Source of the DNA: an uncultured Holophagales bacterium
GTDB lineage: Bacteria > Acidobacteriota > Thermoanaerobaculia > Multivoradales > UBA5704
DNA length: 64,000 bases
Reading direction: 5' to 3'
Assembly: GCA_963842525.1 (NCBI GenBank)
Contig: CAWJGT010000006.1
Coordinates: 64,001-128,000, forward strand
Shown here: piece after piece, positions 1 to 64,000 of the stretch
How the letters are laid out: every line of letters begins with the position of its first letter
Position numbering within the stretch: the stretch's first letter is position 1
Program-made: the position numbers and the translations under genes
Notes under the pieces: model-generated
Seen by the model: the letters and a program-made list of their open reading frames with translations, nothing else
Told to the model about the DNA's origin: nothing
Databases searched by the model: none

Positions 1-230
1 GCGGTCATCTCCGCATCGGCAAACTGCGTGACCGCCTCACAGCCGAAGCGCAGGCTCCCGGGCCATGCCTCGGCCAGGGCGGCGAGGGTCTCGGACAGAG
101 TGGCCTCAGGGGTCTCTGGAGGGAGGAAGGCGAGCACGAAGTCCGGGTCACGCCCGGCGTCCACCGCGGCCGCGCGCAGCAGATCCTGGGGGCAAGGCCC
201 CGCCGGCAGGTGGACGATTCGGCTCCGCAT
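1..230 (-). CDS. Partial CDS running off the window start; possible FIST-type N-terminal sensory domain protein
   Basis: Manual translation from ATG at 230: MRSRIVHLPAGPCPQDLLRAAAVDAGRDPDFVLAFLPPETPEATLSETLAALAEAWPGSLRFGCEAVTQFADAEMT, open to the window edge with high-GC codon usage. The 'PDFVLAF...FGC' pattern resembles FIST N domains. Confidence 0.45.
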   Translation of the reverse strand, partial: MRSRIVHLPAGPCPQDLLRAAAVDAGRDPDFVLAFLPPETPEATLSETLAALAEAWPGSLRFGCEAVTQFADAEMT

Positions 231-294
231 CGCGGGAATGTCTCCCGGACCCCCCTGATTAGACCATGATCGAACCGTTCTGTGCTGATGACCG

Positions 295-1909
295 TCACGT
301 CCCGGTCGTCGGGTCGCTGTACTCTCCCCAGACCCCGCGCAGGGTGTCCGAGATCTCGCCCAGGGTCACTTCAGCGCGCACGCAGTCGAGGATCGGCGGC
401 ATCAGGTTGCGGTCGTCTTGGGCAGCGGCGGTGAGGTCACGCAGCGCTGCCTCGGCACGGGCCTGGTCGCGGCGGGTGCGCAGGGCCTGCACGCGCTCGA
501 CCTGCTCCTGCTCGGCAGCCGGGTCGATCCGCAGCGGCTCGGTCGGCACCTCCTCCTCGGCGGCGAAGGCGTTGACTCCCACCACTTTGGCCCGCCCCTC
601 CTCGATCGCGAGCTGGGCACGGTAGGCGGCCTCGGCGATCTCCCGCTGCTGGAAGCCCTGCTCGATGGCGGCGAGGCCGCCGCCCATCTCCTCGATGCGG
701 CCGATGTAGTCGCGGGCGCGCCGCACGATCTCGTCTGTCCAGGCCTCGACGACGTAGGAGCCGCCCAGGGGATCGGCCACGTCGGCCACACCGCTCTCGT
801 GGGCGATGATCTGCTGCGTACGCAGGGCCAGGCGGGCCGCCTCCTCGGTGGGCAGGCCGAGCGCCTCGTCGAGCGAGTTGGTGTGCAGCGACTGGGTGCC
901 GCCGCAGACCGCGGCGAGCGCCTGGATCGCCACCCGCACCACGTTGTTGGCCGGCTGCTGCGCGGTCAGCGTCGAGCCGGCGGTCTGGGTATGGAAGCGC
1001 AGCCAGAGCGACCGCGGGTCCTTGGGCGCGAAGCGCTCCCGCACCAGCTCGGCCCACAGGCGCCGCGCCGCCCGGAACTTCGCCACCTCTTCCAGGAAGT
1101 TGTTGTGGGCGTTGAAGAAGAAGGAGAGGCGCGGCGCGAAGTCGTCGATGGCGAGACCGCGGTCGAGCGCGGCCCGTACGTAGGTGAGGCCGTTGGCGAG
1201 GGTGAAGGCCACCTCCTGGACGGCGGTCGAGCCGGCCTCGCGCATGTGGTAGCCGGAGATCGAGATCGGGTTCCATTTCGGCACCCGCTCGGCGCAGAAG
1301 GCGATCAGGTCGGTCACCAGCCGCAGCGACGGCCCGGGCGGATAGATGTAGGTGCCGCGGGCGGCGTATTCCTTGAGGATGTCGTTCTGGACCGTGCCCC
1401 CGACCCTGGTCCAGGGGACCCCCTGCTCCTCGGCGACCACGAGATAAAGGGCCAACAGGATGGGGGCGGTCGCGTTGATGGTCATCGAGGTGGTGACCCG
1501 GTCGAGGGGGATGCCGTCGAAGAGGCGGCGCATGTCCGCGATCGAGTCGATGGCCACGCCGACGCGGCCGACCTCGCCGCGCGCCATCGGATGGTCGGAG
1601 TCGTAGCCGATCTGGGTCGGCAGGTCGAAGGCCACGGACAGGCCGGTCGTCCCCTGGGAGAGCAGGTAGCGGTAGCGGCGGTTCGAACTCGGCGGCGCTC
1701 GAATAGCCGGCGTACTGGCGCATGGTCCAGTGCCGCTTGCGGTACATGTCGCGGTACAGGCCGCGGGTGTAGGGATACGCCCCGGGGTCGCCCACCTGCT
1801 CGGCATAGTCGACCCCCGCCGTGTCCCCGGGACCGTAGAATGGCTGGACCAGGATCTCGGACGAGGTCTCGCGGACGTCCTCGTCGGAAGCGGGGGTCTC
1901 GGTAGCCAT
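295..1909 (-). CDS. Methylmalonyl-CoA mutase, large (substrate-binding) subunit; one frameshift near 1686
   Basis: N-part ([30 protein letters not shown]) lies in ORF 437..1909. The rest ([56 protein letters not shown]) lies in ORF 295..1917. One extra T (GAGTTCGAAC vs GAGTCGAAC) separates the frames. Confidence 0.93.
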
Positions 1910-1973
1910 GAAGGCATTCTATCCAGAGAGGAGGAGGGGCGGGGCTCTGCTAGAGTTCGAACGCGTGAGGAAG

Positions 1974-2414
1974 ATGCCGCGGATCACTGCCGAAACTGCC
2001 CGTGAGCGGGCGCGCCGGGCCGCCGAGGCCCTGGCGGCGGACCCTCGTGTGCGGCTGGTCTTCCTCTTCGGCTCGGCCGCGGACCCGGAGCGGGCAACTG
2101 TCCGCGATGTCGATCTGGCGGTGCTGACTGACCGGTCTCTGGGCCTCTACGAGCGGCTGAACCTGCTGACGGATGCGGAAAGCGCCGCAGGAGGGGAGAT
2201 CGATCTCGTCTCGTTGAACGACGCTTCGGTGGTGCTGGCGCACGAAGTGGCGGAAGGGCAGTGCCTCTATGCCGACCCCCCGGAGGTCGAAACCGACTTC
2301 GTGACGCGGGCCCGGATGCGCTACTTCGATTTCAAGTGGTACCTCGACCAGCAATGGAAGCTGACTGGGGAGCGATTGGAGGAGCGCCGTCGAAAGTGGA
2401 ACGAGCCAGCCTAG
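1974..2414 (+). CDS. Minimal nucleotidyltransferase (MntA/type VII antitoxin-like)
   Basis: LVFLFGS...RDVDLAV and [11 protein letters not shown] motifs of Pol-beta MNT domains; C-terminal YFDF motif. Confidence 0.85.
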
Positions 2415-2429
2415 ACAAGGGAGAACTGT

Positions 2430-3471
2430 ATGTCCATGTCCTTACTCTATAGATCCGTCCGTCTCGCCCTCATGTCGCTCCTGCTCGCCAATTCGCTCCA
2501 GGCGGCCACGCTGATCGTGGCCAACAAGTCGGAGGCCACGGTCTCGCTGGTCGACCTCGGGTCGGGGAAGGTGGCGGCGACGCTGCCGGTGGGGCAGGGG
2601 CCGCACGAGGTGGCCGTCTCCCCCAGCGGCCGGCTCGCCCTGATTGCCAACTACGGCCGCCAGGGGCAGCCGGGCTCGTCCCTGACGCTCATCGACGTCC
2701 CCGCCGCCAAGGTCGTCAGGACGATCGACCTCGGCGAGTACCGGCGGCCCCACGGGTTGGCTTTCCTCGACGAGCGGCGCGCCCTGGTGACCGCGGAGGT
2801 GAACCAGGCTCTGCTGGAGGTCGACACCGAAACCGGCAAGGTGGAGGGGGCCGTGAAGACCGACCAGCGGGTCTCGCACATGGTGGCCATGGCCCCGGGC
2901 GCCTCGCGTGCCTTCATCTCCAGCATCGCCTCGGGCACGATGACGGCCGTCGACCTCAAAGAGAAGAAAAAGGTCGGCGACGTGCCGACCGGCGCGGGCG
3001 CGGAGGGGATCGCCGTCACTCCGGACGGCAAGCAGGTCTGGGTCACCAACCGCGAGGCGGACTCGGTCAGCGTCATCGACGCCGGCACGCTCCAGGTGCT
3101 CGCCACGCTCCCCTCGGCCTCCTTCCCGATCCGTGCCGAGGTGACGCCGGACGGCAAGCGCGTCCTGGTCTCCAACGCCCGCTCGGGCGACCTTTCGGTC
3201 TTCTCGGTGGCCGACCGGAAGCTGGAGCGCCGGATCCCGCTGGTGCTCGAGGGAAAGCCTGTCACGGAAGGCCGCCTGATGGAGATGGGGGAGAAGCTCG
3301 GTCCCTATCGGCATCGAGATCGCGCTGGACGGCAAGCGCGCCTATGTCGCGCACGCCAACGCCGACCAGATCTCGATCGTCGACCTCCAGAGCTGGAAGC
3401 GGATCGGCTCCCTCACGGCCGGCAAGGAGCCGGACGGCATGGGGTATTCGAAGCTGGCGGTGAAGAAGTAG
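2430..3471 (+). CDS. Secreted YVTN/YncE-family beta-propeller protein; frameshift near 3290
   Basis: Signal peptide, then repeats such as VGQGPHEVAVSPSG, GAEGIAVTPDGKQVWVTN, FPIRAEVTPDGKRVLVSN. The last blade (VPIGIEIALDGKRAYVAHANADQISIVDL...GKEPDGMGYS) continues in another frame to TAG at 3469-3471. Confidence 0.85.
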
Positions 3472-3474
3472 GCC

Positions 3475-3738
3475 TCATTCCGCCGTTCCGTCCCCCATCT
3501 CCCCGTGACGGCCGCCGCCGCGCCATTCCGGGTCGCGGCGCGCAAAAGCGTCCATGTCGTGAGGGACCTCGATCAGGGTGCGGGTGACGTTCGGGTCGCA
3601 GGTCTCGTTCTCGCACTCGTAGGTGTAGACATTCCAGTCGCCGTTGCGGCTGAACCCCGAGAGCGTCTGGTAAGTATTGCAATGTCCGCATTTGACGGAT
3701 ATATTGCGGATGTTGATCTGATCGGCCATCGCGGCCAT
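3475..3738 (-). CDS. Small zinc-ribbon-like hypothetical protein
   Basis: 87 aa with CGHC...CENETC; GAGGAGG RBS upstream of the start. Confidence 0.7.
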   Translation of the reverse strand: MAAMADQINIRNISVKCGHCNTYQTLSGFSRNGDWNVYTYECENETCDPNVTRTLIEVPHDMDAFARRDPEWRGGGRHGEMGDGTAE

Positions 3739-3830
3739 CGCTGCCTCCTCCGGGCGACCGTTAAGAAGCCGCCGTGTTTCCGCCGATCATCCCACGCATG
3801 GTCCGTCTTTTGCACTCCTTCACCGCCGGC

Positions 3831-4823
3831 ATGAGAGAGACGCACCACGCCACGCCGTTGCGAGTCCCCCTGAGCCTGCTGCTGGCGGCCATTCTGGCGG
3901 TATCTCCGCTGTGGGCGGCCCTCCCAGAGCCTCAGGACACTCCGCAGGACCCGATGTCCGGGTTCACCGAGGAAGTCTCGGTCGGGTATGTGCTGGTGCC
4001 GGTCGTCGTCCGCTCCGGATCGAAGTACATGAGGAACCTGGACCAGGACGACTTCAGCGTTCTCGTGGATGGCAGGAAGGTGCGGATCGAGAGCTTCGAG
4101 CAGCGGGCCGAGGCGCCGGCGAGCGTCGTGATCCTGCAGGATCTTTCCGGAAGCATGGAGACCGGCGGCAACATCGGCCTGAGCCGCGATGTGGCGACCT
4201 TCTTCCTCGACAAGGCATTGACCGGCGACGAGTACTCGATCGCGACCTTCGCCAGCGGCAACCTGCAGGTCGAGGTGCCGTTCACCTCCGACCTCGGGAC
4301 GTTGCGCGAGGCGGTGCGGAGCTGGAGGCCCTGGGGCACCACGGCGCTCCACGATGCCGTTGCGGCGGTGCCGTCGCTCTCTCTCCAGGGGAACAACCCC
4401 AAGAGGTTCGCCATCCTGATCACCGACGGGATCGACAACGCAAGCCGGATCCCGCCGGAGCAGGCACGGGAGATCGTGCGCCAGGCGCAGCTCCCGTTCT
4501 ACGTGATCGGCATGGACAGCGGGAGCCCCTTCGAGGTCACGCAGGAGGGGAAGAAGCTCTACCGCTATGCCGACGTGTTGAACCTGCTGGCCGCGACGAG
4601 CGGCGGCCGTTATTTCTCCGTCTCGGACCGGCAGGACCTCCAGGAGGCGCTGACCGCAATCCTGGACGATCTGCGGCACCAGTACGTCCTGGGTTTCTCG
4701 ACCGGCGAAGGCCCTTCACGCCTACGCGACCTCAAGGTGCAGGTCGATGCGGGAGACCGCACCGTCCTCTTCCGTCGTGGGTACCAGGGACCGCCGCCGG
4801 CGAGCTTCGCCCAGGGCGGTTGA
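3831..4823 (+). CDS. Secreted VWA-domain protein (acidobacterial VWFA-related family)
   Basis: Signal peptide, FTEEVSVGYVLVPVVV, MIDAS motif DLSGSM, TALHDAV, LITDGID, LRHQYVLGF, RRGY. Confidence 0.88.
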   Translation: MRETHHATPLRVPLSLLLAAILAVSPLWAALPEPQDTPQDPMSGFTEEVSVGYVLVPVVVRSGSKYMRNLDQDDFSVLVDGRKVRIESFEQRAEAPASVVILQDLSGSMETGGNIGLSRDVATFFLDKALTGDEYSIATFASGNLQVEVPFTSDLGTLREAVRSWRPWGTTALHDAVAAVPSLSLQGNNPKRFAILITDGIDNASRIPPEQAREIVRQAQLPFYVIGMDSGSPFEVTQEGKKLYRYADVLNLLAATSGGRYFSVSDRQDLQEALTAILDDLRHQYVLGFSTGEGPSRLRDLKVQVDAGDRTVLFRRGYQGPPPASFAQGG

Positions 4824-4872
4824 CCCATAACTCGGCCCCACGCGGGCCCCTCAGAAACGAGGAGGAGTAAAA

Positions 4873-5475
4873 ATGCGCAAGCTATGGACCTTGGCCGTGG
4901 CATTGCTGTTGATGGTTGCCTTCACCGGCTGCGCCACCAAGAAGTATGTGAAGCAGGAGACGGGCGCGGTCGGTACCCGCGTCGATGATGTGCAGGGTCA
5001 GGTCGAGGAGGCGCAGACCCGCCTCGACACGCACGATCGGCAGATCGGCGAGACCTCCCGCACCGCCCAGGAGGCGCTCCAGCGCGCCCAGGAGGCCGGC
5101 AAGCTGGCCCAGGGCAAGCTGCTCTATGAGACGGTGCTGACCGACGAGAAGGTGAAGTTCGGCTTCGACACCTCGGACCTGTCCCCGGAGGCCAGGGCGG
5201 CGGTCGACGAGTTCGCCTCCCAGCTCGCGAGCCAGAACAAGGGTGTCTACATCGAGATCCAGGGCCACACCGACAGCGTGGGCTCGGACAACTACAACGA
5301 GGAGCTGGGCCTGCTGCGGGCCGAGGCGGTGCGCCGCTATCTGAGCCAGCAGCACAAGTTCCCGCTACACCGGATCAACGTGATCTCGTACGGCGAGACG
5401 GCGCCGGTCTCCGACAACGGCAACCGCGATGGCCGTTCCCAGAACCGGCGCGTCGCGCTGGTCGTCCTGGAGTAG
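4873..5475 (+). CDS. OmpA-family lipoprotein
   Basis: Lipobox FTGC; IQGHTDSVG, ISYGE, NRRV OmpA motifs; GGAGGAG RBS. Confidence 0.92.
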   Translation: MRKLWTLAVALLLMVAFTGCATKKYVKQETGAVGTRVDDVQGQVEEAQTRLDTHDRQIGETSRTAQEALQRAQEAGKLAQGKLLYETVLTDEKVKFGFDTSDLSPEARAAVDEFASQLASQNKGVYIEIQGHTDSVGSDNYNEELGLLRAEAVRRYLSQQHKFPLHRINVISYGETAPVSDNGNRDGRSQNRRVALVVLE

Positions 5476-5517
5476 CCCTCACCCCTGGCCCCTCTCCCGC
5501 GTGAGCGGGAGAGGGGG
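5476..5517. repeat. REP-like palindrome, family 1 (CCCTCACCCC...CCTCTCCC...GGGAGAGGG), between convergent genes
   Basis: ccctcacccctggcccctctcccgcgtgagcgggagagggg hairpin; the same motif recurs more than 10 times in the window. Confidence 0.8.
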
Positions 5518-5526
5518 TCCGTCTCC

Positions 5527-6063
5527 TTACACCCCGGCTTCTTTGAGGATCCGCCTGAGAGTAGGGCCGTCGGCGAGCCCCGGCTTGAGGTAGGTGACCT
5601 TCCCCTTCTTGTCGACCACCATCAGGGTGGGCAGGGCCAGGACTCCGAGCCGATCGGAGACCGTGCTGTCCGCGTCGAGGAGGACGGGATAGGGGAACGG
5701 CTTGTCCTTCACGAAGCTCTTCACCGTCCCCTCGTCCTCGCCGACGTTGGTGGCGAGGAACTGCACGTTCTTCCCCTGGTAGTCCTTGTGGAGCGCTTCG
5801 AGGATGCGCGCCTGGACGTGACAGGGGCCGCACCACGAGGCCCAGAAGTCGACGACGACGACCTTGCCCGGGAAGTCCCGGGGGCCGAGCTTGCGGCCGT
5901 CCAGAGTCTTGAGCCGGAACTCCGGCTTGGTGCCGACCGTCGTCGCCCCGCCGCTGGGGCCGGCGGACGCGCCGTCCTTGCAGCCGAAGAGCAGCAACGC
6001 GACGAGCGCGGCCAGCATCAGGACCGAACGTTTGGTGCTGCCGGGGGAGCTGTTCATCACCAT
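5527..6063 (-). CDS. TlpA/ResA-family thioredoxin-like lipoprotein
   Basis: Lipobox LFGC; VVVDFWASWCGPC; cis-Pro LPT motif. Confidence 0.9.
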   Translation of the reverse strand: MVMNSSPGSTKRSVLMLAALVALLLFGCKDGASAGPSGGATTVGTKPEFRLKTLDGRKLGPRDFPGKVVVVDFWASWCGPCHVQARILEALHKDYQGKNVQFLATNVGEDEGTVKSFVKDKPFPYPVLLDADSTVSDRLGVLALPTLMVVDKKGKVTYLKPGLADGPTLRRILKEAGV

Positions 6064-6098
6064 GGCCTCGCGAGCATAGAGGATCGTTTCATCGCGCC

Positions 6099-6135
6099 AA
6101 ACAAACAAAGGGGGCACGGGATTCCCGTGCCCCCT
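6099..6135 (-). terminator. Rho-independent terminator of nrdJ
   Basis: Minus strand reads AGGGGGCACGGGAATCCCGTGCCCCCT followed by TTGTTTGTTT, ~20 bp after the nrdJ stop. Confidence 0.8.
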
Positions 6136-6156
6136 GATCCCTCCTGCGAAGCCGGC

Positions 6157-8985
6157 CTAGCTACAGCCGCTGGTCGAGCCGCAGTTCCCGCACTTGTAGC
6201 AGCTCCCGTTGCGCACCATGATCGATCCGCACTCGTGGCAGCTCGGCGCGTCCTGCTGGTAGAGGTACGCCGGCCGCAGCGGAGCCGCCTCCGCCTTGAT
6301 CGCCTGCGCCACCGGCTCCAGCCGCCCGCCGCCGAGGAGGGGCATCGGCGTGCTCAGGTCCTGCTGCGGTTCGTCGCGCAGGATCACCCCCGCGGCCTCC
6401 TTGTCCGCCCGCGACAGGAACTTCGAGGCCAGCCAGCGGAAGATGTAGTCGGTGATCGACTTGGCGATCGGGATCTCCGGGTTCTTGGTGAAGCCGGAGG
6501 GCTCGAAGCGCGTGTGGGTGAACTTGTCCACCATCGTCTGCAGCGGCACTCCGTACTGGAGCGCGATCGAGATCGAGGTGGCGAAGGAGTCCATCAGGCC
6601 CGAGATCGTCGACCCCTCCTTGGCCATCACCAGGAAGATCTCGCCCGGCTGCCCGTTCTCGTAGAGCCCGACCGTGAGGTAGCCCTCGTGCGCGTTGATC
6701 GAGAACTTGTGGGTGATCGCCTGCCGCTCGTCCGGCAGCTTCTTGCGCACGGCCCGCCGCTCCGTCACCGGGGTCTGGACCTGCAGGGCCTGCTGCGCGG
6801 TCTCGTCCTTCTTGGTCGACAGCGGCTGGCTCCGCTTGCAGTTGTCGCGGTAGATGGCCACCGCCTTGAGGCCCATCTGCCAGCCTTCGATGTAGGCCTG
6901 CATGATGTCGTCCGGCGTCGAGTCCTCGGGCATGTTGATCGTCTTGCTGATCGCGCCCGAGATGAACGGCTGCACCGCCGCCAGCATCTTGAGGTGACCC
7001 ATGTAGTGGATGGAGCGCGACCCCTTGTGGGCCTTGAAGGCGCAGTCGAAGACCGGAAGGTGGTCCTCCTTGAGGTTCGGCGCGCCCTCGATGGTGTCGT
7101 TCTCGTCGATGTATTCGACGATGGCGCGGACCTCGTCCTTGTCGTAGCCCAGCCGCTTCAGGGCGTTCGGCACCGTCTGGTTGACGATCTTGATCATGCC
7201 GCCGCCGACCAGCTTCTTGTACTTGACGAGGGCGATGTCGGGCTCCACGCCGGTGGTGTCGCAGTCCATCATGAAGGCGATCGTGCCGGTGGGGGCGAGC
7301 ACCGAGATCTGGCTGTTGCGCAGGCCGTGGCGCTCGCCGAGGTCGACCACCTCGTCCCAGGAGTGCTTGGCGGCCTGGAGGAGCTCCAGCGGGGCGTGCG
7401 CCGCGTCGACATGCTTCACAGCCTCGCGGTGCTTGCGCATGACCCGGAGCATGGGCTGGCGGTTGGTCTCGAAGTCCACGAACGGGCCCTTGGCGGCGGC
7501 GATGCGGGCCGATTGGGCGTAGGAGGCGCCGGTCATCAGCGCGGTGATCGCGGCGGCGTAGTCGCGGCCGGAGTCGGAGTCGTAGGGGAGGCCGCGCGCC
7601 ATGAGCAGGGCGCCGAGGTTGGCGTAGCCGATCCCCAGCGGCCGGAACCTCTCCGAGTTGGCGCCGATCTTCGGCGTCGGATAGCTGGCGTTGCTGACGA
7701 TGATCTCCATGGCCGAGATCACCACCTCGCAGCAGTGGCGGAAGCTCGCCACGTCGAAGCCCATGGTCTCGTCGTAGAAGCGCATCAGGTTCAGCGATGC
7801 CAGGTTGCACGCCGTATCGTCGAGGAACATGTACTCGCTGCACGGGTTGCTGGCATAGATGCGGTCGGTGGCGGCGCAGGTGTGCCAGTCGTTGATCGTG
7901 GTGTCGTACTGCACCCCGGGATCGCCGCACGCCCAGGCCGCCTCGGAGATCGTCTTCATGAGCTTGCGGGCCTTGTGGGTCCCCATGGGCTGGCCGCCGA
8001 CGCGCGCCCGTGTGTGCCACTCGCCGTCGTCTTCGACGGCCTTCATGAAGCTGTCGGTCACCCGCACCGAGTGGTTGGCGTTCTGGTAGGCGATCGAGTC
8101 GTAGGCGCCGCCCGGCACGTTGAAGCTGCCGTCATAGCCGGCGTCGATGAGGGCCCAGGCCTTGCGCTCCTCGACCTCCTTGCACTTGATGAAATCCTCG
8201 ATATCGGGGTGGTCGATGTCGAGCATGACCATCTTGGCCGCCCGGCGGGTCTTGCCGCCGCTCTTGATGACGCCGGCGAAAGCGTCGAAGCCCTTCATGA
8301 AGGAGACCGGGCCGGAGGCGGTGCCGCCGCCGGCGAGGGGCTCCCGGGAGGAGCGCAGCTTGGAGAGGTTGCTGCCCGTGCCCGAGCCATACTTGAAGAG
8401 CATCCCCTCGGTCCTGGCCAGGGTGAGGATCGAGTCCATCGTGTCCTGGACCGAGTTGATGAAGCAGGCCGAGCACTGCGGCTTCTCCTCGATGCCGACG
8501 TTGAACCAGACCGGCGAGTTGAAGCAGGCGTATTGATAGAGGAGGATGTGGGTCAGCTCGTCGCGGAAGGTCCGGGCGTCCTCGTCGGCGGCGAAGTAGC
8601 CGCCCTCGCGTCCCCAGCCGGTCACCGTCTCGGCGACGCGGCCGATGAGCTGGCGGACGCTGCGCTCGCGCTGCGGCGAGCCGAGCTGGCCGCGGAAGTA
8701 CTTGCTCACCACTACGTTGGTGGCGGTCTGCGACCAGGCCTTGGGCACCTCGACGCCGCGCTGCTCGAAGATCTTCTCCCCCTTCTCATTGGTGATCACC
8801 GCGTCGCGCAGCTCCCATTCGACGGTGTCGTAGGGGTCTGCTCCGGGCGTCGTGTAGAGACGCTCGAAGCGCAGGCCCCCGGCGGCGGCTTCGGTGGCTC
8901 GGAGGCCCTCTTTTTGGGGAGTCTCCACGTCCAGGACGTCCTTGCCTCGCGAACGCTGCGCCTTCACCGCCGACTGAGTAACCAT
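6157..8985 (-). CDS. nrdJ: Vitamin B12-dependent (class II) ribonucleotide reductase
   Basis: FNSPVWFN, QCSACFI, ASNPCSEY, ACNLASLN, LAPTGTI, GAISKTINMP, C-terminal TSCPD domain and CxxC...CxxC..GCS tail. Confidence 0.97.
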   Translation of the reverse strand: MVTQSAVKAQRSRGKDVLDVETPQKEGLRATEAAAGGLRFERLYTTPGADPYDTVEWELRDAVITNEKGEKIFEQRGVEVPKAWSQTATNVVVSKYFRGQLGSPQRERSVRQLIGRVAETVTGWGREGGYFAADEDARTFRDELTHILLYQYACFNSPVWFNVGIEEKPQCSACFINSVQDTMDSILTLARTEGMLFKYGSGTGSNLSKLRSSREPLAGGGTASGPVSFMKGFDAFAGVIKSGGKTRRAAKMVMLDIDHPDIEDFIKCKEVEERKAWALIDAGYDGSFNVPGGAYDSIAYQNANHSVRVTDSFMKAVEDDGEWHTRARVGGQPMGTHKARKLMKTISEAAWACGDPGVQYDTTINDWHTCAATDRIYASNPCSEYMFLDDTACNLASLNLMRFYDETMGFDVASFRHCCEVVISAMEIIVSNASYPTPKIGANSERFRPLGIGYANLGALLMARGLPYDSDSGRDYAAAITALMTGASYAQSARIAAAKGPFVDFETNRQPMLRVMRKHREAVKHVDAAHAPLELLQAAKHSWDEVVDLGERHGLRNSQISVLAPTGTIAFMMDCDTTGVEPDIALVKYKKLVGGGMIKIVNQTVPNALKRLGYDKDEVRAIVEYIDENDTIEGAPNLKEDHLPVFDCAFKAHKGSRSIHYMGHLKMLAAVQPFISGAISKTINMPEDSTPDDIMQAYIEGWQMGLKAVAIYRDNCKRSQPLSTKKDETAQQALQVQTPVTERRAVRKKLPDERQAITHKFSINAHEGYLTVGLYENGQPGEIFLVMAKEGSTISGLMDSFATSISIALQYGVPLQTMVDKFTHTRFEPSGFTKNPEIPIAKSITDYIFRWLASKFLSRADKEAAGVILRDEPQQDLSTPMPLLGGGRLEPVAQAIKAEAAPLRPAYLYQQDAPSCHECGSIMVRNGSCYKCGNCGSTSGCS

Positions 8986-9048
8986 CGTGCTGGCCTCCTC
9001 CTGTTGAATCTCGCGGGTCCTCTGGAAACAACGAGCCCCAAACTACAC

Positions 9049-9095
9049 CCCCAAGATATGGGGTGTCAATCGTTCGGAGCCACTACAAATTGGTC
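9049..9095. promoter_or_regulatory. Tandem NrdR boxes upstream of nrdJ
   Basis: ccccAAgATaTgGggt (9049-9064) and ccaCTAcAaaTTGgtc (9080-9095) match acaCwAtATaTwGtgt and are 31 bp apart, the usual tandem spacing. Confidence 0.8.
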
Positions 9096-9248
9096 CACTG
9101 CCGTGGAAGGTCTTACATCTGGGAGCCGGTCCGGCGGGAGAAAAAATTACAGCGAGGCGCGGGCTGTGCTAGTCTCCAGGGCCGTTCAACCGGACCGCCT
9201 CGTTCCGCGGGCGCGACACCAACCGACTAGAACCGAGTGGGGGAAGCG

Positions 9249-10313
9249 ATGAAGAGGATCGTCCACATCGTGGGCACAGGCACCATCGGTGAGCCGCTGC
9301 TCGGCCTGTTCACCGATTTCCGGGAGAAGATGGGGATCGACGAGGTCACGTTCCACAAGCGGACGCCGTTGGCTTCCGACCGCGCCCGATTACAGCATCT
9401 CATCGATCGCGGAGCCAAGCTCGCCGTGGACGACGATGCCCGCGGCGAGTTCGAGGAGCTCGGGCACCAGGCCAGCTTCGAGGCCCGCGAAGCACTGGAG
9501 CGGGCCACGGTCGTGGTGGACTGCACCCCGGCCGGCAATGAGAACAAGGAGATCTACAAGGATATCAGCGGCCCCAGGGGCTTCCTCGCCCAGGGGAGCG
9601 AGTTCGACTTCGGCAAGCCCTACGCCCGCGGGGTCAACGACGAGACCCTGGTCCCCGGCGAGGACCGGTTCCTCCAGATCGTCTCCTGCAACACCCACAA
9701 CATCACCACGTTGATCAAGACGGTCTGCAATGACGGCGACGGCCAGGAGTACTGCCTGCACAAGGGGACCTTCGTCTGCATGCGGCGGGCGAACGACATC
9801 TCGCAGACCGGCAGCTTTGTGCCGTCGCCCAACGTGGGCAAGCACGACGACCCGGAGTTCGGCACCCACCATGCCCGCGACGCCCATCACGTGTTCAAGA
9901 CGCTGGACAAGGACTTCAACCTCTTCTCCAGCGCGGTCAAGCTGAACACGCAGCTCATGCACTCGATCTGGTTCAGCCTGGAGCTCACCCGGGACACCAC
10001 GGTCGAGGAGGTACGGCAGCGGCTGCGGGAGAATCCGCTGGTGGCGATGACCGACAAACGGTACGCCAACCTGATCTTCAGCTTCGGCCGCGACCACGGC
10101 TACTATGGCCGCATCCTCTCCCAGACGGTGGTGGTACAGCCCACGATCGCGGTGCGCCGCAAGCGGGAGGTCTACGGCTTCTGTTTCACGCCGCAGGACG
10201 GCAACTCGCTGCTGTCGTCGGTGGCCGCGACCCTCTGGCTGATCGATCCCGATCCGGAAAGCGTGCGCACCCGGCTCCAACCGCTCAAGCGCTGGCTGTA
10301 CCGGGAGATTTGA
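9249..10313 (+). CDS. Archaeal type II GAPDH-like dehydrogenase
   Basis: Rossmann GTGTIG, VVDCTP, AQGSE, catalytic-like VSCNTH, RRAND and GTHHARD match archaeal GAPDH motifs. Confidence 0.7.
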   Translation: MKRIVHIVGTGTIGEPLLGLFTDFREKMGIDEVTFHKRTPLASDRARLQHLIDRGAKLAVDDDARGEFEELGHQASFEAREALERATVVVDCTPAGNENKEIYKDISGPRGFLAQGSEFDFGKPYARGVNDETLVPGEDRFLQIVSCNTHNITTLIKTVCNDGDGQEYCLHKGTFVCMRRANDISQTGSFVPSPNVGKHDDPEFGTHHARDAHHVFKTLDKDFNLFSSAVKLNTQLMHSIWFSLELTRDTTVEEVRQRLRENPLVAMTDKRYANLIFSFGRDHGYYGRILSQTVVVQPTIAVRRKREVYGFCFTPQDGNSLLSSVAATLWLIDPDPESVRTRLQPLKRWLYREI

Positions 10314-10322
10314 GCCTGAAAG

Positions 10323-10393
10323 CCCTCACCTCCCTGGCCCCCCTCTCCCGCCACCCCTTCCTCCCGCCCCGGGAGAGGGGATGGGGGTGAGGG
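10323..10393. repeat. REP-like palindrome, family 1 (intergenic)
   Basis: ccctcacctccctggccccctctccc...gggagaggggatgggggtgaggg. Confidence 0.8.
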
Positions 10394-10394
10394 T

Positions 10395-11234
10395 ATGCGT
10401 CCCGTCGAGCTCCGGTTCGGGGACCTGCGCATCGAGGGCGGGTCGCGCGCGGGCGACGAGACCTGGCTCCGGGTCCATCCGCCGGGCCTCGCTTTCGACG
10501 TCGGCCGGGGCGCCCTGCAGCTCGCCGGGGCGCAGGACGTCTTCCTCACCCACGGCCATCTGGACCATGCGCTCGGGATCCCCTATGTCCTCTCGCAGCG
10601 CTCGCTCCACCGCCATGCCCACACCCGCGTCTTCTGTCCGGCCGAGGCGGCCGAGCCGCTGGCGCTCCTGATCTCGGCGGCGGAGCGCATGGAACGGGCG
10701 TGCTACCGCTACGACCTGCTGCCGCTCGCGCCGGGCGACCGGATCGAGGTGGGGCGGGACCTCGCAGTGGAAGCGTTCGCGGTGGACCATGTGGTCCCCA
10801 CCCTGGGCTACCACCTCTGGCGCGGCCGGCGGCGCCTGGCCGCCCCCTATGTCGGCCTCCCCGCGGAGGAGCTGATCGCGCTGCGGCAGCGCGGGGTCGA
10901 CACCGCCGAGCTCGTCGAGAAGATCTGGCTGACCTACTGCGGCGACACCGGGCCGGGGGTCTTCGACCTTGAGCCGCGGATCTTCGACAGCCAGGTGCTG
11001 CTCCTCGAGTGCACCTTCCTGGGTGCAGCCCACCAGGGCAAGGGGGACCTCTACAAGCACCTCCACCTCGAGGACATCGCGGCCCGTGCGGAGCGCTTCC
11101 GCAACCGGGCGCTGGTCTTGCACCACCTGTCCCGCCGGCACCGGGTGGCGGAGCTCCGCGCCGAAGTGGCGCGGCGCCTGCCGGAGCAATTGGCCTCGCG
11201 GGTCCATCTGCTGGTCGAGGAGGAGCCGGTTTGA
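10395..11234 (+). CDS. MBL-fold metallo-hydrolase, RNase Z-like
   Basis: THGHLDH, DHVVPTLGY, YCGDT, LLECTF, HLH, LHHLSRRH motifs. Confidence 0.85.
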   Translation: MRPVELRFGDLRIEGGSRAGDETWLRVHPPGLAFDVGRGALQLAGAQDVFLTHGHLDHALGIPYVLSQRSLHRHAHTRVFCPAEAAEPLALLISAAERMERACYRYDLLPLAPGDRIEVGRDLAVEAFAVDHVVPTLGYHLWRGRRRLAAPYVGLPAEELIALRQRGVDTAELVEKIWLTYCGDTGPGVFDLEPRIFDSQVLLLECTFLGAAHQGKGDLYKHLHLEDIAARAERFRNRALVLHHLSRRHRVAELRAEVARRLPEQLASRVHLLVEEEPV

Positions 11235-12688
11235 GGGGACATCGGGACGGAGGAGGACGGGGACCCGGCCGGCCGCCGGGCAAGGGAGGGCCGGCGCGAG
11301 CCGGGCGGCCGGCTCGGGGGGACTGGAGAGACCAGGCCCCTCACCCCCCTGGCCCCCCTCTCCCATCCGCCCCCCCATCCTTCGGGAGAGGGGGGAAAGA
11401 GGGCCGGCCGAGGAGCGATCGCGGACCGTCTTCGCTCCCCTCTCCCGGTGGTCAGGGAGGGCGGTTGGGAGAGGGGCCGGGGGTGAGGGGGCCCACCACG
11501 CTCCCGGCGGGTGCGCGGCTGGTGGATGTCGACGAGGCGGTGGTGCGGATCGAGAAGCTGGTCGCCGGCGGCGAGGGGCTGGGGCGGATCGAGGGGGTGC
11601 CGGTCTTCGTGGCCCGCTCGGCGCCGGGCGACCTGGCGCGGATTCGCCTGACCGAGCGCCACCCGGACTATGGCCGGGCCGAGATCGTCGAAGTCCTGGA
11701 GCCCGGCCCGGGCCGCCGCCCCGACCCGTTCCCGGAGCTGAGCCTGGCCGGCGCGTGCGACCTCCAGCACCTCGAAGACGATCTCCAGCCGCGCCTCAAG
11801 GCCGCTGCCGTGCGCGAGACCCTGGAGCACCTGGGCGGCATCCAGCTCGCCGACGACGTCGAGCTGATCACCGGCGAGCCCTGGGGCTACCGCCTGCGCA
11901 CCCAGATCCATACCGAGGTCGACCCGGTGACCCGCGGCGTACGGGTGGGCTATTTCGCCCGCGGCACCCATGACCTGATCCCCCTCGACCGCTGTCCGAT
12001 CCTGGTCCCCGAGCTGGAGGCCCTGCTGCGGGACCTGCCGGCCGCCCTGGGCGACAAGCCGCCCCGGCGCCTCGATCTCGCGGCCGGGGACCCGGGCGGC
12101 GGCGTCTCGGTCGCGCCGATCTTCCCCGGCCTGCCGCACGGCGAGCTGACGCTGACCGTGGGCGATTTCACCTACGCGTACGACGCCCGCTCCTTCTTCC
12201 AGGGGCATCGCGGCCTCCTGCCGCGGCTGGTCGATGCGGTCATCGGGCCGTGGGAGGGGGAGGAGGCGTTCGACCTCTACGCCGGAGCCGGGCTCTTCAG
12301 CATGCCGCTGGCGCGCCGGTACCGCCGGGTGGTGGCGGTCGAGTCCGACACGAACGCGGCGCGCTACGCCCGGATCAATGCCCGGCGCAACAAGCTGACC
12401 AACGTGGAGGTCGTGCCGCAGGTGGTCGAGAGCTGGCTGGGCGAGCTGCCGCGCGGGGTGGACCGGGTAGTCGTCGATCCGCCGCGGGCCGGCCTGTCCC
12501 TGCGGGTCCGGCATGCGCTCCTCGACCGCGCTCCGCGGCGCCTGACCTACGTCTCCTGCCATCCCGCCGCCCTCGCCCGGGACCTCCGGCGGCTCAGCGA
12601 CGCCTACGTCCTGGAGAAGGTCGTGCTGGTCGACCTCTTCCCGCAGACGGGGCACATGGAGACGATCGCGCAGTTGGTGCTGCGGTAA
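11231..12688 (+). CDS. TRAM-domain 23S rRNA m5U methyltransferase (RlmD/TrmA family); start may be TTG 11231 or GTG 11522
   Basis: IEKLVAGGEG TRAM domain, SFFQ, DLYAGAGLF, VDPPRAG, YVSCHP, DLFPQTGHME. TTG 11231 overlaps the upstream TGA, has a GAGGAGG RBS and is in frame. Confidence 0.9.
   Translation: MRGHRDGGGRGPGRPPGKGGPARAGRPARGDWRDQAPHPPGPPLPSAPPSFGRGGKEGRPRSDRGPSSLPSPGGQGGRLGEGPGVRGPTTLPAGARLVDVDEAVVRIEKLVAGGEGLGRIEGVPVFVARSAPGDLARIRLTERHPDYGRAEIVEVLEPGPGRRPDPFPELSLAGACDLQHLEDDLQPRLKAAAVRETLEHLGGIQLADDVELITGEPWGYRLRTQIHTEVDPVTRGVRVGYFARGTHDLIPLDRCPILVPELEALLRDLPAALGDKPPRRLDLAAGDPGGGVSVAPIFPGLPHGELTLTVGDFTYAYDARSFFQGHRGLLPRLVDAVIGPWEGEEAFDLYAGAGLFSMPLARRYRRVVAVESDTNAARYARINARRNKLTNVEVVPQVVESWLGELPRGVDRVVVDPPRAGLSLRVRHALLDRAPRRLTYVSCHPAALARDLRRLSDAYVLEKVVLVDLFPQTGHMETIAQLVLR
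11338..11490. repeat. Inverted doublet of family-1 REP, in frame in the 5' extension of the methyltransferase ORF
   Basis: ccctcaccccctggccccctctccc... and ...gggagaggggccgggggtgaggg; translates as PHPPGPPLPS...GEGPGVRG. Confidence 0.8.
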
Positions 12689-12702
12689 CATCCACCCGCC
12701 CC

Positions 12703-14460
12703 ATGCCCCGACGTTACGAAACCCTGGCCGAGCCGGCGGCCCGCCCCCTGCGCCCCGCCTCAGCGTTGCGTACGGCATTGCGCCACGGCTACACGCGCCA
12801 GGACCTGCGCTCCGACCTGCTCGCCGGCGTTGTCGTGGGGATCGTCGCCCTGCCGCTCTCGATGGCGCTCGCCGTGGCCTCGGGGGTGCCGCCCCAGTAC
12901 GGGCTCTATACGGCCATCGTGGCCGGGGCGGTGACCGCCGCTCTGGGAGGCTCGATGGTGCAGGTCTCGGGGCCGACCGCGGCGTTCGTCGTCCTGCTCG
13001 CGCCGATCTCGGCCCGCTTCGGGACCGGCGGCCTGGTCGTGGCCACCCTGATGGCGGGGCTCATCCTGGTGCTCATGGGGGCCGTGCGCCTTGGAGGCCT
13101 GATCCAGTTCGTCCCCTATCCCGTCACGACCGGCTTCACCGCCGGCATCGCGGTAGTCATCGCCACTCTCCAGCTCAAGGACTTCCTGGGCCTCCAGGTC
13201 CTGCGGATGCCCGAGCACTACCTCGAGCGCGTCGTCCAGCTCGCCCGGGCACTGCCGACCGTGCAGTGGGACGACCTGGCGATCGGCGTCCTCACGCTCG
13301 CGATCCTCCTGCTCTGGCCCCGGATCACCCGCAAGGTGCCGGCTCCTCTGGTGGCGCTGACCGTTGCCGCCCTGGCCGCGGCCCTCCTCTCCCGGTGGGT
13401 ATCCGGCTTCGAGGTCGACACCATCCGCAGCCGGTTCCGCTACGAGCTGGGCGGGCAGGTCTTCGCCGGCATTCCGCAGCTCCCGCCGCTGCCGGTCCTC
13501 CCCTGGCGCCTGCCGGGGCCGGACGGCGCCCCCCTCGGCCTGTCCTTCGGCCTGTTGCGCGACCTGGCTCCCTCGGCCTTCGCCATCGCCATGCTGGGGG
13601 CGATCGAGTCGCTGCTTTCCGCCGTGGTGGCCGACGGCATGACCGGTGGCTCGCACGATCCGGACGCCGAGCTGGTGGCCCAGGGAATGGGCAACATCGC
13701 CGCCCCGTTCTTCGGCGGCATCGCGGCGACCGGGGCCCTCGCCCGCACGGCCACCAACGTCCGCTCGGGAGCGCGGTCGCCGCTCGCGGCCATCTTCCAT
13801 GCCCTGTTCGTGCTGCTGGCGGTGCTCGCGCTGGCGCCGGTCCTCGGCTGGCTGCCCATGGCCTCGCTTGCCGCCCTGCTCCTGCTGGTGGCCTGGAACA
13901 TGAGCGAGGCCCGGCACTTCGCTCATGCGCTGCGGGTGGCGCCGAAAAGCGACGTGCTGGTGCTGTTGACCTGCTTCGGCCTGACCGTGGTCTTCGATAT
14001 GGTGGTGTCGGTGACCGTGGGGGTGATGCTCGCGGCCCTCCTCTTCATGCGCCGGATGGCCGAGGTCTCGGGCATGCGGCTGGTGGACCAGCATCCGTTG
14101 CTGACCGGGCTGCCCAAGGACGTGCTGGTTTACGAGGTGGCCGGCCCGCTTTTCTTCGGCGCCGCCCAGAAGGCGATGTCGGCGCTCCAGCGCGTGCCCA
14201 CCGGGGTGAGCGTGGTCCTGCTGGACCTGTCCTCGGTGCCGGCCATGGACGCGACCGGCCTGGTCAGCCTGGAGGCCGCGGTCGAGCGCCTGCAGACCAT
14301 GGGGGTGTTCGTAGTGTTGGCCGGCGTGCAGGGTCAGCCAATGCGGGTGCTGGCCCGGTCGGGCATCCACCGCCGGCGCGACAAGATCGCGGTCTTCCGC
14401 TCCATGGAGCGCGCGGTGGCCGCCGCGAGGGCGCGGTCGCGGGTCGCCTCACCGTCCTGA
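12703..14460 (+). CDS. dauA: SulP-family transporter with STAS domain (C4-dicarboxylate transporter DauA-like)
   Basis: DLLAGVVVGIVALPLSMALA, VSGPTAAF, GAIESLLSAVVADGM, ATGALARTATN, STAS GPLFFG...MDATG. Confidence 0.88.
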   Translation: MPRRYETLAEPAARPLRPASALRTALRHGYTRQDLRSDLLAGVVVGIVALPLSMALAVASGVPPQYGLYTAIVAGAVTAALGGSMVQVSGPTAAFVVLLAPISARFGTGGLVVATLMAGLILVLMGAVRLGGLIQFVPYPVTTGFTAGIAVVIATLQLKDFLGLQVLRMPEHYLERVVQLARALPTVQWDDLAIGVLTLAILLLWPRITRKVPAPLVALTVAALAAALLSRWVSGFEVDTIRSRFRYELGGQVFAGIPQLPPLPVLPWRLPGPDGAPLGLSFGLLRDLAPSAFAIAMLGAIESLLSAVVADGMTGGSHDPDAELVAQGMGNIAAPFFGGIAATGALARTATNVRSGARSPLAAIFHALFVLLAVLALAPVLGWLPMASLAALLLLVAWNMSEARHFAHALRVAPKSDVLVLLTCFGLTVVFDMVVSVTVGVMLAALLFMRRMAEVSGMRLVDQHPLLTGLPKDVLVYEVAGPLFFGAAQKAMSALQRVPTGVSVVLLDLSSVPAMDATGLVSLEAAVERLQTMGVFVVLAGVQGQPMRVLARSGIHRRRDKIAVFRSMERAVAAARARSRVASPS

Positions 14461-14461
14461 T

Positions 14462-14818
14462 CTACGCGGCCTGCCGCCCCTTCTCCAGCGGTCCGTCGAT
14501 CTGGGCCCATTCGGCCATACCGCCGGTCAGCTCGACGATCCGGTGGGCGCCGAGGTGCTGCAAGGCGAGGCTGGCCTCGCGCATGGTCGGGTCTTCGGGC
14601 CGGCCGCTGACGACGAAGAATTCGGTGCGCTCCGTGGTGGGCAGGCCGGCGCCCAGGTCCGCCGCGGTCGCCCGGATCGCCCCCGGGATGTGCCCCCGCT
14701 CGTACTCCTCGCGGGACCGGACGTCGATGACGCGGAACGGGGGGTAGGGAAAACGCAGCCGGCGCCGGAGCTCGGCTGCGTGCGTCTTGAAGATCACTCC
14801 GTCGAAATGCGGGTCCAT
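14462..14818 (-). CDS. Rhodanese-like domain protein (no catalytic Cys evident)
   Basis: VIDVRSREEYERGHIPGA and LTGGMAEW motifs; GAGGAGG RBS before ATG 14818. Confidence 0.8.
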   Translation of the reverse strand: MDPHFDGVIFKTHAAELRRRLRFPYPPFRVIDVRSREEYERGHIPGAIRATAADLGAGLPTTERTEFFVVSGRPEDPTMREASLALQHLGAHRIVELTGGMAEWAQIDGPLEKGRQAA

Positions 14819-14840
14819 GGCCCCCTCCTCGGGGGCCATG

Positions 14841-15050
14841 CTATCCCAACCGCGCGGCGAGCGGCATGGCCGCTGGCGGCGGGCTCTCCAGGGCCTCGAA
14901 CCCCTGCTGCAGAGCCGCAGTCCGCATCGTGTCCTGGCAGACCTGGCACTGGGCCAGCAGGTGGCGCACGACCTCCGCGTTCTCCGGGCGGGTGAGCTCC
15001 GCCCGCAGGAATTTTTCCATCGTTCTCTGCGAGAAATGGACACTCATCAT
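14841..15050 (-). CDS. Stand-alone zf-HC2/ZAS-like zinc-finger microprotein
   Basis: 69 aa with H5...H30-LLAQ-C-QV-C; GAGGAGG RBS; aligns with the N-terminus of the 56569..57909 TPR protein. Confidence 0.7.
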   Translation of the reverse strand: MMSVHFSQRTMEKFLRAELTRPENAEVVRHLLAQCQVCQDTMRTAALQQGFEALESPPPAAMPLAARLG

Positions 15051-15214
15051 GACAACCTCCTCAGGCGGTCCGGGACCACCCCAACGTCATCCCTCATTAA
15101 TAGAGGTTTCAGTAAGACAGAAAAGTGGGACAAGAAAGTCGCAGATGTTTCCAGAATCCACCTTGGCGATGTCTTCGGCGAGGTCTCCGGCCAGGTCTCC
15201 GGTAGACTGGGACC

Positions 15215-16231
15215 ATGACGACGACCACTCCTGCGACCTCATCCGGACCCCTGCCGCTCGCGGACGCGCTGGAGGATCCGCTGGAAGATCCGCTGGAAGA
15301 TCAATACCGGGCCCTGCGCGAGGGGTGCGGCCTCGTGGACCGCTCCCCGGCCGGGCGGCTGGAGCTCCTCGGCGCGGACCGCCAGCGCTTCCTGAACGCG
15401 TATATCTCCTGTGAGGTCAAGGGTCTCGTCCCCGGCGAGGGGGCCTGCGGCTTCTTCACCAGCGCGCAGGGGCGCATCCTCTCGGACGCCGTGGTGCTGG
15501 TCCTTCCCGACCGCCTCTGGGTGGAGTTGGCGCCGGAGCAGGACGGGCCGATCGCGGAGCATCTGCGGAAATACATCCTCGCCGACCGGGTCGAGGTCCG
15601 CGGTCTCGACGACATGCTGCCCATCAGCCTCGTCGGGCCGCGCGCCGCGGAGGCCCTGGGCGCCGTCGAGGGGCTGCCGGACGGGCCATGGCGGCACGCG
15701 CGGGTCAAGGTGCACGGCACCGAGGTCGAGCTGCAGAGGGGAAGCCGGCCGGCCCTCTGGGCCTATACCCTCTGGGTTTCGGCCTCCATTGCTCCGCACC
15801 TGATCGAGGCGCTGCTGGAGCAGGACGGGGTGCGGCCGGTGGGTCAAGAGGCGCTCGAGATCCTGCGGGCGGAGGAGGGCGTCCCCCGCTTCGGCGTCGA
15901 CTTCGGTCCGGACAACTTCCCGCAGGAGACCGGGATCGAGGAGGCGGTGAGCTACACCAAGGGCTGTTACCTGGGCCAGGAGGTCGTGGCGCGCATCCAC
16001 TACCGGGGAGCGGTCCAGAAGGTCCTGCGGAGGCTGGCGTTCGAGGGAGAGGCGCCGGCGCCTGGCGCGGCGCTCCTCCATGACGGGCGGGAGGCCGGCG
16101 TGGCCACAACCGTGGTGCGCTCGATCGCGTCGGGTCGGCCGATCGGCCTGGGCATCCTGCACCGCCGGGCGGCGAAGCCGGGAACGAGGCTGGAGGTGGC
16201 GGGGGGCGGGACGGCCGAAGTGACCGGCTGA
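15215..16231 (+). CDS. ygfZ: Folate-binding Fe-S repair / tRNA-modifying protein YgfZ (GcvT family)
   Basis: Signature KGCYLGQEVVAR; GRLELLGADRQRFL. Confidence 0.9.
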   Translation: MTTTTPATSSGPLPLADALEDPLEDPLEDQYRALREGCGLVDRSPAGRLELLGADRQRFLNAYISCEVKGLVPGEGACGFFTSAQGRILSDAVVLVLPDRLWVELAPEQDGPIAEHLRKYILADRVEVRGLDDMLPISLVGPRAAEALGAVEGLPDGPWRHARVKVHGTEVELQRGSRPALWAYTLWVSASIAPHLIEALLEQDGVRPVGQEALEILRAEEGVPRFGVDFGPDNFPQETGIEEAVSYTKGCYLGQEVVARIHYRGAVQKVLRRLAFEGEAPAPGAALLHDGREAGVATTVVRSIASGRPIGLGILHRRAAKPGTRLEVAGGGTAEVTG

Positions 16232-16249
16232 GCCCTCACCCCCTGAGGG

Positions 16250-16639
16250 TTACACTGCGAACGAGGAGCCGCAGCCGCAGGTGCCGCGGGCCTGGGGGTT
16301 GATGAACTTGAACCCCGCGCCGGCCGAGCCGAGGACGTAATCGATGTTGGTCCCCTCGAGATAGCGCGCGCTCACCGCATCGACGTAGATCGTCAGGCCG
16401 CTCTGCTCGTAGATCCAATCGTTGTCCCGCGCCTCGTTCTCGAAATCGAGCGCGTATTCGAAGCCGCTGCAGCCGCCGCCGCGCACCGCGATGCGCAGCC
16501 CGTGGGCGGGGTCGATCCCCTCCTGCTCGCGGGTGATCCTGACCATGTCGACCGCCTTCGGGGTGAGCGTTACCGGGGTATACGGCTCGTCCCCGAGCGC
16601 CGGCGTGGCGAGATTCTGGACCTGCTCTGTGTTCTCCAT
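16250..16639 (-). CDS. HesB/IscA-family Fe-S cluster assembly accessory protein
   Basis: GGGCSGFEY and TCGCGSSF motifs. Confidence 0.93.
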   Translation of the reverse strand: MENTEQVQNLATPALGDEPYTPVTLTPKAVDMVRITREQEGIDPAHGLRIAVRGGGCSGFEYALDFENEARDNDWIYEQSGLTIYVDAVSARYLEGTNIDYVLGSAGAGFKFINPQARGTCGCGSSFAV

Positions 16640-16731
16640 ACGGCGGTTTCCTCCTCTTACTTCCAAGGTGCTCAACAAGTACGGCGCGGGACGAATTTCA
16701 TCACAAAGGGGGGATGTATGCTCCCTTTGCA

Positions 16732-19665
16732 ATGAAACAACCGGCGTCGGTCCTGGAGCGGGTGTTCGCGATGCAGATCGAGGCGTTCAACCACCTCGTG
16801 ACACGGCAGCTCCAGGTCCTGGCCGCGCGCGGCGCGGTGTCGCTGCCAGCTCCGGCCCTCGCAGAGCAGCCGGCCCCGCCAACCCTGCCGGTCGCCTCCA
16901 ACCCACCGGCCGCTCCCATCCGACCCCTCTACCCTATCAAGATACCGCTCACCGAGGCGCAGCGCGACCTCTATACCGTGACCCAGCTCGGGGAGGAGGC
17001 CTCGCTCGCCTACCTGGAGCCCGGGGTCCTGGAGCTCCGCGGACCGCTCGATACCGGGCTGCTGCGGCGCTCGATCCAGGCGGTCGTCGACCGGCACGAG
17101 GCGCTGCGCTCGGTTGTGCCTCCCCCGGATCTCGACGAGCTCGTCCAGGTGGTCCTCCCGGAGGTCCGGATCGATGTGCCCATGGTCGATGCGTCCGGGT
17201 GCCCTCCGGAGCGGCGCGAGGAGGTCTCGCAGGACTGGCTGATCGCCGAGAGATTGCGGCCCTTCGACCTCGCCGGGGGTCCTCTGTTTCGCGTCTCCCT
17301 GCTGCGCCTGGGCCCGCAGGTGCACCGGCTCGGGGTCTTCGTCCACCACATCGTCGCCGACGGGCTGTCCGTCGTGATCTTGGTCGGCGACCTCCTGGCC
17401 TTCTACGCGGCGGGGCGCGCCGGGTACCCTGCTGAGCTGCCGCCGCCGATGCAGTTCCGGGAGTATGCCGCCTGGCTGGCGGCCGGCGGCGCCGAGTCTC
17501 CCGGCGACGAGGCGTGGTGGCTGGAGCGCTTCACGAAGCCCCTTCCGGTCTTCGAGCCGCCCGTCGACCGGCCGCGTCCGCCGGTGCGCACCTTCCGCGG
17601 CGCCCGCCGGCGCAGGGTCCTGGACCCGGAGGTCCGCGCCGCGCTCCACCAGCTCGGCCGGCGCCAGGGGGCAACCTTATTCATAGCGCTGCTCGCCGCC
17701 TGGACCGCCGTGCTCCACCGCTGGACCGGGCAGGACGACCTGGTCGTCGGCGGTCCCGCGGCCCGGCGACCTCTGGAAGGAGGAGACCGGCTCGTCGGCC
17801 ACTGCGTCGACCTGGTCCCCTACCGCAGCCGCAGTGATGTCAGCAGTGGGGAGACGACCTTCCTCCAGCACCTGGCCGCGGTGCGCTCGTTCGTCCTCGG
17901 CGCGCACGAGCACGGCGGGTATCCGCTCTCCCGCCTGCTGCGCGCATTGCGGCTGCCCCACGATCCGGCCCGTGCGCCGCTGATCAACGCCGTCTTCAAC
18001 TTCGACGTAGCTGGGGCGGTGGTGGCGATCTCGGGCAAGGAGCGCCGGATGCGTCCCCCCTCTCCCGGCGGGGGGCGGAAGGGAGATGGGAGAGGGGGAC
18101 AGGGGTGAGGACTCCGGCCTCGCCTACATCCTCTACACCTCCGGCTCCACCGGCCGGCCCAAGGGGGTGGCGGTGCCGCATCGGGCCATCGCCCGGCTGG
18201 TGCTGGGCACGGACTACGTCCGCCTGGGGCCGGGCGACCGGGTGGCCCACCTGTCGAACACTGCCTTCGACGCGGCGACGTTCGAGGTCTGGGGAGCCCT
18301 GCTGAATGGGGCGGCCCTGGTGGTGATCCCACGCGAGGTGGTGCTCTCTCCGTCTGCGCTGGCCCAGGAGATGCGACGGCAGCGGATCTCCGCGACCTTC
18401 CTGACCGCGTCGCTGTTCAACGAGGTGGTCCGCGAGGCGCCGGAGGCGCTGGCGGAGGTGCGGTGGCTGCTGGTGGGCGGCGAAGCTCTCACGCCGGGCC
18501 GGGTGCGCGAGGCGCTGACCTGGCGGCGGCCGGGAACGCGCCTGCTCAACGGATACGGCCCGACCGAGAGCACTACGTTCGCCGTGTGTCATCGAATCGA
18601 GTCGGTACCGGAGGGGCGGAGCATCCCCATTGGCCGGCCGATCGCCAACACCCGCGCCTATGTGCTGGACCCGTTGCTGCGGCCGGTCCCGGTCGGCACG
18701 CCGGGCGAGCTGTATCTGGGCGGCGACGGCCTGGCGCGCGGCTACCTGCGCCGGCCGGAGCGGGCCAGCTTGGCGAAGACCCGCCGGTGCTGGAGCTGCC
18801 GACCGACCGGCCACGCCCCTCGGTGCAGAGCTTCCGTGGCGCCTTCCAGGGCTTCCGGCTGCCGCCGGAGCCGTCCGCGGCTCTCGTCTCTCTCGGCCGC
18901 CGCCAGGGCGGGACGTTGTTCACCACCCTGCTCGCGGCCTTCCAGATGGTCCTCCACGGCTTCTCGGGCCAGCCGCGGATCAAGATCGGGACGCCGACCG
19001 CCGGCCGCAACCGGGTCGAGATCGAAGGGTTGATCGGGTTTTTCGTCAACACCCTGGTCCTCTGCGGTGACCTCGGGGGAGACCCCACCGTGCGCGAGGT
19101 GCTGGACCGGGTGCGCGAGGTCACCCTCGGCGCCTTCGATCACCAGGACCTGCCGTTCGAGAAACTGGTCGCTGCCCTCCAGACGACCCGCGACGTGAGC
19201 CGGTCGGCGCTCTTCCAGGCGATGTTCGTGCTCCAGAATGCGGGCCAGGAGAGCCTGGACCTGCCCGGCCTCGCCCTGTCGATCCTGCCCGTGAGGGGCG
19301 AGGGCGTCACCCAGTTCGAGCTGGTCCTGAGCGCGACGGAGACCCCCGAGGGGCTCGTGTTCAGCCTGTCGTACAGCACCGTCCTCTTCGACCCTCCGAC
19401 CGTATCGCGGCTCCTGGTGTGCTTCCGGGACCTGCTGATCGACCTGCCGGGCGACCTCGACCGCCCGCTCTCCGCCCTGGCGCCGCTGCGCGAGGCCGCG
19501 CGGCATCAGGTCCTGGCCGAGCGGCCCGGCGCAGCCAGTAGCGGTCCCTCGGTCGCAGAGAGACGCGGCAGACTCTCCGCGCGCCGCGATCAGCTCTCCG
19601 ACGGGCGGCGCGCTCTGCTCCGGAAGTGGCTGCACGGCCCCGCCGAGGAGGGCAGGGAGGGATGA
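16732..19665 (+). pseudogene. Internally deleted NRPS remnant (copy A): helix - C domain - partial A domain - C-terminal half of a second C domain
   Basis: C domain (HHIVADG) to ~18006; jump into an A-domain loop; TGA at 18106-18108 inside a REP; A3-A6 motifs (YTSGSTG, FDAATFE, NGYGPTE, GELYLGGDGLARGY) in the next frame; jump at ~18770 to the late C domain (LELPTDRPRP). A7-A10, PCP and the second HHxxxDG are missing. Confidence 0.85.
18055..18110. repeat. Family-1 REP in the A-domain loop of the NRPS remnant
   Basis: cccccctctcccggcggggggcggaagggagatgggagagggggacaggggtgagg. Confidence 0.75.
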
Positions 19666-19754
19666 AAAGGAACCCTTGCGCGGATTACACCTCTATACGG
19701 AGCCCCGGATATGGGGCTTGATACACTTGTCGATCCCTGAAGGAGCCTGACGCA

Positions 19755-22700
19755 GTGACCGATCTCTCTTCCCGCCTGGCCGAGCCTCCCCCAAGAAGCG
19801 GGAGCTTCTCCTGCGCCAGCTCGACAAGAAACGGCAGGCGCCGGCCGGACTGGAGCGCATCCCGCGCCAGCCGCGAACCACGAACCGGTTCCCGGTCTCG
19901 TTCTCCCAGCTCCGCGAGTGGATCCTCGACCAGCTCGAGCCGGGCTCGGCCGCCTACAACATTCCGGGTGGATCGCACGTCCGCGGCCCGTTCGACGTGG
20001 GGGTGCTCGCCGCCGTGGTCCAGGAGATCGTACGGCGGCACGAGTCGCTACGGACGACGTTCGCGGCCACCGAGGGGGAGCCGGTGCAGGTGATCGCGCC
20101 GGAGCTGCGCTTGGAGGTCCCGGTGATCGACCTCGCGGCGCTGCCCGAGGCCGTGCGGGAGGCCGAGGCCCAGCGCCTGATCCTCTTCGAGGAGCGCCTT
20201 CCGCTCGACCTCGCCCGGGGGCCGCTGCTCCGGGTCTCGGTGCTGCGCCATGCGGAGCGGAGGCATGCGGTGCGCTTCACCATGCACCACATCGTCTCGG
20301 ACGGCTGGTCGGTCAACATCTTCTTCCGCGAGCTGGTGACGCTGTACGGCGCCTTTGCCGACGGCCTCCCCTCGCCGCTGCCGGAGCTGCCGGTGCAGTA
20401 TGCCGACTTCGTCGTGTGGCAGCGCGGCTGGCTCCAGGGTGAGGTGCTCGAGCGGCACCTCGACTACTGGCGGCGCCAGCTCGACGGGGCCCCGCCGCTC
20501 CTGGCACTGCCCACGGACCGCCCGCGCCCGCCGGTCCAGACGCTCCGGGGTGGCCACCGCCGGATCGTCATCCCCGCCGGGACCACCCAGTCGCTACGGA
20601 CCTTGGGGCAGCGGGAGGGGGCGAGCCTCTTCATGGTGCTCGCCGCCGCCTTGACGGCGCTGCTCGCCCGCTACAGCGGCCAGGACGACGTGTCGCTCGG
20701 CACCTACAGCGGCAACCGCGGGCGCGCCGAGCTCGAAGGGCTGATCGGCTTCTTCATCAGCACGCTGGTCCTGCGGACGGACCTGTCCGACGGCCCCGGC
20801 TTCCGCACCCTGGTGCAGCGGATGCGGGAGACCGCCCTGGGCGCGTTCTCCCACCAGGACCTCCCGTTCGAGAAGCTGCTCGAGACGCTCAAGGTGGAGC
20901 GGGACCTCTCGCATACGCCACTCTTCCAGGTGCACTTCCTGCTGCAGAACTTCCCGAGCCAGACGGTGGACGACGACCTCCCCGATTCGGATCTCGACCT
21001 GCGGCCTGCCATGAATGCCAATGACCATGCCAACTACGACCTCTCCTTCGAGCTCTCCGAGGCGGAGGACGAGGTGCGCGGCACGGTACAGCACAACCTC
21101 GTCCTGTTCGAGCCGGCGACCGTTGATCGGATGATTCGGCACCTCCTGGCGCTGGCCGCTGCGGCGGTGCGCGAACCCGAGGCGCCGATCCACGAGCTGC
21201 CTTTGCTCGATCCGGCGGAGCGCCGGCAGCTCCTGGTGGACTGGAGCGGAGCTTCGGTCTCGCCGGCTCCGGAGGCGCCGGTCCACGAGCTCGTCGCGCG
21301 CCGCGCGGCGGAGATGCCGGGAGAGGTGGCGGTGGAGGCCGGCGACCGTCAATGGACCTACAGGGAGCTGGCGGATCGGGCAAGCAAGCTGGCGCAGCAT
21401 CTGCGCCGCCTGGGGGTGATGCCGGAGGTGCGGGTGGGGATCGTCGCCGAGCGCTCGCCCGAGCTGCTCGCCGGGATGCTCGCGGTCCTCGCGGCCGGCG
21501 GCGCCTACGTGCCGCTCGATCCCGGGCATCCCGAGGACCGGCTCGCCTGGATGCTGGAGGACGCCGGGATTCCCTTCCTGCTGACCCGGGGCGCGACGCC
21601 GGCCTGGGCCGGGAGCGCGCAGGCGATCTCTCTCGACGGAGGCGCCTGGGAGGACGAGGAGACATCGCCGCCGAGTTTTCCCATCGATCCCGGGAGCGCC
21701 GCTTATCTGATCTACACGTCCGGCTCGACGGGGCAGCCCAAGGGGGTCGTGGTCGAGCACCGGTCGCTGGCCGCCTATGCGCGGGACGCCGCGGCCGTCT
21801 ATGGCATCGGGCCGGGCGACCGCGTCCTCCAGTTTGCCTCTCTCGGCTTCGATACCAGCGCGGAGGAGATCTGGCCCGCCCTGGCGCGCGGCGCCACGCT
21901 GGTGCTCCGCAGTGACCAGATGATCGCTTCGCCCGAGCGCTTCGCCGCGGAGCTGGGGCGCCTGGGGATCACCGTGCTCAACCTGCCCACCGCGTACTGG
22001 CACGAGCTGGCGGCGGGCCTGGACGGCCAGCCGCTGCCGGAGGCCCTGCGGCTGGTGGTGATCGGCGGCGAGAAGGCCCTCGCCGAGCGGCTGGACCTCT
22101 GGCGAGAAAGCACAGGGGCGCGGCTGGTCAACACCTACGGGCCGACGGAGGCGACGATCGTCTCCACGCGCCGCGAGATCGGTCCCGGGGAGGATCTCGC
22201 CGAGATCCCGCTCGGCCGGCCGATCGCGGGATCTCGGGTGCATGTCGTCGACCGGCGGCTGCAGGCCGTGCCGCAGGGGGTGATCGGCGAGCTGCTGGTC
22301 GGCGGCGCGGGGCTGGCCCGCGGCTATCTCGGCCGGCCCGGGCTGACGGCGGCGGCATTCGTCCCCGACCCGTTCGGGAACGATCCGGGGGCGCGGCTCT
22401 ACCGGACCGGCGACCTGGCGCGCTTCCTGCCGGCCGGCGAGCTGGAATTCCTGGGGCGGATCGACCGCCAGGTCAAGGTCCGCGGTTTCCGCGTCGAGCC
22501 CGGCGAGATCGAGAGCGTGCTCTCCGGACACCCGGGGCTGCACGCCGCCGCGGTAGACGTGCGGCCGGGGCCGTCCGGTGCGCTCCGGCTGATCGCCTGG
22601 GTGGTGCCGGCAGGCGGGCCGCCCACCTCCGGTGAGCTGCGCCGCCATCTGGCCGGCCGCCTCCCTGAGCCGCTTCTGCCTTCGGTCTTCGTGACGGTGG

Positions 22701-23071
22701 ACGCCCTGCCGCTCAACCGCTCCGGCAAGGTCGACCGCGACGCCCTGCCCGATCCCGAGGGAGACCGGCCGCACCTGGAGCACGAATACCTGGCGCCCGA
22801 GGGACCGGTCGAGGAGGCGCTTGCCGCCATCTGGGCCGAGGTCCTGGGCGTCGCTCGTGTCGGCGTGCAGGACAACTTCTTCGAGCTGGGCGGCCACTCG
22901 CTCCTGGCGACGCAGGTCGTCGCCCGCATCCGCGAGCGCCTGAAGATCGACCTCCAGCTCATCTCGCTCTTCCAGATGCCGACCGTCGAGCAGCTCGCCG
23001 TGGTGGTCGAGGAGGCGGTCCTCGACCGGCTGGAGGCGCTGGGCGAGGAGGAAGTGAGGGAGCTGCTGTGA
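19755..23071 (+). CDS. NRPS module C-A-PCP; frameshift near 19780
   Basis: GTG 19755 (AGGAG RBS) gives MTDLSSRLA, continuing in the next frame KKRELLLRQL...FSQLREWILDQLEP. Motifs HHIVSDG, YTSGSTG, NTYGPTE, YRTGDL, NRSGKVD, FFELGGHSLLA. Confidence 0.92.
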
Positions 23072-26000
23072 GGCCTCACCCCCAGGCGGAGGCGTCCGTG
23101 ACGCAAGCTGGCCTTCGCGAGATGTTGACTGCCCGGCTGGCTGCCCGGCTGGAGATCGATCCGTCGGAGATCGATCCTCGGGAGTCGTTCCACAGCTACG
23201 GGCTGGACTCGGCCGGGGCCGTGAGGCTCATCGACGAGCTGTCCGCCGAGTTGGGGCGGACGCTGTCGCCGACGCTGGTGTGGGCCTATCCGACAGTCGG
23301 GGAGCTGGCGCGGCATCTCTCGGCCGGAGAGAGCGCTCCGGTCCGGACGGCGGCTCGGGTCCAGGCTCGCCGTTCGGTCGACGAGCCGATCGCCATCGTG
23401 GGCCTGGCCTGCCGCTTCCCGGGAGCGCCCGACCTCCAGGCCTTCTGGCGGATGCTCTGCGACGGGGTGGACGCCACAGGTCCGATCCCTCCGGACCGCT
23501 GGGATGCCGAGGCCTGGTACCACCCCGATCCGGAGACGCCGGGCACCATCAACACCCGCCGCGGCGCCTTCCTGGACCGCATCGACGAATTCGATCCCCT
23601 CTTTTTCGGCATCTCCCCCCGGGAGGCCGCGGAGATGGACCCCCAGCAGCGGCTCATGCTGGAGCTGGCGTGGGAGGCCCTGGAGGACGCCGGCATCCCG
23701 CCCCGCTCGCTGGCCGGGACGCGGACGGGCGTCTTCGTCGGCGTCGTCGCCCACGACTATGCCGAGGCCCGGCGGACCCACGGAGGGCCCCCCATCTCCC
23801 ACACCGGGCCGGGCACGTCCCTGAGCATCGTCCCCAACCGGGTCTCCTACCTCCTGGGGCTGCGCGGCCCCAGCCTGGCGGTGGACACCGCCTGCTCGTC
23901 GTCCCTGGTGGCGGTCCACCTGGCCTGCCGGAGCCTCCGGGACGGCGAGTCGGCCGTGGCCCTTGCCGCGGGGATCAACCTGGTGCTGATCCCCGGGCTC
24001 ACCGCCGAGCTGACCAAGTTCGGCCTCTCCGGCGACGGCCGCTGCAAGGCCTTCGATGCCCGGGCGGACGGCTTCGGCCGCGGCGAGGGGGGCGGGGTGG
24101 CCGTGCTCAAGCCCCTCTCCCGCGCCTTGGCCGACGGCGACCGCGTCTACTGCCTGATCCGCGGCGGCGCGGTGAACAACGACGGTGCCAGCAACGGCCT
24201 CACCGCCCCGAGCCCCCAGGCGCAGGTGGAGGTGCTCCAGGAGGCCTATGCCCGGGCGGGGATCGACCCGCGCCGGGTCCACTATGTGGAGGCCCACGGC
24301 ACGGGCACGCCGCTGGGCGATCCCATCGAGGCCCGGGCCCTGGCCACGATCCTGTGCGCCGACCGCGATCCGTCCCGTCCCCTGGCGATCGGATCGGTGA
24401 AGACCAACATCGCCCACCAGGAGTCGGCCGCCGGCATCGCCGGGCTGATCAAGCTGGCCCTGGCGATCCACCACCGGGCCATCCCTCCCAGCCTGTGCTT
24501 CGAGGCTCCCAACCCGGACATTCCCTTCGAGGAGCTGCGCCTGCGTCTCCAGGCCGCCCTCGGGCCCTGGCCCGCCTGGGAGGACAAACCGGAGCCCGCG
24601 GTGGGGGGAGTCAGCTCTTTTGGATGGGGCGGCACGAACTGCCACGTGGTGCTGGAGGAGCTGCGGGACCCTCACCCCCCTGGCCCCCCTCTCCCATCCG
24701 CACTCCCTTCCCCCGGGAGAGGGGGGGACAAAGACAAAGACAAAGAAGAAGAGATCCTGAGCAGGAGGAGTTTTTCTCCCCTCTCCCGGGGGGCTGGGAG
24801 TGCGGATGGGAGAGGGGCCGGGGGTGAGGGCCGCCCGGTCTTCGTCTTCTCCGGCATGGGCTTCGAGTGGCCGGGGATGGGCCGTGACCTCCTGCGCTCC
24901 GAGCCCCTGTTCCGCGCCCGGCTGGAGCGCTGCGACGCCGTGGTGCGGTCTCTCGGCGGCTGGTCGATCCTGGAGGAGCTTTGGTCGGGCGGCGAGCGCT
25001 GGGGGGAGGCCGCGATGGCGGCGCCCCTGGTCGTCTCCTTCCAGATCGCGCTCTGCGACCTCTGGCGCTCCTGGGGCGTGGAGCCCGCGGCGGTGGTGGG
25101 GCACAGCCTCGGCGAGATGTCGGCGGCCTATGCGGCGGGCGTGCTCTCCCTGGAGGAGGCGGTCCGGGTCGCCTGGTGGTATGGCGCCTGCCTCCGGCCC
25201 ATCGACGGCCGGGGGGCCATGGGGGCGGTGGCGCTCCCCCCGGAGGCGGTCCGGGAGAGGATCGCCGCCCGGCCCGCCGGGCAGAACCGGCTGGAGATCT
25301 GCGCCTGCCTCAGCCCGACCTTGACGGTCGTGGCCGGCGAGGCCGCCGAGGTCGACGCCTTCCTGGCGCGGGTCAAGGCCGAGGGCTGCCGGTTCGCCGC
25401 CCGGGTGCCCGTCGCCATTGCGGGCCACACGTCCTGGGCGGAGCCCTGCCTGCCGGAGCTGGCAGAGGGCATCCGCGGCCTCGTGCCGCGCCGTCCCCGC
25501 CTGCCCCTGGCCTCCACCGTGGCCGGGGGTCCTCTGGACCGGCCCATGGACGTCGCGTACTGGCTGGACAACCTGCGCCGGCCGGTGCTCTTTTCCCAGG
25601 CGGTCGAGCACCTGCTGGCAGCCGGCCACGATCTGTTCCTGGAGGTCGATGCCGACCCGATCCTGGCCACGCCGCTGAAGCAGTGCTTCGCGGCTTCCGG
25701 CGTCGCCGCCACATGGCTCCCGTCCCTGCGCCGGGGAAAGGACAGCCGGACGGTGCTCCTCGCCTCCGCCTCTACCCTGGGCTCCGCCGGCCGGCCGGTG
25801 CGGGAAGAGCGGGCGGATCTCCTGCCCCTCTCGGCCCGCACGCCCGAGGCGCTGCGGGATCTGGCCCGGGCCACCGCCGGTCGGCTCCGCGAGCCGGAGG
25901 CCGCGGCCCTCGCCGACTTTGCCTGGACCGCCGCGGTGCGCCGCACCCACCACGAGCACCGTCTGGCCGCCGTGGGCCGCTCGTGGTCCGATCTGGCCGG

Positions 26001-27381
26001 GAATCTGGAGGCCTTCGCCCGCGGGGAGGAGATCCCCGGGATCGCCGCCGGTCGGAGCCGCCGGGAGCCGGAAGGCGTCGTCTTCGCCTTCTCCGGGCAG
26101 GGGCCGCAGTGGCAGGGGATGGGGAGGCAGCTCTGGGCGGACGAGCCGGTCTTCCGGGACGAGATGGAGCGCTGCGACGCGCTGTTTCGCTCCTGGCTCG
26201 GCGAGTCCCTCCTCGCCCGGCTGGAGCGGGACGAGGACGCCCTCGGCCACACGGAGCTGGCCCAGCCGGCCCTCTTCGCCCTGCAGGTCTCCCTCGCTGC
26301 TCTCTGGCGTTCCTGGGGAGTGACGCCCGGCACCGTGGTGGGCCACAGCGTGGGGGAGATCGCCGCGGCCCATGCCGCCGGCATCCTTTCGCTGGAGGAG
26401 GCGGTGCGGGTGGCGGCAGTGCGTGGCCGGGCGATGGAGCCGGCCCGTGGGAAGGGTGGGATGGTGGCAGTGGAGCTGCCGGAGGAGGAGGTCCGCGCGG
26501 CCCTGAAGGGGTATGGAGAGGATCGGCTCTGCGTGGCGGCCGTGAACAGCCCGGCGGCCGTGGCGGTGGCCGGCGAGCCTGCCGCGCTGGACGAGGTCGT
26601 CGCGTCGCTCCAGGCGCGTGGCGTGACCTGCCGCCGTCTGCGACTCGAGTACGCCTTCCACAGCCCGGGGATGGAGCCGTACGGCCGGGAGGTGGAGGCC
26701 GCGCTGACCGACCTCCGGCCGCGGCCGGCCGCGATCCCCATGATCTCCTCCGTGACCGGAGCCGCCGTGGCGGGGCCGGAATTGGACGGTTCCTATTGGC
26801 GGGAGAACGTCCGGCAGCCAGTCCGTTTTGCCGACGCAGTCGGCGTTCTGGCGGACCGAACAGTCTTCCTGGAGATCGGCCCTCATCCGGTGCTCGCGGT
26901 GGCGATCTCCCAGTGTCTGGAACATGCGGCTGTGTTGACATCTCTCCGCCGCGGCCGGGACGAGCGGGAGACGATGCTCGAAGCGCTGGGGTCGCTGTAC
27001 ACGATCGGCCACCCGATCGATTGGGCCGGGGTCTTCCCCGACGGCGGCCGGCTCGTGCGGCTGCCGACGTATCCGTTCCAGCGGCAGCGGTATTGGTTTG
27101 AGGTCACGCCGCCGCCCACTCACCCCGGGTTGACACCCGGGGCTACCCAGTTCCGCCCTCCGGGCTCTGGAATCCTCGGCCCTCCCGAGCCCGGAGGGCG
27201 CCATTCGGTAGCCCAGGGTGTGAACCCTGGGCGAGGGCGCGTGGCGTCTCCCCTTCAGTTAGCGCCTATGGGGCCAGGGGGTGAGGCCGAGCAGGTCCTC
27301 GCCTGGCAGCTCGACGCCTTCCAGCGCATGGTCGCCCTCCAGCTCGACGCGCTCCAGCAGGCCAGCGACGAAAGCCTCTGA
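23068..27381 (+). CDS. Type I PKS, ACP-KS-AT-AT (copy B loading/extension protein); start may be GTG 23098
   Basis: ACP YGLDS; KS DTACSSS / EAHGTGT / NIAHQE; AT1 FSGMG, GHSLG, AGHT; AT2 FSGQG, GHSVG, RGRAM, YAFHS; LPTYPFQRQRYW. Confidence 0.95.
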   Translation: MRPHPQAEASVTQAGLREMLTARLAARLEIDPSEIDPRESFHSYGLDSAGAVRLIDELSAELGRTLSPTLVWAYPTVGELARHLSAGESAPVRTAARVQARRSVDEPIAIVGLACRFPGAPDLQAFWRMLCDGVDATGPIPPDRWDAEAWYHPDPETPGTINTRRGAFLDRIDEFDPLFFGISPREAAEMDPQQRLMLELAWEALEDAGIPPRSLAGTRTGVFVGVVAHDYAEARRTHGGPPISHTGPGTSLSIVPNRVSYLLGLRGPSLAVDTACSSSLVAVHLACRSLRDGESAVALAAGINLVLIPGLTAELTKFGLSGDGRCKAFDARADGFGRGEGGGVAVLKPLSRALADGDRVYCLIRGGAVNNDGASNGLTAPSPQAQVEVLQEAYARAGIDPRRVHYVEAHGTGTPLGDPIEARALATILCADRDPSRPLAIGSVKTNIAHQESAAGIAGLIKLALAIHHRAIPPSLCFEAPNPDIPFEELRLRLQAALGPWPAWEDKPEPAVGGVSSFGWGGTNCHVVLEELRDPHPPGPPLPSALPSPGRGGDKDKDKEEEILSRRSFSPLSRGAGSADGRGAGGEGRPVFVFSGMGFEWPGMGRDLLRSEPLFRARLERCDAVVRSLGGWSILEELWSGGERWGEAAMAAPLVVSFQIALCDLWRSWGVEPAAVVGHSLGEMSAAYAAGVLSLEEAVRVAWWYGACLRPIDGRGAMGAVALPPEAVRERIAARPAGQNRLEICACLSPTLTVVAGEAAEVDAFLARVKAEGCRFAARVPVAIAGHTSWAEPCLPELAEGIRGLVPRRPRLPLASTVAGGPLDRPMDVAYWLDNLRRPVLFSQAVEHLLAAGHDLFLEVDADPILATPLKQCFAASGVAATWLPSLRRGKDSRTVLLASASTLGSAGRPVREERADLLPLSARTPEALRDLARATAGRLREPEAAALADFAWTAAVRRTHHEHRLAAVGRSWSDLAGNLEAFARGEEIPGIAAGRSRREPEGVVFAFSGQGPQWQGMGRQLWADEPVFRDEMERCDALFRSWLGESLLARLERDEDALGHTELAQPALFALQVSLAALWRSWGVTPGTVVGHSVGEIAAAHAAGILSLEEAVRVAAVRGRAMEPARGKGGMVAVELPEEEVRAALKGYGEDRLCVAAVNSPAAVAVAGEPAALDEVVASLQARGVTCRRLRLEYAFHSPGMEPYGREVEAALTDLRPRPAAIPMISSVTGAAVAGPELDGSYWRENVRQPVRFADAVGVLADRTVFLEIGPHPVLAVAISQCLEHAAVLTSLRRGRDERETMLEALGSLYTIGHPIDWAGVFPDGGRLVRLPTYPFQRQRYWFEVTPPPTHPGLTPGATQFRPPGSGILGPPEPGGRHSVAQGVNPGRGRVASPLQLAPMGPGGEAEQVLAWQLDAFQRMVALQLDALQQASDESL
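24669..24830. repeat. In-frame inverted doublet of family-1 REP forming the KS-AT1 linker
   Basis: ccctcaccccc...gggagaggg and cccctctccc...gggggtgaggg; 162 bp; the ORF stays open. Confidence 0.85.
27121..27231. repeat. In-frame REP-like family 2 (cccggggcta / gcccggagggcg type) in the PKS C-terminal tail
   Basis: ccccgggttgacacccggggcta...cgccctccgggct...agcccggagggcg...tagcccagggtgtgaaccctggg nested hairpins. Confidence 0.75.
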
Positions 27382-27398
27382 TGCAGGAGACTCGGTTC

Positions 27399-35374
<7,976 letters not shown>

Positions 35375-35378
<4 letters not shown>

Positions 35379-38300
35379 CGGAAGCCAGGCTTCGCGCGGT
35401 GCTGGTGGCCCGGTTGGCAGGCCGCCTGGGTATCGAGCCTTCGGCTCTGGATCCCCAGGAGCGGTTCAGCCGGTATGGGTTGGATTCGGCCGGAGCCACA
35501 GGGCTGATCGCCGAGCTGTCGGAGGAGCTGGGGAGGACGCTTTCGCCGACGCTGATCTGGGCGTATCCGACAGTGGAGGAGCTGGCGCGGCACCTCGCGG
35601 CCGGGGAGAGCGCTGCGCTGCGGACGGCGGGACCGGCGGGACTGGCCCAGGCACGCCGTTCCGTCGACGAGCCGATCGCCATCGTCGGCATGGCGTGCCG
35701 GTTCCCGGAGGCTCCGGACATCGAGTCGTACTGGCGGATGCTGTGCGACGGCGTCGATGCCACGCGCACGGTCCCCGCCGACCGGTGGGACGCCGAGGCC
35801 TGGTATGACCCCGATCCGGACCGGCCGGGGACGATCAACACGCGGCGCGGCGCCTTCCTCGACCGGATCGATGAATTCGACCCCCTCTTCTTCGGCATCT
35901 CGCCGCGCGAGGCGACGGAGATGGACCCCCAGCAGCGGCTGATGCTCGAGCTGGCCTGGGAGGGGTTGGAGGACGCCGGCATCCCGCCGCGGTCGCTCGC
36001 CGGGACCCGGACGGGTGTCTTCGTGGGCGTCATCTTCCACGACTACAGCGACCTCCACAAAATGTCCGGGGCACCCGTGACCTCCCACACCGGGCCGGGC
36101 ACGTCGCTCAGCATCGTCGCCAACCGGGTCTCCTATCTCCTGGGGCTGCGCGGACCGAGCCTGTCGGTCGACACCGCCTGCTCGTCGTCCCTGGTGTCGG
36201 TCCTCCTTGCCTGCCGCAGCCTGTGGGAGGGCGAGTCGTCCGTGGCGCTCGCGGGCGGGGTCAACCTGATCCTGACCCCGGAAGTCGCCGTGGAGCTGAC
36301 CAAGTTCGGCGGCCTCTCCGGCGACGGCCGGTGCAAGGCGTTCGACGCCGGGGCCGACGGCTTTGCCCGCGGCGAGGGGGGCGGTGTGGTGGTGCTCAAG
36401 CCGCTGTCGCGGGCGCTGGCCGACGGCGACCGGATCTACTGCCTGATCCGCGGCGGCGCGATGAACAACGACGGCGCGAGCAACGGCCTCACCGCGCCTA
36501 ACCCGCAGGCCCAGGTGGAGGTCCTCCAGGACGCCTATGCGCGGGTGGGCGTCGATCCCGGCCGAGTGCAGTACGTGGAGGCGCACGGCACGGGCACGCG
36601 GCTGGGCGATCCCATCGAGGCCCGCGCGCTCGCCGCGGTGCTCTGCGCGGACCGCGATCCCTCCCGCCCCCTGGTCCTCGGCTCGGCCAAGACCAACATC
36701 GCGCACCAGGAGGGGGCGGCCGGCATCGCCGGGCTGATCAAGCTCGCCCTGGCAGTCCACCACCGGGCGATCCCGCCCACCCTGCACTTCCGGACGCCGA
36801 ACCCGGACATCCCCTTCGAGGAGCTGCGGCTGCGCGTCCAGACCGCGCTCGGTCCCTGGCCCGCGCCTGAGCAGGAGGCCGCGGTAGGCGGGGTCAGCTC
36901 GTTCGGGTGGGGGGGCACCAATTGCCACATGGTGCTGGAGGGGCTGCGGGACCCTCACCCCCCTGGCCCCCCTCTCCCATCCGCACTCCCGATCCCCCGG
37001 GAGAGGGGGGAACAAGGAAAAAGCCTTGAGCTGGAGAGGTCTTCCTCCCCTCTCCCGGGGGGCGGGAGTGCGGATGGGAGAGGGGCCGGGGGTGAGGGTC
37101 CTCTGGTCTTCGTCTTCTCCGGCATGGGCTGGCAGTGGCCGGGCATGGCGCGCGACCTCCTGCGCTCCGAGCCGCTGCTGCGCGCCCGCCTGGAACGCGC
37201 CGACCGGGTCCTGGCGCCGCTGACCGGCTGGTCGCTCCTGGCCGAGCTGACCAGGGGTGGAGAGCGCTGGGGCGAGGTCGAGCTCGTCTTTCCGATCCTG
37301 ATCTCCGTGGAGATGGCGCTCTGCGACCTCTGGCGTTCCTGGGGCGTCGAGCCCGACGCGGTGGTGGGGCACAGCGTCGGCGAGGTCGCGGCGGCCTATG
37401 CGGCCGGGGCGCTCTCGTTCGACGACACCCTGCGGGTCGCGGTCGAGTACGGACGGACCTTGGGGAAGATCGACGGCCGGGGGGCGCTGGGCGTGGTGGC
37501 CCTCGCGCCTGACGAGGTCCGGCAGCGGATTTCGGTCCAGGGAGACCGGCTGGAGCTGGCCGGTGAGCTCAGCCCGGTCTCGGCCGTGGTGGCGGGCGAG
37601 CCGGCCGCGGTCGATGCCTTGCTCGCGCTCGTCAAGGCCGAAGGGCGGTTCGCCGCCCGCGTCGCCGCCAACGCCGCGGCGCACACCGCCCAGGTGGAGC
37701 CGCATCTGCCCGCGATGCGCGAGGCCCTGCGCGGCCTCGCCCCGCGCCCTCCCCGGATCCCCCTGATCTCGACCCTCACCGGAGAGCCGCTCGACCGGCC
37801 CATGGACGGCGACTACTGGACGGACAACCTGCGGCGGCCGGTCCTCTTCTCGCAGGCCGTCGGACAGCTCCTTGCGACGGGGCACGGCCTCTTCCTGGAG
37901 GTCGACGGGCATCCGATCCTGGCCACGCCGCTGGAACAGTGCTTTGCGGCGTCCGGAGCCCGCGCGGCCTGGCTCCCGTCCTTGCGCCGGAACGAGGATG
38001 GCCGCGGGACGCTGTGGGGCTCGCTCGCCGCCCTGCAGGCCGCGGGTCATCCGATCCGATCGGACCGATCCGACCGGTCCGGCCGGCCGGAGCTGGTGCC
38101 CCTCTCTGCCCGCACACCCGAGGCTCTCCGGGATCTGGCGCGGGCGGTGGCGCGCGAGGCGGGGGATGGGTCGCTCCCGGACCTCGCCGGGACCGCAGCC
38201 CTCCGCCGCAGCCATCACGAGCACCGCCTGGCCGCCGTGGCCCGTTCGCGGCCGGAGCTGGCCGACCGGCTGGAGGCTTTTGCGCGCGGCGAGGCGGTCG

Positions 38301-41300
38301 CCGGCCTTTCCGTGGGCCGGACCCGCCGCGGCGACCGGGGCGGGATCGTCTTCGCCTTCTCGGGCCAGGGGCCGCAGTGGCCCGGCATGGGGCGGCAGCT
38401 CTTCGCCGGGGAGCCGGTCTTCCGCGAGGTGATGGAGCGCTGCGACGAGCTGCTCCGGCCCTGGCTCGGCGAGCCCCTCTTCGACCGCCTGGACCGGGAC
38501 GAGGACGCCCTTTCGCACACCGAGCTGGCCCAGCCCGCCTTCTTCGCCCTGCAAGCGGCGCTCGCCGCCCTCTGGCGCTCCTGGGGGGTGGTCCCCGACG
38601 CGGTGATCGGCCACAGCGTCGGCGAGATCGCGGCCGCGCACGTCGCAGGCGCCCTGACCCTCGAAGAGGGGATACGGGTGGCCTGCGTCCGCGGCCGGGC
38701 CATGGAGCCGGGCCGGGGAAAAGGAGGGATGGTCGCCGTCGAGCTGCCCGAGGAGGAGGCCCGGGCCGCGCTGGCTGGGCTCGATGTCTCGATTGCGGCA
38801 GTGAACAGCCCGGCGGCCGTGGTGATCGCAGGTACCCCCGATGCCTTGGACGAAGCTGTGGCGGCCCTTCAGGCGCGTGGAATCACCTGCCGCCGGCTGC
38901 GCGTCGACTATGCCTTCCACAGCGCGGGGATGGAGCCCTTCGACCGGGAGGTGGAAGCCGGCCTCGCCGACCTGCGGCCCCGGCCGGTCGTCCTCCCGAT
39001 GATCTCGACCGTAACAGGGGCAGCCGTGGCCGGGCCGGACCTGGATGGGTCGTATTGGGGGCGCAACGTCCGGCAGCCGGTCCGTTTTGCCGACGCGATC
39101 GGCGTCCTGGCGGACCGTGCCCTGTTCCTGGAGATCGGCCCTCACCCGGTGCTCGCGGTGGCGATCTCCCAGTGCCTGGAGAGCGCGACCCTGCTGGCGT
39201 CGCTCCGCCGCGGCCGGGACGAGCGCGAGACGATGCTCGATGCGCTGGGGTCGTTGTACACGCTCGGCCATCCGATCGACTGGACGGGGGTCCACCCCGA
39301 CGGCGCCCGCCTGGTTCGCCTGCCCACGTATCCCTTCCAGCGGCAGCGGTATTGGTTCGAGGCCGGCAGCTCGACGCGCTCCGCGAGGCCGGCAGCGAAG
39401 CCCTCTGATCAGGAGACTCGGTCCATGTCCCAGCCTTCTCCCTCCAACCGCCACAGCCGCATCGCCGCGACCCTGCAGGGGATCGTCGGGCGGGTGCTGC
39501 GCATCGAGCCAAAGGACATCGACATCGAGGCACCGTTCCTGGAGCTGGGCGCCGACTCGCTCGCGCTGGTCGAGGCCTTGCGCGGCCTCCAGGAGTCCTT
39601 CGGGGTCAAGCTGACGATCCGCCAGCTCTTCGAGCAGCTCCCGTCGATCGCGGCGCTGGCGAGCTTCCTGGACCAAACGTTGCCGGCGGACCCTCACCCC
39701 CTTGATCCCCCTCTCCCAGCCGCACTCCCTTTCCCCGGGAGAGGGGGAGAAACAGAGAAAAGGACCGATGCTCCGGCCATGGAGCGGTTGTTCGCGATGC
39801 AGATCCAGGCGTTCAACGAGGGGTTCAACCAGCTCGTGGCGCAGCAGCTCCAGATGCTCGGCACGGCAACGCCATCCCTCCCCGCTCCTCCAGAACCGGT
39901 GACGACCGCCGCCGGCTCGTGGGAGCGGCGTGGGGTCAAGCCGGCCCTCGCGCCGGTGGCGAAACGGGTGCAGACGGCGGAGCCCGCGGCCCACAAAGCC
40001 CTGGAAGACCACGGCGTCCGCTTCGGCCTCTATTTCTTCGGCAACTACGCGGCCGAGTTCCGGGCCGGCAAGTACGACCTGCTGCTCGACACCGCGCGCT
40101 TCGCCGACCGCCACGGGTTCAATTCGATCTGGTTCCCCGAGCGCCATTTCCACCCGTTCGGCGGCCTGTCGCCCAATCCCTCGGTGCTCGCCGCGGCCCT
40201 GGCGCGCGAGACGGAGCGGATCGCCCTGCGGGCGGGCAGCGTCGTGCTCCCCCTGCACCACCCGGTGCGGGTAGCCGAGGAGTGGGCCCTGGTGGACAAC
40301 CTGTCGGGCGGCCGGATCGGGCTCTCCTACGCCTCGGGCTGGCACCCCAACGACTTCGCCCTGGCGCCCGAGGCCTACGGGCGCCACAGGGACCTGATGT
40401 TCGAGCGCGCCGAGACGGTCCGCCGGCTGTGGCAGGGCGAAGCGGTCCGCCTGCTCGACGGCGCCGGCAAGGAGGTCGACCTCCGCATCTTTCCCCTGCC
40501 GTCGCGGCGCGACCTGCCGGTCTGGATCACCATCGTCAACAACCCGGACACCTACCGGGCCGCCGGCGAGATGGGCGCCGGCGTGCTCACCAATCTCATG
40601 GGCCAGACGCCGGACGCGCTCGCCGCCAACCTGGCCATCTATCGCGAGGCCCTGGCGGGCGCCGGCCACCCGCCCGAACGGGGGCATGTGGCCCTGCTCC
40701 TCCATACCTTCCTCGGCCCTGACGCCGAGCAGGCGATCGACGCCGCGCGCCGGCCGTTCTACGCCTACATGGAGTCTTCGGTCGGACTGGTCCAGAACGC
40801 CTTGGCGAGCGAGGGCGCGCCGGTCGATTTCGAGCGCCTGTCGCGCGAGGACTTCGAGTACATGCTGGAGCTTGCCTACCAGCGCTATGTGAAGGCCTCG
40901 GCTCTCATCGGCTCGCCGGAGTCCGTGTCCCCGATCGTCGAGCGGCTGCGCGATGCCGGGGTGGACGAGGTGGCCTGCCTGGTCGATTTCGGGGTGGACC
41001 CGGACGCGGTGCTCGCGAGCCTCCCCTCGATCGCGGCGCTCCAGGAGCGCTTCCGCCCGCGGCGGCATCGGCCGTCCATGGCCCCGGCCGAGGTGCCGCT
41101 CACCGCGTCCCAGCGCGATCTCTATACCGTGACCCAGCTCGGGGAGGAGGCCTCGCTCGCCTACCTGGAGCCGGGCATCGTGGAGATGCGCGGGCCGCTG
41201 GACGTGGACCTCCTGCGGCGGTCGCTCCAGGCGGTGGTGGACCGGCACGAGGCCCTGCGCTCGGTCGTGCCACCCGCGGATGCGGGCGAGCCGGTGCAGG

Positions 41301-44300
41301 TCGTCCTTCCCCAGCTTCTCCTCGACGTGCCGCTGGTCGATGTGTCGGGGTGCCCACCCGAGCGGCGCGAGGAGGCCGCGCAGGGCTGGCTCACCGCCGA
41401 GAGCCTGCGCGTCTTCGACCTCACCCGCGGGCCGCTGATCCATGCGTCCCTGCTGCGCCTGGGGCCGCGGAGCCGTCCGGTGCACCGGCTCGGGGTGTTC
41501 GTCCATCACATCGTGGCCGACGGGCTGTCGATCGTGATCCTGATCCGCGACGTCTTGGTGATCTACGAGGCCGGGCGCGCCGGACGCAGGCCCGTGTTGC
41601 CGCCGGCGATGCGGTTCCGCGACTATGTGGCCTGGCTGGCGGCGGAGGGAGCCCCGACGCCCGAGGACGAGGCCTGGTGGCTCTCGCGCTTCGCCGGGAC
41701 ACTCCCGGTGTTCGAGCCGCCCGCCGACCGGCCGCGCTCGCCGGTGCGCACCTTCGCCGGCTCGCGCCGCGGCCTGGTCCTCGATCCGGACGTCCATCGG
41801 GCGCTCCACCAATTCAGCCGGGGCCGGGGCGTGACCTTCTTCATCTCGCTGCTCGCCGCCTATACGGCGATGCTCCACCGCTGGACCGGGCAGGACGACC
41901 TCATCGTCGGCGGGCCGGCCAACCGTCGGCCGCTCGAAGGGGGGGACCGGCTCGTCGGCCACTGCGTCGACCTGGTGCCCTTCCGCAGCCGAGCCGAAGG
42001 CGACCCGACCTTCCTCCAGCATCTGGCCGCCACGCGCGCCTTTGTCCTCGACACGCACGAGCACAGCGGTTATTCGTTCGCCCACCTGCTGCGAGCGCTG
42101 CGGCTGCCCCACGACCCGTCCCGGCTGCCGCTGATCAACGCCGTCTTCAGCTTCGATCCCGGCGCCGCGATCCCCAAGGCGGCCGGTCTGGAGCTGATCG
42201 AGCGTCCGCCGGTGATCACCCACGCCAAGTTCAACGTCGCGCTGCACGTCCTCGAAGCCGGCCCGGACCTCCTCGTCCAGGTGGAGTACCGGACCGACCT
42301 CTTCGAGCCCGAGACCATGGACCGCTTCCTGGAGCGCCTGGTCCTCCTGGCCGAAGGCGCCGTGGCCGATCCCTCCCGCCCCCTGGGAGACCTGCCGCTG
42401 CTCACCCCGGCCGAGCGCAGGCAGGTCCTCGACGAGTGGAGCGGCACGGCGGCGGAGTATCCGCGAAACCTCCCCCTCCACCAACTGTTCGCGGCCGTGG
42501 TCGAGCGCAATCCCGAGGCCCCGGCCTTGATCTGGACCGGCCCGGAGGGCGAAGAGCGGCTGACCTACGGCGAGCTGGCTGCCCGGGCGGATGAGCTGGC
42601 GGACCGGCTGCGTGCGCTCGGGGTGGGGCCGGAAGTACGGGTGGTCCTGGAGATGGAGCGGTCGCCCGAGCTGGTCGTAGCCATGCTGGCGGTCCTGAAG
42701 GCGGGTGGGGCGTATGTGCCGATCGATCCGGCCGATCCGGCGGAGCGGCGGGCGTTTCTTCGCGAGGATTCGGGGGCAGCAGTGGTTCTCCCCTCTCCCG
42801 GGGGATGGGAGGGCGATGGGAGAGGGGCCGGGGGTGAGGGGCTCGGCGGCGGCGACCACCTCGCCTGCGTGATCTACACCTCCGGCTCCACCGGCAAGCC
42901 CAAAGGCGTGGCCATCCTCCACCATGCCATCGCCCGGCTGGCGCTGAACACCGACTACATCCACCTGGGGCCGGGCGACCGTATCGCCCACGCCTCGAGC
43001 CCGGCCTTTGACGCCACCACGTTCGAGGTCTGGGGGGCGCTCCTGACCGGAGCGGCGCTGGTGGTGATTTCACGCGAGGTGGCTCTGGCACCCGCGATGC
43101 TGGCCGAGGAGGTCCGGCGGCGGGGCGTCACGGCCATGTTCCTCACCACAGCTCTTTTCAACGAGGTGGTCCGCGAGGCGCCGCAGGTCGCGCGCGACCT
43201 GCGTTGGCTGCTCTTCGGCGGCGAGGCGGTCACGCCGCAGCGGGTCCGCGAGGCGTTGGCGGCGGCCGGGCCGGAGCTGCGGCTCGTGCACCTGTACGGC
43301 CCCGCGGAGGGCACCACGCTGGCGACCTGGCACCACGTGGAATCCGTGCCCGAGGGACGGACGGTTCCGATCGGCGGTCCGGTCGCCAACACCCGGGTCT
43401 GGTTGCTCGATCCGCTCCTGCGGCCGGTGCCGGTGGGTACGCCCGGCGAGCTGTGCATCGGCGGCGACGGTCTGGCCCGCGGTTATCTCGGCCGGCCGGA
43501 CCTCACCGCCGAGCGCTTCGTGCCGAGCCCGTTCGAGGCCGGCGAGCGCCTCTATCGCACGGGCGACCTGGCGCGCCGGCGGCCGGAGCGGCCGGGGTCG
43601 CCGGGGTGGCCGGACGGTGCCATCGAGTTCCTGGGGCGGACCGATACCCAGGTGAAGATCCGCGGCCTCCGCATCGAGCCGGGGGAGGTCGAAACCGTCC
43701 TCGCCGGCTGCCCCGGGGTGCGGGAGGCCGCTGTCGTGGTCCAGGAGACGGACGGCGGGCGGCGGCTGGCCGCCTTTGTGGTGCTCGAAGCGGGGGCCAC
43801 CCCGCAGATTCCCCCGGATATCCGAGGCTTCCTGGCCCAGCGGCTGCCGGCGTGGATGGTCCCTGCCGGGGTGACTGTCCTCGACGCCCTCCCGGTGACC
43901 CCGGGCGGCAAGGTGGATCGCCGCGCCCTGGCCCTCCTGGAGAAGGCCGGCGGCTCCTCGGAGCGCCCCTTCGAGGCGCCGCGCAATCCGGTCGAGGAGA
44001 TCCTGGCCGGCGCCTGGGCCGATGTCCTGCGCCGCGAGCGGATCGGCATTCACGACGACTTCTTCGCGCTCGGTGGCCACTCGCTCCTCGCCGGCCGGGT
44101 CCTCTCCCGCCTGCGCGGTCTGCTGGGCGCGGAGGTCTCGCTGCGCGACTTCTTCCGCGAGCCGACCGTGGCCGGCCTGGCCCGGCTCGCCGAGCGGGCG
44201 CGCCAGACTGCCGCAGGAGCTGTCCCGCCTCCAATCGTGCCAGCGCTGAGGGCACCCGGGAGTGACCATCTCCGTCTCTCGTTCGCCCAGGAGCGGCTCT

Positions 44301-46660
44301 GGCTCATCGACCAGCTCCAGCCGGGGAGCACCGCCTACAACAGCTTCCTCCCCGCCCTGCTGACCGGCCGGCTCGACGCCGCGGCCCTGGAGCGGGCGCT
44401 GGGCGAGATCCGCCGCCGTCACGAGGTGTTGCGCACCCGGTTCGTCGCCACGCCGGAGGGGCCGGTCCAGGTGATCGACACGCCTGGCGCCTGGCACCTG
44501 CCAGGGGTGGACCTCGACGCCCTCCCCCCGGCCGTGCGCGAGACCGAGCTGCACCGGCTGGCCGCCGCGGCGGCCAGCCGGCCGTTCGACCTCGCCCGCG
44601 GACCGCTCTTCCGACCCACCCTGCTGCGTCTCGGAGAGAGCGAGCACGCCCTCCTTCTCGACCTCCACCACTCCGTCTGCGACGGCTGGTCGCTGGAGGA
44701 GGTGATGACGGCCGAGCTGAGCGCCCTCTATCAGGCGTTTTCTGAGGTTGCCGCGGGACGGCCGTCGCCGCTGCCCGAGCTGCCGATCCAGTATGCCGAC
44801 TTCGCGCAGTGGCAGCGGCAGTGGCTCCAGGGCAAAGCCCTGGAAACGCAGCTCGCCTGGTGGCGGGAGCGGCTCGGCGGCGAGCCCCCCGCTCTGGACC
44901 TCCCTACAGACCGGCCGCGCCCCGCGGTTCTGAGCGGACGCGGCGACTCCGAGACGATCTTTCTCCCGCCGGACCTGCTGGCGGGCCTCGCCGGGCTTGC
45001 CCAGCGGCACGGGGCGACGCTGTTCATGGTTCTGCTCGCGGGGCTCCAGGCCGTGCTCCACCGCTGGTCCGGGCAGGACCGGATCGGCATCGGCACCCCG
45101 GTCGCCAACCGCAACCGCCTGGAGATCGAGCCCCTGATCGGCTTCTTCATCAACACCCTCGTCCTGGCGCCCGACCTCGCCGGGAATCCCTCGGTCAGCT
45201 CGCTGCTGGAGCGGGTGCGGGACCTGACCCTGGGCGCCTTCGACCACCAGGACCTCCCCTTCGAGAAGCTGGTCGCGGTGCTCCAGACCCGCCGCGACCC
45301 GAGCCGGAACCCGCTCTTCCAGGTCCTCTTCGTGCTGCAGAACAACCGGCCGTCGTCCCTCGACCTGCCCGGATTGGAGGTCGCCGTGCTGCCCCCCGGC
45401 CCCGCCGTGGTGCAGTTCGATCTCTCGTTTTCGGCCGTCGAGAGTCAGGGAAGCCTCCTCCTGTCGGTGGCCTGGAGCGCCGACCTCTTCGACCGCACCA
45501 CCGTCGAGAGGCTGCTGGCCGACGTGCGCCGCGGCCTGGAGGGGATGGTGGAGGACCCGGCGCAGACCCTTCGCGACCTGCCCCTGGCCTTCGGGCCGCC
45601 GGAGCGCCGGCAGGTCGCGTCCGAGCAGGTGGAGGCTGCGGCGGCGCCCGGCGATGAGGCGGGGGAGGCGCCGCAGGAGGGCCTCCGGCAGCGGCGCCAG
45701 CAGGTCGCCTCCCGCCGCCGGCAGCTCTCGCCGGAGCGGCGTGCCCTGCTGGAGAAATGGGTGGGCGGCGCGCCGGCCGGGGCGGCTCCCGAGGATGAGG
45801 CGAAGGAGGCGCCGCCGGTCTCGCCGCTGGTGCCCGTCCAGCCCATCGTGCCCGGGGAGGACGTCCGGCCGCCGATCTTCCTCGCGCATCCGGCCAACGG
45901 CACGGTCAACAACTACCTCGCGCTGGCGCGCCAGCTCGGTCCGGAGCAGCCGCTCTACGCCCTCCAGGCGCCGGGCCTTGCGGGCGGCGAGGTGCTGGCG
46001 GACCTGGAGCCCATCGCCGCCCGTTATGTGGAGGCGGTGCGCACGGTCCAGCCGCACGGCCCGTACCGGCTCGGCGGCTGGTGCACGGGCGGGACCGTCG
46101 CCTTCGAGATGGCCCGCAAGCTGCACCGGGAGGGGGAGGAGGTGGACCTCCTGGTGCTGATCGACAGCCATGCGCCGCCGGCCGAGCTCCCCGGGCCGGC
46201 CGACGAGGCCATCCTCCTCGGATCGTTCGCCGAAGAGCTTGCCACCTCGGCAGGCAAGAGCCTGCGCGCCCCGCTCGACGACCTGCGCCGCATCGCGCCG
46301 GAGGAGCGCCTGGACTGGCTGCTGGAGCTGGCGCGCCAGAGCGGGGTCCTTCCCGAGAGCTTCGACGCCGAGCAGGCCCACCGGCATTGGGAGGTCCTGC
46401 GCGCCAACGTGCGGGCCATCGAGCGCGCCCGGCTGGAGCCCCTGCCGCTGCGCGCGGTCCAGTTCCGCGCCATGACCCAGCCGCCCGAGGCACAGGGGCG
46501 AAGGGCCCTTGGCTGGGACCTCTGGATCGCCGGCCCGTTGGAGATCGTCGACCTCCCCGGAGGCCACGAAGACCTCCTGCGCCCGCCGTACCTGGAGGCC
46601 CTCGCCCGCGAGATGACCGCCCGGCTGGCCCCGGCGGTAGGGGTGACGCCCGGGATATGA
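35375..46660 (+). CDS. Fused hybrid PKS/NRPS: ACP-KS-AT-AT-ACP-LLM-C-A-PCP-C-TE (copy C)
   Basis: GTG 35375 overlaps the upstream TGA and has a GGAGGAG RBS. Same motifs as copy B but no aminotransferase; C-terminal thioesterase FLAHPANG, GWCTG, LIDS, GGHEDL. Confidence 0.95.
36952..37098. repeat. In-frame inverted doublet of family-1 REP forming the KS-AT1 linker (copy C)
   Basis: 147 bp at the same position as 24669-24830, with a different spacer. Confidence 0.85.
39691..39748. repeat. In-frame family-1 REP after the internal ACP (copy C)
   Basis: ccctcacccccttgatccccctctcccagccgcactccctttccccgggagaggggg. Confidence 0.8.
42788..42840. repeat. In-frame family-1 REP in the A-domain loop (copy C)
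   Basis: ctcccctctcccgggggatgggagggcgatgggagaggggccgggggtgaggg. Confidence 0.8.
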
Positions 46661-46667
46661 TCGCCCT

Positions 46668-47376
46668 GTGCTGCGCGCCGTCCTGTTCGATTTCAACGGA
46701 ATCCTGGTGGATGACGAGCCGATCCACCTCGAGGTGTTGCAGCGGGTGCTCGGCGAGGAAGGGATCTCCCTCTCGGCCGAGGACTACTACAGCCACTACC
46801 TCGGCTTCGACGACCGCGCCTGTTTTACGGCGGCGCTGCGCCAGTCCGGCGAGGAGCCGGCGGCGCCCCGGCTGATGCGGCTGATCGCGCGCAAGGCCTC
46901 GTACTACCAGGAGAAGATCCGCGAGCGCGGCTATCCCATCTTTCCCGGCGCCGCCGAGCTGGTCCGGGAAGCTCTCGGCGGCGCGCCGGATGCTGGGCAT
47001 CGTGACCGGCGCCCTGCTGGAGGAGGTCGAGGGGGCGCTCCGCCAGGCCGGGCTGCGCGACCGCTTCAAGGTCCTCGTCACCGCCGAGGACGTGACCGCG
47101 AGCAAACCCGACCCCGAGGGGTACCAGCGCGCCCTGGAGGCGCTCAACTCCCTGCCGCCGCTGCCGGAGCGGATGATCCACCCCCACGAGGTCCTCGCCG
47201 TCGAGGACAGCCCCGCCGGGCTCGCCGCGGCGGCGGAGATGGGGCTGGTGACCCTCGGCGTCGCCCAGACCTACCCGGCCGACCGGCTGCGCCAGGCCCA
47301 TGCCGTGGCGGCAAGCCTCCGCGGCCTGACGCTCGGGCGACTCGAGCAGCTCTTCGCCGAGGCCAGCCGCCGCTGA
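46668..47376 (+). CDS. HAD-family phosphatase; frameshift near 46980
   Basis: Motif I FDFNGILVD in ORF 46668; LGIVTG, SKPDPEGY and AVEDSPAG in ORF 46990..47376. Confidence 0.88.
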
Positions 47377-47393
47377 CCCCGCCCCGCATTCCC

Positions 47394-48017
47394 ATGGAAC
47401 CAGAGACCCGCCGGCGCATCGAGCAGTACGTCCGCCCGCTCTATGCGGGTCTGGACGGCGTCCAGACCTTCGACCGGGTGGACCGGCTGCATGCGCACAT
47501 CGCCGCGATCCGGTCAGCCATCGGGGAGAGCGCGCCGCGGATCGACGACGACCTGCTGGAGCTGCTGCTCCTCCTGCATGGGGCCGTCGACCGGCTGGGA
47601 TCGCTCGCGGCCGGCGGCCGGCTCGACCTCTTTCTGCGCGGCCTGGGGCTCGCCGAAGACCTGGTGCGCGGCGTGCGGACGGCCCTCGGCCGTTTCCGGG
47701 ACAACCCGCGCCGGCCGGAAGAAGAGCTCCTCCACGACGCGCTGCTGCTGGAGTCCGCGGGCGTGGTCGCGGCGGCGGAGCGGCTGATGGCGGCGGGGAA
47801 GAAGCGGGTGCCGCTGGTGCGCGCATTGGCGCAGCTCGATCCCGGGCCGCCGAAAGAGCGCTATCGGACCGTCCAGGGCGCGGTGTTTGGTACAGCCCGG
47901 CGCCGGGAGGCGGAAGATTGGATCGAGGCTCCTGCGCCGCAAGGCGGCGCAGGAGGATCAGGTGGGCCAGTTGAAAATCAATTGACGGGCAGGCGCCCGG
48001 CGAACCCTTCGTCGTAG
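47394..48017 (+). CDS. Hypothetical protein with degenerate HD-domain-like fold; 3' end uncertain (possible frameshift near 47930)
   Basis: ATG 47394; YVRPLYAGLDGVQTFDRVDR...LLLLLHG...EEELLHDALLLE resembles the HD scaffold without the canonical metal ligands. Confidence 0.55.
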   Translation: MEPETRRRIEQYVRPLYAGLDGVQTFDRVDRLHAHIAAIRSAIGESAPRIDDDLLELLLLLHGAVDRLGSLAAGGRLDLFLRGLGLAEDLVRGVRTALGRFRDNPRRPEEELLHDALLLESAGVVAAAERLMAAGKKRVPLVRALAQLDPGPPKERYRTVQGAVFGTARRREAEDWIEAPAPQGGAGGSGGPVENQLTGRRPANPSS

Positions 48018-48331
48018 GTGTGGAAAAAGCCCAGCGACTCTTCCGGGAAACGCCAGCAGTAGTAGCCGTCGCCGCTGTCCCAGTCCACCAGCCAGAGCCC
48101 CTTGACCTCGCAGCCGACCGAGCTGACCTGTTCCGCCCACCAGCGGAAGATCAGCTCGCGGGCCTCCTCCAGCTCCGGGCGGCGCGATTCCTGCTCCTCG
48201 CGGCTGCCCAACGTGTTGACCAGCGCCTCCATCTGGCGCACCGCCTCGGCCGTGGCGTCGCGGACCACGGGGAAGGTGGAGATCGCCTCGTCGTACGAGA
48301 AGATCCTCTTGGTGCGTCGCTTCTCAGGCAT
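47978..48331 (-). CDS. DUF2203-family protein
   Basis: GCEVKGLWLVDW...YYCWRFPE...FFH..DEGFAGR pattern. Confidence 0.8.
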   Translation of the reverse strand: MPEKRRTKRIFSYDEAISTFPVVRDATAEAVRQMEALVNTLGSREEQESRRPELEEARELIFRWWAEQVSSVGCEVKGLWLVDWDSGDGYYCWRFPEESLGFFHTYDEGFAGRLPVN

Positions 48332-48433
48332 AAGGAACGAAAATCATAGCAGAGGCTGCGCTCCATGTCGCCCTCTTGGCGGGCCGGGGGTGGCTGCGGT
48401 ACATTTCCAGGCATCGTGAGCATCCAGGATCGG

Positions 48434-48991
48434 ATGACCGAGCGCACGCGCGGCCATGTAGAGGCGATCTCCGGAGGCATGTTCTCCGGCAAGAGCGAGG
48501 AGCTCGTCCGCCGGTTGCGGCGCGCCACCATCGCCCGCCAGACGGTCCAGGTGTTCAAGCCGGCCGCCGACCATCGCCATGCGCCGGAACGGCTGGTCAC
48601 CCGCGACAACCGCGAGCTGGAGGCGGTCTCGGTGACCTGCAGTTGCGAGCTGCGGCGCAAGCTCCTTCCAGGGGTGCAGGTGGTGGGGATCGACGAGGCG
48701 CAGTTCTTCGACGCCGGCCTGGTCCAGCTCGTCGGCGAGCTGGCCGACTCCGGCGTGCGGGTCATCGTCGCCGGGCTCGACCTCGACTATCTGCGCCGTC
48801 CCTTCGGGCCGATGCCCCTGCTCCTCGCCCTCGCCGAGTACGTGGACAAGATGCACGCCGTCTGCATCCGCTGCGGCGCGCCCGCCCACTACAGCCAGCG
48901 CATCGCCGGCGGCACCGAGCAGCTCCAGGTCGGCGACAACGAAGCCTACGAAGCCCGCTGCCGTCACTGCTACCATCCGTTCGAGGGGTGA
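48434..48991 (+). CDS. tdk: Thymidine kinase
   Basis: GMFSGKSEEL, IDEAQFF, AGLDLDY...PFG, CxxC...YEARCRHC. Confidence 0.95.
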   Translation: MTERTRGHVEAISGGMFSGKSEELVRRLRRATIARQTVQVFKPAADHRHAPERLVTRDNRELEAVSVTCSCELRRKLLPGVQVVGIDEAQFFDAGLVQLVGELADSGVRVIVAGLDLDYLRRPFGPMPLLLALAEYVDKMHAVCIRCGAPAHYSQRIAGGTEQLQVGDNEAYEARCRHCYHPFEG

Positions 48992-49011
48992 GGCAGGACG
49001 CCACGGCGTCT

Positions 49012-49550
49012 CTACTCCTGAATGTCTACCGTGATTCGCAGGAGAGGCGCCGAACCGTCTGCGAAAAGCTCGCGCCATTGCTGTACGGGAATCCTGAACG
49101 CGGCTTTGGGCGGTTTATAACTCCGGGACCATGCGCCGAGGGTGAGATCGTTCCAGAACTGTTGCCCAACCACTCGGCCATCCTTGCTCACGAGAGCGAC
49201 GGTCAAATCGACATCCTGGAGGGGCCATTCGCTGACCAGCATCGGTGCTGCTTCGACAACTACTTCTGTCGAGGTCTCAGCAACCTTCTTCACCGTCAGC
49301 ATCCGTACGCGAGCCTGATCACAGACAAAAAATCCGTCTCCGGATAGGCTCTTGCCTTGCCGAGCGGCTGCTGATCGAACGACGCCCGGGCCGTCCCTCC
49401 CGCGTCGACATCAGCGCCGAGTGAGACCTCGATCTGCATCGGATCAGGAATCTCTGTCCGCCCGGCACTGCCAGCGGCCGGGCCAGCGGAAACCTGAAAG
49501 AGTGCCAAAAGTACCGATTGCAAGAAAGAACTCAGCCATTTGAATGCCAC
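49012..49550 (-). CDS. Hypothetical secreted protein, apparently split by a frameshift near 49300
   Basis: Overlapping ORFs 49296..49550 (signal-peptide-like N-terminus) and 49012..49302 in a lower-GC segment. Confidence 0.4.
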
Positions 49551-50278
49551 TCGATCGACTTCAACAGGACGCTTGCCAGCCGGTGGACGGCCTTCCGCAC
49601 CGAAGGATCGGGGTTGGCGAAGTCGTCAGGTGCCGCACTAACGGCACCACCAAGCTGTTCCCATGTTATGTAGGCAACAATCGCATCGACCTGTTCAAGA
49701 AGCTGGTCGGCCGGCGGGAAGCGCTGACCCGTGCGTTGAAGTACCGGCTCAAGATACTTGGCGATGGCATCACGAATAGGAAGGCGCGCGGAACGCTGCA
49801 CGCGAACAGGGGGTGCCTCCGCCAAGACAAGAAGCAGAAGAGGTCTTCGGCCTCGTGCCTCCTGCAGCGTTGTCACGAATTCACGAGCCAACTGCTCCGG
49901 TTGAAAGCAAGCCTTTTTCAGGCGCTTCGCCTCGATGAGACAGTAGACGCGATTGGCTTGGAGAATACCGTCTGGCTGCACGCAGAGCGGCACGCCCTTA
50001 GGAGTCTGCTTGGCTAGATAGATGTCTCCCGGAAGGAAGCTAAACTCGAGATCCTCGATTTGGTCGTGCAGCAGTTCGCGAGTTCCCTGAGCGCCGCCCT
50101 GCAGTGATTTGACTACGCGTCCAAGGAATTCTGCGCGCGGAAGGAAGTTGAGCGCTTGAAAGACCTCAGCGGTGAGGACGTTCTCAAAGCCGCGGCCGCC
50201 TTTGCGGTAGTGCCGCGCGTTCCCCTCCCAAGAGATCTCCTCAAGCAGCCTGCCCAGAACGGTCGGGGAAGTCTTCAT
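49532..50278 (-). CDS. Hypothetical protein with PD-(D/E)XK nuclease-like motifs
   Basis: ENVLT...VQPDGIL...CLIEAKR...EQLARE pattern; lower GC than the flanks. Confidence 0.65.
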   Translation of the reverse strand: MKTSPTVLGRLLEEISWEGNARHYRKGGRGFENVLTAEVFQALNFLPRAEFLGRVVKSLQGGAQGTRELLHDQIEDLEFSFLPGDIYLAKQTPKGVPLCVQPDGILQANRVYCLIEAKRLKKACFQPEQLAREFVTTLQEARGRRPLLLLVLAEAPPVRVQRSARLPIRDAIAKYLEPVLQRTGQRFPPADQLLEQVDAIVAYITWEQLGGAVSAAPDDFANPDPSVRKAVHRLASVLLKSIEWHSNG

Positions 50279-50413
50279 CTCAGCGAATACCTAAGCTCTC
50301 GCAGTTGTGCCACCGCCGTCTAACGGAATTCGAACCCCCCAGAGGCGTGCCTATGCCTCAGCATCTGCTAGCCACTCTGCTGCCGGCACTCTTTCCCCGG
50401 CTGTTGCAAAAAA

Positions 50414-50611
50414 GAGCCTCAGAGAGGCTCAGGCGTGTAGCCCGGGGTCAGGCGCGACGAAGGAGCGACGACCCCGGGTGAGGAGGCCCATTTTTCTCCA
50501 AGCCCCAGAGGGGCGGCAGCAGATTCGTTTGGGCAACGGGTTTGCTGCCGCCCCTCTGGGGCTTGGGAATATTTTTCGTTTCCAGACCCGGGGTCGCCGC
50601 TCCTTCGTCGC
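50414..50611. repeat. Large nested hairpin, REP-like family 2
   Basis: 50454-50479 pairs with 50586-50611 and 50498-50521 pairs with 50543-50566; contains gtagcccggggt and agccccagaggggcggca. Confidence 0.85.
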
Positions 50612-51346
50612 TTGCATTGCGCCAGCGGAGCTTGCAACGCCTTGGCGGAGCTTACGGCGAGCCAACGTAAGCTTACATCGGCATAGCGGAGCTTACATCG
50701 CGCCAGCGGAGCTTACGCTGAGCCGGCGTAAGCTTGCATCGCGCCAGCGGAGCTTGCAACGGCCTAGCGGAGCTTGCAACGAGCCAGCGTAAGCTTACAT
50801 CGGCGTGGCGGAGCTTACATCGAGCCAGCGGAGCTTACGCTGAGCCGATGTAAGCTTGCATTGCGCCAGCGGAGCTTGCAACGGTCTGGCGGAGCTTACG
50901 CTGAGCCAACGTAAGCTTACATCGGCGTGGCGGAGCTTACATCGGGCCAGCGGAGCTTACGCTGAGCCGTCGTAAGCTTACGGCGAGCCGTCGTAAGCTC
51001 CGCTGAGGTAATGCAAGCTCCGCCAAGCCCACGTAAGCTTGCTCTGAGACGCCGCAAGCTCCGCCAGGACGGCCCAAGCTCCGCCAAAACACCAGCAGCT
51101 TGCGACAAGGCGATGTAAGCTCCGCTGAAGCAACCCAGGCTCCGCCAAGACAGCCCAAGCTTGCACGGAGGCGCCACAAGCTCCGCCAAGACGACCCAAG
51201 CTCCGCCAAGACGCCAGAAGCTTGCGACGAAATGGCGCAAGCTCCGCTCAAGCGACCCAAGCTCCGCCAAGACACCCGAGCTTGCCTTGAGCCGAGGCGA
51301 GATCCGCTGAGGCACCGTAAGCTCCTCCAAGACGCCACAAGCTTGC
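50608..51346. repeat. Inverted array of ~37 AGCT-core units with 20/20/21 bp spacing (61-bp higher-order period)
   Basis: Left arm units GCGGAGCTTRC, GCGGAGCTTRC, GTAAGCTTRC; right arm their reverse complement (AAGCTCCGC, AAGCTTG). Inversion centre at about 50985. Confidence 0.92.
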
Positions 51347-51348
51347 CG

Positions 51349-51783
51349 CTAGCCAAGGCAAGGCTCCGCGTCCTCCCGCGGGGCGCCGAGCGGGATCGGC
51401 TGGCCGTTGCGGTCGACGTGGACGTACACGACCTCGGCCTCGGTGACCTTGACCGTGCCGCTGCTCACCCCGTGCGGTCCTCGTTCGGCTTCCACCGTCA
51501 CTTTCACCGTGATCGAGGTCCGGCCCAGCCGTAAGGTCTCGGTATAGAAGCTCACCAGGTCGCCGACGAAGACCGGCGCGTGGAACACCACCTCGCGCAT
51601 GGCCACGGTCACCAGCCGGCCCGGAGCGTGCCGGTGGGCCTCCACCGCTCCGGCCTGGTCGATGTAGGAGAGAATGATGCCGCCGAAGATCGTGCCCAGG
51701 GCGTTCGTGTCCTTGGGCATCAGGATCACCCGGATGGCCGGCTGCACCGGCCCGGTCCCGCGGTCCACTGCCGTCTCGTTCAT
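51349..51783 (-). CDS. Acyl-CoA thioesterase (hotdog fold, YciA-like)
   Basis: [37 protein letters not shown]. Confidence 0.92.
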
Positions 51784-51888
51784 GCGCTCCCTCGATCCTT
51801 TCAGGACAGCACGGACCCCGGGTGTGGGCCCGGAGCCTTGCGGCCTCATGTTATCCTAGGCACTTCCGAGCGCGGCCCGTCGACACAC

Positions 51889-52494
51889 ATGCCGGATACG
51901 GACTCGATTTCAGCACGAACCGGCCCTTCGGGCTCTCTGCCCGATGCGGCGTTGCTGCGCCTCGTCAGCGAGGGCCGGACGGAGGCGCTGGCCGCGCTGT
52001 ACGACCGCCACGCGCCCACCCTCCTCGCCCTCGCCCGGCGCATCCTGGGCGACACCGGCGAGGCCGGCGACGTCGTGCAGGAGGTCTTCCTCCACGCCTG
52101 GAACCGCGCCGCCCGGTACGATGCGACACGCTCGTCGGTCTCGACCTGGCTGGTGCTGATCGCCCGCAGCCGCGCCATCGACCGCCTCCGTCATCGCGGC
52201 GTGGTGGAGCGGACCCACGAGGCGGCGCACCACGACCAGCCGGCCGGGCATGCATCCCCCGACGGGGCCGAAGCCGTATTCCTCCGAGAGCGGCGGGAGC
52301 GGGTGCGGCGCGAGCTGGACAATCTGCCGCCCGAACAGAGGCAGGTCCTGGAGATGGCCTTCTACGAGGGCCTCACCCAGACCGAGATCGCCGCCCGGGC
52401 CGACCTGCCCCTGGGCACGGTGAAGACGCGGACCCTGTTGGCGATGAAAAAGCTGCGGAACAGTTTGCGTTCCGAGGTCAGGCAACTGCTGTGA
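51889..52494 (+). CDS. ECF sigma-70 factor (SigK-like)
   Basis: ALYDRHA, DVVQEVF, TWLVLIARSRAIDRLR, LPPEQR...EGLTQTEIA...PLGTVKTR. Confidence 0.93.
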   Translation: MPDTDSISARTGPSGSLPDAALLRLVSEGRTEALAALYDRHAPTLLALARRILGDTGEAGDVVQEVFLHAWNRAARYDATRSSVSTWLVLIARSRAIDRLRHRGVVERTHEAAHHDQPAGHASPDGAEAVFLRERRERVRRELDNLPPEQRQVLEMAFYEGLTQTEIAARADLPLGTVKTRTLLAMKKLRNSLRSEVRQLL

Positions 52495-53471
52495 GTCAGG
52501 ACACGCAACCGGAAGACCGGACCATCCTCGCCGCGATCGAGGCCCTCGAACGAGGCGGTGACGCCCTCGAGCCGGGGGCGGACGCCGACGAGACCGCCGA
52601 GACGCTGGCGCGCCTCTATGCCGAGGTGCTCGGCCTGATCGCCTATGAGCTCGATCCCGTGGCTCCGCCGCCCGAGGTCAAGCAGCGCCTGATGGCGGCG
52701 ATCGCTGGCGAGGCGTCGCCCCAGGCGCCCCAGGCCCAGACCGAGCAGGCAGTGCCCCGGCCCGCGCCGGTCCCGACTCCCGCCCGGGAAGCCGCCGCCG
52801 TCCCGCCGCCCGCCCCATCCGTCCGCCCCTCGCAGGAGGTACCGGCTGCGTCTCCGGCCCCACCGACCTCGCGCGTGCCGCTTCGGCCGCCGGCGGTCTC
52901 GCGTCCTCCCAGGCGCTGGCCGGTGCTGTTGGCCGCATCCCTGGCCCTCATCTTCGCCGGGTCGTCCGCTTGGCTCTACGATCAGTGGATCACAGAGCAG
53001 ACGAAGACTACGCAGCTCGGGCAGTTGCTCGAAGAGGAGCGCCGCCGGGGCCTCCAAGGAAACGAGCCGGTCGAAGATCTGCGTGCCCAGCTCGCCAGCC
53101 TGCGCGAGAAGCTCAACATGGTCACCACCCCCGCGGTCGAGGTCAGTCCCCTGCGCCCGGAGGGGCGGCTCCAGCCCCAGGCGCGCGGCCTCCTTTTCGT
53201 CGCCGCCGACCACAAGCACTGGTATCTCAATGTCGAGGGCCTCCAGCCTGCGGACGCGGACAAGGTCTACCAGCTCTGGTGGATGGCGCCCGAGGGACCC
53301 GTGAGCGGCGGCACCTTCATCGCCCGTCCCGGCGAGCGGATCGAGCTGAGCTCCGAGACCATGCCTGCCGGCACCACCGCCGCCGTCGTCACCCTCGAAA
53401 ACGCCGGCGGCGCCCCCGCGCCCACCGGTCCTGCGGTTCTGCGCTCGACAGGGATCCGGCAGCTCTCGTAA
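52491..53471 (+). CDS. Anti-sigma factor, RskA-like
   Basis: GTG overlaps the sigma stop codon; PPPEVKQRL, one TM helix, VYQLW, PVSGGTF, AVVTLE..GG...PTGP. Confidence 0.88.
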   Translation: MSQDTQPEDRTILAAIEALERGGDALEPGADADETAETLARLYAEVLGLIAYELDPVAPPPEVKQRLMAAIAGEASPQAPQAQTEQAVPRPAPVPTPAREAAAVPPPAPSVRPSQEVPAASPAPPTSRVPLRPPAVSRPPRRWPVLLAASLALIFAGSSAWLYDQWITEQTKTTQLGQLLEEERRRGLQGNEPVEDLRAQLASLREKLNMVTTPAVEVSPLRPEGRLQPQARGLLFVAADHKHWYLNVEGLQPADADKVYQLWWMAPEGPVSGGTFIARPGERIELSSETMPAGTTAAVVTLENAGGAPAPTGPAVLRSTGIRQLS

Positions 53472-53514
53472 GACAGGGCTCCGTCCAGCGCTCGCGGAAC
53501 GGCTCCGCATGCGT

Positions 53515-53572
53515 TCCCCCTCTCCCGGGGATAGGGTGGGTGGGAGATGGGAGAGGGGGACAGGGGGTGAGG
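53515..53572. repeat. Family-1 REP (intergenic)
   Basis: tccccctctcccggggatagggtgggtgggagatgggagagggggacagggggtgagg. Confidence 0.8.
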
Positions 53573-53611
53573 TCTTTTTCCGGCACACGCTGTGCATTCC
53601 GCATCTTTACG

Positions 53612-55699
<2,088 letters not shown>

Positions 55700-55786
55700 A
55701 ATGGCGCCAGAGGCTCTGGCGCGGGCCTTGCTATTTTCCTCCCTGGGGAGGATTTGTCCTCCCGGCACACCGAGAAGGAGGTGCTC

Positions 55787-56323
55787 ATGCAGGTTCCCCT
55801 GGAGATTTCGACCAAGCTGATCGAGCTGTCCCCCGACCTTGAAGCCGACCTGCGGCGGCGTGCGGCCAAGCTGGAGCGCTTCTACGACCGGCTGACGAGC
55901 TGCCGGATCGCCGTCGAACGCGAGAGCTTGCACCACCAGGACGGCGGCCCGTTCCGGGTCCGCATCGATATCACGGTCCCCGGCACCGAGCTGGTCGCCA
56001 AGAAGCAGTCGGAAGACCTGAACGTAGCGATCCGCGACGCCTTCCAGGCCGCCGAGCGCCAGGTCGAAGAGTTTTCCCAGCGCCGGCGCGGCGAGGTCAA
56101 GACCCCGGTGCTCCCGCCGGAGGGCAACGTCGTCAGGATCTTCTCCGAGGACGGGTTCGGCTTCATCACCGCCGAGGACGGCCGCGAGGTCTACTTCCAC
56201 CGCAACGCCGTGCTCGACGACTTCGAGGCTCTGGAGGTCGGCTCGCGCGTCCGGTTCGCGGAGGAGCAGGGGATCGAGGGGCCTCAAGCGAGCACGGTCA
56301 GCCTCGTCGGAAAGGGGGACTGA
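55787..56323 (+). CDS. HPF/RaiA ribosome-associated domain fused to a cold-shock domain
   Basis: KLERFYDRLTSCRI...VRIDITVPG...AIRDAF, then GFGFI...EVYFHRNAV...GPQASTV; AAGGAGG RBS. Confidence 0.9.
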   Translation: MQVPLEISTKLIELSPDLEADLRRRAAKLERFYDRLTSCRIAVERESLHHQDGGPFRVRIDITVPGTELVAKKQSEDLNVAIRDAFQAAERQVEEFSQRRRGEVKTPVLPPEGNVVRIFSEDGFGFITAEDGREVYFHRNAVLDDFEALEVGSRVRFAEEQGIEGPQASTVSLVGKGD

Positions 56324-56374
56324 GCCCGACCGCAGGCTCGACAGACCGTTTCTGAGGCGGAGCCTTCCTGAGGT

Positions 56375-56413
56375 CCCGGACCGGCTTGGAGGCCGGCCGG
56401 GCTTTTCGTTTTT
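56375..56413 (+). terminator. Probable intrinsic terminator
   Basis: cccggaccggcttggaggccggccggg hairpin followed by cttttcgttttt. Confidence 0.5.
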
Positions 56414-56568
56414 CCGAGGAGATTTGGGATCAGCCGTGTAAAAAAGAATCAGGGAGGAGATGGGCCGTGGCGTGCTCGGAGCGCCTCCTGGATGTAACGG
56501 CCCACCTTCTCCCTCTGCACCCACCCTCTCTCCCGCCTGGAAAAGAAAGCAAATTTCTTGCCAGTTCT

Positions 56569-57909
56569 TCAGCAGCCGGCGCCGCAGCGCCGGAGGACGG
56601 TCGAGACCTCCTCGACAAGCCCGAGCGTGAGCTGTTCCATCTCGGCCGCCTTCTGGAAGACGATGAGGGCCGCGAGCGCCTCCTGCGGGACCTCGCAGGA
56701 CCGGAAGATGGGCAGGATCTCTCCGGCGAGCCGCTTCACGTCGGCGGTGCGGCCCGTCCGGGCGTAGAGCGCCGCGAGATCGAGCGACGCCAGGGCGACG
56801 TCGAAGGCGATGTGGTCCGTGGTGAAAGCCTCTTTGACATACAGGAAGATCTCCTCGGCTTCGGCGGTCTGCCCGAGCGCGGCGGCGATCCGCCCCTCGA
56901 GCCAGCGCAGGCGGAGCAGGTCGTGCGGCGTGCCGGCCTGTTCCAGACGGCGCCACGCCTCCGGGATGAGTGCGGCGGCTTCGTGCACCTCGCCGCTGTC
57001 GAAGAGGCAGCTCAGGAGGTTGAAGTGGCTGGCGACCACGGCCCGTGGTTCTTCGCGGCCGTCGAGCAGGTCGAGGCCCAGGCGATAGCAATCTGCGCCC
57101 GCGTGGAGATCGCCCTTGTACTGCAGCGCCAGGCCCTTGGCCACCACGGCCAGTCCCTGCAGGTGAAGCTCTCCGACCTCCCGAAGGAGGGCGATCGCCT
57201 CGTCGAAGAGCTGGACCGATTCGTCGAAGCGGCGCTGGCCGCGGCGCAGGGACCCCTTGAGCTCCAGGATCAGGGCCTCGTCCAGCGGGTCGAGCCAACT
57301 GTTGGCGAAGTACATCCCGGCCCTGCGGAAGGCCTGTTCGGCCTGGCGGAAGTCCGCGAGGACGCGCAGGCAGTTGCCGAGCCACGCCCAGGCCCTCGTC
57401 TGAATCGCCTCGACCGCGCCCGGGCCGTAGAGGTCCGGATCGAGGTCCTCGGCGATCTCCAGGGCCAGGCGCAGCTCCTCTTCCGCCCTGCGGGGCTCCA
57501 CCAGCACCGTCCACCGGGCCTCGTCGACGAGGAGCTCGCACAGGCCCCGGGTCCGGTAGCGGCGGTCGCCGGCGATCCGGTGGCGGACCTCTGCGAATCC
57601 CTCGCCCCTCAGCTCGTGCCAGAGCTCTTGCGCCGTGCCCCGTTCGCGCTGGATCGACGCCCTCCGCTCGGCCGCCGCCGGGCACATCTCCGCGAGAGCC
57701 CCCTGGAGGAGGCCCCGGTACCCACTCTCGGCCTCGGCCATGGCTCGAAAGCTCACCGGACCCTCCCGGGACGAGAGGAGCCGGAGCAGCCGCTCCTCGC
57801 AGGGGCGGCAGGTGACCAGATGACGCTGGAGAGCCCAGCTCCCTTCCTGCGGGAGGCGGTCGTTCAGGAACTTCTCGAGCGTTGCGCTGTCAGGGTGCCA
57901 GTCGCTCAT
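56569..57909 (-). CDS. TPR-like helical-repeat protein with N-terminal ZAS/zf-HC2 zinc finger
   Basis: H5...H30-LVT-C-RP-C; repeats such as AWAWLGNCLRVLADFRQAEQAF, LKGSLRRGQRRFDESVQLF, LEGRIAAALGQTAEAEEIF, ALASLDLAALY. Confidence 0.82.
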   Translation of the reverse strand: MSDWHPDSATLEKFLNDRLPQEGSWALQRHLVTCRPCEERLLRLLSSREGPVSFRAMAEAESGYRGLLQGALAEMCPAAAERRASIQRERGTAQELWHELRGEGFAEVRHRIAGDRRYRTRGLCELLVDEARWTVLVEPRRAEEELRLALEIAEDLDPDLYGPGAVEAIQTRAWAWLGNCLRVLADFRQAEQAFRRAGMYFANSWLDPLDEALILELKGSLRRGQRRFDESVQLFDEAIALLREVGELHLQGLAVVAKGLALQYKGDLHAGADCYRLGLDLLDGREEPRAVVASHFNLLSCLFDSGEVHEAAALIPEAWRRLEQAGTPHDLLRLRWLEGRIAAALGQTAEAEEIFLYVKEAFTTDHIAFDVALASLDLAALYARTGRTADVKRLAGEILPIFRSCEVPQEALAALIVFQKAAEMEQLTLGLVEEVSTVLRRCGAGC

Positions 57910-57982
57910 GAAAAAGCCCTCCTGCGGGCAGACATCTTCACTTCTTCACTTCAGCGTAAATCTTACCTACGGATGCCGTCCC

Positions 57983-58282
57983 TCACGGCGTTCCGGGTGG
58001 TCTGGGCGGCCTCCCGAACGGATCGATCCCGACCCCTTCCCAGCCGCCGGGACTCGTGGGGTCGTGATGGACGGGCCCGGCGTTGTCCATCTGGAAGACA
58101 CCCAGCAGATCGGCGATCGGCTGGGCGAGCTTGCGGATGACGAGCTCGAGCTGCTGGATGCCGATCGAATCCCCTTCCCGGAGGCTCCGTCCTGCCGGAG
58201 CGGCCTCCGCCGCGGGCAGGAAGAGCAGTCCGAGAGCGAGCACCAGACCGGCCACGAGACGAACCAGAGTGCTGCGTGACAT
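57983..58282 (-). CDS. Small secreted protein / putative peptide precursor (99 aa) with C-terminal EGVGIDPFG motif
   Basis: AAGGGAG RBS; Sec signal peptide ending AEA-A; helical middle; low-complexity tail GGWEGVGIDPFGRPP. Confidence 0.72.
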   Translation of the reverse strand: MSRSTLVRLVAGLVLALGLLFLPAAEAAPAGRSLREGDSIGIQQLELVIRKLAQPIADLLGVFQMDNAGPVHHDPTSPGGWEGVGIDPFGRPPRPPGTP

Positions 58283-58549
58283 CGGTTCTCCCTTCGTGAC
58301 GGCGCAATCAGCAACCACTACGGCCGCTGCGGCCGTCACTTGCAGTTGCCCCGGTCCCTGGGAGCCGGCTCTCGAACGTAGACCAGAGATACTGACTCGA
58401 CTATACATCTATCCAGCCGGTAAGAGAAGCGGGTGCTTGCCCCGCGCGCTTGCCCCGGTTCCCGGTCTTGCGCTCGTGGAACAGAGATGATGAGATAGTT
58501 GGTCACAAATATGGCCCGCAGGAGGGGCTGCCCCGAAAGGAGGCGTACG

Positions 58550-59413
58550 GTGAGTGAAATCGAGAGTCGCGGCTACGTTCACCCCGATGTCCTGGTCTCC
58601 ACGGATTGGGTGGCGCAGCATCTGGACGATCCCGGCGTGCGGATCGTGGAGTCGAACGAGGACCCGCTCCTCTATTCGACCGGGCACATTCCCGGTGCGG
58701 TGGAGGTGGATTGGACCCGGGATCTGAACGATCCGGTGCGGCGCGACTACCTGGGCCGGGACGGGTTCGAGCGCCTGATGCGGCGGATCGGGGTGACGCC
58801 GGATACCACCATCGTCCTCTACGGCGACCGCAACAACTGGTGGGCCACCTACGCCTACTGGGTGTTCCAGCTCTTCGGGCACGGCAAGGCCAAGATCATG
58901 GACGGCGGCCGGATCAAGTGGGTCAAGGAGGAGCGGCCCCTGACGCGTGACGTGCCGGGCTACGCCGAGACCGGCTACCAGACCGCCGAGCGGGACGACG
59001 AGCGGATCCGGGCCTTCCGCGACCAGGTGCTGCACCACGTGGAGGGACAGGGGCGGATGATCGACGTGCGCAGCCCCCAGGAGTATTCGGGCGAACGGCT
59101 GCACATGCCGGAGTATCCGAACGAGGGCGCCCTGCGCGGCGGCCACATCCCCGGCGCGGCCAACGTCCCCTGGGCGCGGGCGATCAACGCCGAGGACGGC
59201 ACCTTCAAGACCGCCGACGAGCTGCGCTCGATCTACGAGGGAGAGGCGAAGCTCCAGAAGGACGACGACGTCATCGTCTACTGCCGCATCGGCGAGCGGA
59301 GCAGCCACACCTGGTTCGTGCTCACCCACCTGCTGGGCTACCGCCAAGTCCGCAACTATGATGGGAGCTGGACGGAGTGGGGCAACCTGGTGGGAGTCCC
59401 CATCGAACGCTGA
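58550..59413 (+). CDS. Two-domain thiosulfate/3-mercaptopyruvate sulfurtransferase (SseA/CysA-like)
   Basis: [24 protein letters not shown], active-site [17 protein letters not shown]. Confidence 0.95.
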
Positions 59414-59424
59414 GGCCGCAGCAC

Positions 59425-59865
59425 ATGCCCGAAATGCCCGAGAAGCTGGCCCGCACCGTGGAGACCCTGGGGCTCGTCTCCGACCGGGCGGATCGCATCC
59501 AGCTCCTGATCGACATCGCCGACCGTTTCCGGGAGGTGCCGCCGCGCATCGCGCAGCGGCCCTTCCCGGAGGAAAGCCGGGTGCCGGCCTGCGAGTCCGA
59601 GGCCTACGTCTGGGCGGAGCCGCGGCCCGACGGCACCCTGGACTTCCACTTCGCGGTCGAGAACCCGCAGGGCGTCTCCGCGAAGTCGATGGCGGTCATC
59701 CTGGGGGACAGCCTCTCGGGAGCGCCGCTCGAGCAGGTCGCCGCGGTCCCCCAGGACGTCGTCTACAAGGTGTTCGGCAACGAGCTCTCCATGGGGAAGT
59801 CGATGGGCCTGATGGGCATGGTCTCGATGATCACCAACCTGGCCAAGAAACGCCTCACCGCCTAG
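59425..59865 (+). CDS. sufE: SufE-family sulfur acceptor protein
   Basis: RVPACESEAYVW with the conserved Cys; FAVENPQG; directly follows the sulfurtransferase. Confidence 0.8.
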   Translation: MPEMPEKLARTVETLGLVSDRADRIQLLIDIADRFREVPPRIAQRPFPEESRVPACESEAYVWAEPRPDGTLDFHFAVENPQGVSAKSMAVILGDSLSGAPLEQVAAVPQDVVYKVFGNELSMGKSMGLMGMVSMITNLAKKRLTA

Positions 59866-59867
59866 TC

Positions 59868-59905
59868 GCCTCTCCCCATCGCCCCCTCTGCCCCCGGGAG
59901 AGGGA
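59868..59905. repeat. Degenerate family-1 REP
   Basis: cctctccccatcgccccctctgcccccgggagaggg. Confidence 0.6.
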
Positions 59906-59910
59906 GGACG

Positions 59911-59929
59911 CTTTGCTCCGCAAAGTACT
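59911..59929. promoter_or_regulatory. Palindromic operator CTTTG-N5-CAAAG-TACT abutting a TTGAC -35-like element
   Basis: ctttgctccgcaaagtact; a near-identical motif lies at 60974-60992. Confidence 0.6.
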
Positions 59930-59964
59930 TGACGTCCGGTCTCTTGCGGGCGTACAGTCCTCTC

Positions 59965-60579
59965 GTGGCCGATCCGCAACGCGCCCGCCCGCACCCGGTC
60001 CCTCCGCCCGCCCTCCACCTGCGGGCCCTGGACCACTTGCGCTTCATCCGCGAGACCATGGAGGGGGCGGCCTTCTTCACCGCCGTCTCCGGGATCGGGG
60101 AGGTCGCCGTCGGCGTGACCGCGGTAGGCGCCGCCTGGCTCGCCGCGCGCCAGAGCACGCCCGCGGCCTGGCTCACGGTCTGGCTCCTGGATGCCCTGCT
60201 CGGCGCGCTGCTCAGCATCGGCGCCATCGTCTGGAAGGCGCGGCGGAGCGACATCAGCCTGGTGTCGGGGCCGGTCCGCCGCTTCGCGCTCGGCCTCCTG
60301 CCGCCCTTCCTCGCCGGCGGGGTGCTGACGGCCGTCCTCTTCTCCCAGGGCGCCTACGACGTTCTCCCCGGCCTCTGGCTCCTCCTCTACGGCACCGGCG
60401 TGGTCACCGGCGGCGCCTATTCGGTGCGCATCGTGCCGGTCATGGGCCTCGCCTTCATGGCCCTGGGCGCGCTCGCCCTGGTCGCGCCGCCGGCCTGGGG
60501 GGATGCCTTCCTGGCGGCGGGATTCGGCGGCCTGCACATCCTCTTCGGGGCGATGATCGCCTGGAGGCACGGTGGCTAG
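59965..60579 (+). CDS. Conserved hypothetical membrane protein (~6 TM)
   Basis: ALDHLRFIRETME N-terminus, hydrophobic helices, GFGGLHILFG C-terminus; coupled to the wHTH gene. Confidence 0.8.
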   Translation: MADPQRARPHPVPPPALHLRALDHLRFIRETMEGAAFFTAVSGIGEVAVGVTAVGAAWLAARQSTPAAWLTVWLLDALLGALLSIGAIVWKARRSDISLVSGPVRRFALGLLPPFLAGGVLTAVLFSQGAYDVLPGLWLLLYGTGVVTGGAYSVRIVPVMGLAFMALGALALVAPPAWGDAFLAAGFGGLHILFGAMIAWRHGG

Positions 60580-60958
60580 GCGCGCGATCTCCCACACCTC
60601 GGAGCCGCCCGAGGACGGGCCCGGGGGTCCCGACGAGATGCGCGCGGAAGCGGCACCGCAGGCGGCGCTCGACCTCGATCGCCTGATCCACGAGCGGATC
60701 CGGCTGGGCATCGTCAGCGCCCTCGCCGTCAACGCGCACCTGAGCTTCAACGACTTGAAGAAGCTCCTCAAGACGACCGACGGCAACCTGAGCGTCCACG
60801 CGCGCAAGCTCGAAGAGGCGGGCTATCTCACCTGCCAGAAGTACTTCGAAGGCCGGGTCCCCAAGACCGAGTACCGTCTCACCCCGCCCGGCCGGCGCGC
60901 GCTCGAGCGCTATCTGGACCACATGGAAGCCATCATCCAGGCCACCCGGGAGGGGTAG
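60572..60958 (+). CDS. Winged-helix transcriptional regulator (HTH_34, MarR/ArsR-like)
   Basis: LDRLIHERIRLGI, TDGNLSVHARKLEEAGY, PKTEYRLTPPGRRAL. Confidence 0.9.
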   Translation: MARRAISHTSEPPEDGPGGPDEMRAEAAPQAALDLDRLIHERIRLGIVSALAVNAHLSFNDLKKLLKTTDGNLSVHARKLEEAGYLTCQKYFEGRVPKTEYRLTPPGRRALERYLDHMEAIIQATREG

Positions 60959-60973
60959 AGGCATGCCCCTCCA

Positions 60974-60992
60974 CTTTGTGAAACCAAGTACT
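60974..60992. promoter_or_regulatory. Second copy of the operator, CTTTG-N5-CCAAG-TACT
   Basis: ctttgtgaaaccaagtact immediately upstream of the ankyrin-uppS genes. Confidence 0.55.
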
Positions 60993-61008
60993 CTGTAGGG
61001 AGAGAAGA

Positions 61009-61701
61009 ATGCGCAGGGTCTTCCGGATGCTGCTTCTCGCCGCGGCCGTTGTCCTGGTCTGCGGCGGCGCTTTCGTGCTCTGGATGCTCAGCCGGCCCCG
61101 GCCCGAGCCGGAAGGCCCCGTGGCCCGGGCGGCGGCCGTGGGGTCAGTGGACACTCTGCGCCGCGAGCTCGCGGCCGGCGCTCCCGCCGATCGCATGGAC
61201 CCTCGGGGATTTACGCCCATGGTCTGGGCGGCCCGTGCCGGGCAGGCGGACGCGATCCCGGTGCTCGTCGAGTCCGGAGCCGACCCCGACCGGCGGGACC
61301 ATGCGCTCAACAGCTGGACGCCGCTCCTCCACGCCGTCCACACAGACCAGCTCGGCACCGTCCGTGCCCTGATCGCCGCCGGAGCCGACGTGAACCGCCC
61401 CTCGCCCAACGGGGCCACCCCGCTGCTGCTGGCGGCCGAGCAGGGCAATGCGGAGATCGTCGAAGAGCTGCTCGCTGCCGGGGCCGATCCCCGGGCGGAG
61501 ATCGACGGTTGTCCCAGGACCGTCCTGGGCCGCGCGGTCCTCGGCCACAATCCGCGGATCGTCGATGCGCTGCTGCGCAAAGACCCGGACCTGCCGTTCG
61601 ACCGCGGCCTGTGTGGCCGCGTGCTCCGCGGCTTCAACCGTCTGCGCGACAGCTCGTCGGTCGTCGCCCGGCTCGACGAGGTGCGGAGGAGCCACCGGTG
61701 A
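61009..61701 (+). CDS. Membrane-anchored ankyrin-repeat protein
   Basis: N-terminal TM; [36 protein letters not shown] repeats. Confidence 0.9.
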
Positions 61702-62414
61702 GCCTCCACGTGGCGATCATCATGGACGGCAACGGCCGCTGGGCGACCACGCGCGGCCGGCCGCGCACGGCCGGGCATCTGGCAGGGGCGGACGCCGTGC
61801 GCCGGACCGTCGAGGCAGCGCCCCGGCTGGGTGTGGAGACCCTGACCCTCTTCGCCTTCTCGTCGGACAACTGGCAGCGGCCCGACCGCGAGGTGCGCGC
61901 CCTGATGGGCCTCTTCCGCCGCTACCTGGCCACCGAGGCCGCGCGCTGCGCCGAGAACGGTATCCGCATCTCGGTCATTGGCCGGCGGGACCGGCTTCCG
62001 GGCGTCCTGGTGCGGGCGATCGAGGACGCCGAGGCCCGGACCGCGCGCGAGCGCAAGTTCTGGCTGCGCATCGCCGTCGATTATTCGGCACGCGACGCCA
62101 TCCTGCGCGCCGCAGCCCGGATCCGCCGCACGCCCGGAGGCGCCGACCTCTCGCGCGAGGACTTCTCCCGCCTCCTGGCCGATCCGCCGCAGGCAAGCCC
62201 TGTGCCGGACGTCGACCTGCTGATCCGCACCGGCGGCGAGAAGCGCCTTTCCGACTTCCTCCTCTGGGAATGCGCCTACGCCGAGCTCGCCTTCACCGAC
62301 CGCATGTGGCCCGACTTCGGAGCCGAGGACCTCCAGGCAACGCTCCACGACTTCGAGGCCCGCGAAAGGCGTTTCGGGAGGGTCTTGGAAGAGCGGGAAC
62401 GCCGGGCAAGTTGA
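61698..62414 (+). CDS. uppS: Undecaprenyl-diphosphate synthase (cis-prenyltransferase)
   Basis: [54 protein letters not shown]. Confidence 0.95.
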
Positions 62415-62662
62415 GCCGGTAGCATCTGCGCTGTCCCTCACGCCCTGGGCTACGTGCCCGTCACCCCCTTCGGGGGTTGAATCCGACAAATTTACGTAAT
62501 TGGATTCAGGGTGGGCAGTACTAAGGTTCCGTGAGAGGAGTATATCCAGCAGACGACCAGATCTATCTTATGCTAAGAGGCCTGAGAGAGCCGATAGCGA
62601 GATGGCCTCCACGAAGCTGAAAGAGATGCCCTCGTTACCTGACGAGGACCAGGAGGGGTTGC

Positions 62663-63658
62663 ATGCAAGCTGGCCTAGAACCTCCGCAGGCCTCAAACAG
62701 CGCGAGTCAAAGTAATGAATACACTGATGAGCAATGGCGGAATCACAGTCCTCGGTTTAGTCGGGTGGCGCATCGCATCGCCACGATGGTCATCGCCGCA
62801 CTTGTCCTTCTGGAGCACCGCTACCTGGGTATCTTGGCATGGGTTCTCATTCTTCCCGGCATCTTTTTCTCGGTGCAATTTCTCGTTAGACTTGCGTTTG
62901 ATATTGGCCTGTTTCACTCGCAGCCGAGTGAACAAGTGGACTCTCTGCGTCGTTGTCTCGAAAAAAGCACGATGTGCTCCGATTACAACGCAAACTTTCC
63001 TTTCCGCCTGACTCTCATCATCTTCCTGGTGTTGTTCCCGCTTTGGATCGGCTTCTCTCCGCCCTGGGGCGTAGTTGCGTTCCTCATCGTCTTGGCTGTC
63101 TGCGGGCATTACACAATCTACCGGCCCGTGGCAGTGGTCTTCTTCGGAGCATCCAGTGAACAGTCGCTTGACGTTCTCTCTACCGTGGAAACCGCGTCAT
63201 CGCCGTTCAGAGCCATCTCATTGCTACGCATGGGCACATTCCAGAGAATGGCTGGTAAGGGACAGGTTCTGGGAACGTCGCGATTTCGCTTTTGTCCCGA
63301 GTGCGTTGACGACTGGCAAGCGGCTGTAAAGGACATGATTCATGCAGCCAAGCTGGTTGTGGTTGATGCGCGCGTCGCTACTCCGCTGGTTGTGTACGAG
63401 GCGGCGCTTGCACTCGCGCCGGAATTCCGTGACAAGACGTTAATCGTCTCGGGCGCTGAAGGCGTACATCCGGTATTAGAAGCGGTCATTGCCGCGGATC
63501 CATCAGTATCTGTTCCCGCACACCAGGTTGTGCCCGAGGGGAATATCGGACCGAGAGTCAGATCCCACTTGCAGGAGCTCATTTCACAGTCCGTCCAAGA
63601 ACGGCGCTTGCGACGGTCGGGTGATGAACGCACAAAGCGCACCTCATCCGACCCATGA
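62663..63658 (+). CDS. Hypothetical membrane protein (4 TM + soluble alpha/beta domain) in a low-GC segment; start uncertain
   Basis: Long ORF with hydrophobic helices and a C-terminal DWQAAV..MI.AAKLVVVD..YE region; GC visibly lower than the flanks. Confidence 0.6.
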   Translation: MQAGLEPPQASNSASQSNEYTDEQWRNHSPRFSRVAHRIATMVIAALVLLEHRYLGILAWVLILPGIFFSVQFLVRLAFDIGLFHSQPSEQVDSLRRCLEKSTMCSDYNANFPFRLTLIIFLVLFPLWIGFSPPWGVVAFLIVLAVCGHYTIYRPVAVVFFGASSEQSLDVLSTVETASSPFRAISLLRMGTFQRMAGKGQVLGTSRFRFCPECVDDWQAAVKDMIHAAKLVVVDARVATPLVVYEAALALAPEFRDKTLIVSGAEGVHPVLEAVIAADPSVSVPAHQVVPEGNIGPRVRSHLQELISQSVQERRLRRSGDERTKRTSSDP

Positions 63659-63737
63659 ATGACGAGCCTGGACGCTGACGGCTTGTCGAGCTATATAACA
63701 GCCCGCGGGGGCTTTCCGAGACGATGCACCCCCGGCC

Positions 63738-64000
63738 TCAGCGCTCCCGCCGGGCAGGCCGGCTGCGCGAATAGAGGGCCTCTCGATGGGCCGTGCCCTC
63801 GCGGGCGACGTGGAGACGGCCGGCGGCGGCCAGCCGGCGCAGCGTCACCGAAGCGGCGCGGCCGTCGAGGGGCTGGCGCAGCTTCGCGCCATAGCGGCGG
63901 TTGACCTCGCGCGCGATGTCCGAAGGGTTGAAGGTCTCCTCCGGTTGGCGGCTCTCCACGACACGGGCGACCAGCCGGCCTACCGGACGCCTCTTGCCTG
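63738..64000 (-). CDS. Partial hypothetical protein with winged-helix-like C-terminus (5' end outside the window)
   Basis: ...RPVGRLVARVVESRQPEETFNPSDIAREVN...ASVTLRRLAAAGRLHVAREG...ALYSR; frame open to the window edge. Confidence 0.6.
   Translation of the reverse strand, partial: GKRRPVGRLVARVVESRQPEETFNPSDIAREVNRRYGAKLRQPLDGRAASVTLRRLAAAGRLHVAREGTAHREALYSRSRPARRER

Follow-up and report, generated by a model that had tools for sequence, protein, structure and literature searches.

Within the window, by which we mean the whole stretch of 64,000 nucleotides that was analysed, the repeat array studied here lies among the following genes and elements.

48365–48991, plus strand: thymidine kinase gene (NF003296, 224.6 bits, cut-off 183), the convergent left neighbour of the insertion
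48992–51385: strain-specific insertion of ~2.4 kb and 59–62% GC, holding the P0002 gene, a 220-bp palindromic element and the array
49532–50278, minus strand: P0002 gene, encoding a PD-(D/E)XK-like (restriction-endonuclease-like) protein of 248 aa
50392–50613: dispersed palindromic repeat of ~220 bp
50408–50430, minus strand: intrinsic-terminator-like hairpin (stem from 50430 to 50414, 7 pairs, then TTTTTT)
about 50610–51369: array proper, with two opposed arms and a junction
50610–50970, minus strand: arm B, 17 units that form a higher-order repeat of six units (122 bp)
50971–50982: junction unit, a perfect palindrome of 12 bp (CGTAAGCTTACG) that marks the change of orientation
50983–51369, minus strand: arm A, 18 units of ~20–21 bp of the type (C)TTGGCGGAGCTTG...
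51349–51849, minus strand: gene of a 4HBT-family thioesterase (PF03061, E 2e-16), upstream of the array and on the same strand

The window copy of the array resides in a recent, low-GC insertion between convergent housekeeping genes. Homology to relatives stopped at 48973–48983 and resumed at 51384–51397, and in three out of five genomes of the same genus (G004, G001, and G005) the flanking homology blocks were separated by just 46–77 bp. Orthologues of the thioesterase (79–86% identity) were present in all five. Small ORFs in the segment 49012–49550 gave no Pfam match, and the window contained no tRNA. A short contig from the assembly of DNA reads was identical to the window and bridged positions 51282–51574; no joints were seen at the window in the short contigs obtained from these reads.

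Scanning the window for cores revealed 34 exact AGCT cores between 50629 and 51340 with gaps of 20, 20, and 21 bp, apart from two gaps of 40/41 bp, corresponding to degenerate cores, and one gap of 19 bp. By walking along the phase, 36 units were resolved (those of the two arms plus the junction unit), with a degenerate 37th unit at the left edge; this is in good agreement with the phased array of ~37 cores that the original prediction described from the letters of the stretch. Tandem Repeats Finder reported periods of 20, 41, 61, and 122 bp, with matches at the 122-bp period of 90% in the left arm and 77–81% in the right arm. The predicted spacing, of about two helical turns, and the 61- and 122-bp super-periods were thus reproduced, the alternation of two GGAGCTT units with one AAGCTT unit was correct according to the unit table, and the proposed change of orientation could be placed at the junction palindrome.

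The two arms differed in composition and in unit type. Every third unit of arm A carried GCAAGCTT, and the minus strand of this arm was rich in G+T (plus strand of 51000–51399: AT skew of +0.37 and GC skew of -0.15); its outermost, degenerate unit overlapped the final codons of the thioesterase gene. Arm B, made up of the unit types CGTAAGCTCCGC, GTAAGCTCCGC, and GTAAGCTTAC, was unskewed. Complementarity between arms reached 73–75% over 108–125 nt. Palindromes of 12–20 bp (for example CGTAAGCTTACG or CCGATGTAAGCTTACATCGG) occurred at every third unit, the GGAGCTT units being singly non-palindromic. The conserved cores comprised 9–10 bp and were separated by spacers of 9–11 nt that recurred with the 61/122-bp periodicity. 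AGCT was lost in only 2 of the 36 units, and positions flanking the cores were 3–6 times less variable than the spacers at constant unit length (deviation per site of 0.024 vs. 0.14 in arm B and 0.11 vs. 0.29 in arm A). Each of the six frames contained 4–9 stops over 50610–51369, none being open throughout, and the ORFs overlapping the array had no Pfam match. As had been proposed, the repeat element formed by the window array is non-coding.

The exclusion of a CRISPR locus was also upheld. CRISPR loci have repeats of 24–48 bp, unique spacers of similar length, and cas genes nearby; in contrast, units here measured 20–21 bp, with short cores and recurring spacers, and the domain scan of the 14 neighbouring ORFs found neither a cas nor a methyltransferase domain.

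The range from 50414 to 51346 initially taken as a single feature includes the array but merges it with a separate element. The "REP hairpin" described beside the array does exist; it is the dispersed palindromic repeat at 50392–50613, with outer (50454–50484/50581–50611) and inner (50498–50529/50535–50566) stems and a predicted RNA fold of -149.8 kcal/mol (z of -14.8). At least 12 other loci, on nine contigs, carry copies of it (74–94% identity). The terminator-like hairpin lies within this element and is covered by its dispersed copies.

A BLAST search of the same genome, one of the checks initially suggested, found four further loci matching the window array (80–86% identity over 422–723 bp). 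The window array (contig C6) is one of five genomic copies of a two-arm AGCT family, formed by arm A and an inverted arm B, the others being located on contigs C1, C4, C19, and C23. The order of unit types A and B was identical in all five arrays, running from A to B along the minus strand in the window copy; the arms are therefore different, as predicted, but they represent conserved unit types and not random divergence. At the A/B junction a palindromic P unit was present in C1, C19, and C6, and direct passage from A to B was seen in C4 and C23. The number of units ranged from 23 to 36. The neighbours of the five arrays were unrelated (AbiJ-like, HTH-TPR, AidB, glyoxalase, and thioesterase), and no conserved neighbour was found except for ORFs within the arrays themselves. 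When array ends were compared by eye, C1 and C23 shared both of them, and no clear case of target-site duplication was observed. A genome-wide walk for chains of at least five AGCT cores at 19–22 bp gave 13 chains at eight loci, all of them repeat arrays except for one coding coiled coil. The window array is far beyond chance.

In related genomes the search gave a different outcome. BLAST detected no member of the AGCT family in the five same-genus genomes, which are fragmented assemblies of 210–580 contigs; the flanks of the other four array sites had matches in these genomes, none of them covering the array, in an output consisting mostly of other dispersed repeats. The role of the window array must therefore be dispensable or very young. 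When 40 relatives were searched, the array matched only the genome from which the window comes and, weakly, a single further genus (G008), whose arrays were of a different AGCT-core type with no p132 gene (see below) within 1.5 kb. The exact pattern of two GGAGCTT units plus AAGCTT at array spacing gave nine single matches in 185,579 species genomes, about half of them being chance or unrelated. Two Thermoanaerobaculia loci (L034 and L035) presented AGCT-core arrays without the two-arm build.

The genome as a whole contained 257 tandem arrays of at least 150 bp, mostly with units of 19–21 bp. Array periods peaked at 42 bp (19 arrays), 62 bp (19), 63 bp (34), 84 bp (18), 102 bp (11), and 122 bp (9), with a further peak at 126 bp (21 arrays, some of them coding). 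In soil Acidobacteriota, tandem arrays with 19–21-bp units make up a very large class, of which the window array is a member.

In its typical form, such an array is the downstream partner of a gene for a small all-helical protein of 132 aa, p132. In this genome 17 of the 26 p132 copies had an array within 600 bp downstream and one had it upstream; a randomly placed segment of 630 bp would meet an array in 2.5% of cases. On soil metagenome contigs an array was located downstream in 36 out of 49 evaluable p132 relatives and upstream in none of 54, and in four other genera 17 of 30 p132 loci presented an adjacent array. In genus g7 (G011), arrays were placed upstream of p132 in six of eight loci. 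The typical order was p132, a strong intrinsic terminator, 20–80 bp, and the array; in 21 of the 24 loci listed, the gene was separated from its array by a canonical GC hairpin with a T5-8 run after it, and no other conserved neighbour gene was found across the 26 p132 loci. Gene and array duplicate together as one unit, and close p132 relatives carry related arrays. From the side of the arrays, 17 out of all 257 were linked to p132, among them a single AGCT array out of five; no linked p132 was seen for the 62- and 63-bp families, which are abundant.

The p132 gene linked to an AGCT array was the following.

Contig C19, 423108–423506, minus strand: p00, whose stop lies 189 bp before the AGCT array, with a terminator in between

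The nearest paralogue of p00, p04 (52% identity, 56% in the tblastn match), has an array that is unrelated in sequence to the AGCT array yet displays the same 61/122-bp super-period. The GATAAGCTTATC family is an array family non-cognate to p00. An hmmsearch of the six frames detected no p132 within 3 kb of the window copy. Since both the p132 gene and the upstream terminator are missing there, the window array is an orphan member of its family and not a module.

The p132 proteins form a real family. In this genome 21 paralogues aligned with invariant residues, and databases contained 1083 relatives, only a few of which bear an organism name, these being from Acidobacteria or Thermoanaerobaculia. 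The AF2 model (pLDDT of 82) predicted a long helical hairpin and a disordered tail; the most conserved part was a C-terminal EKLxEFGLQPFRGR(K) motif preceding this tail, and the N-terminal half was variable. No match was obtained in Pfam, NCBIfam, PHROGs, PADLOC, or the PDB sequence profile, Foldseek PDB and VIA gave generic helical matches only (Z of 7 or lower), and ESM Atlas and other searches yielded only "hypothetical, Acidobacteriota" entries and generic helices. No recognisable DNA-binding fold was seen in p132.

The reading that we favour, tentatively and at slightly less than an even chance, is that the arrays act as DNA, forming multi-site platforms bound by the cognate p132 paralogue. 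The phased protein-binding platform of the original prediction survives in this form, with p132 as candidate partner instead of the nuclease-like protein. The cognate paralogue would bind the conserved 9–10-bp cores (GGAGCTTRC/YAAGCTTRC). With cores about two helical turns apart and 20.3 bp per unit, each site would be slightly rotated around the helix relative to the one before, an arrangement that favours a filament in which protein and DNA are wrapped or superhelical. Sequence specificity would be set by the variable N-terminal half of p132; the role of the C-terminal EKLxEFGLQPFRGR(K) motif would be to bind either a partner common to all paralogues or some general feature of DNA. The window array might serve p00 as a trans-acting extra site. 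Candidate roles for such a filament would be nucleoid anchoring, insulation of convergent genes, or selfish maintenance of the gene-array cassette. The platform is supported by the link between p132 genes and the arrays downstream of them and by the conservation of the cores, with AGCT kept in 34 of the 36 units and spacers varying at fixed length. Counting against it, p132 presents no recognisable DNA-binding fold, its most conserved part is common to paralogues with differing arrays and so cannot carry sequence specificity, most arrays are orphans like the window copy, the arms display an excess of G·U between them that points to an RNA, arrays of genus g7 are upstream of p132 in six of eight loci, and the AGCT family is missing from the BLAST results of the five same-genus genomes; moreover, simple co-duplication would by itself make gene and array vary together.

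A more far-reaching version, which we regard as rather unlikely, would have p132, terminator, and private array (8–36 phased sites) constitute an undescribed self-contained protein-DNA module of Acidobacteriota, present as dozens of diversified pairs per genome. Each pair would form its own filament, coupled through FGLQPFRGR to one machine, with bipolar AGCT arrays and with orphans as trans-sites. A limited literature search found nothing on Acidobacteria arrays of this kind.

Centromere arrays of plasmids are the closest parallel in layout to a DNA platform: sopC is located behind sopB on F, and parC is associated with ParR on R1 and pSK41. Like these, p132 modules combine a small protein gene with a phased tandem array, at about one to two helical turns, and the p132 tail resembles those of plasmid adaptor proteins in being flexible, basic, and conserved. 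The window array also shares with centromere and iteron arrays its tandem, partly palindromic conserved cores and its 20/20/21-bp phasing. In contrast to plasmid centromeres, neither a partition NTPase nor another conserved neighbour accompanied the 26 p132 loci, modules occurred as dozens of chromosomal copies per genome, p132 showed no RHH or HTH fold, and the window copy lacked any adaptor gene.

A second explanation, possible but with a clearly minor share of our confidence, is that the arrays are selfish or neutral minisatellites of REP/BIME type. As tandem expansions of partly palindromic short units, they would spread and grow through replication slippage, unequal exchange, and possibly Y1 (RAYT/TIRYT-like) transposases, without a dedicated binding protein. 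Their effects would be generic at most (stabilisation of transcript 3' ends, a site for gyrase or nucleoid proteins, an insertion hotspot), and p132 would be merely a frequent passenger or founder of arrays. Similar arrays at unrelated intergenic sites, which the original prediction named as the mark of such a minisatellite, were found in part, because the same array occupies unrelated intergenic sites. The dispersal of the AGCT family over five such sites, its apparent absence from the same-genus genomes, the variation in unit number among loci, and the 240 of 257 arrays without p132 within 600 bp all fit this explanation, as does the position of the window copy in an accessory or mobile patch that also contains the dispersed palindrome of 220 bp and a nuclease gene whose distribution is lateral. 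Transposase-like genes point in the same direction: at C19 a RAYT-like gene (NF047646, E 3.6e-10, HUH-type HYH motif) is situated beyond arm B at a distance of 356 bp, the C23 array is preceded at 30 bp by a fragment of 34 aa belonging to this family, and 7 of 21 Y1_Tnp matches fell within 2.5 kb of an array vs. 2.8 expected (P ~0.013). However, the C19 match (PF01797, E 0.0028) reached 39.9 bits for NF047646, below the NCBIfam cut-off of 80, with AGCT units on one side only. A minisatellite also leaves unexplained why arrays are found precisely downstream of p132 terminators (36/49 and 17/26) and almost never upstream, why cores are conserved next to drifting spacers of fixed length, and why arrays unrelated in sequence have in common a unit of 19–21 bp.

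Each REP/BIME unit is an imperfect palindrome of 20–40 bp able to form a stem-loop, and a REPtron consists of a cognate RAYT gene flanked by repeats. Like the REP, BIME, and REPIN elements of Enterobacteria and Pseudomonas, the arrays described here are extragenic and dispersed, consist of clustered short units that are partly palindromic, and frequently occupy the 3' ends of genes or the space between convergent ones; they exist in many copies (five AGCT loci and the 257 arrays of the wider class), and their abundance varies between close relatives; as for REPIN/RAYT, Y1 (HUH) transposase-like genes were nearby, here at two of the five AGCT loci. Unlike them, units measured 20–21 bp and were strictly phased in 61/122-bp higher-order repeats of up to 36 units, two long opposed arms took the place of alternating single REPs, only every third unit was a true palindrome, and the recurrent partner gene was p132 and not RAYT, with no RAYT-like gene near the window copy. 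One published study describes RAYT-like "TIRYT" genes in Acidobacteria and REP palindromes that are tagged at one end by GTAG or CGTC (PMC3733652). In 50610–51369, in contrast, GTAG and CTAC had 0 occurrences, which also counts against the minisatellite, and CGTC/GACG occurred eight times, in spacers and at no fixed unit end.

The arrays share with bacterial minisatellites and VNTR loci (for example MIRU) their nature as non-coding tandem repeats between genes, a variable unit number, and a presence or absence that shifts quickly between relatives, and differ from them in a much shorter unit, of 19–21 bp across unrelated sequences, in the hierarchical super-period and inverted two-arm build, and in the statistical link to one gene family.

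It is improbable, in our judgement, that the array acts as a long structured RNA. Here, minus-strand transcription would continue past the thioesterase gene through arm A and on through arm B, stopping at the terminator-like hairpin (50430–50408). The two arms would fold into an imperfect, G·U-rich hairpin of ~370 bp, working as a 3'-UTR stabiliser or as a source of RNAs processed to unit length. No terminator was found between the thioesterase stop and arm A, and the terminator-like site lies beyond the array on the same strand; however, that hairpin is part of the unrelated dispersed 220-bp element, and no promoter-like site was found for the window array. The minus strand folded into a single giant hairpin of -476.8 kcal/mol (z of -16.0) vs. 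-412.0 kcal/mol (z of -14.7) for the plus strand, and the same asymmetry between strands, of 47–65 kcal/mol, was seen in the arrays with balanced arms (C1, C6, and C23), whereas C4 and C19, where arms are unequal, displayed none. G·U exceeded A·C mismatches by ~3:1 (48:16 in C6, 55:18 in C1, and 57:19 in C23, with ungapped pairing of the first 300 positions), although this excess arises from the G+T-rich arm A alone and may reflect two unit types and not selection for RNA pairing. The direction from A to B coincided with that of the upstream gene in four of the five loci. In typical modules, in contrast, the array follows a strong terminator and is therefore not co-transcribed with p132, and most arrays of relatives have one orientation and no inverted arm. 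A search of 49000–52500 (E up to 1) revealed no Rfam family, the matches being generic microRNA-type hairpins far below gathering scores.

In type III toxin-antitoxin systems a toxI repeat array, with two to six copies of ~36-nt units, is followed by a terminator and toxN. Similarly, an intrinsic terminator separates the array from the small protein gene in p132 modules, and there are several sequence families per genome. Unlike toxIN, the order is p132, terminator, and array in this genome and in the metagenome loci, the array being upstream only in G011; in most genera it would thus be the array that is expressed less. The units also differ in being shorter (20–21 nt) and more numerous (8–36 copies), and p132 is a helical hairpin with no nuclease-like or ToxN-like fold among its structure matches, a negative that would still be compatible with such a fold.

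The original prediction also suggested a possible link of the array to the protein encoded at 49532–50278, P0002. Its motif (D103/E116/K118) was invariant in 24 sequences, the model (pLDDT of 87.5) gave weak Foldseek matches to MspJI (E 6e-4) and other nucleases, PADLOC profile PDC-M15A matched with an E-value of 5e-7, and the PDB sequence profile gave no match. A role of the array as substrate, decoy, or source of guides for P0002, including a restriction or methylation decoy at AGCT/AAGCTT, is very improbable. In its favour, P0002 is nuclease-like, gene and array lie on one strand and adjoin in a single insertion, a relative is called "restriction endonuclease" by one database source, and the cores are restriction-site-like palindromes (211 of the 1051 AAGCTT sites of the genome lie in arrays, which make up 1.07% of it). 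Against it, P0002 is single-copy, lacks homologues in the 4-kb surroundings of the other four AGCT arrays, is separated from the array by the dispersed element, has relatives in cyanobacteria and actinobacteria, whose listed names gave no sign of such arrays, and is accompanied by no methyltransferase domain among the neighbours scanned. P0002, which was not found in the five same-genus genomes, is an accessory gene not associated with the array family, and both the link to it and the decoy were abandoned, AAGCTT being only mildly under-represented genome-wide (ratio of 0.73).

Arrays of this kind constitute an assembly and annotation hazard, since spurious ORFs of 137–161 aa cross the window array. 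Taken alone, the window array is one more bacterial minisatellite. It exposed a rule, in which an unnamed protein family with more than 1000 relatives is followed by a terminator and then by an array of 19–21-bp units whose sequence changes with the protein. If our reading is wrong, the arrays would still be a useful case of fast, hierarchical repeat evolution; if it holds, the dense, helically phased intergenic repeats of soil Acidobacteriota may be approached through a testable protein-DNA hypothesis, that of the p00 protein and the AGCT cores.

Direct reading of positions 50200-51600 of the window and a core count gave 34 exact AGCT cores between 50629 and 51340. Successive cores followed one another at 20, 20, and 21 bp, the exceptions being one interval of 19 bp and two of double length, in which the intervening core had mutated (AGGCT and AGAT). 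A phase walk resolved 36 units, 18 and 17 of them in the two arms and one at the junction, with a degenerate 37th unit at the left edge. The periods reported by Tandem Repeats Finder were nested (20, 41, 61, and 122 bp), the cleanest being that of 122 bp (90% matches in the left arm), and each 61-bp row consisted of two GGAGCTT units and one AAGCTT unit. The core count, the 20/20/21-bp spacing, and the nested periods of the original prediction were thus reproduced almost completely, and the orientation flip that it described corresponded to a perfect palindrome (CGTAAGCTTACG, 50971-50982), the arms being complementary at 73-75% over 108-125 nt. The array was also non-coding, as had been proposed: no reading frame was open across it, with 4-9 stops in each of the six frames, and the 137-161-aa ORFs crossing it had no Pfam match. 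Within unit types, per-site deviation next to the cores was 0.024 for arm B and 0.11 for arm A, as against 0.14 and 0.29 in the spacers; the AGCT letters were left out of this calculation because anchoring fixes them. The cores of the array are conserved, its spacers vary freely, and the length of its units is constant. Only 8 loci in the 9.95-Mb genome had five or more AGCT cores chained at this spacing, seven of them repeat arrays and one a coding coiled coil.

The window corresponds to positions 64001-128000 of contig C6. Four further copies of the two-arm element, with 80-86% identity over 422-723 bp, were located in the source genome (34 contigs, 67-68% GC), for whose proteins and arrays the named relatives were Acidobacteria or Thermoanaerobaculia:

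C1:3196-3807, AGCT two-arm copy
C4:~64800-65365, AGCT two-arm copy
C19:~422425-422960, AGCT two-arm copy
C23:~395225-395940, AGCT two-arm copy

All five loci presented one architecture, arm A followed by an inverted arm B, with arm A units of the type CTTGGCGGAGCTTG separated by G+T-rich spacers and arm B forming a six-unit, 122-bp higher-order repeat; in the window copy the A-to-B direction is that of the minus strand. This common organization indicates that the arms are two conserved unit types, instead of the differently diverged arms of one repeat previously supposed. Each locus had different neighbours: in the window, genes for a thioesterase and a nuclease-like protein; at the others, AbiJ-like, HTH-TPR, AidB, and glyoxalase genes. 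Searching the genome for the array and its neighbours, as had been suggested, returned these four copies; an all-against-all ORF comparison within 4 kb detected no gene shared among the five surroundings. The AGCT family was not found in the same-genus genomes, unlike a family of 63/64-bp-period arrays with CCGCGG-type cores present at C4:66196-66526 (L002:6110-6392), at many other loci, and in those genomes. On contig C4, a 53-60-bp element (L002:7215-7270; about 67015-67070 of the contig) had well over 100 matches across all five same-genus genomes at 86-98% identity. Conservation of the DNA around it is far lower, so the element could represent a MITE end, a promoter, or a small RNA.

Two genes served to define the local context of the window array:

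48365-48991, plus strand, thymidine kinase gene
51349-51849, minus strand, thioesterase gene (PF03061)

Thioesterase orthologues were present in all five same-genus genomes searched (79-86% identity). In genomes G004, G001, and G005 the thymidine kinase homology ended 46-77 bp from the start of the thioesterase homology; these edges are ~2.4 kb apart in the window, and the stretch between them coincides with a GC dip to 59-62%. By this comparison, the local context of the array is an insertion holding P0002 (the 248-aa PD-(D/E)XK-like protein encoded at 49532..50278, minus strand), the "REP hairpin" element, and the array. The outermost degenerate unit of the array overlaps the remodelled 3' end of the thioesterase gene, whose final 12-15 codons (51349-51395) were unlike those of all five orthologues, a difference attributable to an insertion boundary inside this 3' end, with the C-terminus replaced by array-edge sequence. 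Short contigs from a public soil run were identical to the window, one of them spanning 51282-51574, and lend the assembly weak backing, as the run may be the source sample itself. Upstream of the array region there is a 3875-aa open frame (35033-46660, plus strand).

The "REP hairpin" said to abut the array is indeed a nested hairpin, but it belongs to a dispersed palindromic repeat of its own, of ~220 bp (50392-50613) and separate from the array, with copies at at least 12 other loci (74-94% identity). Its predicted fold reached -149.8 kcal/mol (z -14.8), and on the minus strand the window copy has a terminator-like hairpin with a T6 run behind it; such a hairpin was present in each copy. 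Copies also occurred at C14:168116-168912, just past a CRISPR-like region (C14:160362-167348) where Tandem Repeats Finder rows had 75-79-bp periods and one common 37-bp repeat.

Genome-wide, Tandem Repeats Finder detected 257 arrays 150 bp or longer, whose best periods clustered at 42, 62, 63, 84, 102, 122, and 126 bp, multiples of about 20.3-21 bp. The 63-bp class was the most abundant (34 loci), and part of the 126-bp arrays were coding WD40 or TPR repeats. A 19-21-bp unit with a short palindromic core was common to many array families unrelated in sequence. A 317-aa RAYT/TIRYT-like HUH tyrosine-transposase family (L003:3718-4671, minus strand, on C19; C19:303534-304484; and other sites) was multi-copy in the source genome and in all same-genus genomes, with copies or fragments ~30-360 bp from tandem arrays at five loci (C19, C23, C3:632689, C25:67057, and C7:144751).

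Neighbour comparison showed that upstream of the C19 AGCT array there is a 132-aa ORF with paralogues adjoining two other arrays:

L003:5709-6107 (contig C19), p132 gene p00

The genome contained ~33 matches to this p132 family by tblastn. Among the 26 of at least 80 aa, an array lay within 600 bp downstream of the p132 stop in 17 and upstream in one; 2.5% of random 630-bp windows touched an array. Gene and array co-duplicate as a unit of ~1.1-1.3 kb, and no other gene was conserved around these loci. Related arrays accompanied related p132 copies, the array sequence differing between paralogue groups. Five genomes of other genera carried 51, 25, 16, 6, and 0 copies; at 30 p132 loci fetched from other genera the array was downstream in 10 and upstream in 7, six of the latter in one genus (G011), where the array ended 40-110 bp before the gene (6/8 fetched loci: L072, L075, L079, L083, L087, and L090). 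In soil metagenome contigs (L091-L170), an array started within 600 bp past the stop in 36 of 49 evaluable relatives and was upstream in none of 54. As a rule a strong intrinsic terminator came between gene and array: of 24 p132 loci inspected, 21 had a GC-rich hairpin and a T5-8 run after the stop codon and before the array. Arrays beside the closest metagenomic relatives of p00 kept the spacer pattern with a changed core (GATCCTTAC / GTATCCATAC) and had a single orientation only. Within the AGCT family, the p132 gene occurred only at the C19 copy, and a six-frame profile search found no p132 remnant near the other four arrays, window included.

Members of the p132 family are helical proteins of 120-140 aa that align well, the most conserved stretch being a C-terminal EKLxEFGLQPFRGR motif. 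Database relatives numbered 1083, the few named ones belonging to Acidobacteria or Thermoanaerobaculia, and no Pfam, NCBIfam, PHROG, or PADLOC model matched. The AF2 model (pLDDT 82) comprised a helix (7-23), a long helix (29-88), a short helix (93-98), and a disordered proline-rich tail; structure searches returned generic helices only, and no recognisable DNA-binding fold was found.

We tentatively favour, at somewhat under even chances, the array as a DNA-level platform on which the cognate p132 would occupy multiple sites; the window copy would then serve p00 as an additional, orphan site. Three points lead in this direction: the recurring order of gene, terminator, and array; the terminator itself, which argues against co-transcription of p132 and array; and a core spacing close to two turns of the helix. 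The proposal is weakened by the lack of a recognisable DNA-binding fold in p132, by the best-conserved motif, which cannot explain sequence specificity, and by the 240 of 257 arrays with no adjacent p132. A selfish REP/BIME-like minisatellite, which we consider somewhat less likely, would fit the dispersed, strain-specific distribution, the RAYT-like sequences beside two arrays (for C19 a gene at 356 bp, for C23 a fragment at 30 bp), and a modest enrichment of Y1 transposase matches near arrays (7/21 vs. 2.8 expected); however, the RAYT-like match falls under the curated cut-off, the REP tag GTAG is absent from the array, and the one-sided p132 linkage would be left unexplained. We regard as improbable a long G·U-rich hairpin RNA from the minus strand, whose predicted fold is more stable by 65 kcal/mol than that of the plus strand. 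G·U mismatches exceed A·C by ~3:1 in the three balanced arrays, but this bias arises from arm A alone and is missing in unbalanced arrays.

The original prediction tentatively tied the array to the nuclease-like protein. P0002 has a confident AF2 model (pLDDT 87.5), residues D103, E116, and K118 that are invariant among 24 aligned relatives, weak structural similarity to MspJI (E 6e-4) and to other PD-(D/E)XK nucleases, and a weak candidate-defence match in PADLOC. Its relatives are scattered across cyanobacteria and actinobacteria. That the array is its substrate or decoy is very improbable, since P0002 is single-copy in the source genome and absent from the other four AGCT loci, which suggests two accessory elements sharing one permissive gap; it was also absent from the five same-genus genomes.

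The closest functional analogues of the AGCT element would be REP/BIME clusters and plasmid centromere arrays. It lacks, however, the GTAG/CGTC tag given for REP/BIME in PMC3733652, as well as the partition NTPase that defines plasmid centromere arrays, and no RAYT flanked by the repeats was recognised, the RAYT-like gene near the C19 array having AGCT units on one side only; nor is it a CRISPR, in agreement with the earlier reading. A full-text literature search found no account of such arrays in Acidobacteria. We class the array of the window among bacterial extragenic repeat arrays, and the module formed by p132, terminator, and array is the more novel lead.

What the first reader, a model, noticed from the sequence alone, without database searches (positions are those of the whole stretch)
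56569..58282. Candidate peptide-signalling pair: secreted precursor with a GxGIDPxG tail upstream of a ZAS-finger TPR protein
Seen: a 99-aa ORF with a Sec signal, an amphipathic helix and a short terminal motif (GGWEGVGIDPFGRPP), 73 bp upstream of and co-directional with a 446-aa protein with no evident signal or TM segment, made of an H...HxxxCxxC finger plus TPR-like repeats and no catalytic domain. Known: RRNPP/Rap-Phr quorum sensing pairs a TPR receptor with an adjacent small secreted pro-peptide, and ZAS fingers bind ECF sigma factors. Inference: a possibly undescribed peptide-responsive anti-sigma-like regulator outside Firmicutes; a RiPP-like precursor is the alternative. The stand-alone finger at 14841 hints at a wider family.
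Basis: inference. Interest (0 to 1): 0.75.

Follow-up and report, generated by a model that had tools for sequence, protein, structure and literature searches.

The report
Secreted motif peptide with zinc-finger TPR partner
A small exported protein with a conserved glycine-proline tail sits beside a cytoplasmic zinc-finger repeat protein in almost every relative examined, which suggests an undescribed peptide-sensing switch in soil Acidobacteria.

Summary
On the minus strand, a 99-aa signal-peptide ORF (57983-58282) lies 73 bp upstream of a 446-aa soluble protein (56569-57909). That protein has an H5/H30/C34/C37 finger and a TPR superhelix.

The pairing is not chance. 44 of 45 orthologous loci from Thermoanaerobaculia MAGs carry a small signal-peptide ORF directly upstream, ending in E-G-x-G-phi-(D/C)-P-x-G. 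Of 79 finger-TPR genes found, 50 are preceded by such a peptide gene, in at least five paralogue clades. A further 27 are preceded by an ECF sigma gene. One locus reads peptide-sigma-finger/TPR.

The peptide family has 224 cluster representatives, no Pfam or NCBIfam name, and some members with 2-4 tandem motif copies. A co-varying leader hairpin with no Rfam match precedes the peptide gene.

The pair meets the five-point in-silico RRNPP signature. It differs in its anti-sigma-type finger in place of a DNA-binding or Rap domain, in its diderm phylum, and in having no sigma gene in cis. Binding is inferred only: co-folding gave weak support (0.53 against 0.00 for controls).

Verdict: a new variant of known kinds. 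The mechanism is unproven.

The parts
58289..58347 (-). Conserved leader hairpin just 5' of the small ORF. The outer stem is GUGACGGC/GCCGUCAC here. The apical part is of the CC-R-NGG-U-GG type. The hairpin ends 2-5 nt before the Shine-Dalgarno.
   Evidence: MFE -29.9 kcal/mol, z -3.07. Covariance model R1 scores 39.9 bits here, though this copy was in the training set. On 33 structure-aligned leaders, 88.4% of cells pair against 25-48% when the partner is slid; 9 of 14 pairs show double changes; 0 of 500 shuffles reach the observed covariation. No Rfam family matches.
58288..58294 (-). Shine-Dalgarno AAGGGAG of the small ORF
   Evidence: Read from the sequence. The same GAAGGAG-type site is aligned in 56 leaders.
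57983..58282 (-). Small exported pro-protein, 99 aa, stop codon included. Signal peptide is about aa 1-27, amphipathic helix aa 39-66, disordered Pro/Gly tail aa 67-99.
   Evidence: The homologue P0122 is 55% identical. A profile of 45 family members finds 224 cluster representatives at E<=1e-3. No Pfam or NCBIfam family matches.
58013..58036 (-). Conserved motif G-V-G-I-D-P-F-G (aa 83-90), preceded by E82. The family consensus is E-G-x-G-phi-(D/C)-P-x-G.
   Evidence: G83, P88 and G90 are invariant in 45 of 45 sequences. 128 of the 150 best profile hits carry the strict motif.
57910..57982 (-). 73-bp intergenic spacer with the AGGAGG ribosome site of the large ORF
   Evidence: Folds of this spacer across loci show no conserved helix that hides the downstream ribosome site.
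56569..57909 (-). Soluble 446-aa protein: an N-terminal zinc-finger anti-sigma-type domain plus a TPR superhelix
   Evidence: 411 homologues at E<=1e-3 among the 8000 candidates scored, all named ones from Thermoanaerobaculia or other Acidobacteriota.
57799..57897 (-). Finger H5 ... H30-x3-C34-x2-C37
   Evidence: Invariant in 32 of 32 homologues. Pfam zf-HC2 matches 29 of 32 orthologues but not this copy at E<=1. The only PDB sequence hit is the anti-sigma factor DdvA, 8rlz, at E 0.28.
56587..57597 (-). TPR superhelix, about aa 105-441
   Evidence: AlphaFold2 helices 105-441, with pLDDT mostly above 90. Foldseek matches LGN/Pins TPR (3sf4, E 3.7e-7), Rap proteins (4gyo 4.7e-6, 4i1a, 8rsv) and MalT domain III.

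Best explanation
The two genes form a cognate signalling pair of a class-wide, unnamed family.

The first gene makes a Sec-exported pro-protein with no globular fold. Its only strongly conserved part is a nonapeptide-like unit, E-G-x-G-phi-(D/C)-P-x-G. That unit, or a fragment containing it, is proposed to be the ligand.

The second gene makes a cytoplasmic receptor. Its C-terminal TPR superhelix is proposed to bind the ligand. Its N-terminal H-x24-H-x3-C-x2-C finger is an anti-sigma-type output domain that would hold an ECF sigma factor encoded elsewhere in the genome. Ligand binding would change how tightly that sigma is held.

Shown here: the gene pair, its conservation, the motif, the paralogues wired to ECF sigma genes, and the TPR and finger folds. 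Inferred: export and processing, peptide-TPR contact, how the peptide meets a cytoplasmic protein (re-import, as in RRNPP systems, is the simplest route), and sigma binding by this orthologue.
For: 1. Linkage. 44 of 45 orthologous loci have a signal-peptide ORF of 78-106 aa lying 31-165 bp upstream on the same strand, ending in the motif. L032 is the exception, and L033 was missed by the first regex.
2. Breadth. Of 79 finger-TPR genes detected, 50 have a motif-peptide gene upstream, 27 a sigma gene (26 by script, plus L053 whose sigma is cut by the locus edge), 1 neither, and 1 lies at a locus edge. On the tree the peptide-linked genes fall in at least five clades. The label needs 4 changes, against a shuffled mean of 23.9 (0 of 500 shuffles as low).
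3. Sigma connection. L060 reads peptide (346-636), ECF sigma (717-1250), finger-TPR (1243-2688).
4. Precursor-like anatomy. The helix and linker are poorly conserved and the motif is invariant (mean column identity 31%; G, P and G invariant). There is no globular fold (pTM 0.28). Some members have 2-4 tandem motif units: L005(-), L077, P0237, P0243, P0261, P0249.
5. Distinct motifs within one genome. Nine genomes hold two convergent pairs whose motifs differ. Eight have C-P-H or C-P-V in one pair against D-P-N in the other.
6. Receptor fold. The TPR fold matches peptide-binding TPRs, including Rap-Phr complexes.
7. Published signature. All five criteria of the in-silico RRNPP signature are met.
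8. Co-folding of the 446-aa protein with residues 28-99 of the small protein gave weak support. The median score was 0.53 and the best of 3 controls 0.00. The mark was reached by 116 of 157 solved complexes and 2 of 215 mismatched pairs, but at 0.60 or under by only 18 of those 157 and by both mismatches. The runs agree in at least 29% of contacts, and the partner pLDDT is at least 37.
Against: 1. Topology. The peptide is predicted to be exported, while the receptor has no signal or TM segment. No peptide importer or processing protease is linked in the window or in the seven loci whose genes I listed. The host is a diderm (established knowledge of Acidobacteriota).
2. No sigma in cis. No sigma gene lies near the peptide-linked orthologues. 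Peptide-linked and sigma-linked paralogues are almost mutually exclusive, and only L060 has both. The peptide-linked proteins may therefore have lost sigma binding.
3. Finger match. The window copy does not reach Pfam zf-HC2 at E<=1, and its only PDB sequence match is E 0.28.
4. Fold similarity is generic. LGN/Pins ranks above Rap.
5. The co-fold score is in the band where, by the tool's own calibration, a pass is more often wrong than right unless the guess was already likely. No interface was returned.
6. In the second peptide family the motif is followed by 24-28 further residues, so it is not always C-terminal.
7. Many members are rich in His, and the variable D/C position is the only Cys of the mature part. 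This would also suit a periplasmic metal-binding peptide.
Confidence: 0.42

Rival explanations
1. The genes are co-transcribed but their products do not bind. The small protein is a periplasmic end product, for instance a metal- or redox-buffering peptide that uses the D/C, His and Met side chains around the motif. The finger-TPR protein is merely the regulator of the same stress response, kept in one operon with its target.
For: His makes up 4% of the crudely cut mature parts, and some members carry 7-8 His. In the Cys variants the motif Cys is the only Cys of the mature part. Tails such as C-P-H-G-H-M combine typical soft-metal ligands. The divergent neighbours are rhodanese and SufE, which are sulfur-transfer genes, and that synteny is conserved. 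ECF operons often carry target genes (established knowledge). Two family members give a marginal NCBIfam hit to CzcI, E 0.044.
Against: The invariant residues are G, P and G, not metal ligands. Some members have 0-1 His (L030, L001). In the second family His is replaced by Asn. Tandem repeats of a 9-residue unit and the lack of any fold fit a processed peptide better. Linkage is kept through at least five paralogue clades while every other neighbour changes. The CzcI hit is far below significance.
Confidence: 0.2
2. Export-coupled partner switch. The TPR domain binds the not-yet-exported pre-protein in the cytoplasm, as type III secretion chaperones bind their substrates. When Sec export slows, the precursor accumulates and titrates the finger-TPR protein, which frees its partner. 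The system would then sense secretion or envelope stress, not cell density.
For: This solves the topology problem without an importer. A weak NCBIfam match of the TPR part to the SycD/LcrH chaperone family exists (E 0.016, far below cut-off). The co-fold weak support is equally compatible with it. The logic is known from type III secretion regulators (recalled, not tested here).
Against: No direct evidence. The signal peptide was left out of the co-fold, so N-terminal binding was not tested. Tandem motif repeats and distinct motifs for two pairs in one genome are more naturally read as diversified ligands. The strong leader hairpin, and the terminator-like hairpin after the peptide gene in the second family, point to an abundantly made product.
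Confidence: 0.13
3. The small ORF is a cis-acting regulatory leader. It would be a Sec-monitoring translation-arrest peptide, with the Pro/Gly motif stalling the ribosome to control translation of the downstream gene. Known export monitors sit upstream of secretion genes in this way.
For: The architecture is the same as in known monitors (recalled): an N-terminal export signal, a conserved Pro/Gly-containing motif near the stop, same strand, directly upstream. The motif is conserved at the amino-acid level while the rest drifts.
Against: Folds from the motif to the downstream start in 46 loci show no conserved helix that hides the downstream ribosome site. The motif-to-stop distance varies from 0 to 28 codons, and the spacer from 31 to 225 bp. 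The second family has a terminator-like GC hairpin plus a T-run between the two genes. In L060 the next gene is a sigma factor. Members with 2-4 motif copies do not fit.
Confidence: 0.06
4. The small protein is the precursor of a ribosomally made, post-translationally modified natural product (RiPP), and the TPR protein helps recognise or regulate it.
For: A short conserved core sits behind a variable leader, and some members have repeated cores. The window also holds a large NRPS/PKS cluster at 19997-46660, so the organism invests in secondary metabolism.
Against: No modifying enzyme, protease or transporter gene is linked in the seven loci whose genes I listed, and the constant neighbour is the finger-TPR gene. 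The core has no Ser/Thr/Cys-rich or other typical modification pattern. The NRPS/PKS cluster is 10 kb away, beyond unrelated genes, and is not syntenic in related loci.
Confidence: 0.04

Closest known systems
RRNPP peptide quorum-sensing pairs of Firmicutes and their phages (Rap-Phr, NprR-NprX, PlcR-PapR, AimR-AimP)
   Same: A small Sec-type pro-peptide gene lies next to a 250-500-aa cytoplasmic receptor with C-terminal TPRs and an N-terminal output domain. All five in-silico signature criteria of PMC10075063 are met. The TPR fold aligns with Rap structures at E 5e-6 to 1e-4. The conserved short unit sits in the C-terminal part of the pro-peptide.
   Different: No sequence-family membership: there are no RRNPP Pfam or NCBIfam hits. 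The output domain is a zinc finger of anti-sigma type, not an HTH or a Rap helix bundle. The pro-peptide gene lies upstream of the receptor. The pro-peptide carries a long amphipathic helix. The host is a diderm acidobacterium. No importer is known. A structured leader RNA is present. No paper in the library combines RRNPP with Acidobacteria.
Zinc-binding (ZAS / zf-HC2, class I) anti-sigma factors such as ChrR and RsrA
   Same: The finger has the H...H-x3-C-x2-C ligand spacing (the pattern is recalled). zf-HC2 matches 29 of 32 orthologues. The protein is soluble, like ChrR, which also has a C-terminal sensor domain (Casas-Pastor supplement, passage). Paralogues sit directly downstream of ECF sigma genes.
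   Different: The sensor domain is a ~340-aa TPR superhelix rather than a cupin. The peptide-linked orthologues have no sigma gene in cis. The sigma-linked paralogues mostly have H-x4-C-x2-C spacing. None of the 16 'tetratricopeptide' mentions in the stored, truncated supplement of ECF classification 2.0 describes a soluble zinc-finger-TPR anti-sigma factor.
ECF42-type sigma factors with a C-terminal TPR extension
   Same: A TPR domain is used as the regulatory module of an ECF sigma pathway (PMC7826278 and PMC8999054, passages).
   Different: There the TPR is fused to the sigma factor itself. Here it is fused to an anti-sigma-type finger, and no peptide partner is described for ECF42.
Export-monitoring arrest peptides (SecM, VemP, MifM class; recalled)
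   Same: A small ORF with an N-terminal export signal and a conserved Pro/Gly-containing motif near its end lies directly upstream of another gene.
   Different: No conserved downstream RNA switch is seen. Motif-to-stop distance is variable. Repeated motifs occur. Terminator-like hairpins lie between the genes in one family. The downstream gene is a regulator, not a secretion component.

Membership tests
RRNPP quorum-sensing pair (in-silico signature of PMC10075063) | Pro-peptide is small (10-100 aa) | tested here: met
   99 aa. Family members are 78-106 aa.
RRNPP quorum-sensing pair (in-silico signature of PMC10075063) | Pro-peptide is exported by the Sec pathway | tested here: met
   Judged by heuristics only, since no SignalP was available. 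The n-region is basic, the hydrophobic core has KD(15) 2.6, and an AxA-type site is present. The median KD(13) is 2.37 over 59 family members. The model shows helix 3-21.
RRNPP quorum-sensing pair (in-silico signature of PMC10075063) | Receptor is 250-500 aa with TPRs in the C-terminal part | tested here: met
   446 aa. The TPR Pfam hits are below gathering score in this copy but occur in 32 of 32 orthologues. The AlphaFold2 superhelix matches Rap and LGN.
RRNPP quorum-sensing pair (in-silico signature of PMC10075063) | The two genes are direct neighbours | tested here: met
   73-bp gap, and 44 of 45 orthologous loci.
RRNPP quorum-sensing pair (in-silico signature of PMC10075063) | Receptor output domain is an HTH or a Rap-type N-terminal bundle, with sequence homology to known RRNPP receptors | tested here: not met
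   The N-terminus is an H/H/C/C finger. No RRNPP family appears in Pfam or NCBIfam. The paper's own filter discards receptors with domains not seen in reference RRNPP receptors.
RRNPP quorum-sensing pair (in-silico signature of PMC10075063) | The mature peptide is re-imported and binds the TPR groove | not testable with these tools
   Only a co-fold with weak support is available: 0.53 against a best control of 0.00, and no interface was given. No importer lies in the window.
ZAS / zf-HC2 class I anti-sigma factor | Zinc-ligand pattern H/C ... H-x3-C-x2-C near the N-terminus (pattern recalled) | tested here: met
   H5, H30, C34 and C37 are invariant in 32 of 32 homologues.
ZAS / zf-HC2 class I anti-sigma factor | Match to the Pfam zf-HC2 model (PF13490) | tested here: inconclusive
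   The window copy has no hit at E<=1. 29 of 32 orthologues hit at E<=0.01, best 1.2e-7. The PDB sequence hit is DdvA at E 0.28.
ZAS / zf-HC2 class I anti-sigma factor | Encoded next to its ECF sigma factor | tested here: not met
   There is no sigma gene beside this gene or the 44 peptide-linked orthologues. The feature is met only by paralogues, 27 of 79, and by L060.
ZAS / zf-HC2 class I anti-sigma factor | Binds and inhibits a sigma factor | not testable with these tools
RiPP precursor | Precursor gene clustered with modifying enzyme, protease or transporter genes | tested here: not met
   None in the gene lists of seven loci or in the window. The constant neighbour is the finger-TPR gene.
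Export-monitoring arrest peptide | A downstream RNA structure hides the next gene's ribosome site and is opened by a stalled ribosome | tested here: not met
   No conserved structure of that kind in 46 spacers. Distances are variable, and terminator-like hairpins occur in one family.

The most novel reading that the evidence does not exclude
This would be a peptide-gated anti-sigma factor, a diderm (Acidobacteriota) counterpart of RRNPP quorum sensing. A Sec-exported precursor is cut to a ~9-residue E-G-x-G-phi-(D/C)-P-x-G pheromone. The pheromone returns to the cytoplasm, docks in the TPR superhelix and makes the fused zinc finger release, or capture, an ECF sigma factor. The family would have radiated into several orthogonal peptide/receptor pairs per genome, and a dedicated leader RNA hairpin would tune peptide output.
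Probability: 0.25. Interest if true: 0.88.

Novelty: new variant of a known kind. Interest (0 to 1): 0.72.

Why it matters
Peptide pheromone systems with cytoplasmic TPR receptors are treated as a hallmark of Firmicutes and their phages. ECF sigma pathways are thought to be gated by membrane anti-sigma factors, proteolysis, partner switching or phosphorylation. A soluble anti-sigma-type protein whose sensor is a TPR domain, tied class-wide to a secreted motif peptide, would join these two paradigms. It would also extend peptide signalling to abundant, mostly uncultured soil Acidobacteria.

Even if the peptide proves not to be a pheromone, three unnamed elements are now defined and testable:
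- a peptide family with 224 cluster representatives;
- a finger-TPR family with several paralogues per genome;
- a co-varying leader hairpin.

The short conserved motif makes binding assays with synthetic peptides straightforward.

Tried and rejected
1. Word-based homologue search with the 99-aa protein alone found only one relative. The family appeared only through synteny and a profile.
2. Pfam, NCBIfam and the ESM Atlas give no name for the small protein. The marginal hits (DctQ 0.006, CzcI 0.044) are treated as noise, and the Atlas hits are unnamed Acidobacteriota clusters at 0.88-0.89.
3. RNAalifold on the MAFFT alignment of leaders found only the 4-bp apical stem, because the stems were out of register. 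A hand-drawn structure, a covariance model and realignment were needed. That alignment leans towards the structure.
4. The sigma-70 promoter scan found nothing upstream of the pair. By eye, TAnnnT-like boxes lie about 100-125 nt upstream, but this was not tested. No ECF-type promoter was established.
5. The arrest-leader idea was rejected as the main reading.
6. Co-variation of peptide motif with receptor residues was not attempted formally. D/C is close to a single event in the orthologue clade, and H/N changes about three times. That is too few independent contrasts.
7. The model R1 hit inside the TPR gene (57113-57170, 21 bits, E 0.059) and other hits at E above 0.01 were treated as chance.
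8. The literature search found no description. There were 0 papers for Thermoanaerobaculia + sigma factor + peptide, 0 for RRNPP + Acidobacteria, and 0 for zf-HC2 + TPR + anti-sigma. For some searches I read the search listings only. I read passages of PMC7826278, PMC8999054 and PMC10075063, and passages of the truncated supplement of PMC7826278. Parts of that supplement that were cut could still hold a matching ECF group.
Full report
WHAT IS THERE. The window is 70% G+C. On its minus strand, between a plus-strand HPF-cold-shock fusion gene (55754-56323) and a plus-strand rhodanese-SufE pair (58499-59865), lie two genes with their own ribosome sites.

The first gene is a 99-aa ORF (58282 down to 57983). 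The second is a 446-aa ORF (57909 down to 56569), 73 bp further on.

The small protein has a basic n-region, a 15-residue hydrophobic core (Kyte-Doolittle 2.6) and an A-E-A/A-P site. A predicted amphipathic helix spans residues 39-66. The tail is Pro/Gly-rich and unstructured, and it holds E-G-V-G-I-D-P-F-G.

The large protein has no hydrophobic segment (maximum KD(19) 1.22). It carries an N-terminal H5 ... H30-x3-C34-x2-C37 finger, followed after a disordered stretch by an all-alpha TPR superhelix (pLDDT 83.6).

IS IT MORE THAN CHANCE? The large protein has 411 homologues at E<=1e-3 among the 8000 candidates scored. They are 50-76% identical over the full length, and every named one is from Thermoanaerobaculia or other Acidobacteriota MAGs. 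H5, H30, C34 and C37 are invariant in 32 of 32 aligned.

The small protein alone finds just one relative (55% identity, same tail). Synteny reveals the family. A scan of species-representative genomes returned 78 loci. Of the 45 orthologous loci (46-59% identity), 44 carry a signal-peptide ORF of 78-106 aa on the same strand, 31-165 bp upstream, ending in the same kind of motif. L032 is the one exception, and L033 was recovered after widening the pattern.

Aligned, these 45 small proteins share only 31% mean column identity. Even so, G83, P88 and G90 are invariant, and the unit reads E/D-G-x-G/S-phi-D/C-P-x-G.

A profile of them finds 224 cluster representatives (E<=1e-3; 70 at <=1e-10) among 1.84 billion proteins. 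Of the 150 listed, 128 carry the strict motif, and most of the others carry near variants or are truncated. None has a Pfam, NCBIfam or Atlas name.

Conversely, 61 ORFs in all loci and the window meet the motif-near-stop filter. I read 60 of them as lying directly upstream of a finger-TPR gene or operon.

THE WIDER FAMILY. A census found 79 finger-TPR genes in the loci and the window.
- 50 are preceded by a motif-peptide gene.
- 27 are preceded by a ~177-aa ORF that Pfam identifies as an ECF-type sigma factor (Sigma70_r2 plus r4_2). This count includes L053, whose sigma gene is cut by the locus edge.
- 1 is preceded by neither.
- 1 lies at an edge.

The census missed some orthologues whose reading frame runs on or is cut (for example L011, L015, L029, L044, L045). 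These were counted only in the direct upstream check.

On a maximum-likelihood tree the peptide-linked genes form the large orthologue clade (39 rows), a second clade of 8, a pair (L066, L070), a long-branched pair (L005 minus strand, L077), and L073 beside the sigma-linked clades. The peptide label needs 4 changes against 23.9 for shuffled labels. The backbone is unresolved, so the order of events is unknown.

Classical H-x3-C-x2-C spacing goes with peptides and H-x4-C-x2-C with sigma genes, with three exceptions.

The second clade lies 2.7-4 kb from the orthologue, convergent with it, in nine genomes. It has its own peptide family, whose motif is of the K-E/D-G-x-G-phi-D-P-N-G type followed by 24-28 more residues. 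In eight of those nine genomes the two co-resident peptides differ at both variable motif positions: C-P-H or C-P-V in one against D-P-N in the other.

One locus, L060, reads motif peptide, ECF sigma, finger-TPR in a row, followed by two more sigma genes and two more finger-TPR genes. Some precursors hold two to four tandem copies of the unit.

A CIS ELEMENT FOUND ON THE WAY. The ~55 nt before the peptide gene's Shine-Dalgarno form a long imperfect hairpin. It is seen in most fam1 loci, in fam2, and in L066, L070 and L077. The stems differ between lineages while staying complementary: GGCAGG/CCUGCC in most, GUGACGGC/GCCGUCAC in the window, and GCGGUCC/GGACCGC in fam2. The apex keeps CC-R-NGG-U-GG.

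After realignment of 33 leaders to a hand-drawn structure, 88.4% of cells pair, against 25-48% with slid partners. Nine of 14 pairs show double changes, and no shuffle of 500 reaches the observed covariation. The alignment was fitted to the structure and most rows were in the training set, so this is supportive rather than conclusive.

High-scoring matches occur only in front of peptide genes, and Rfam has no such family. In fam2 a terminator-like GC hairpin with a T-run separates the peptide gene from the receptor gene. Both features suggest a strongly and separately expressed small gene.

HOW IT MOST LIKELY WORKS. Several things are shown: a conserved pair; an exported-looking precursor with no fold and one conserved short unit; a soluble partner built from an anti-sigma-type finger and a peptide-binding type of fold (Foldseek: LGN/Pins, Rap-Phr complexes, MalT domain III); and paralogues hard-wired to ECF sigma genes.

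From this I infer a ligand-receptor pair in which the TPR domain reads the motif peptide and the finger acts on a sigma factor encoded in trans. The pair meets the five published in-silico criteria for RRNPP systems.

Co-folding of the receptor with residues 28-99 of the small protein gave weak support:
- median score 0.53, and the best of three controls 0.00;
- the mark was reached by 116 of 157 solved and 2 of 215 mismatched pairs;
- at 0.60 or under, it was reached by only 18 of those 157 and by both mismatches;
- at least 29% of contacts were shared between runs, and the partner pLDDT was at least 37;
- no interface was reported.

The weak points are these:
- Topology: an exported ligand and a cytoplasmic receptor, with no linked importer, in a diderm.
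- No sigma gene lies beside the peptide-linked orthologues.
- The window copy gives a sub-threshold zf-HC2 signal, although 29 of 32 orthologues match.

RIVALS.
- A periplasmic metal- or redox-active peptide that is merely co-transcribed with its regulator fits the His-rich linkers, the single Cys or Asp, and the sulfur-transfer neighbours. It does not fit the invariant G/P/G, the His-poor members or the tandem units.
- A secretion-coupled partner switch would solve the topology problem but has no direct support.
- An export-monitoring arrest leader is disfavoured by variable distances, the absence of a conserved downstream RNA switch, and terminators between the genes.
- A RiPP precursor is disfavoured by the absence of any linked enzyme.

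COMPARISON AND NOVELTY. The system works like an RRNPP pair on paper. It is not a member by homology or by output domain. It looks like a ZAS anti-sigma factor at its N-terminus, but it lacks the defining neighbour.

I found no description in the searched literature. Three searches returned nothing. The ECF classification paper and the stored part of its supplement do not list a soluble zinc-finger-TPR anti-sigma factor.

I rate this a new variant of known kinds, of clear interest. The family-level facts are solid, the mechanism is open, and a short synthetic peptide makes it directly testable.

Noticed in passing
window 14841-15050 (-) and 14462-~14830 (-): A stand-alone 69-aa finger protein with H-x4-C-x2-C spacing, as in the sigma-linked paralogues. 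It has GC3 0.87, a GAGGAGG ribosome site, and BLASTP E 3e-4 to the N-terminus of the 446-aa protein. It lies directly upstream of a single-domain rhodanese. The finger-TPR pair also neighbours a rhodanese (58499-59413), so both finger genes of the window sit beside sulfur-transfer genes.
   Followed up: partly
window 58289-58347 (-); 55 related loci (alignments A3, A6): A conserved, co-varying hairpin in the 5' leader of the peptide genes, with no Rfam match. It is a candidate new cis-regulatory or stabilising RNA.
   Followed up: yes
L008 6697-6860, L011, L013, L015, L021, L033 (minus strand, between second-family peptide gene and its TPR gene): A GC-rich hairpin followed by a T-run (terminator-like) between the peptide gene and the receptor gene of the second pair. 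It suggests a short abundant peptide transcript with partial read-through.
   Followed up: no
L005 7117-7389 (-), L077 2244-2555 (+); proteins P0237, P0243, P0249, P0261: Family members with two to four tandem copies of the motif unit in one precursor.
   Followed up: partly
related loci, ~150-220 nt upstream of the peptide start, at the divergent rhodanese gene (e.g. L008, L012, L027); weaker in window ~58480-58505: A very conserved DNA stretch of the type TTTGTGACCAAT..TATCA(C/T)CA lies at or just inside the start of the divergent rhodanese gene. It may be an operator, a leader or a conserved N-terminal extension.
   Followed up: no
window 19997-46660 (+): A run of very large ORFs (1024, 1437, 2665 and 3875 aa) that look like an NRPS/PKS assembly line. 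One carries a ketosynthase-like stretch found in the motif scan. It is not syntenic with the pair in related loci.
   Followed up: no
window 55754-56323 (+): A fusion of a ribosome hibernation factor domain (Ribosomal_S30AE) with a cold-shock domain. It is also found near the pair in L011 and L029.
   Followed up: no
L011 3971-6445, L015 4001-6445, L029 4001-6418 (+): In three loci the orthologue's reading frame runs on to 805-824 aa instead of ~450. This could be a C-terminal extension, a fused gene or a missing stop.
   Followed up: no
L060 717-6947 (+): A cluster of three ECF sigma genes and three finger-TPR genes in 6 kb, headed by a motif-peptide gene that lacks the leader hairpin.
   Followed up: partly
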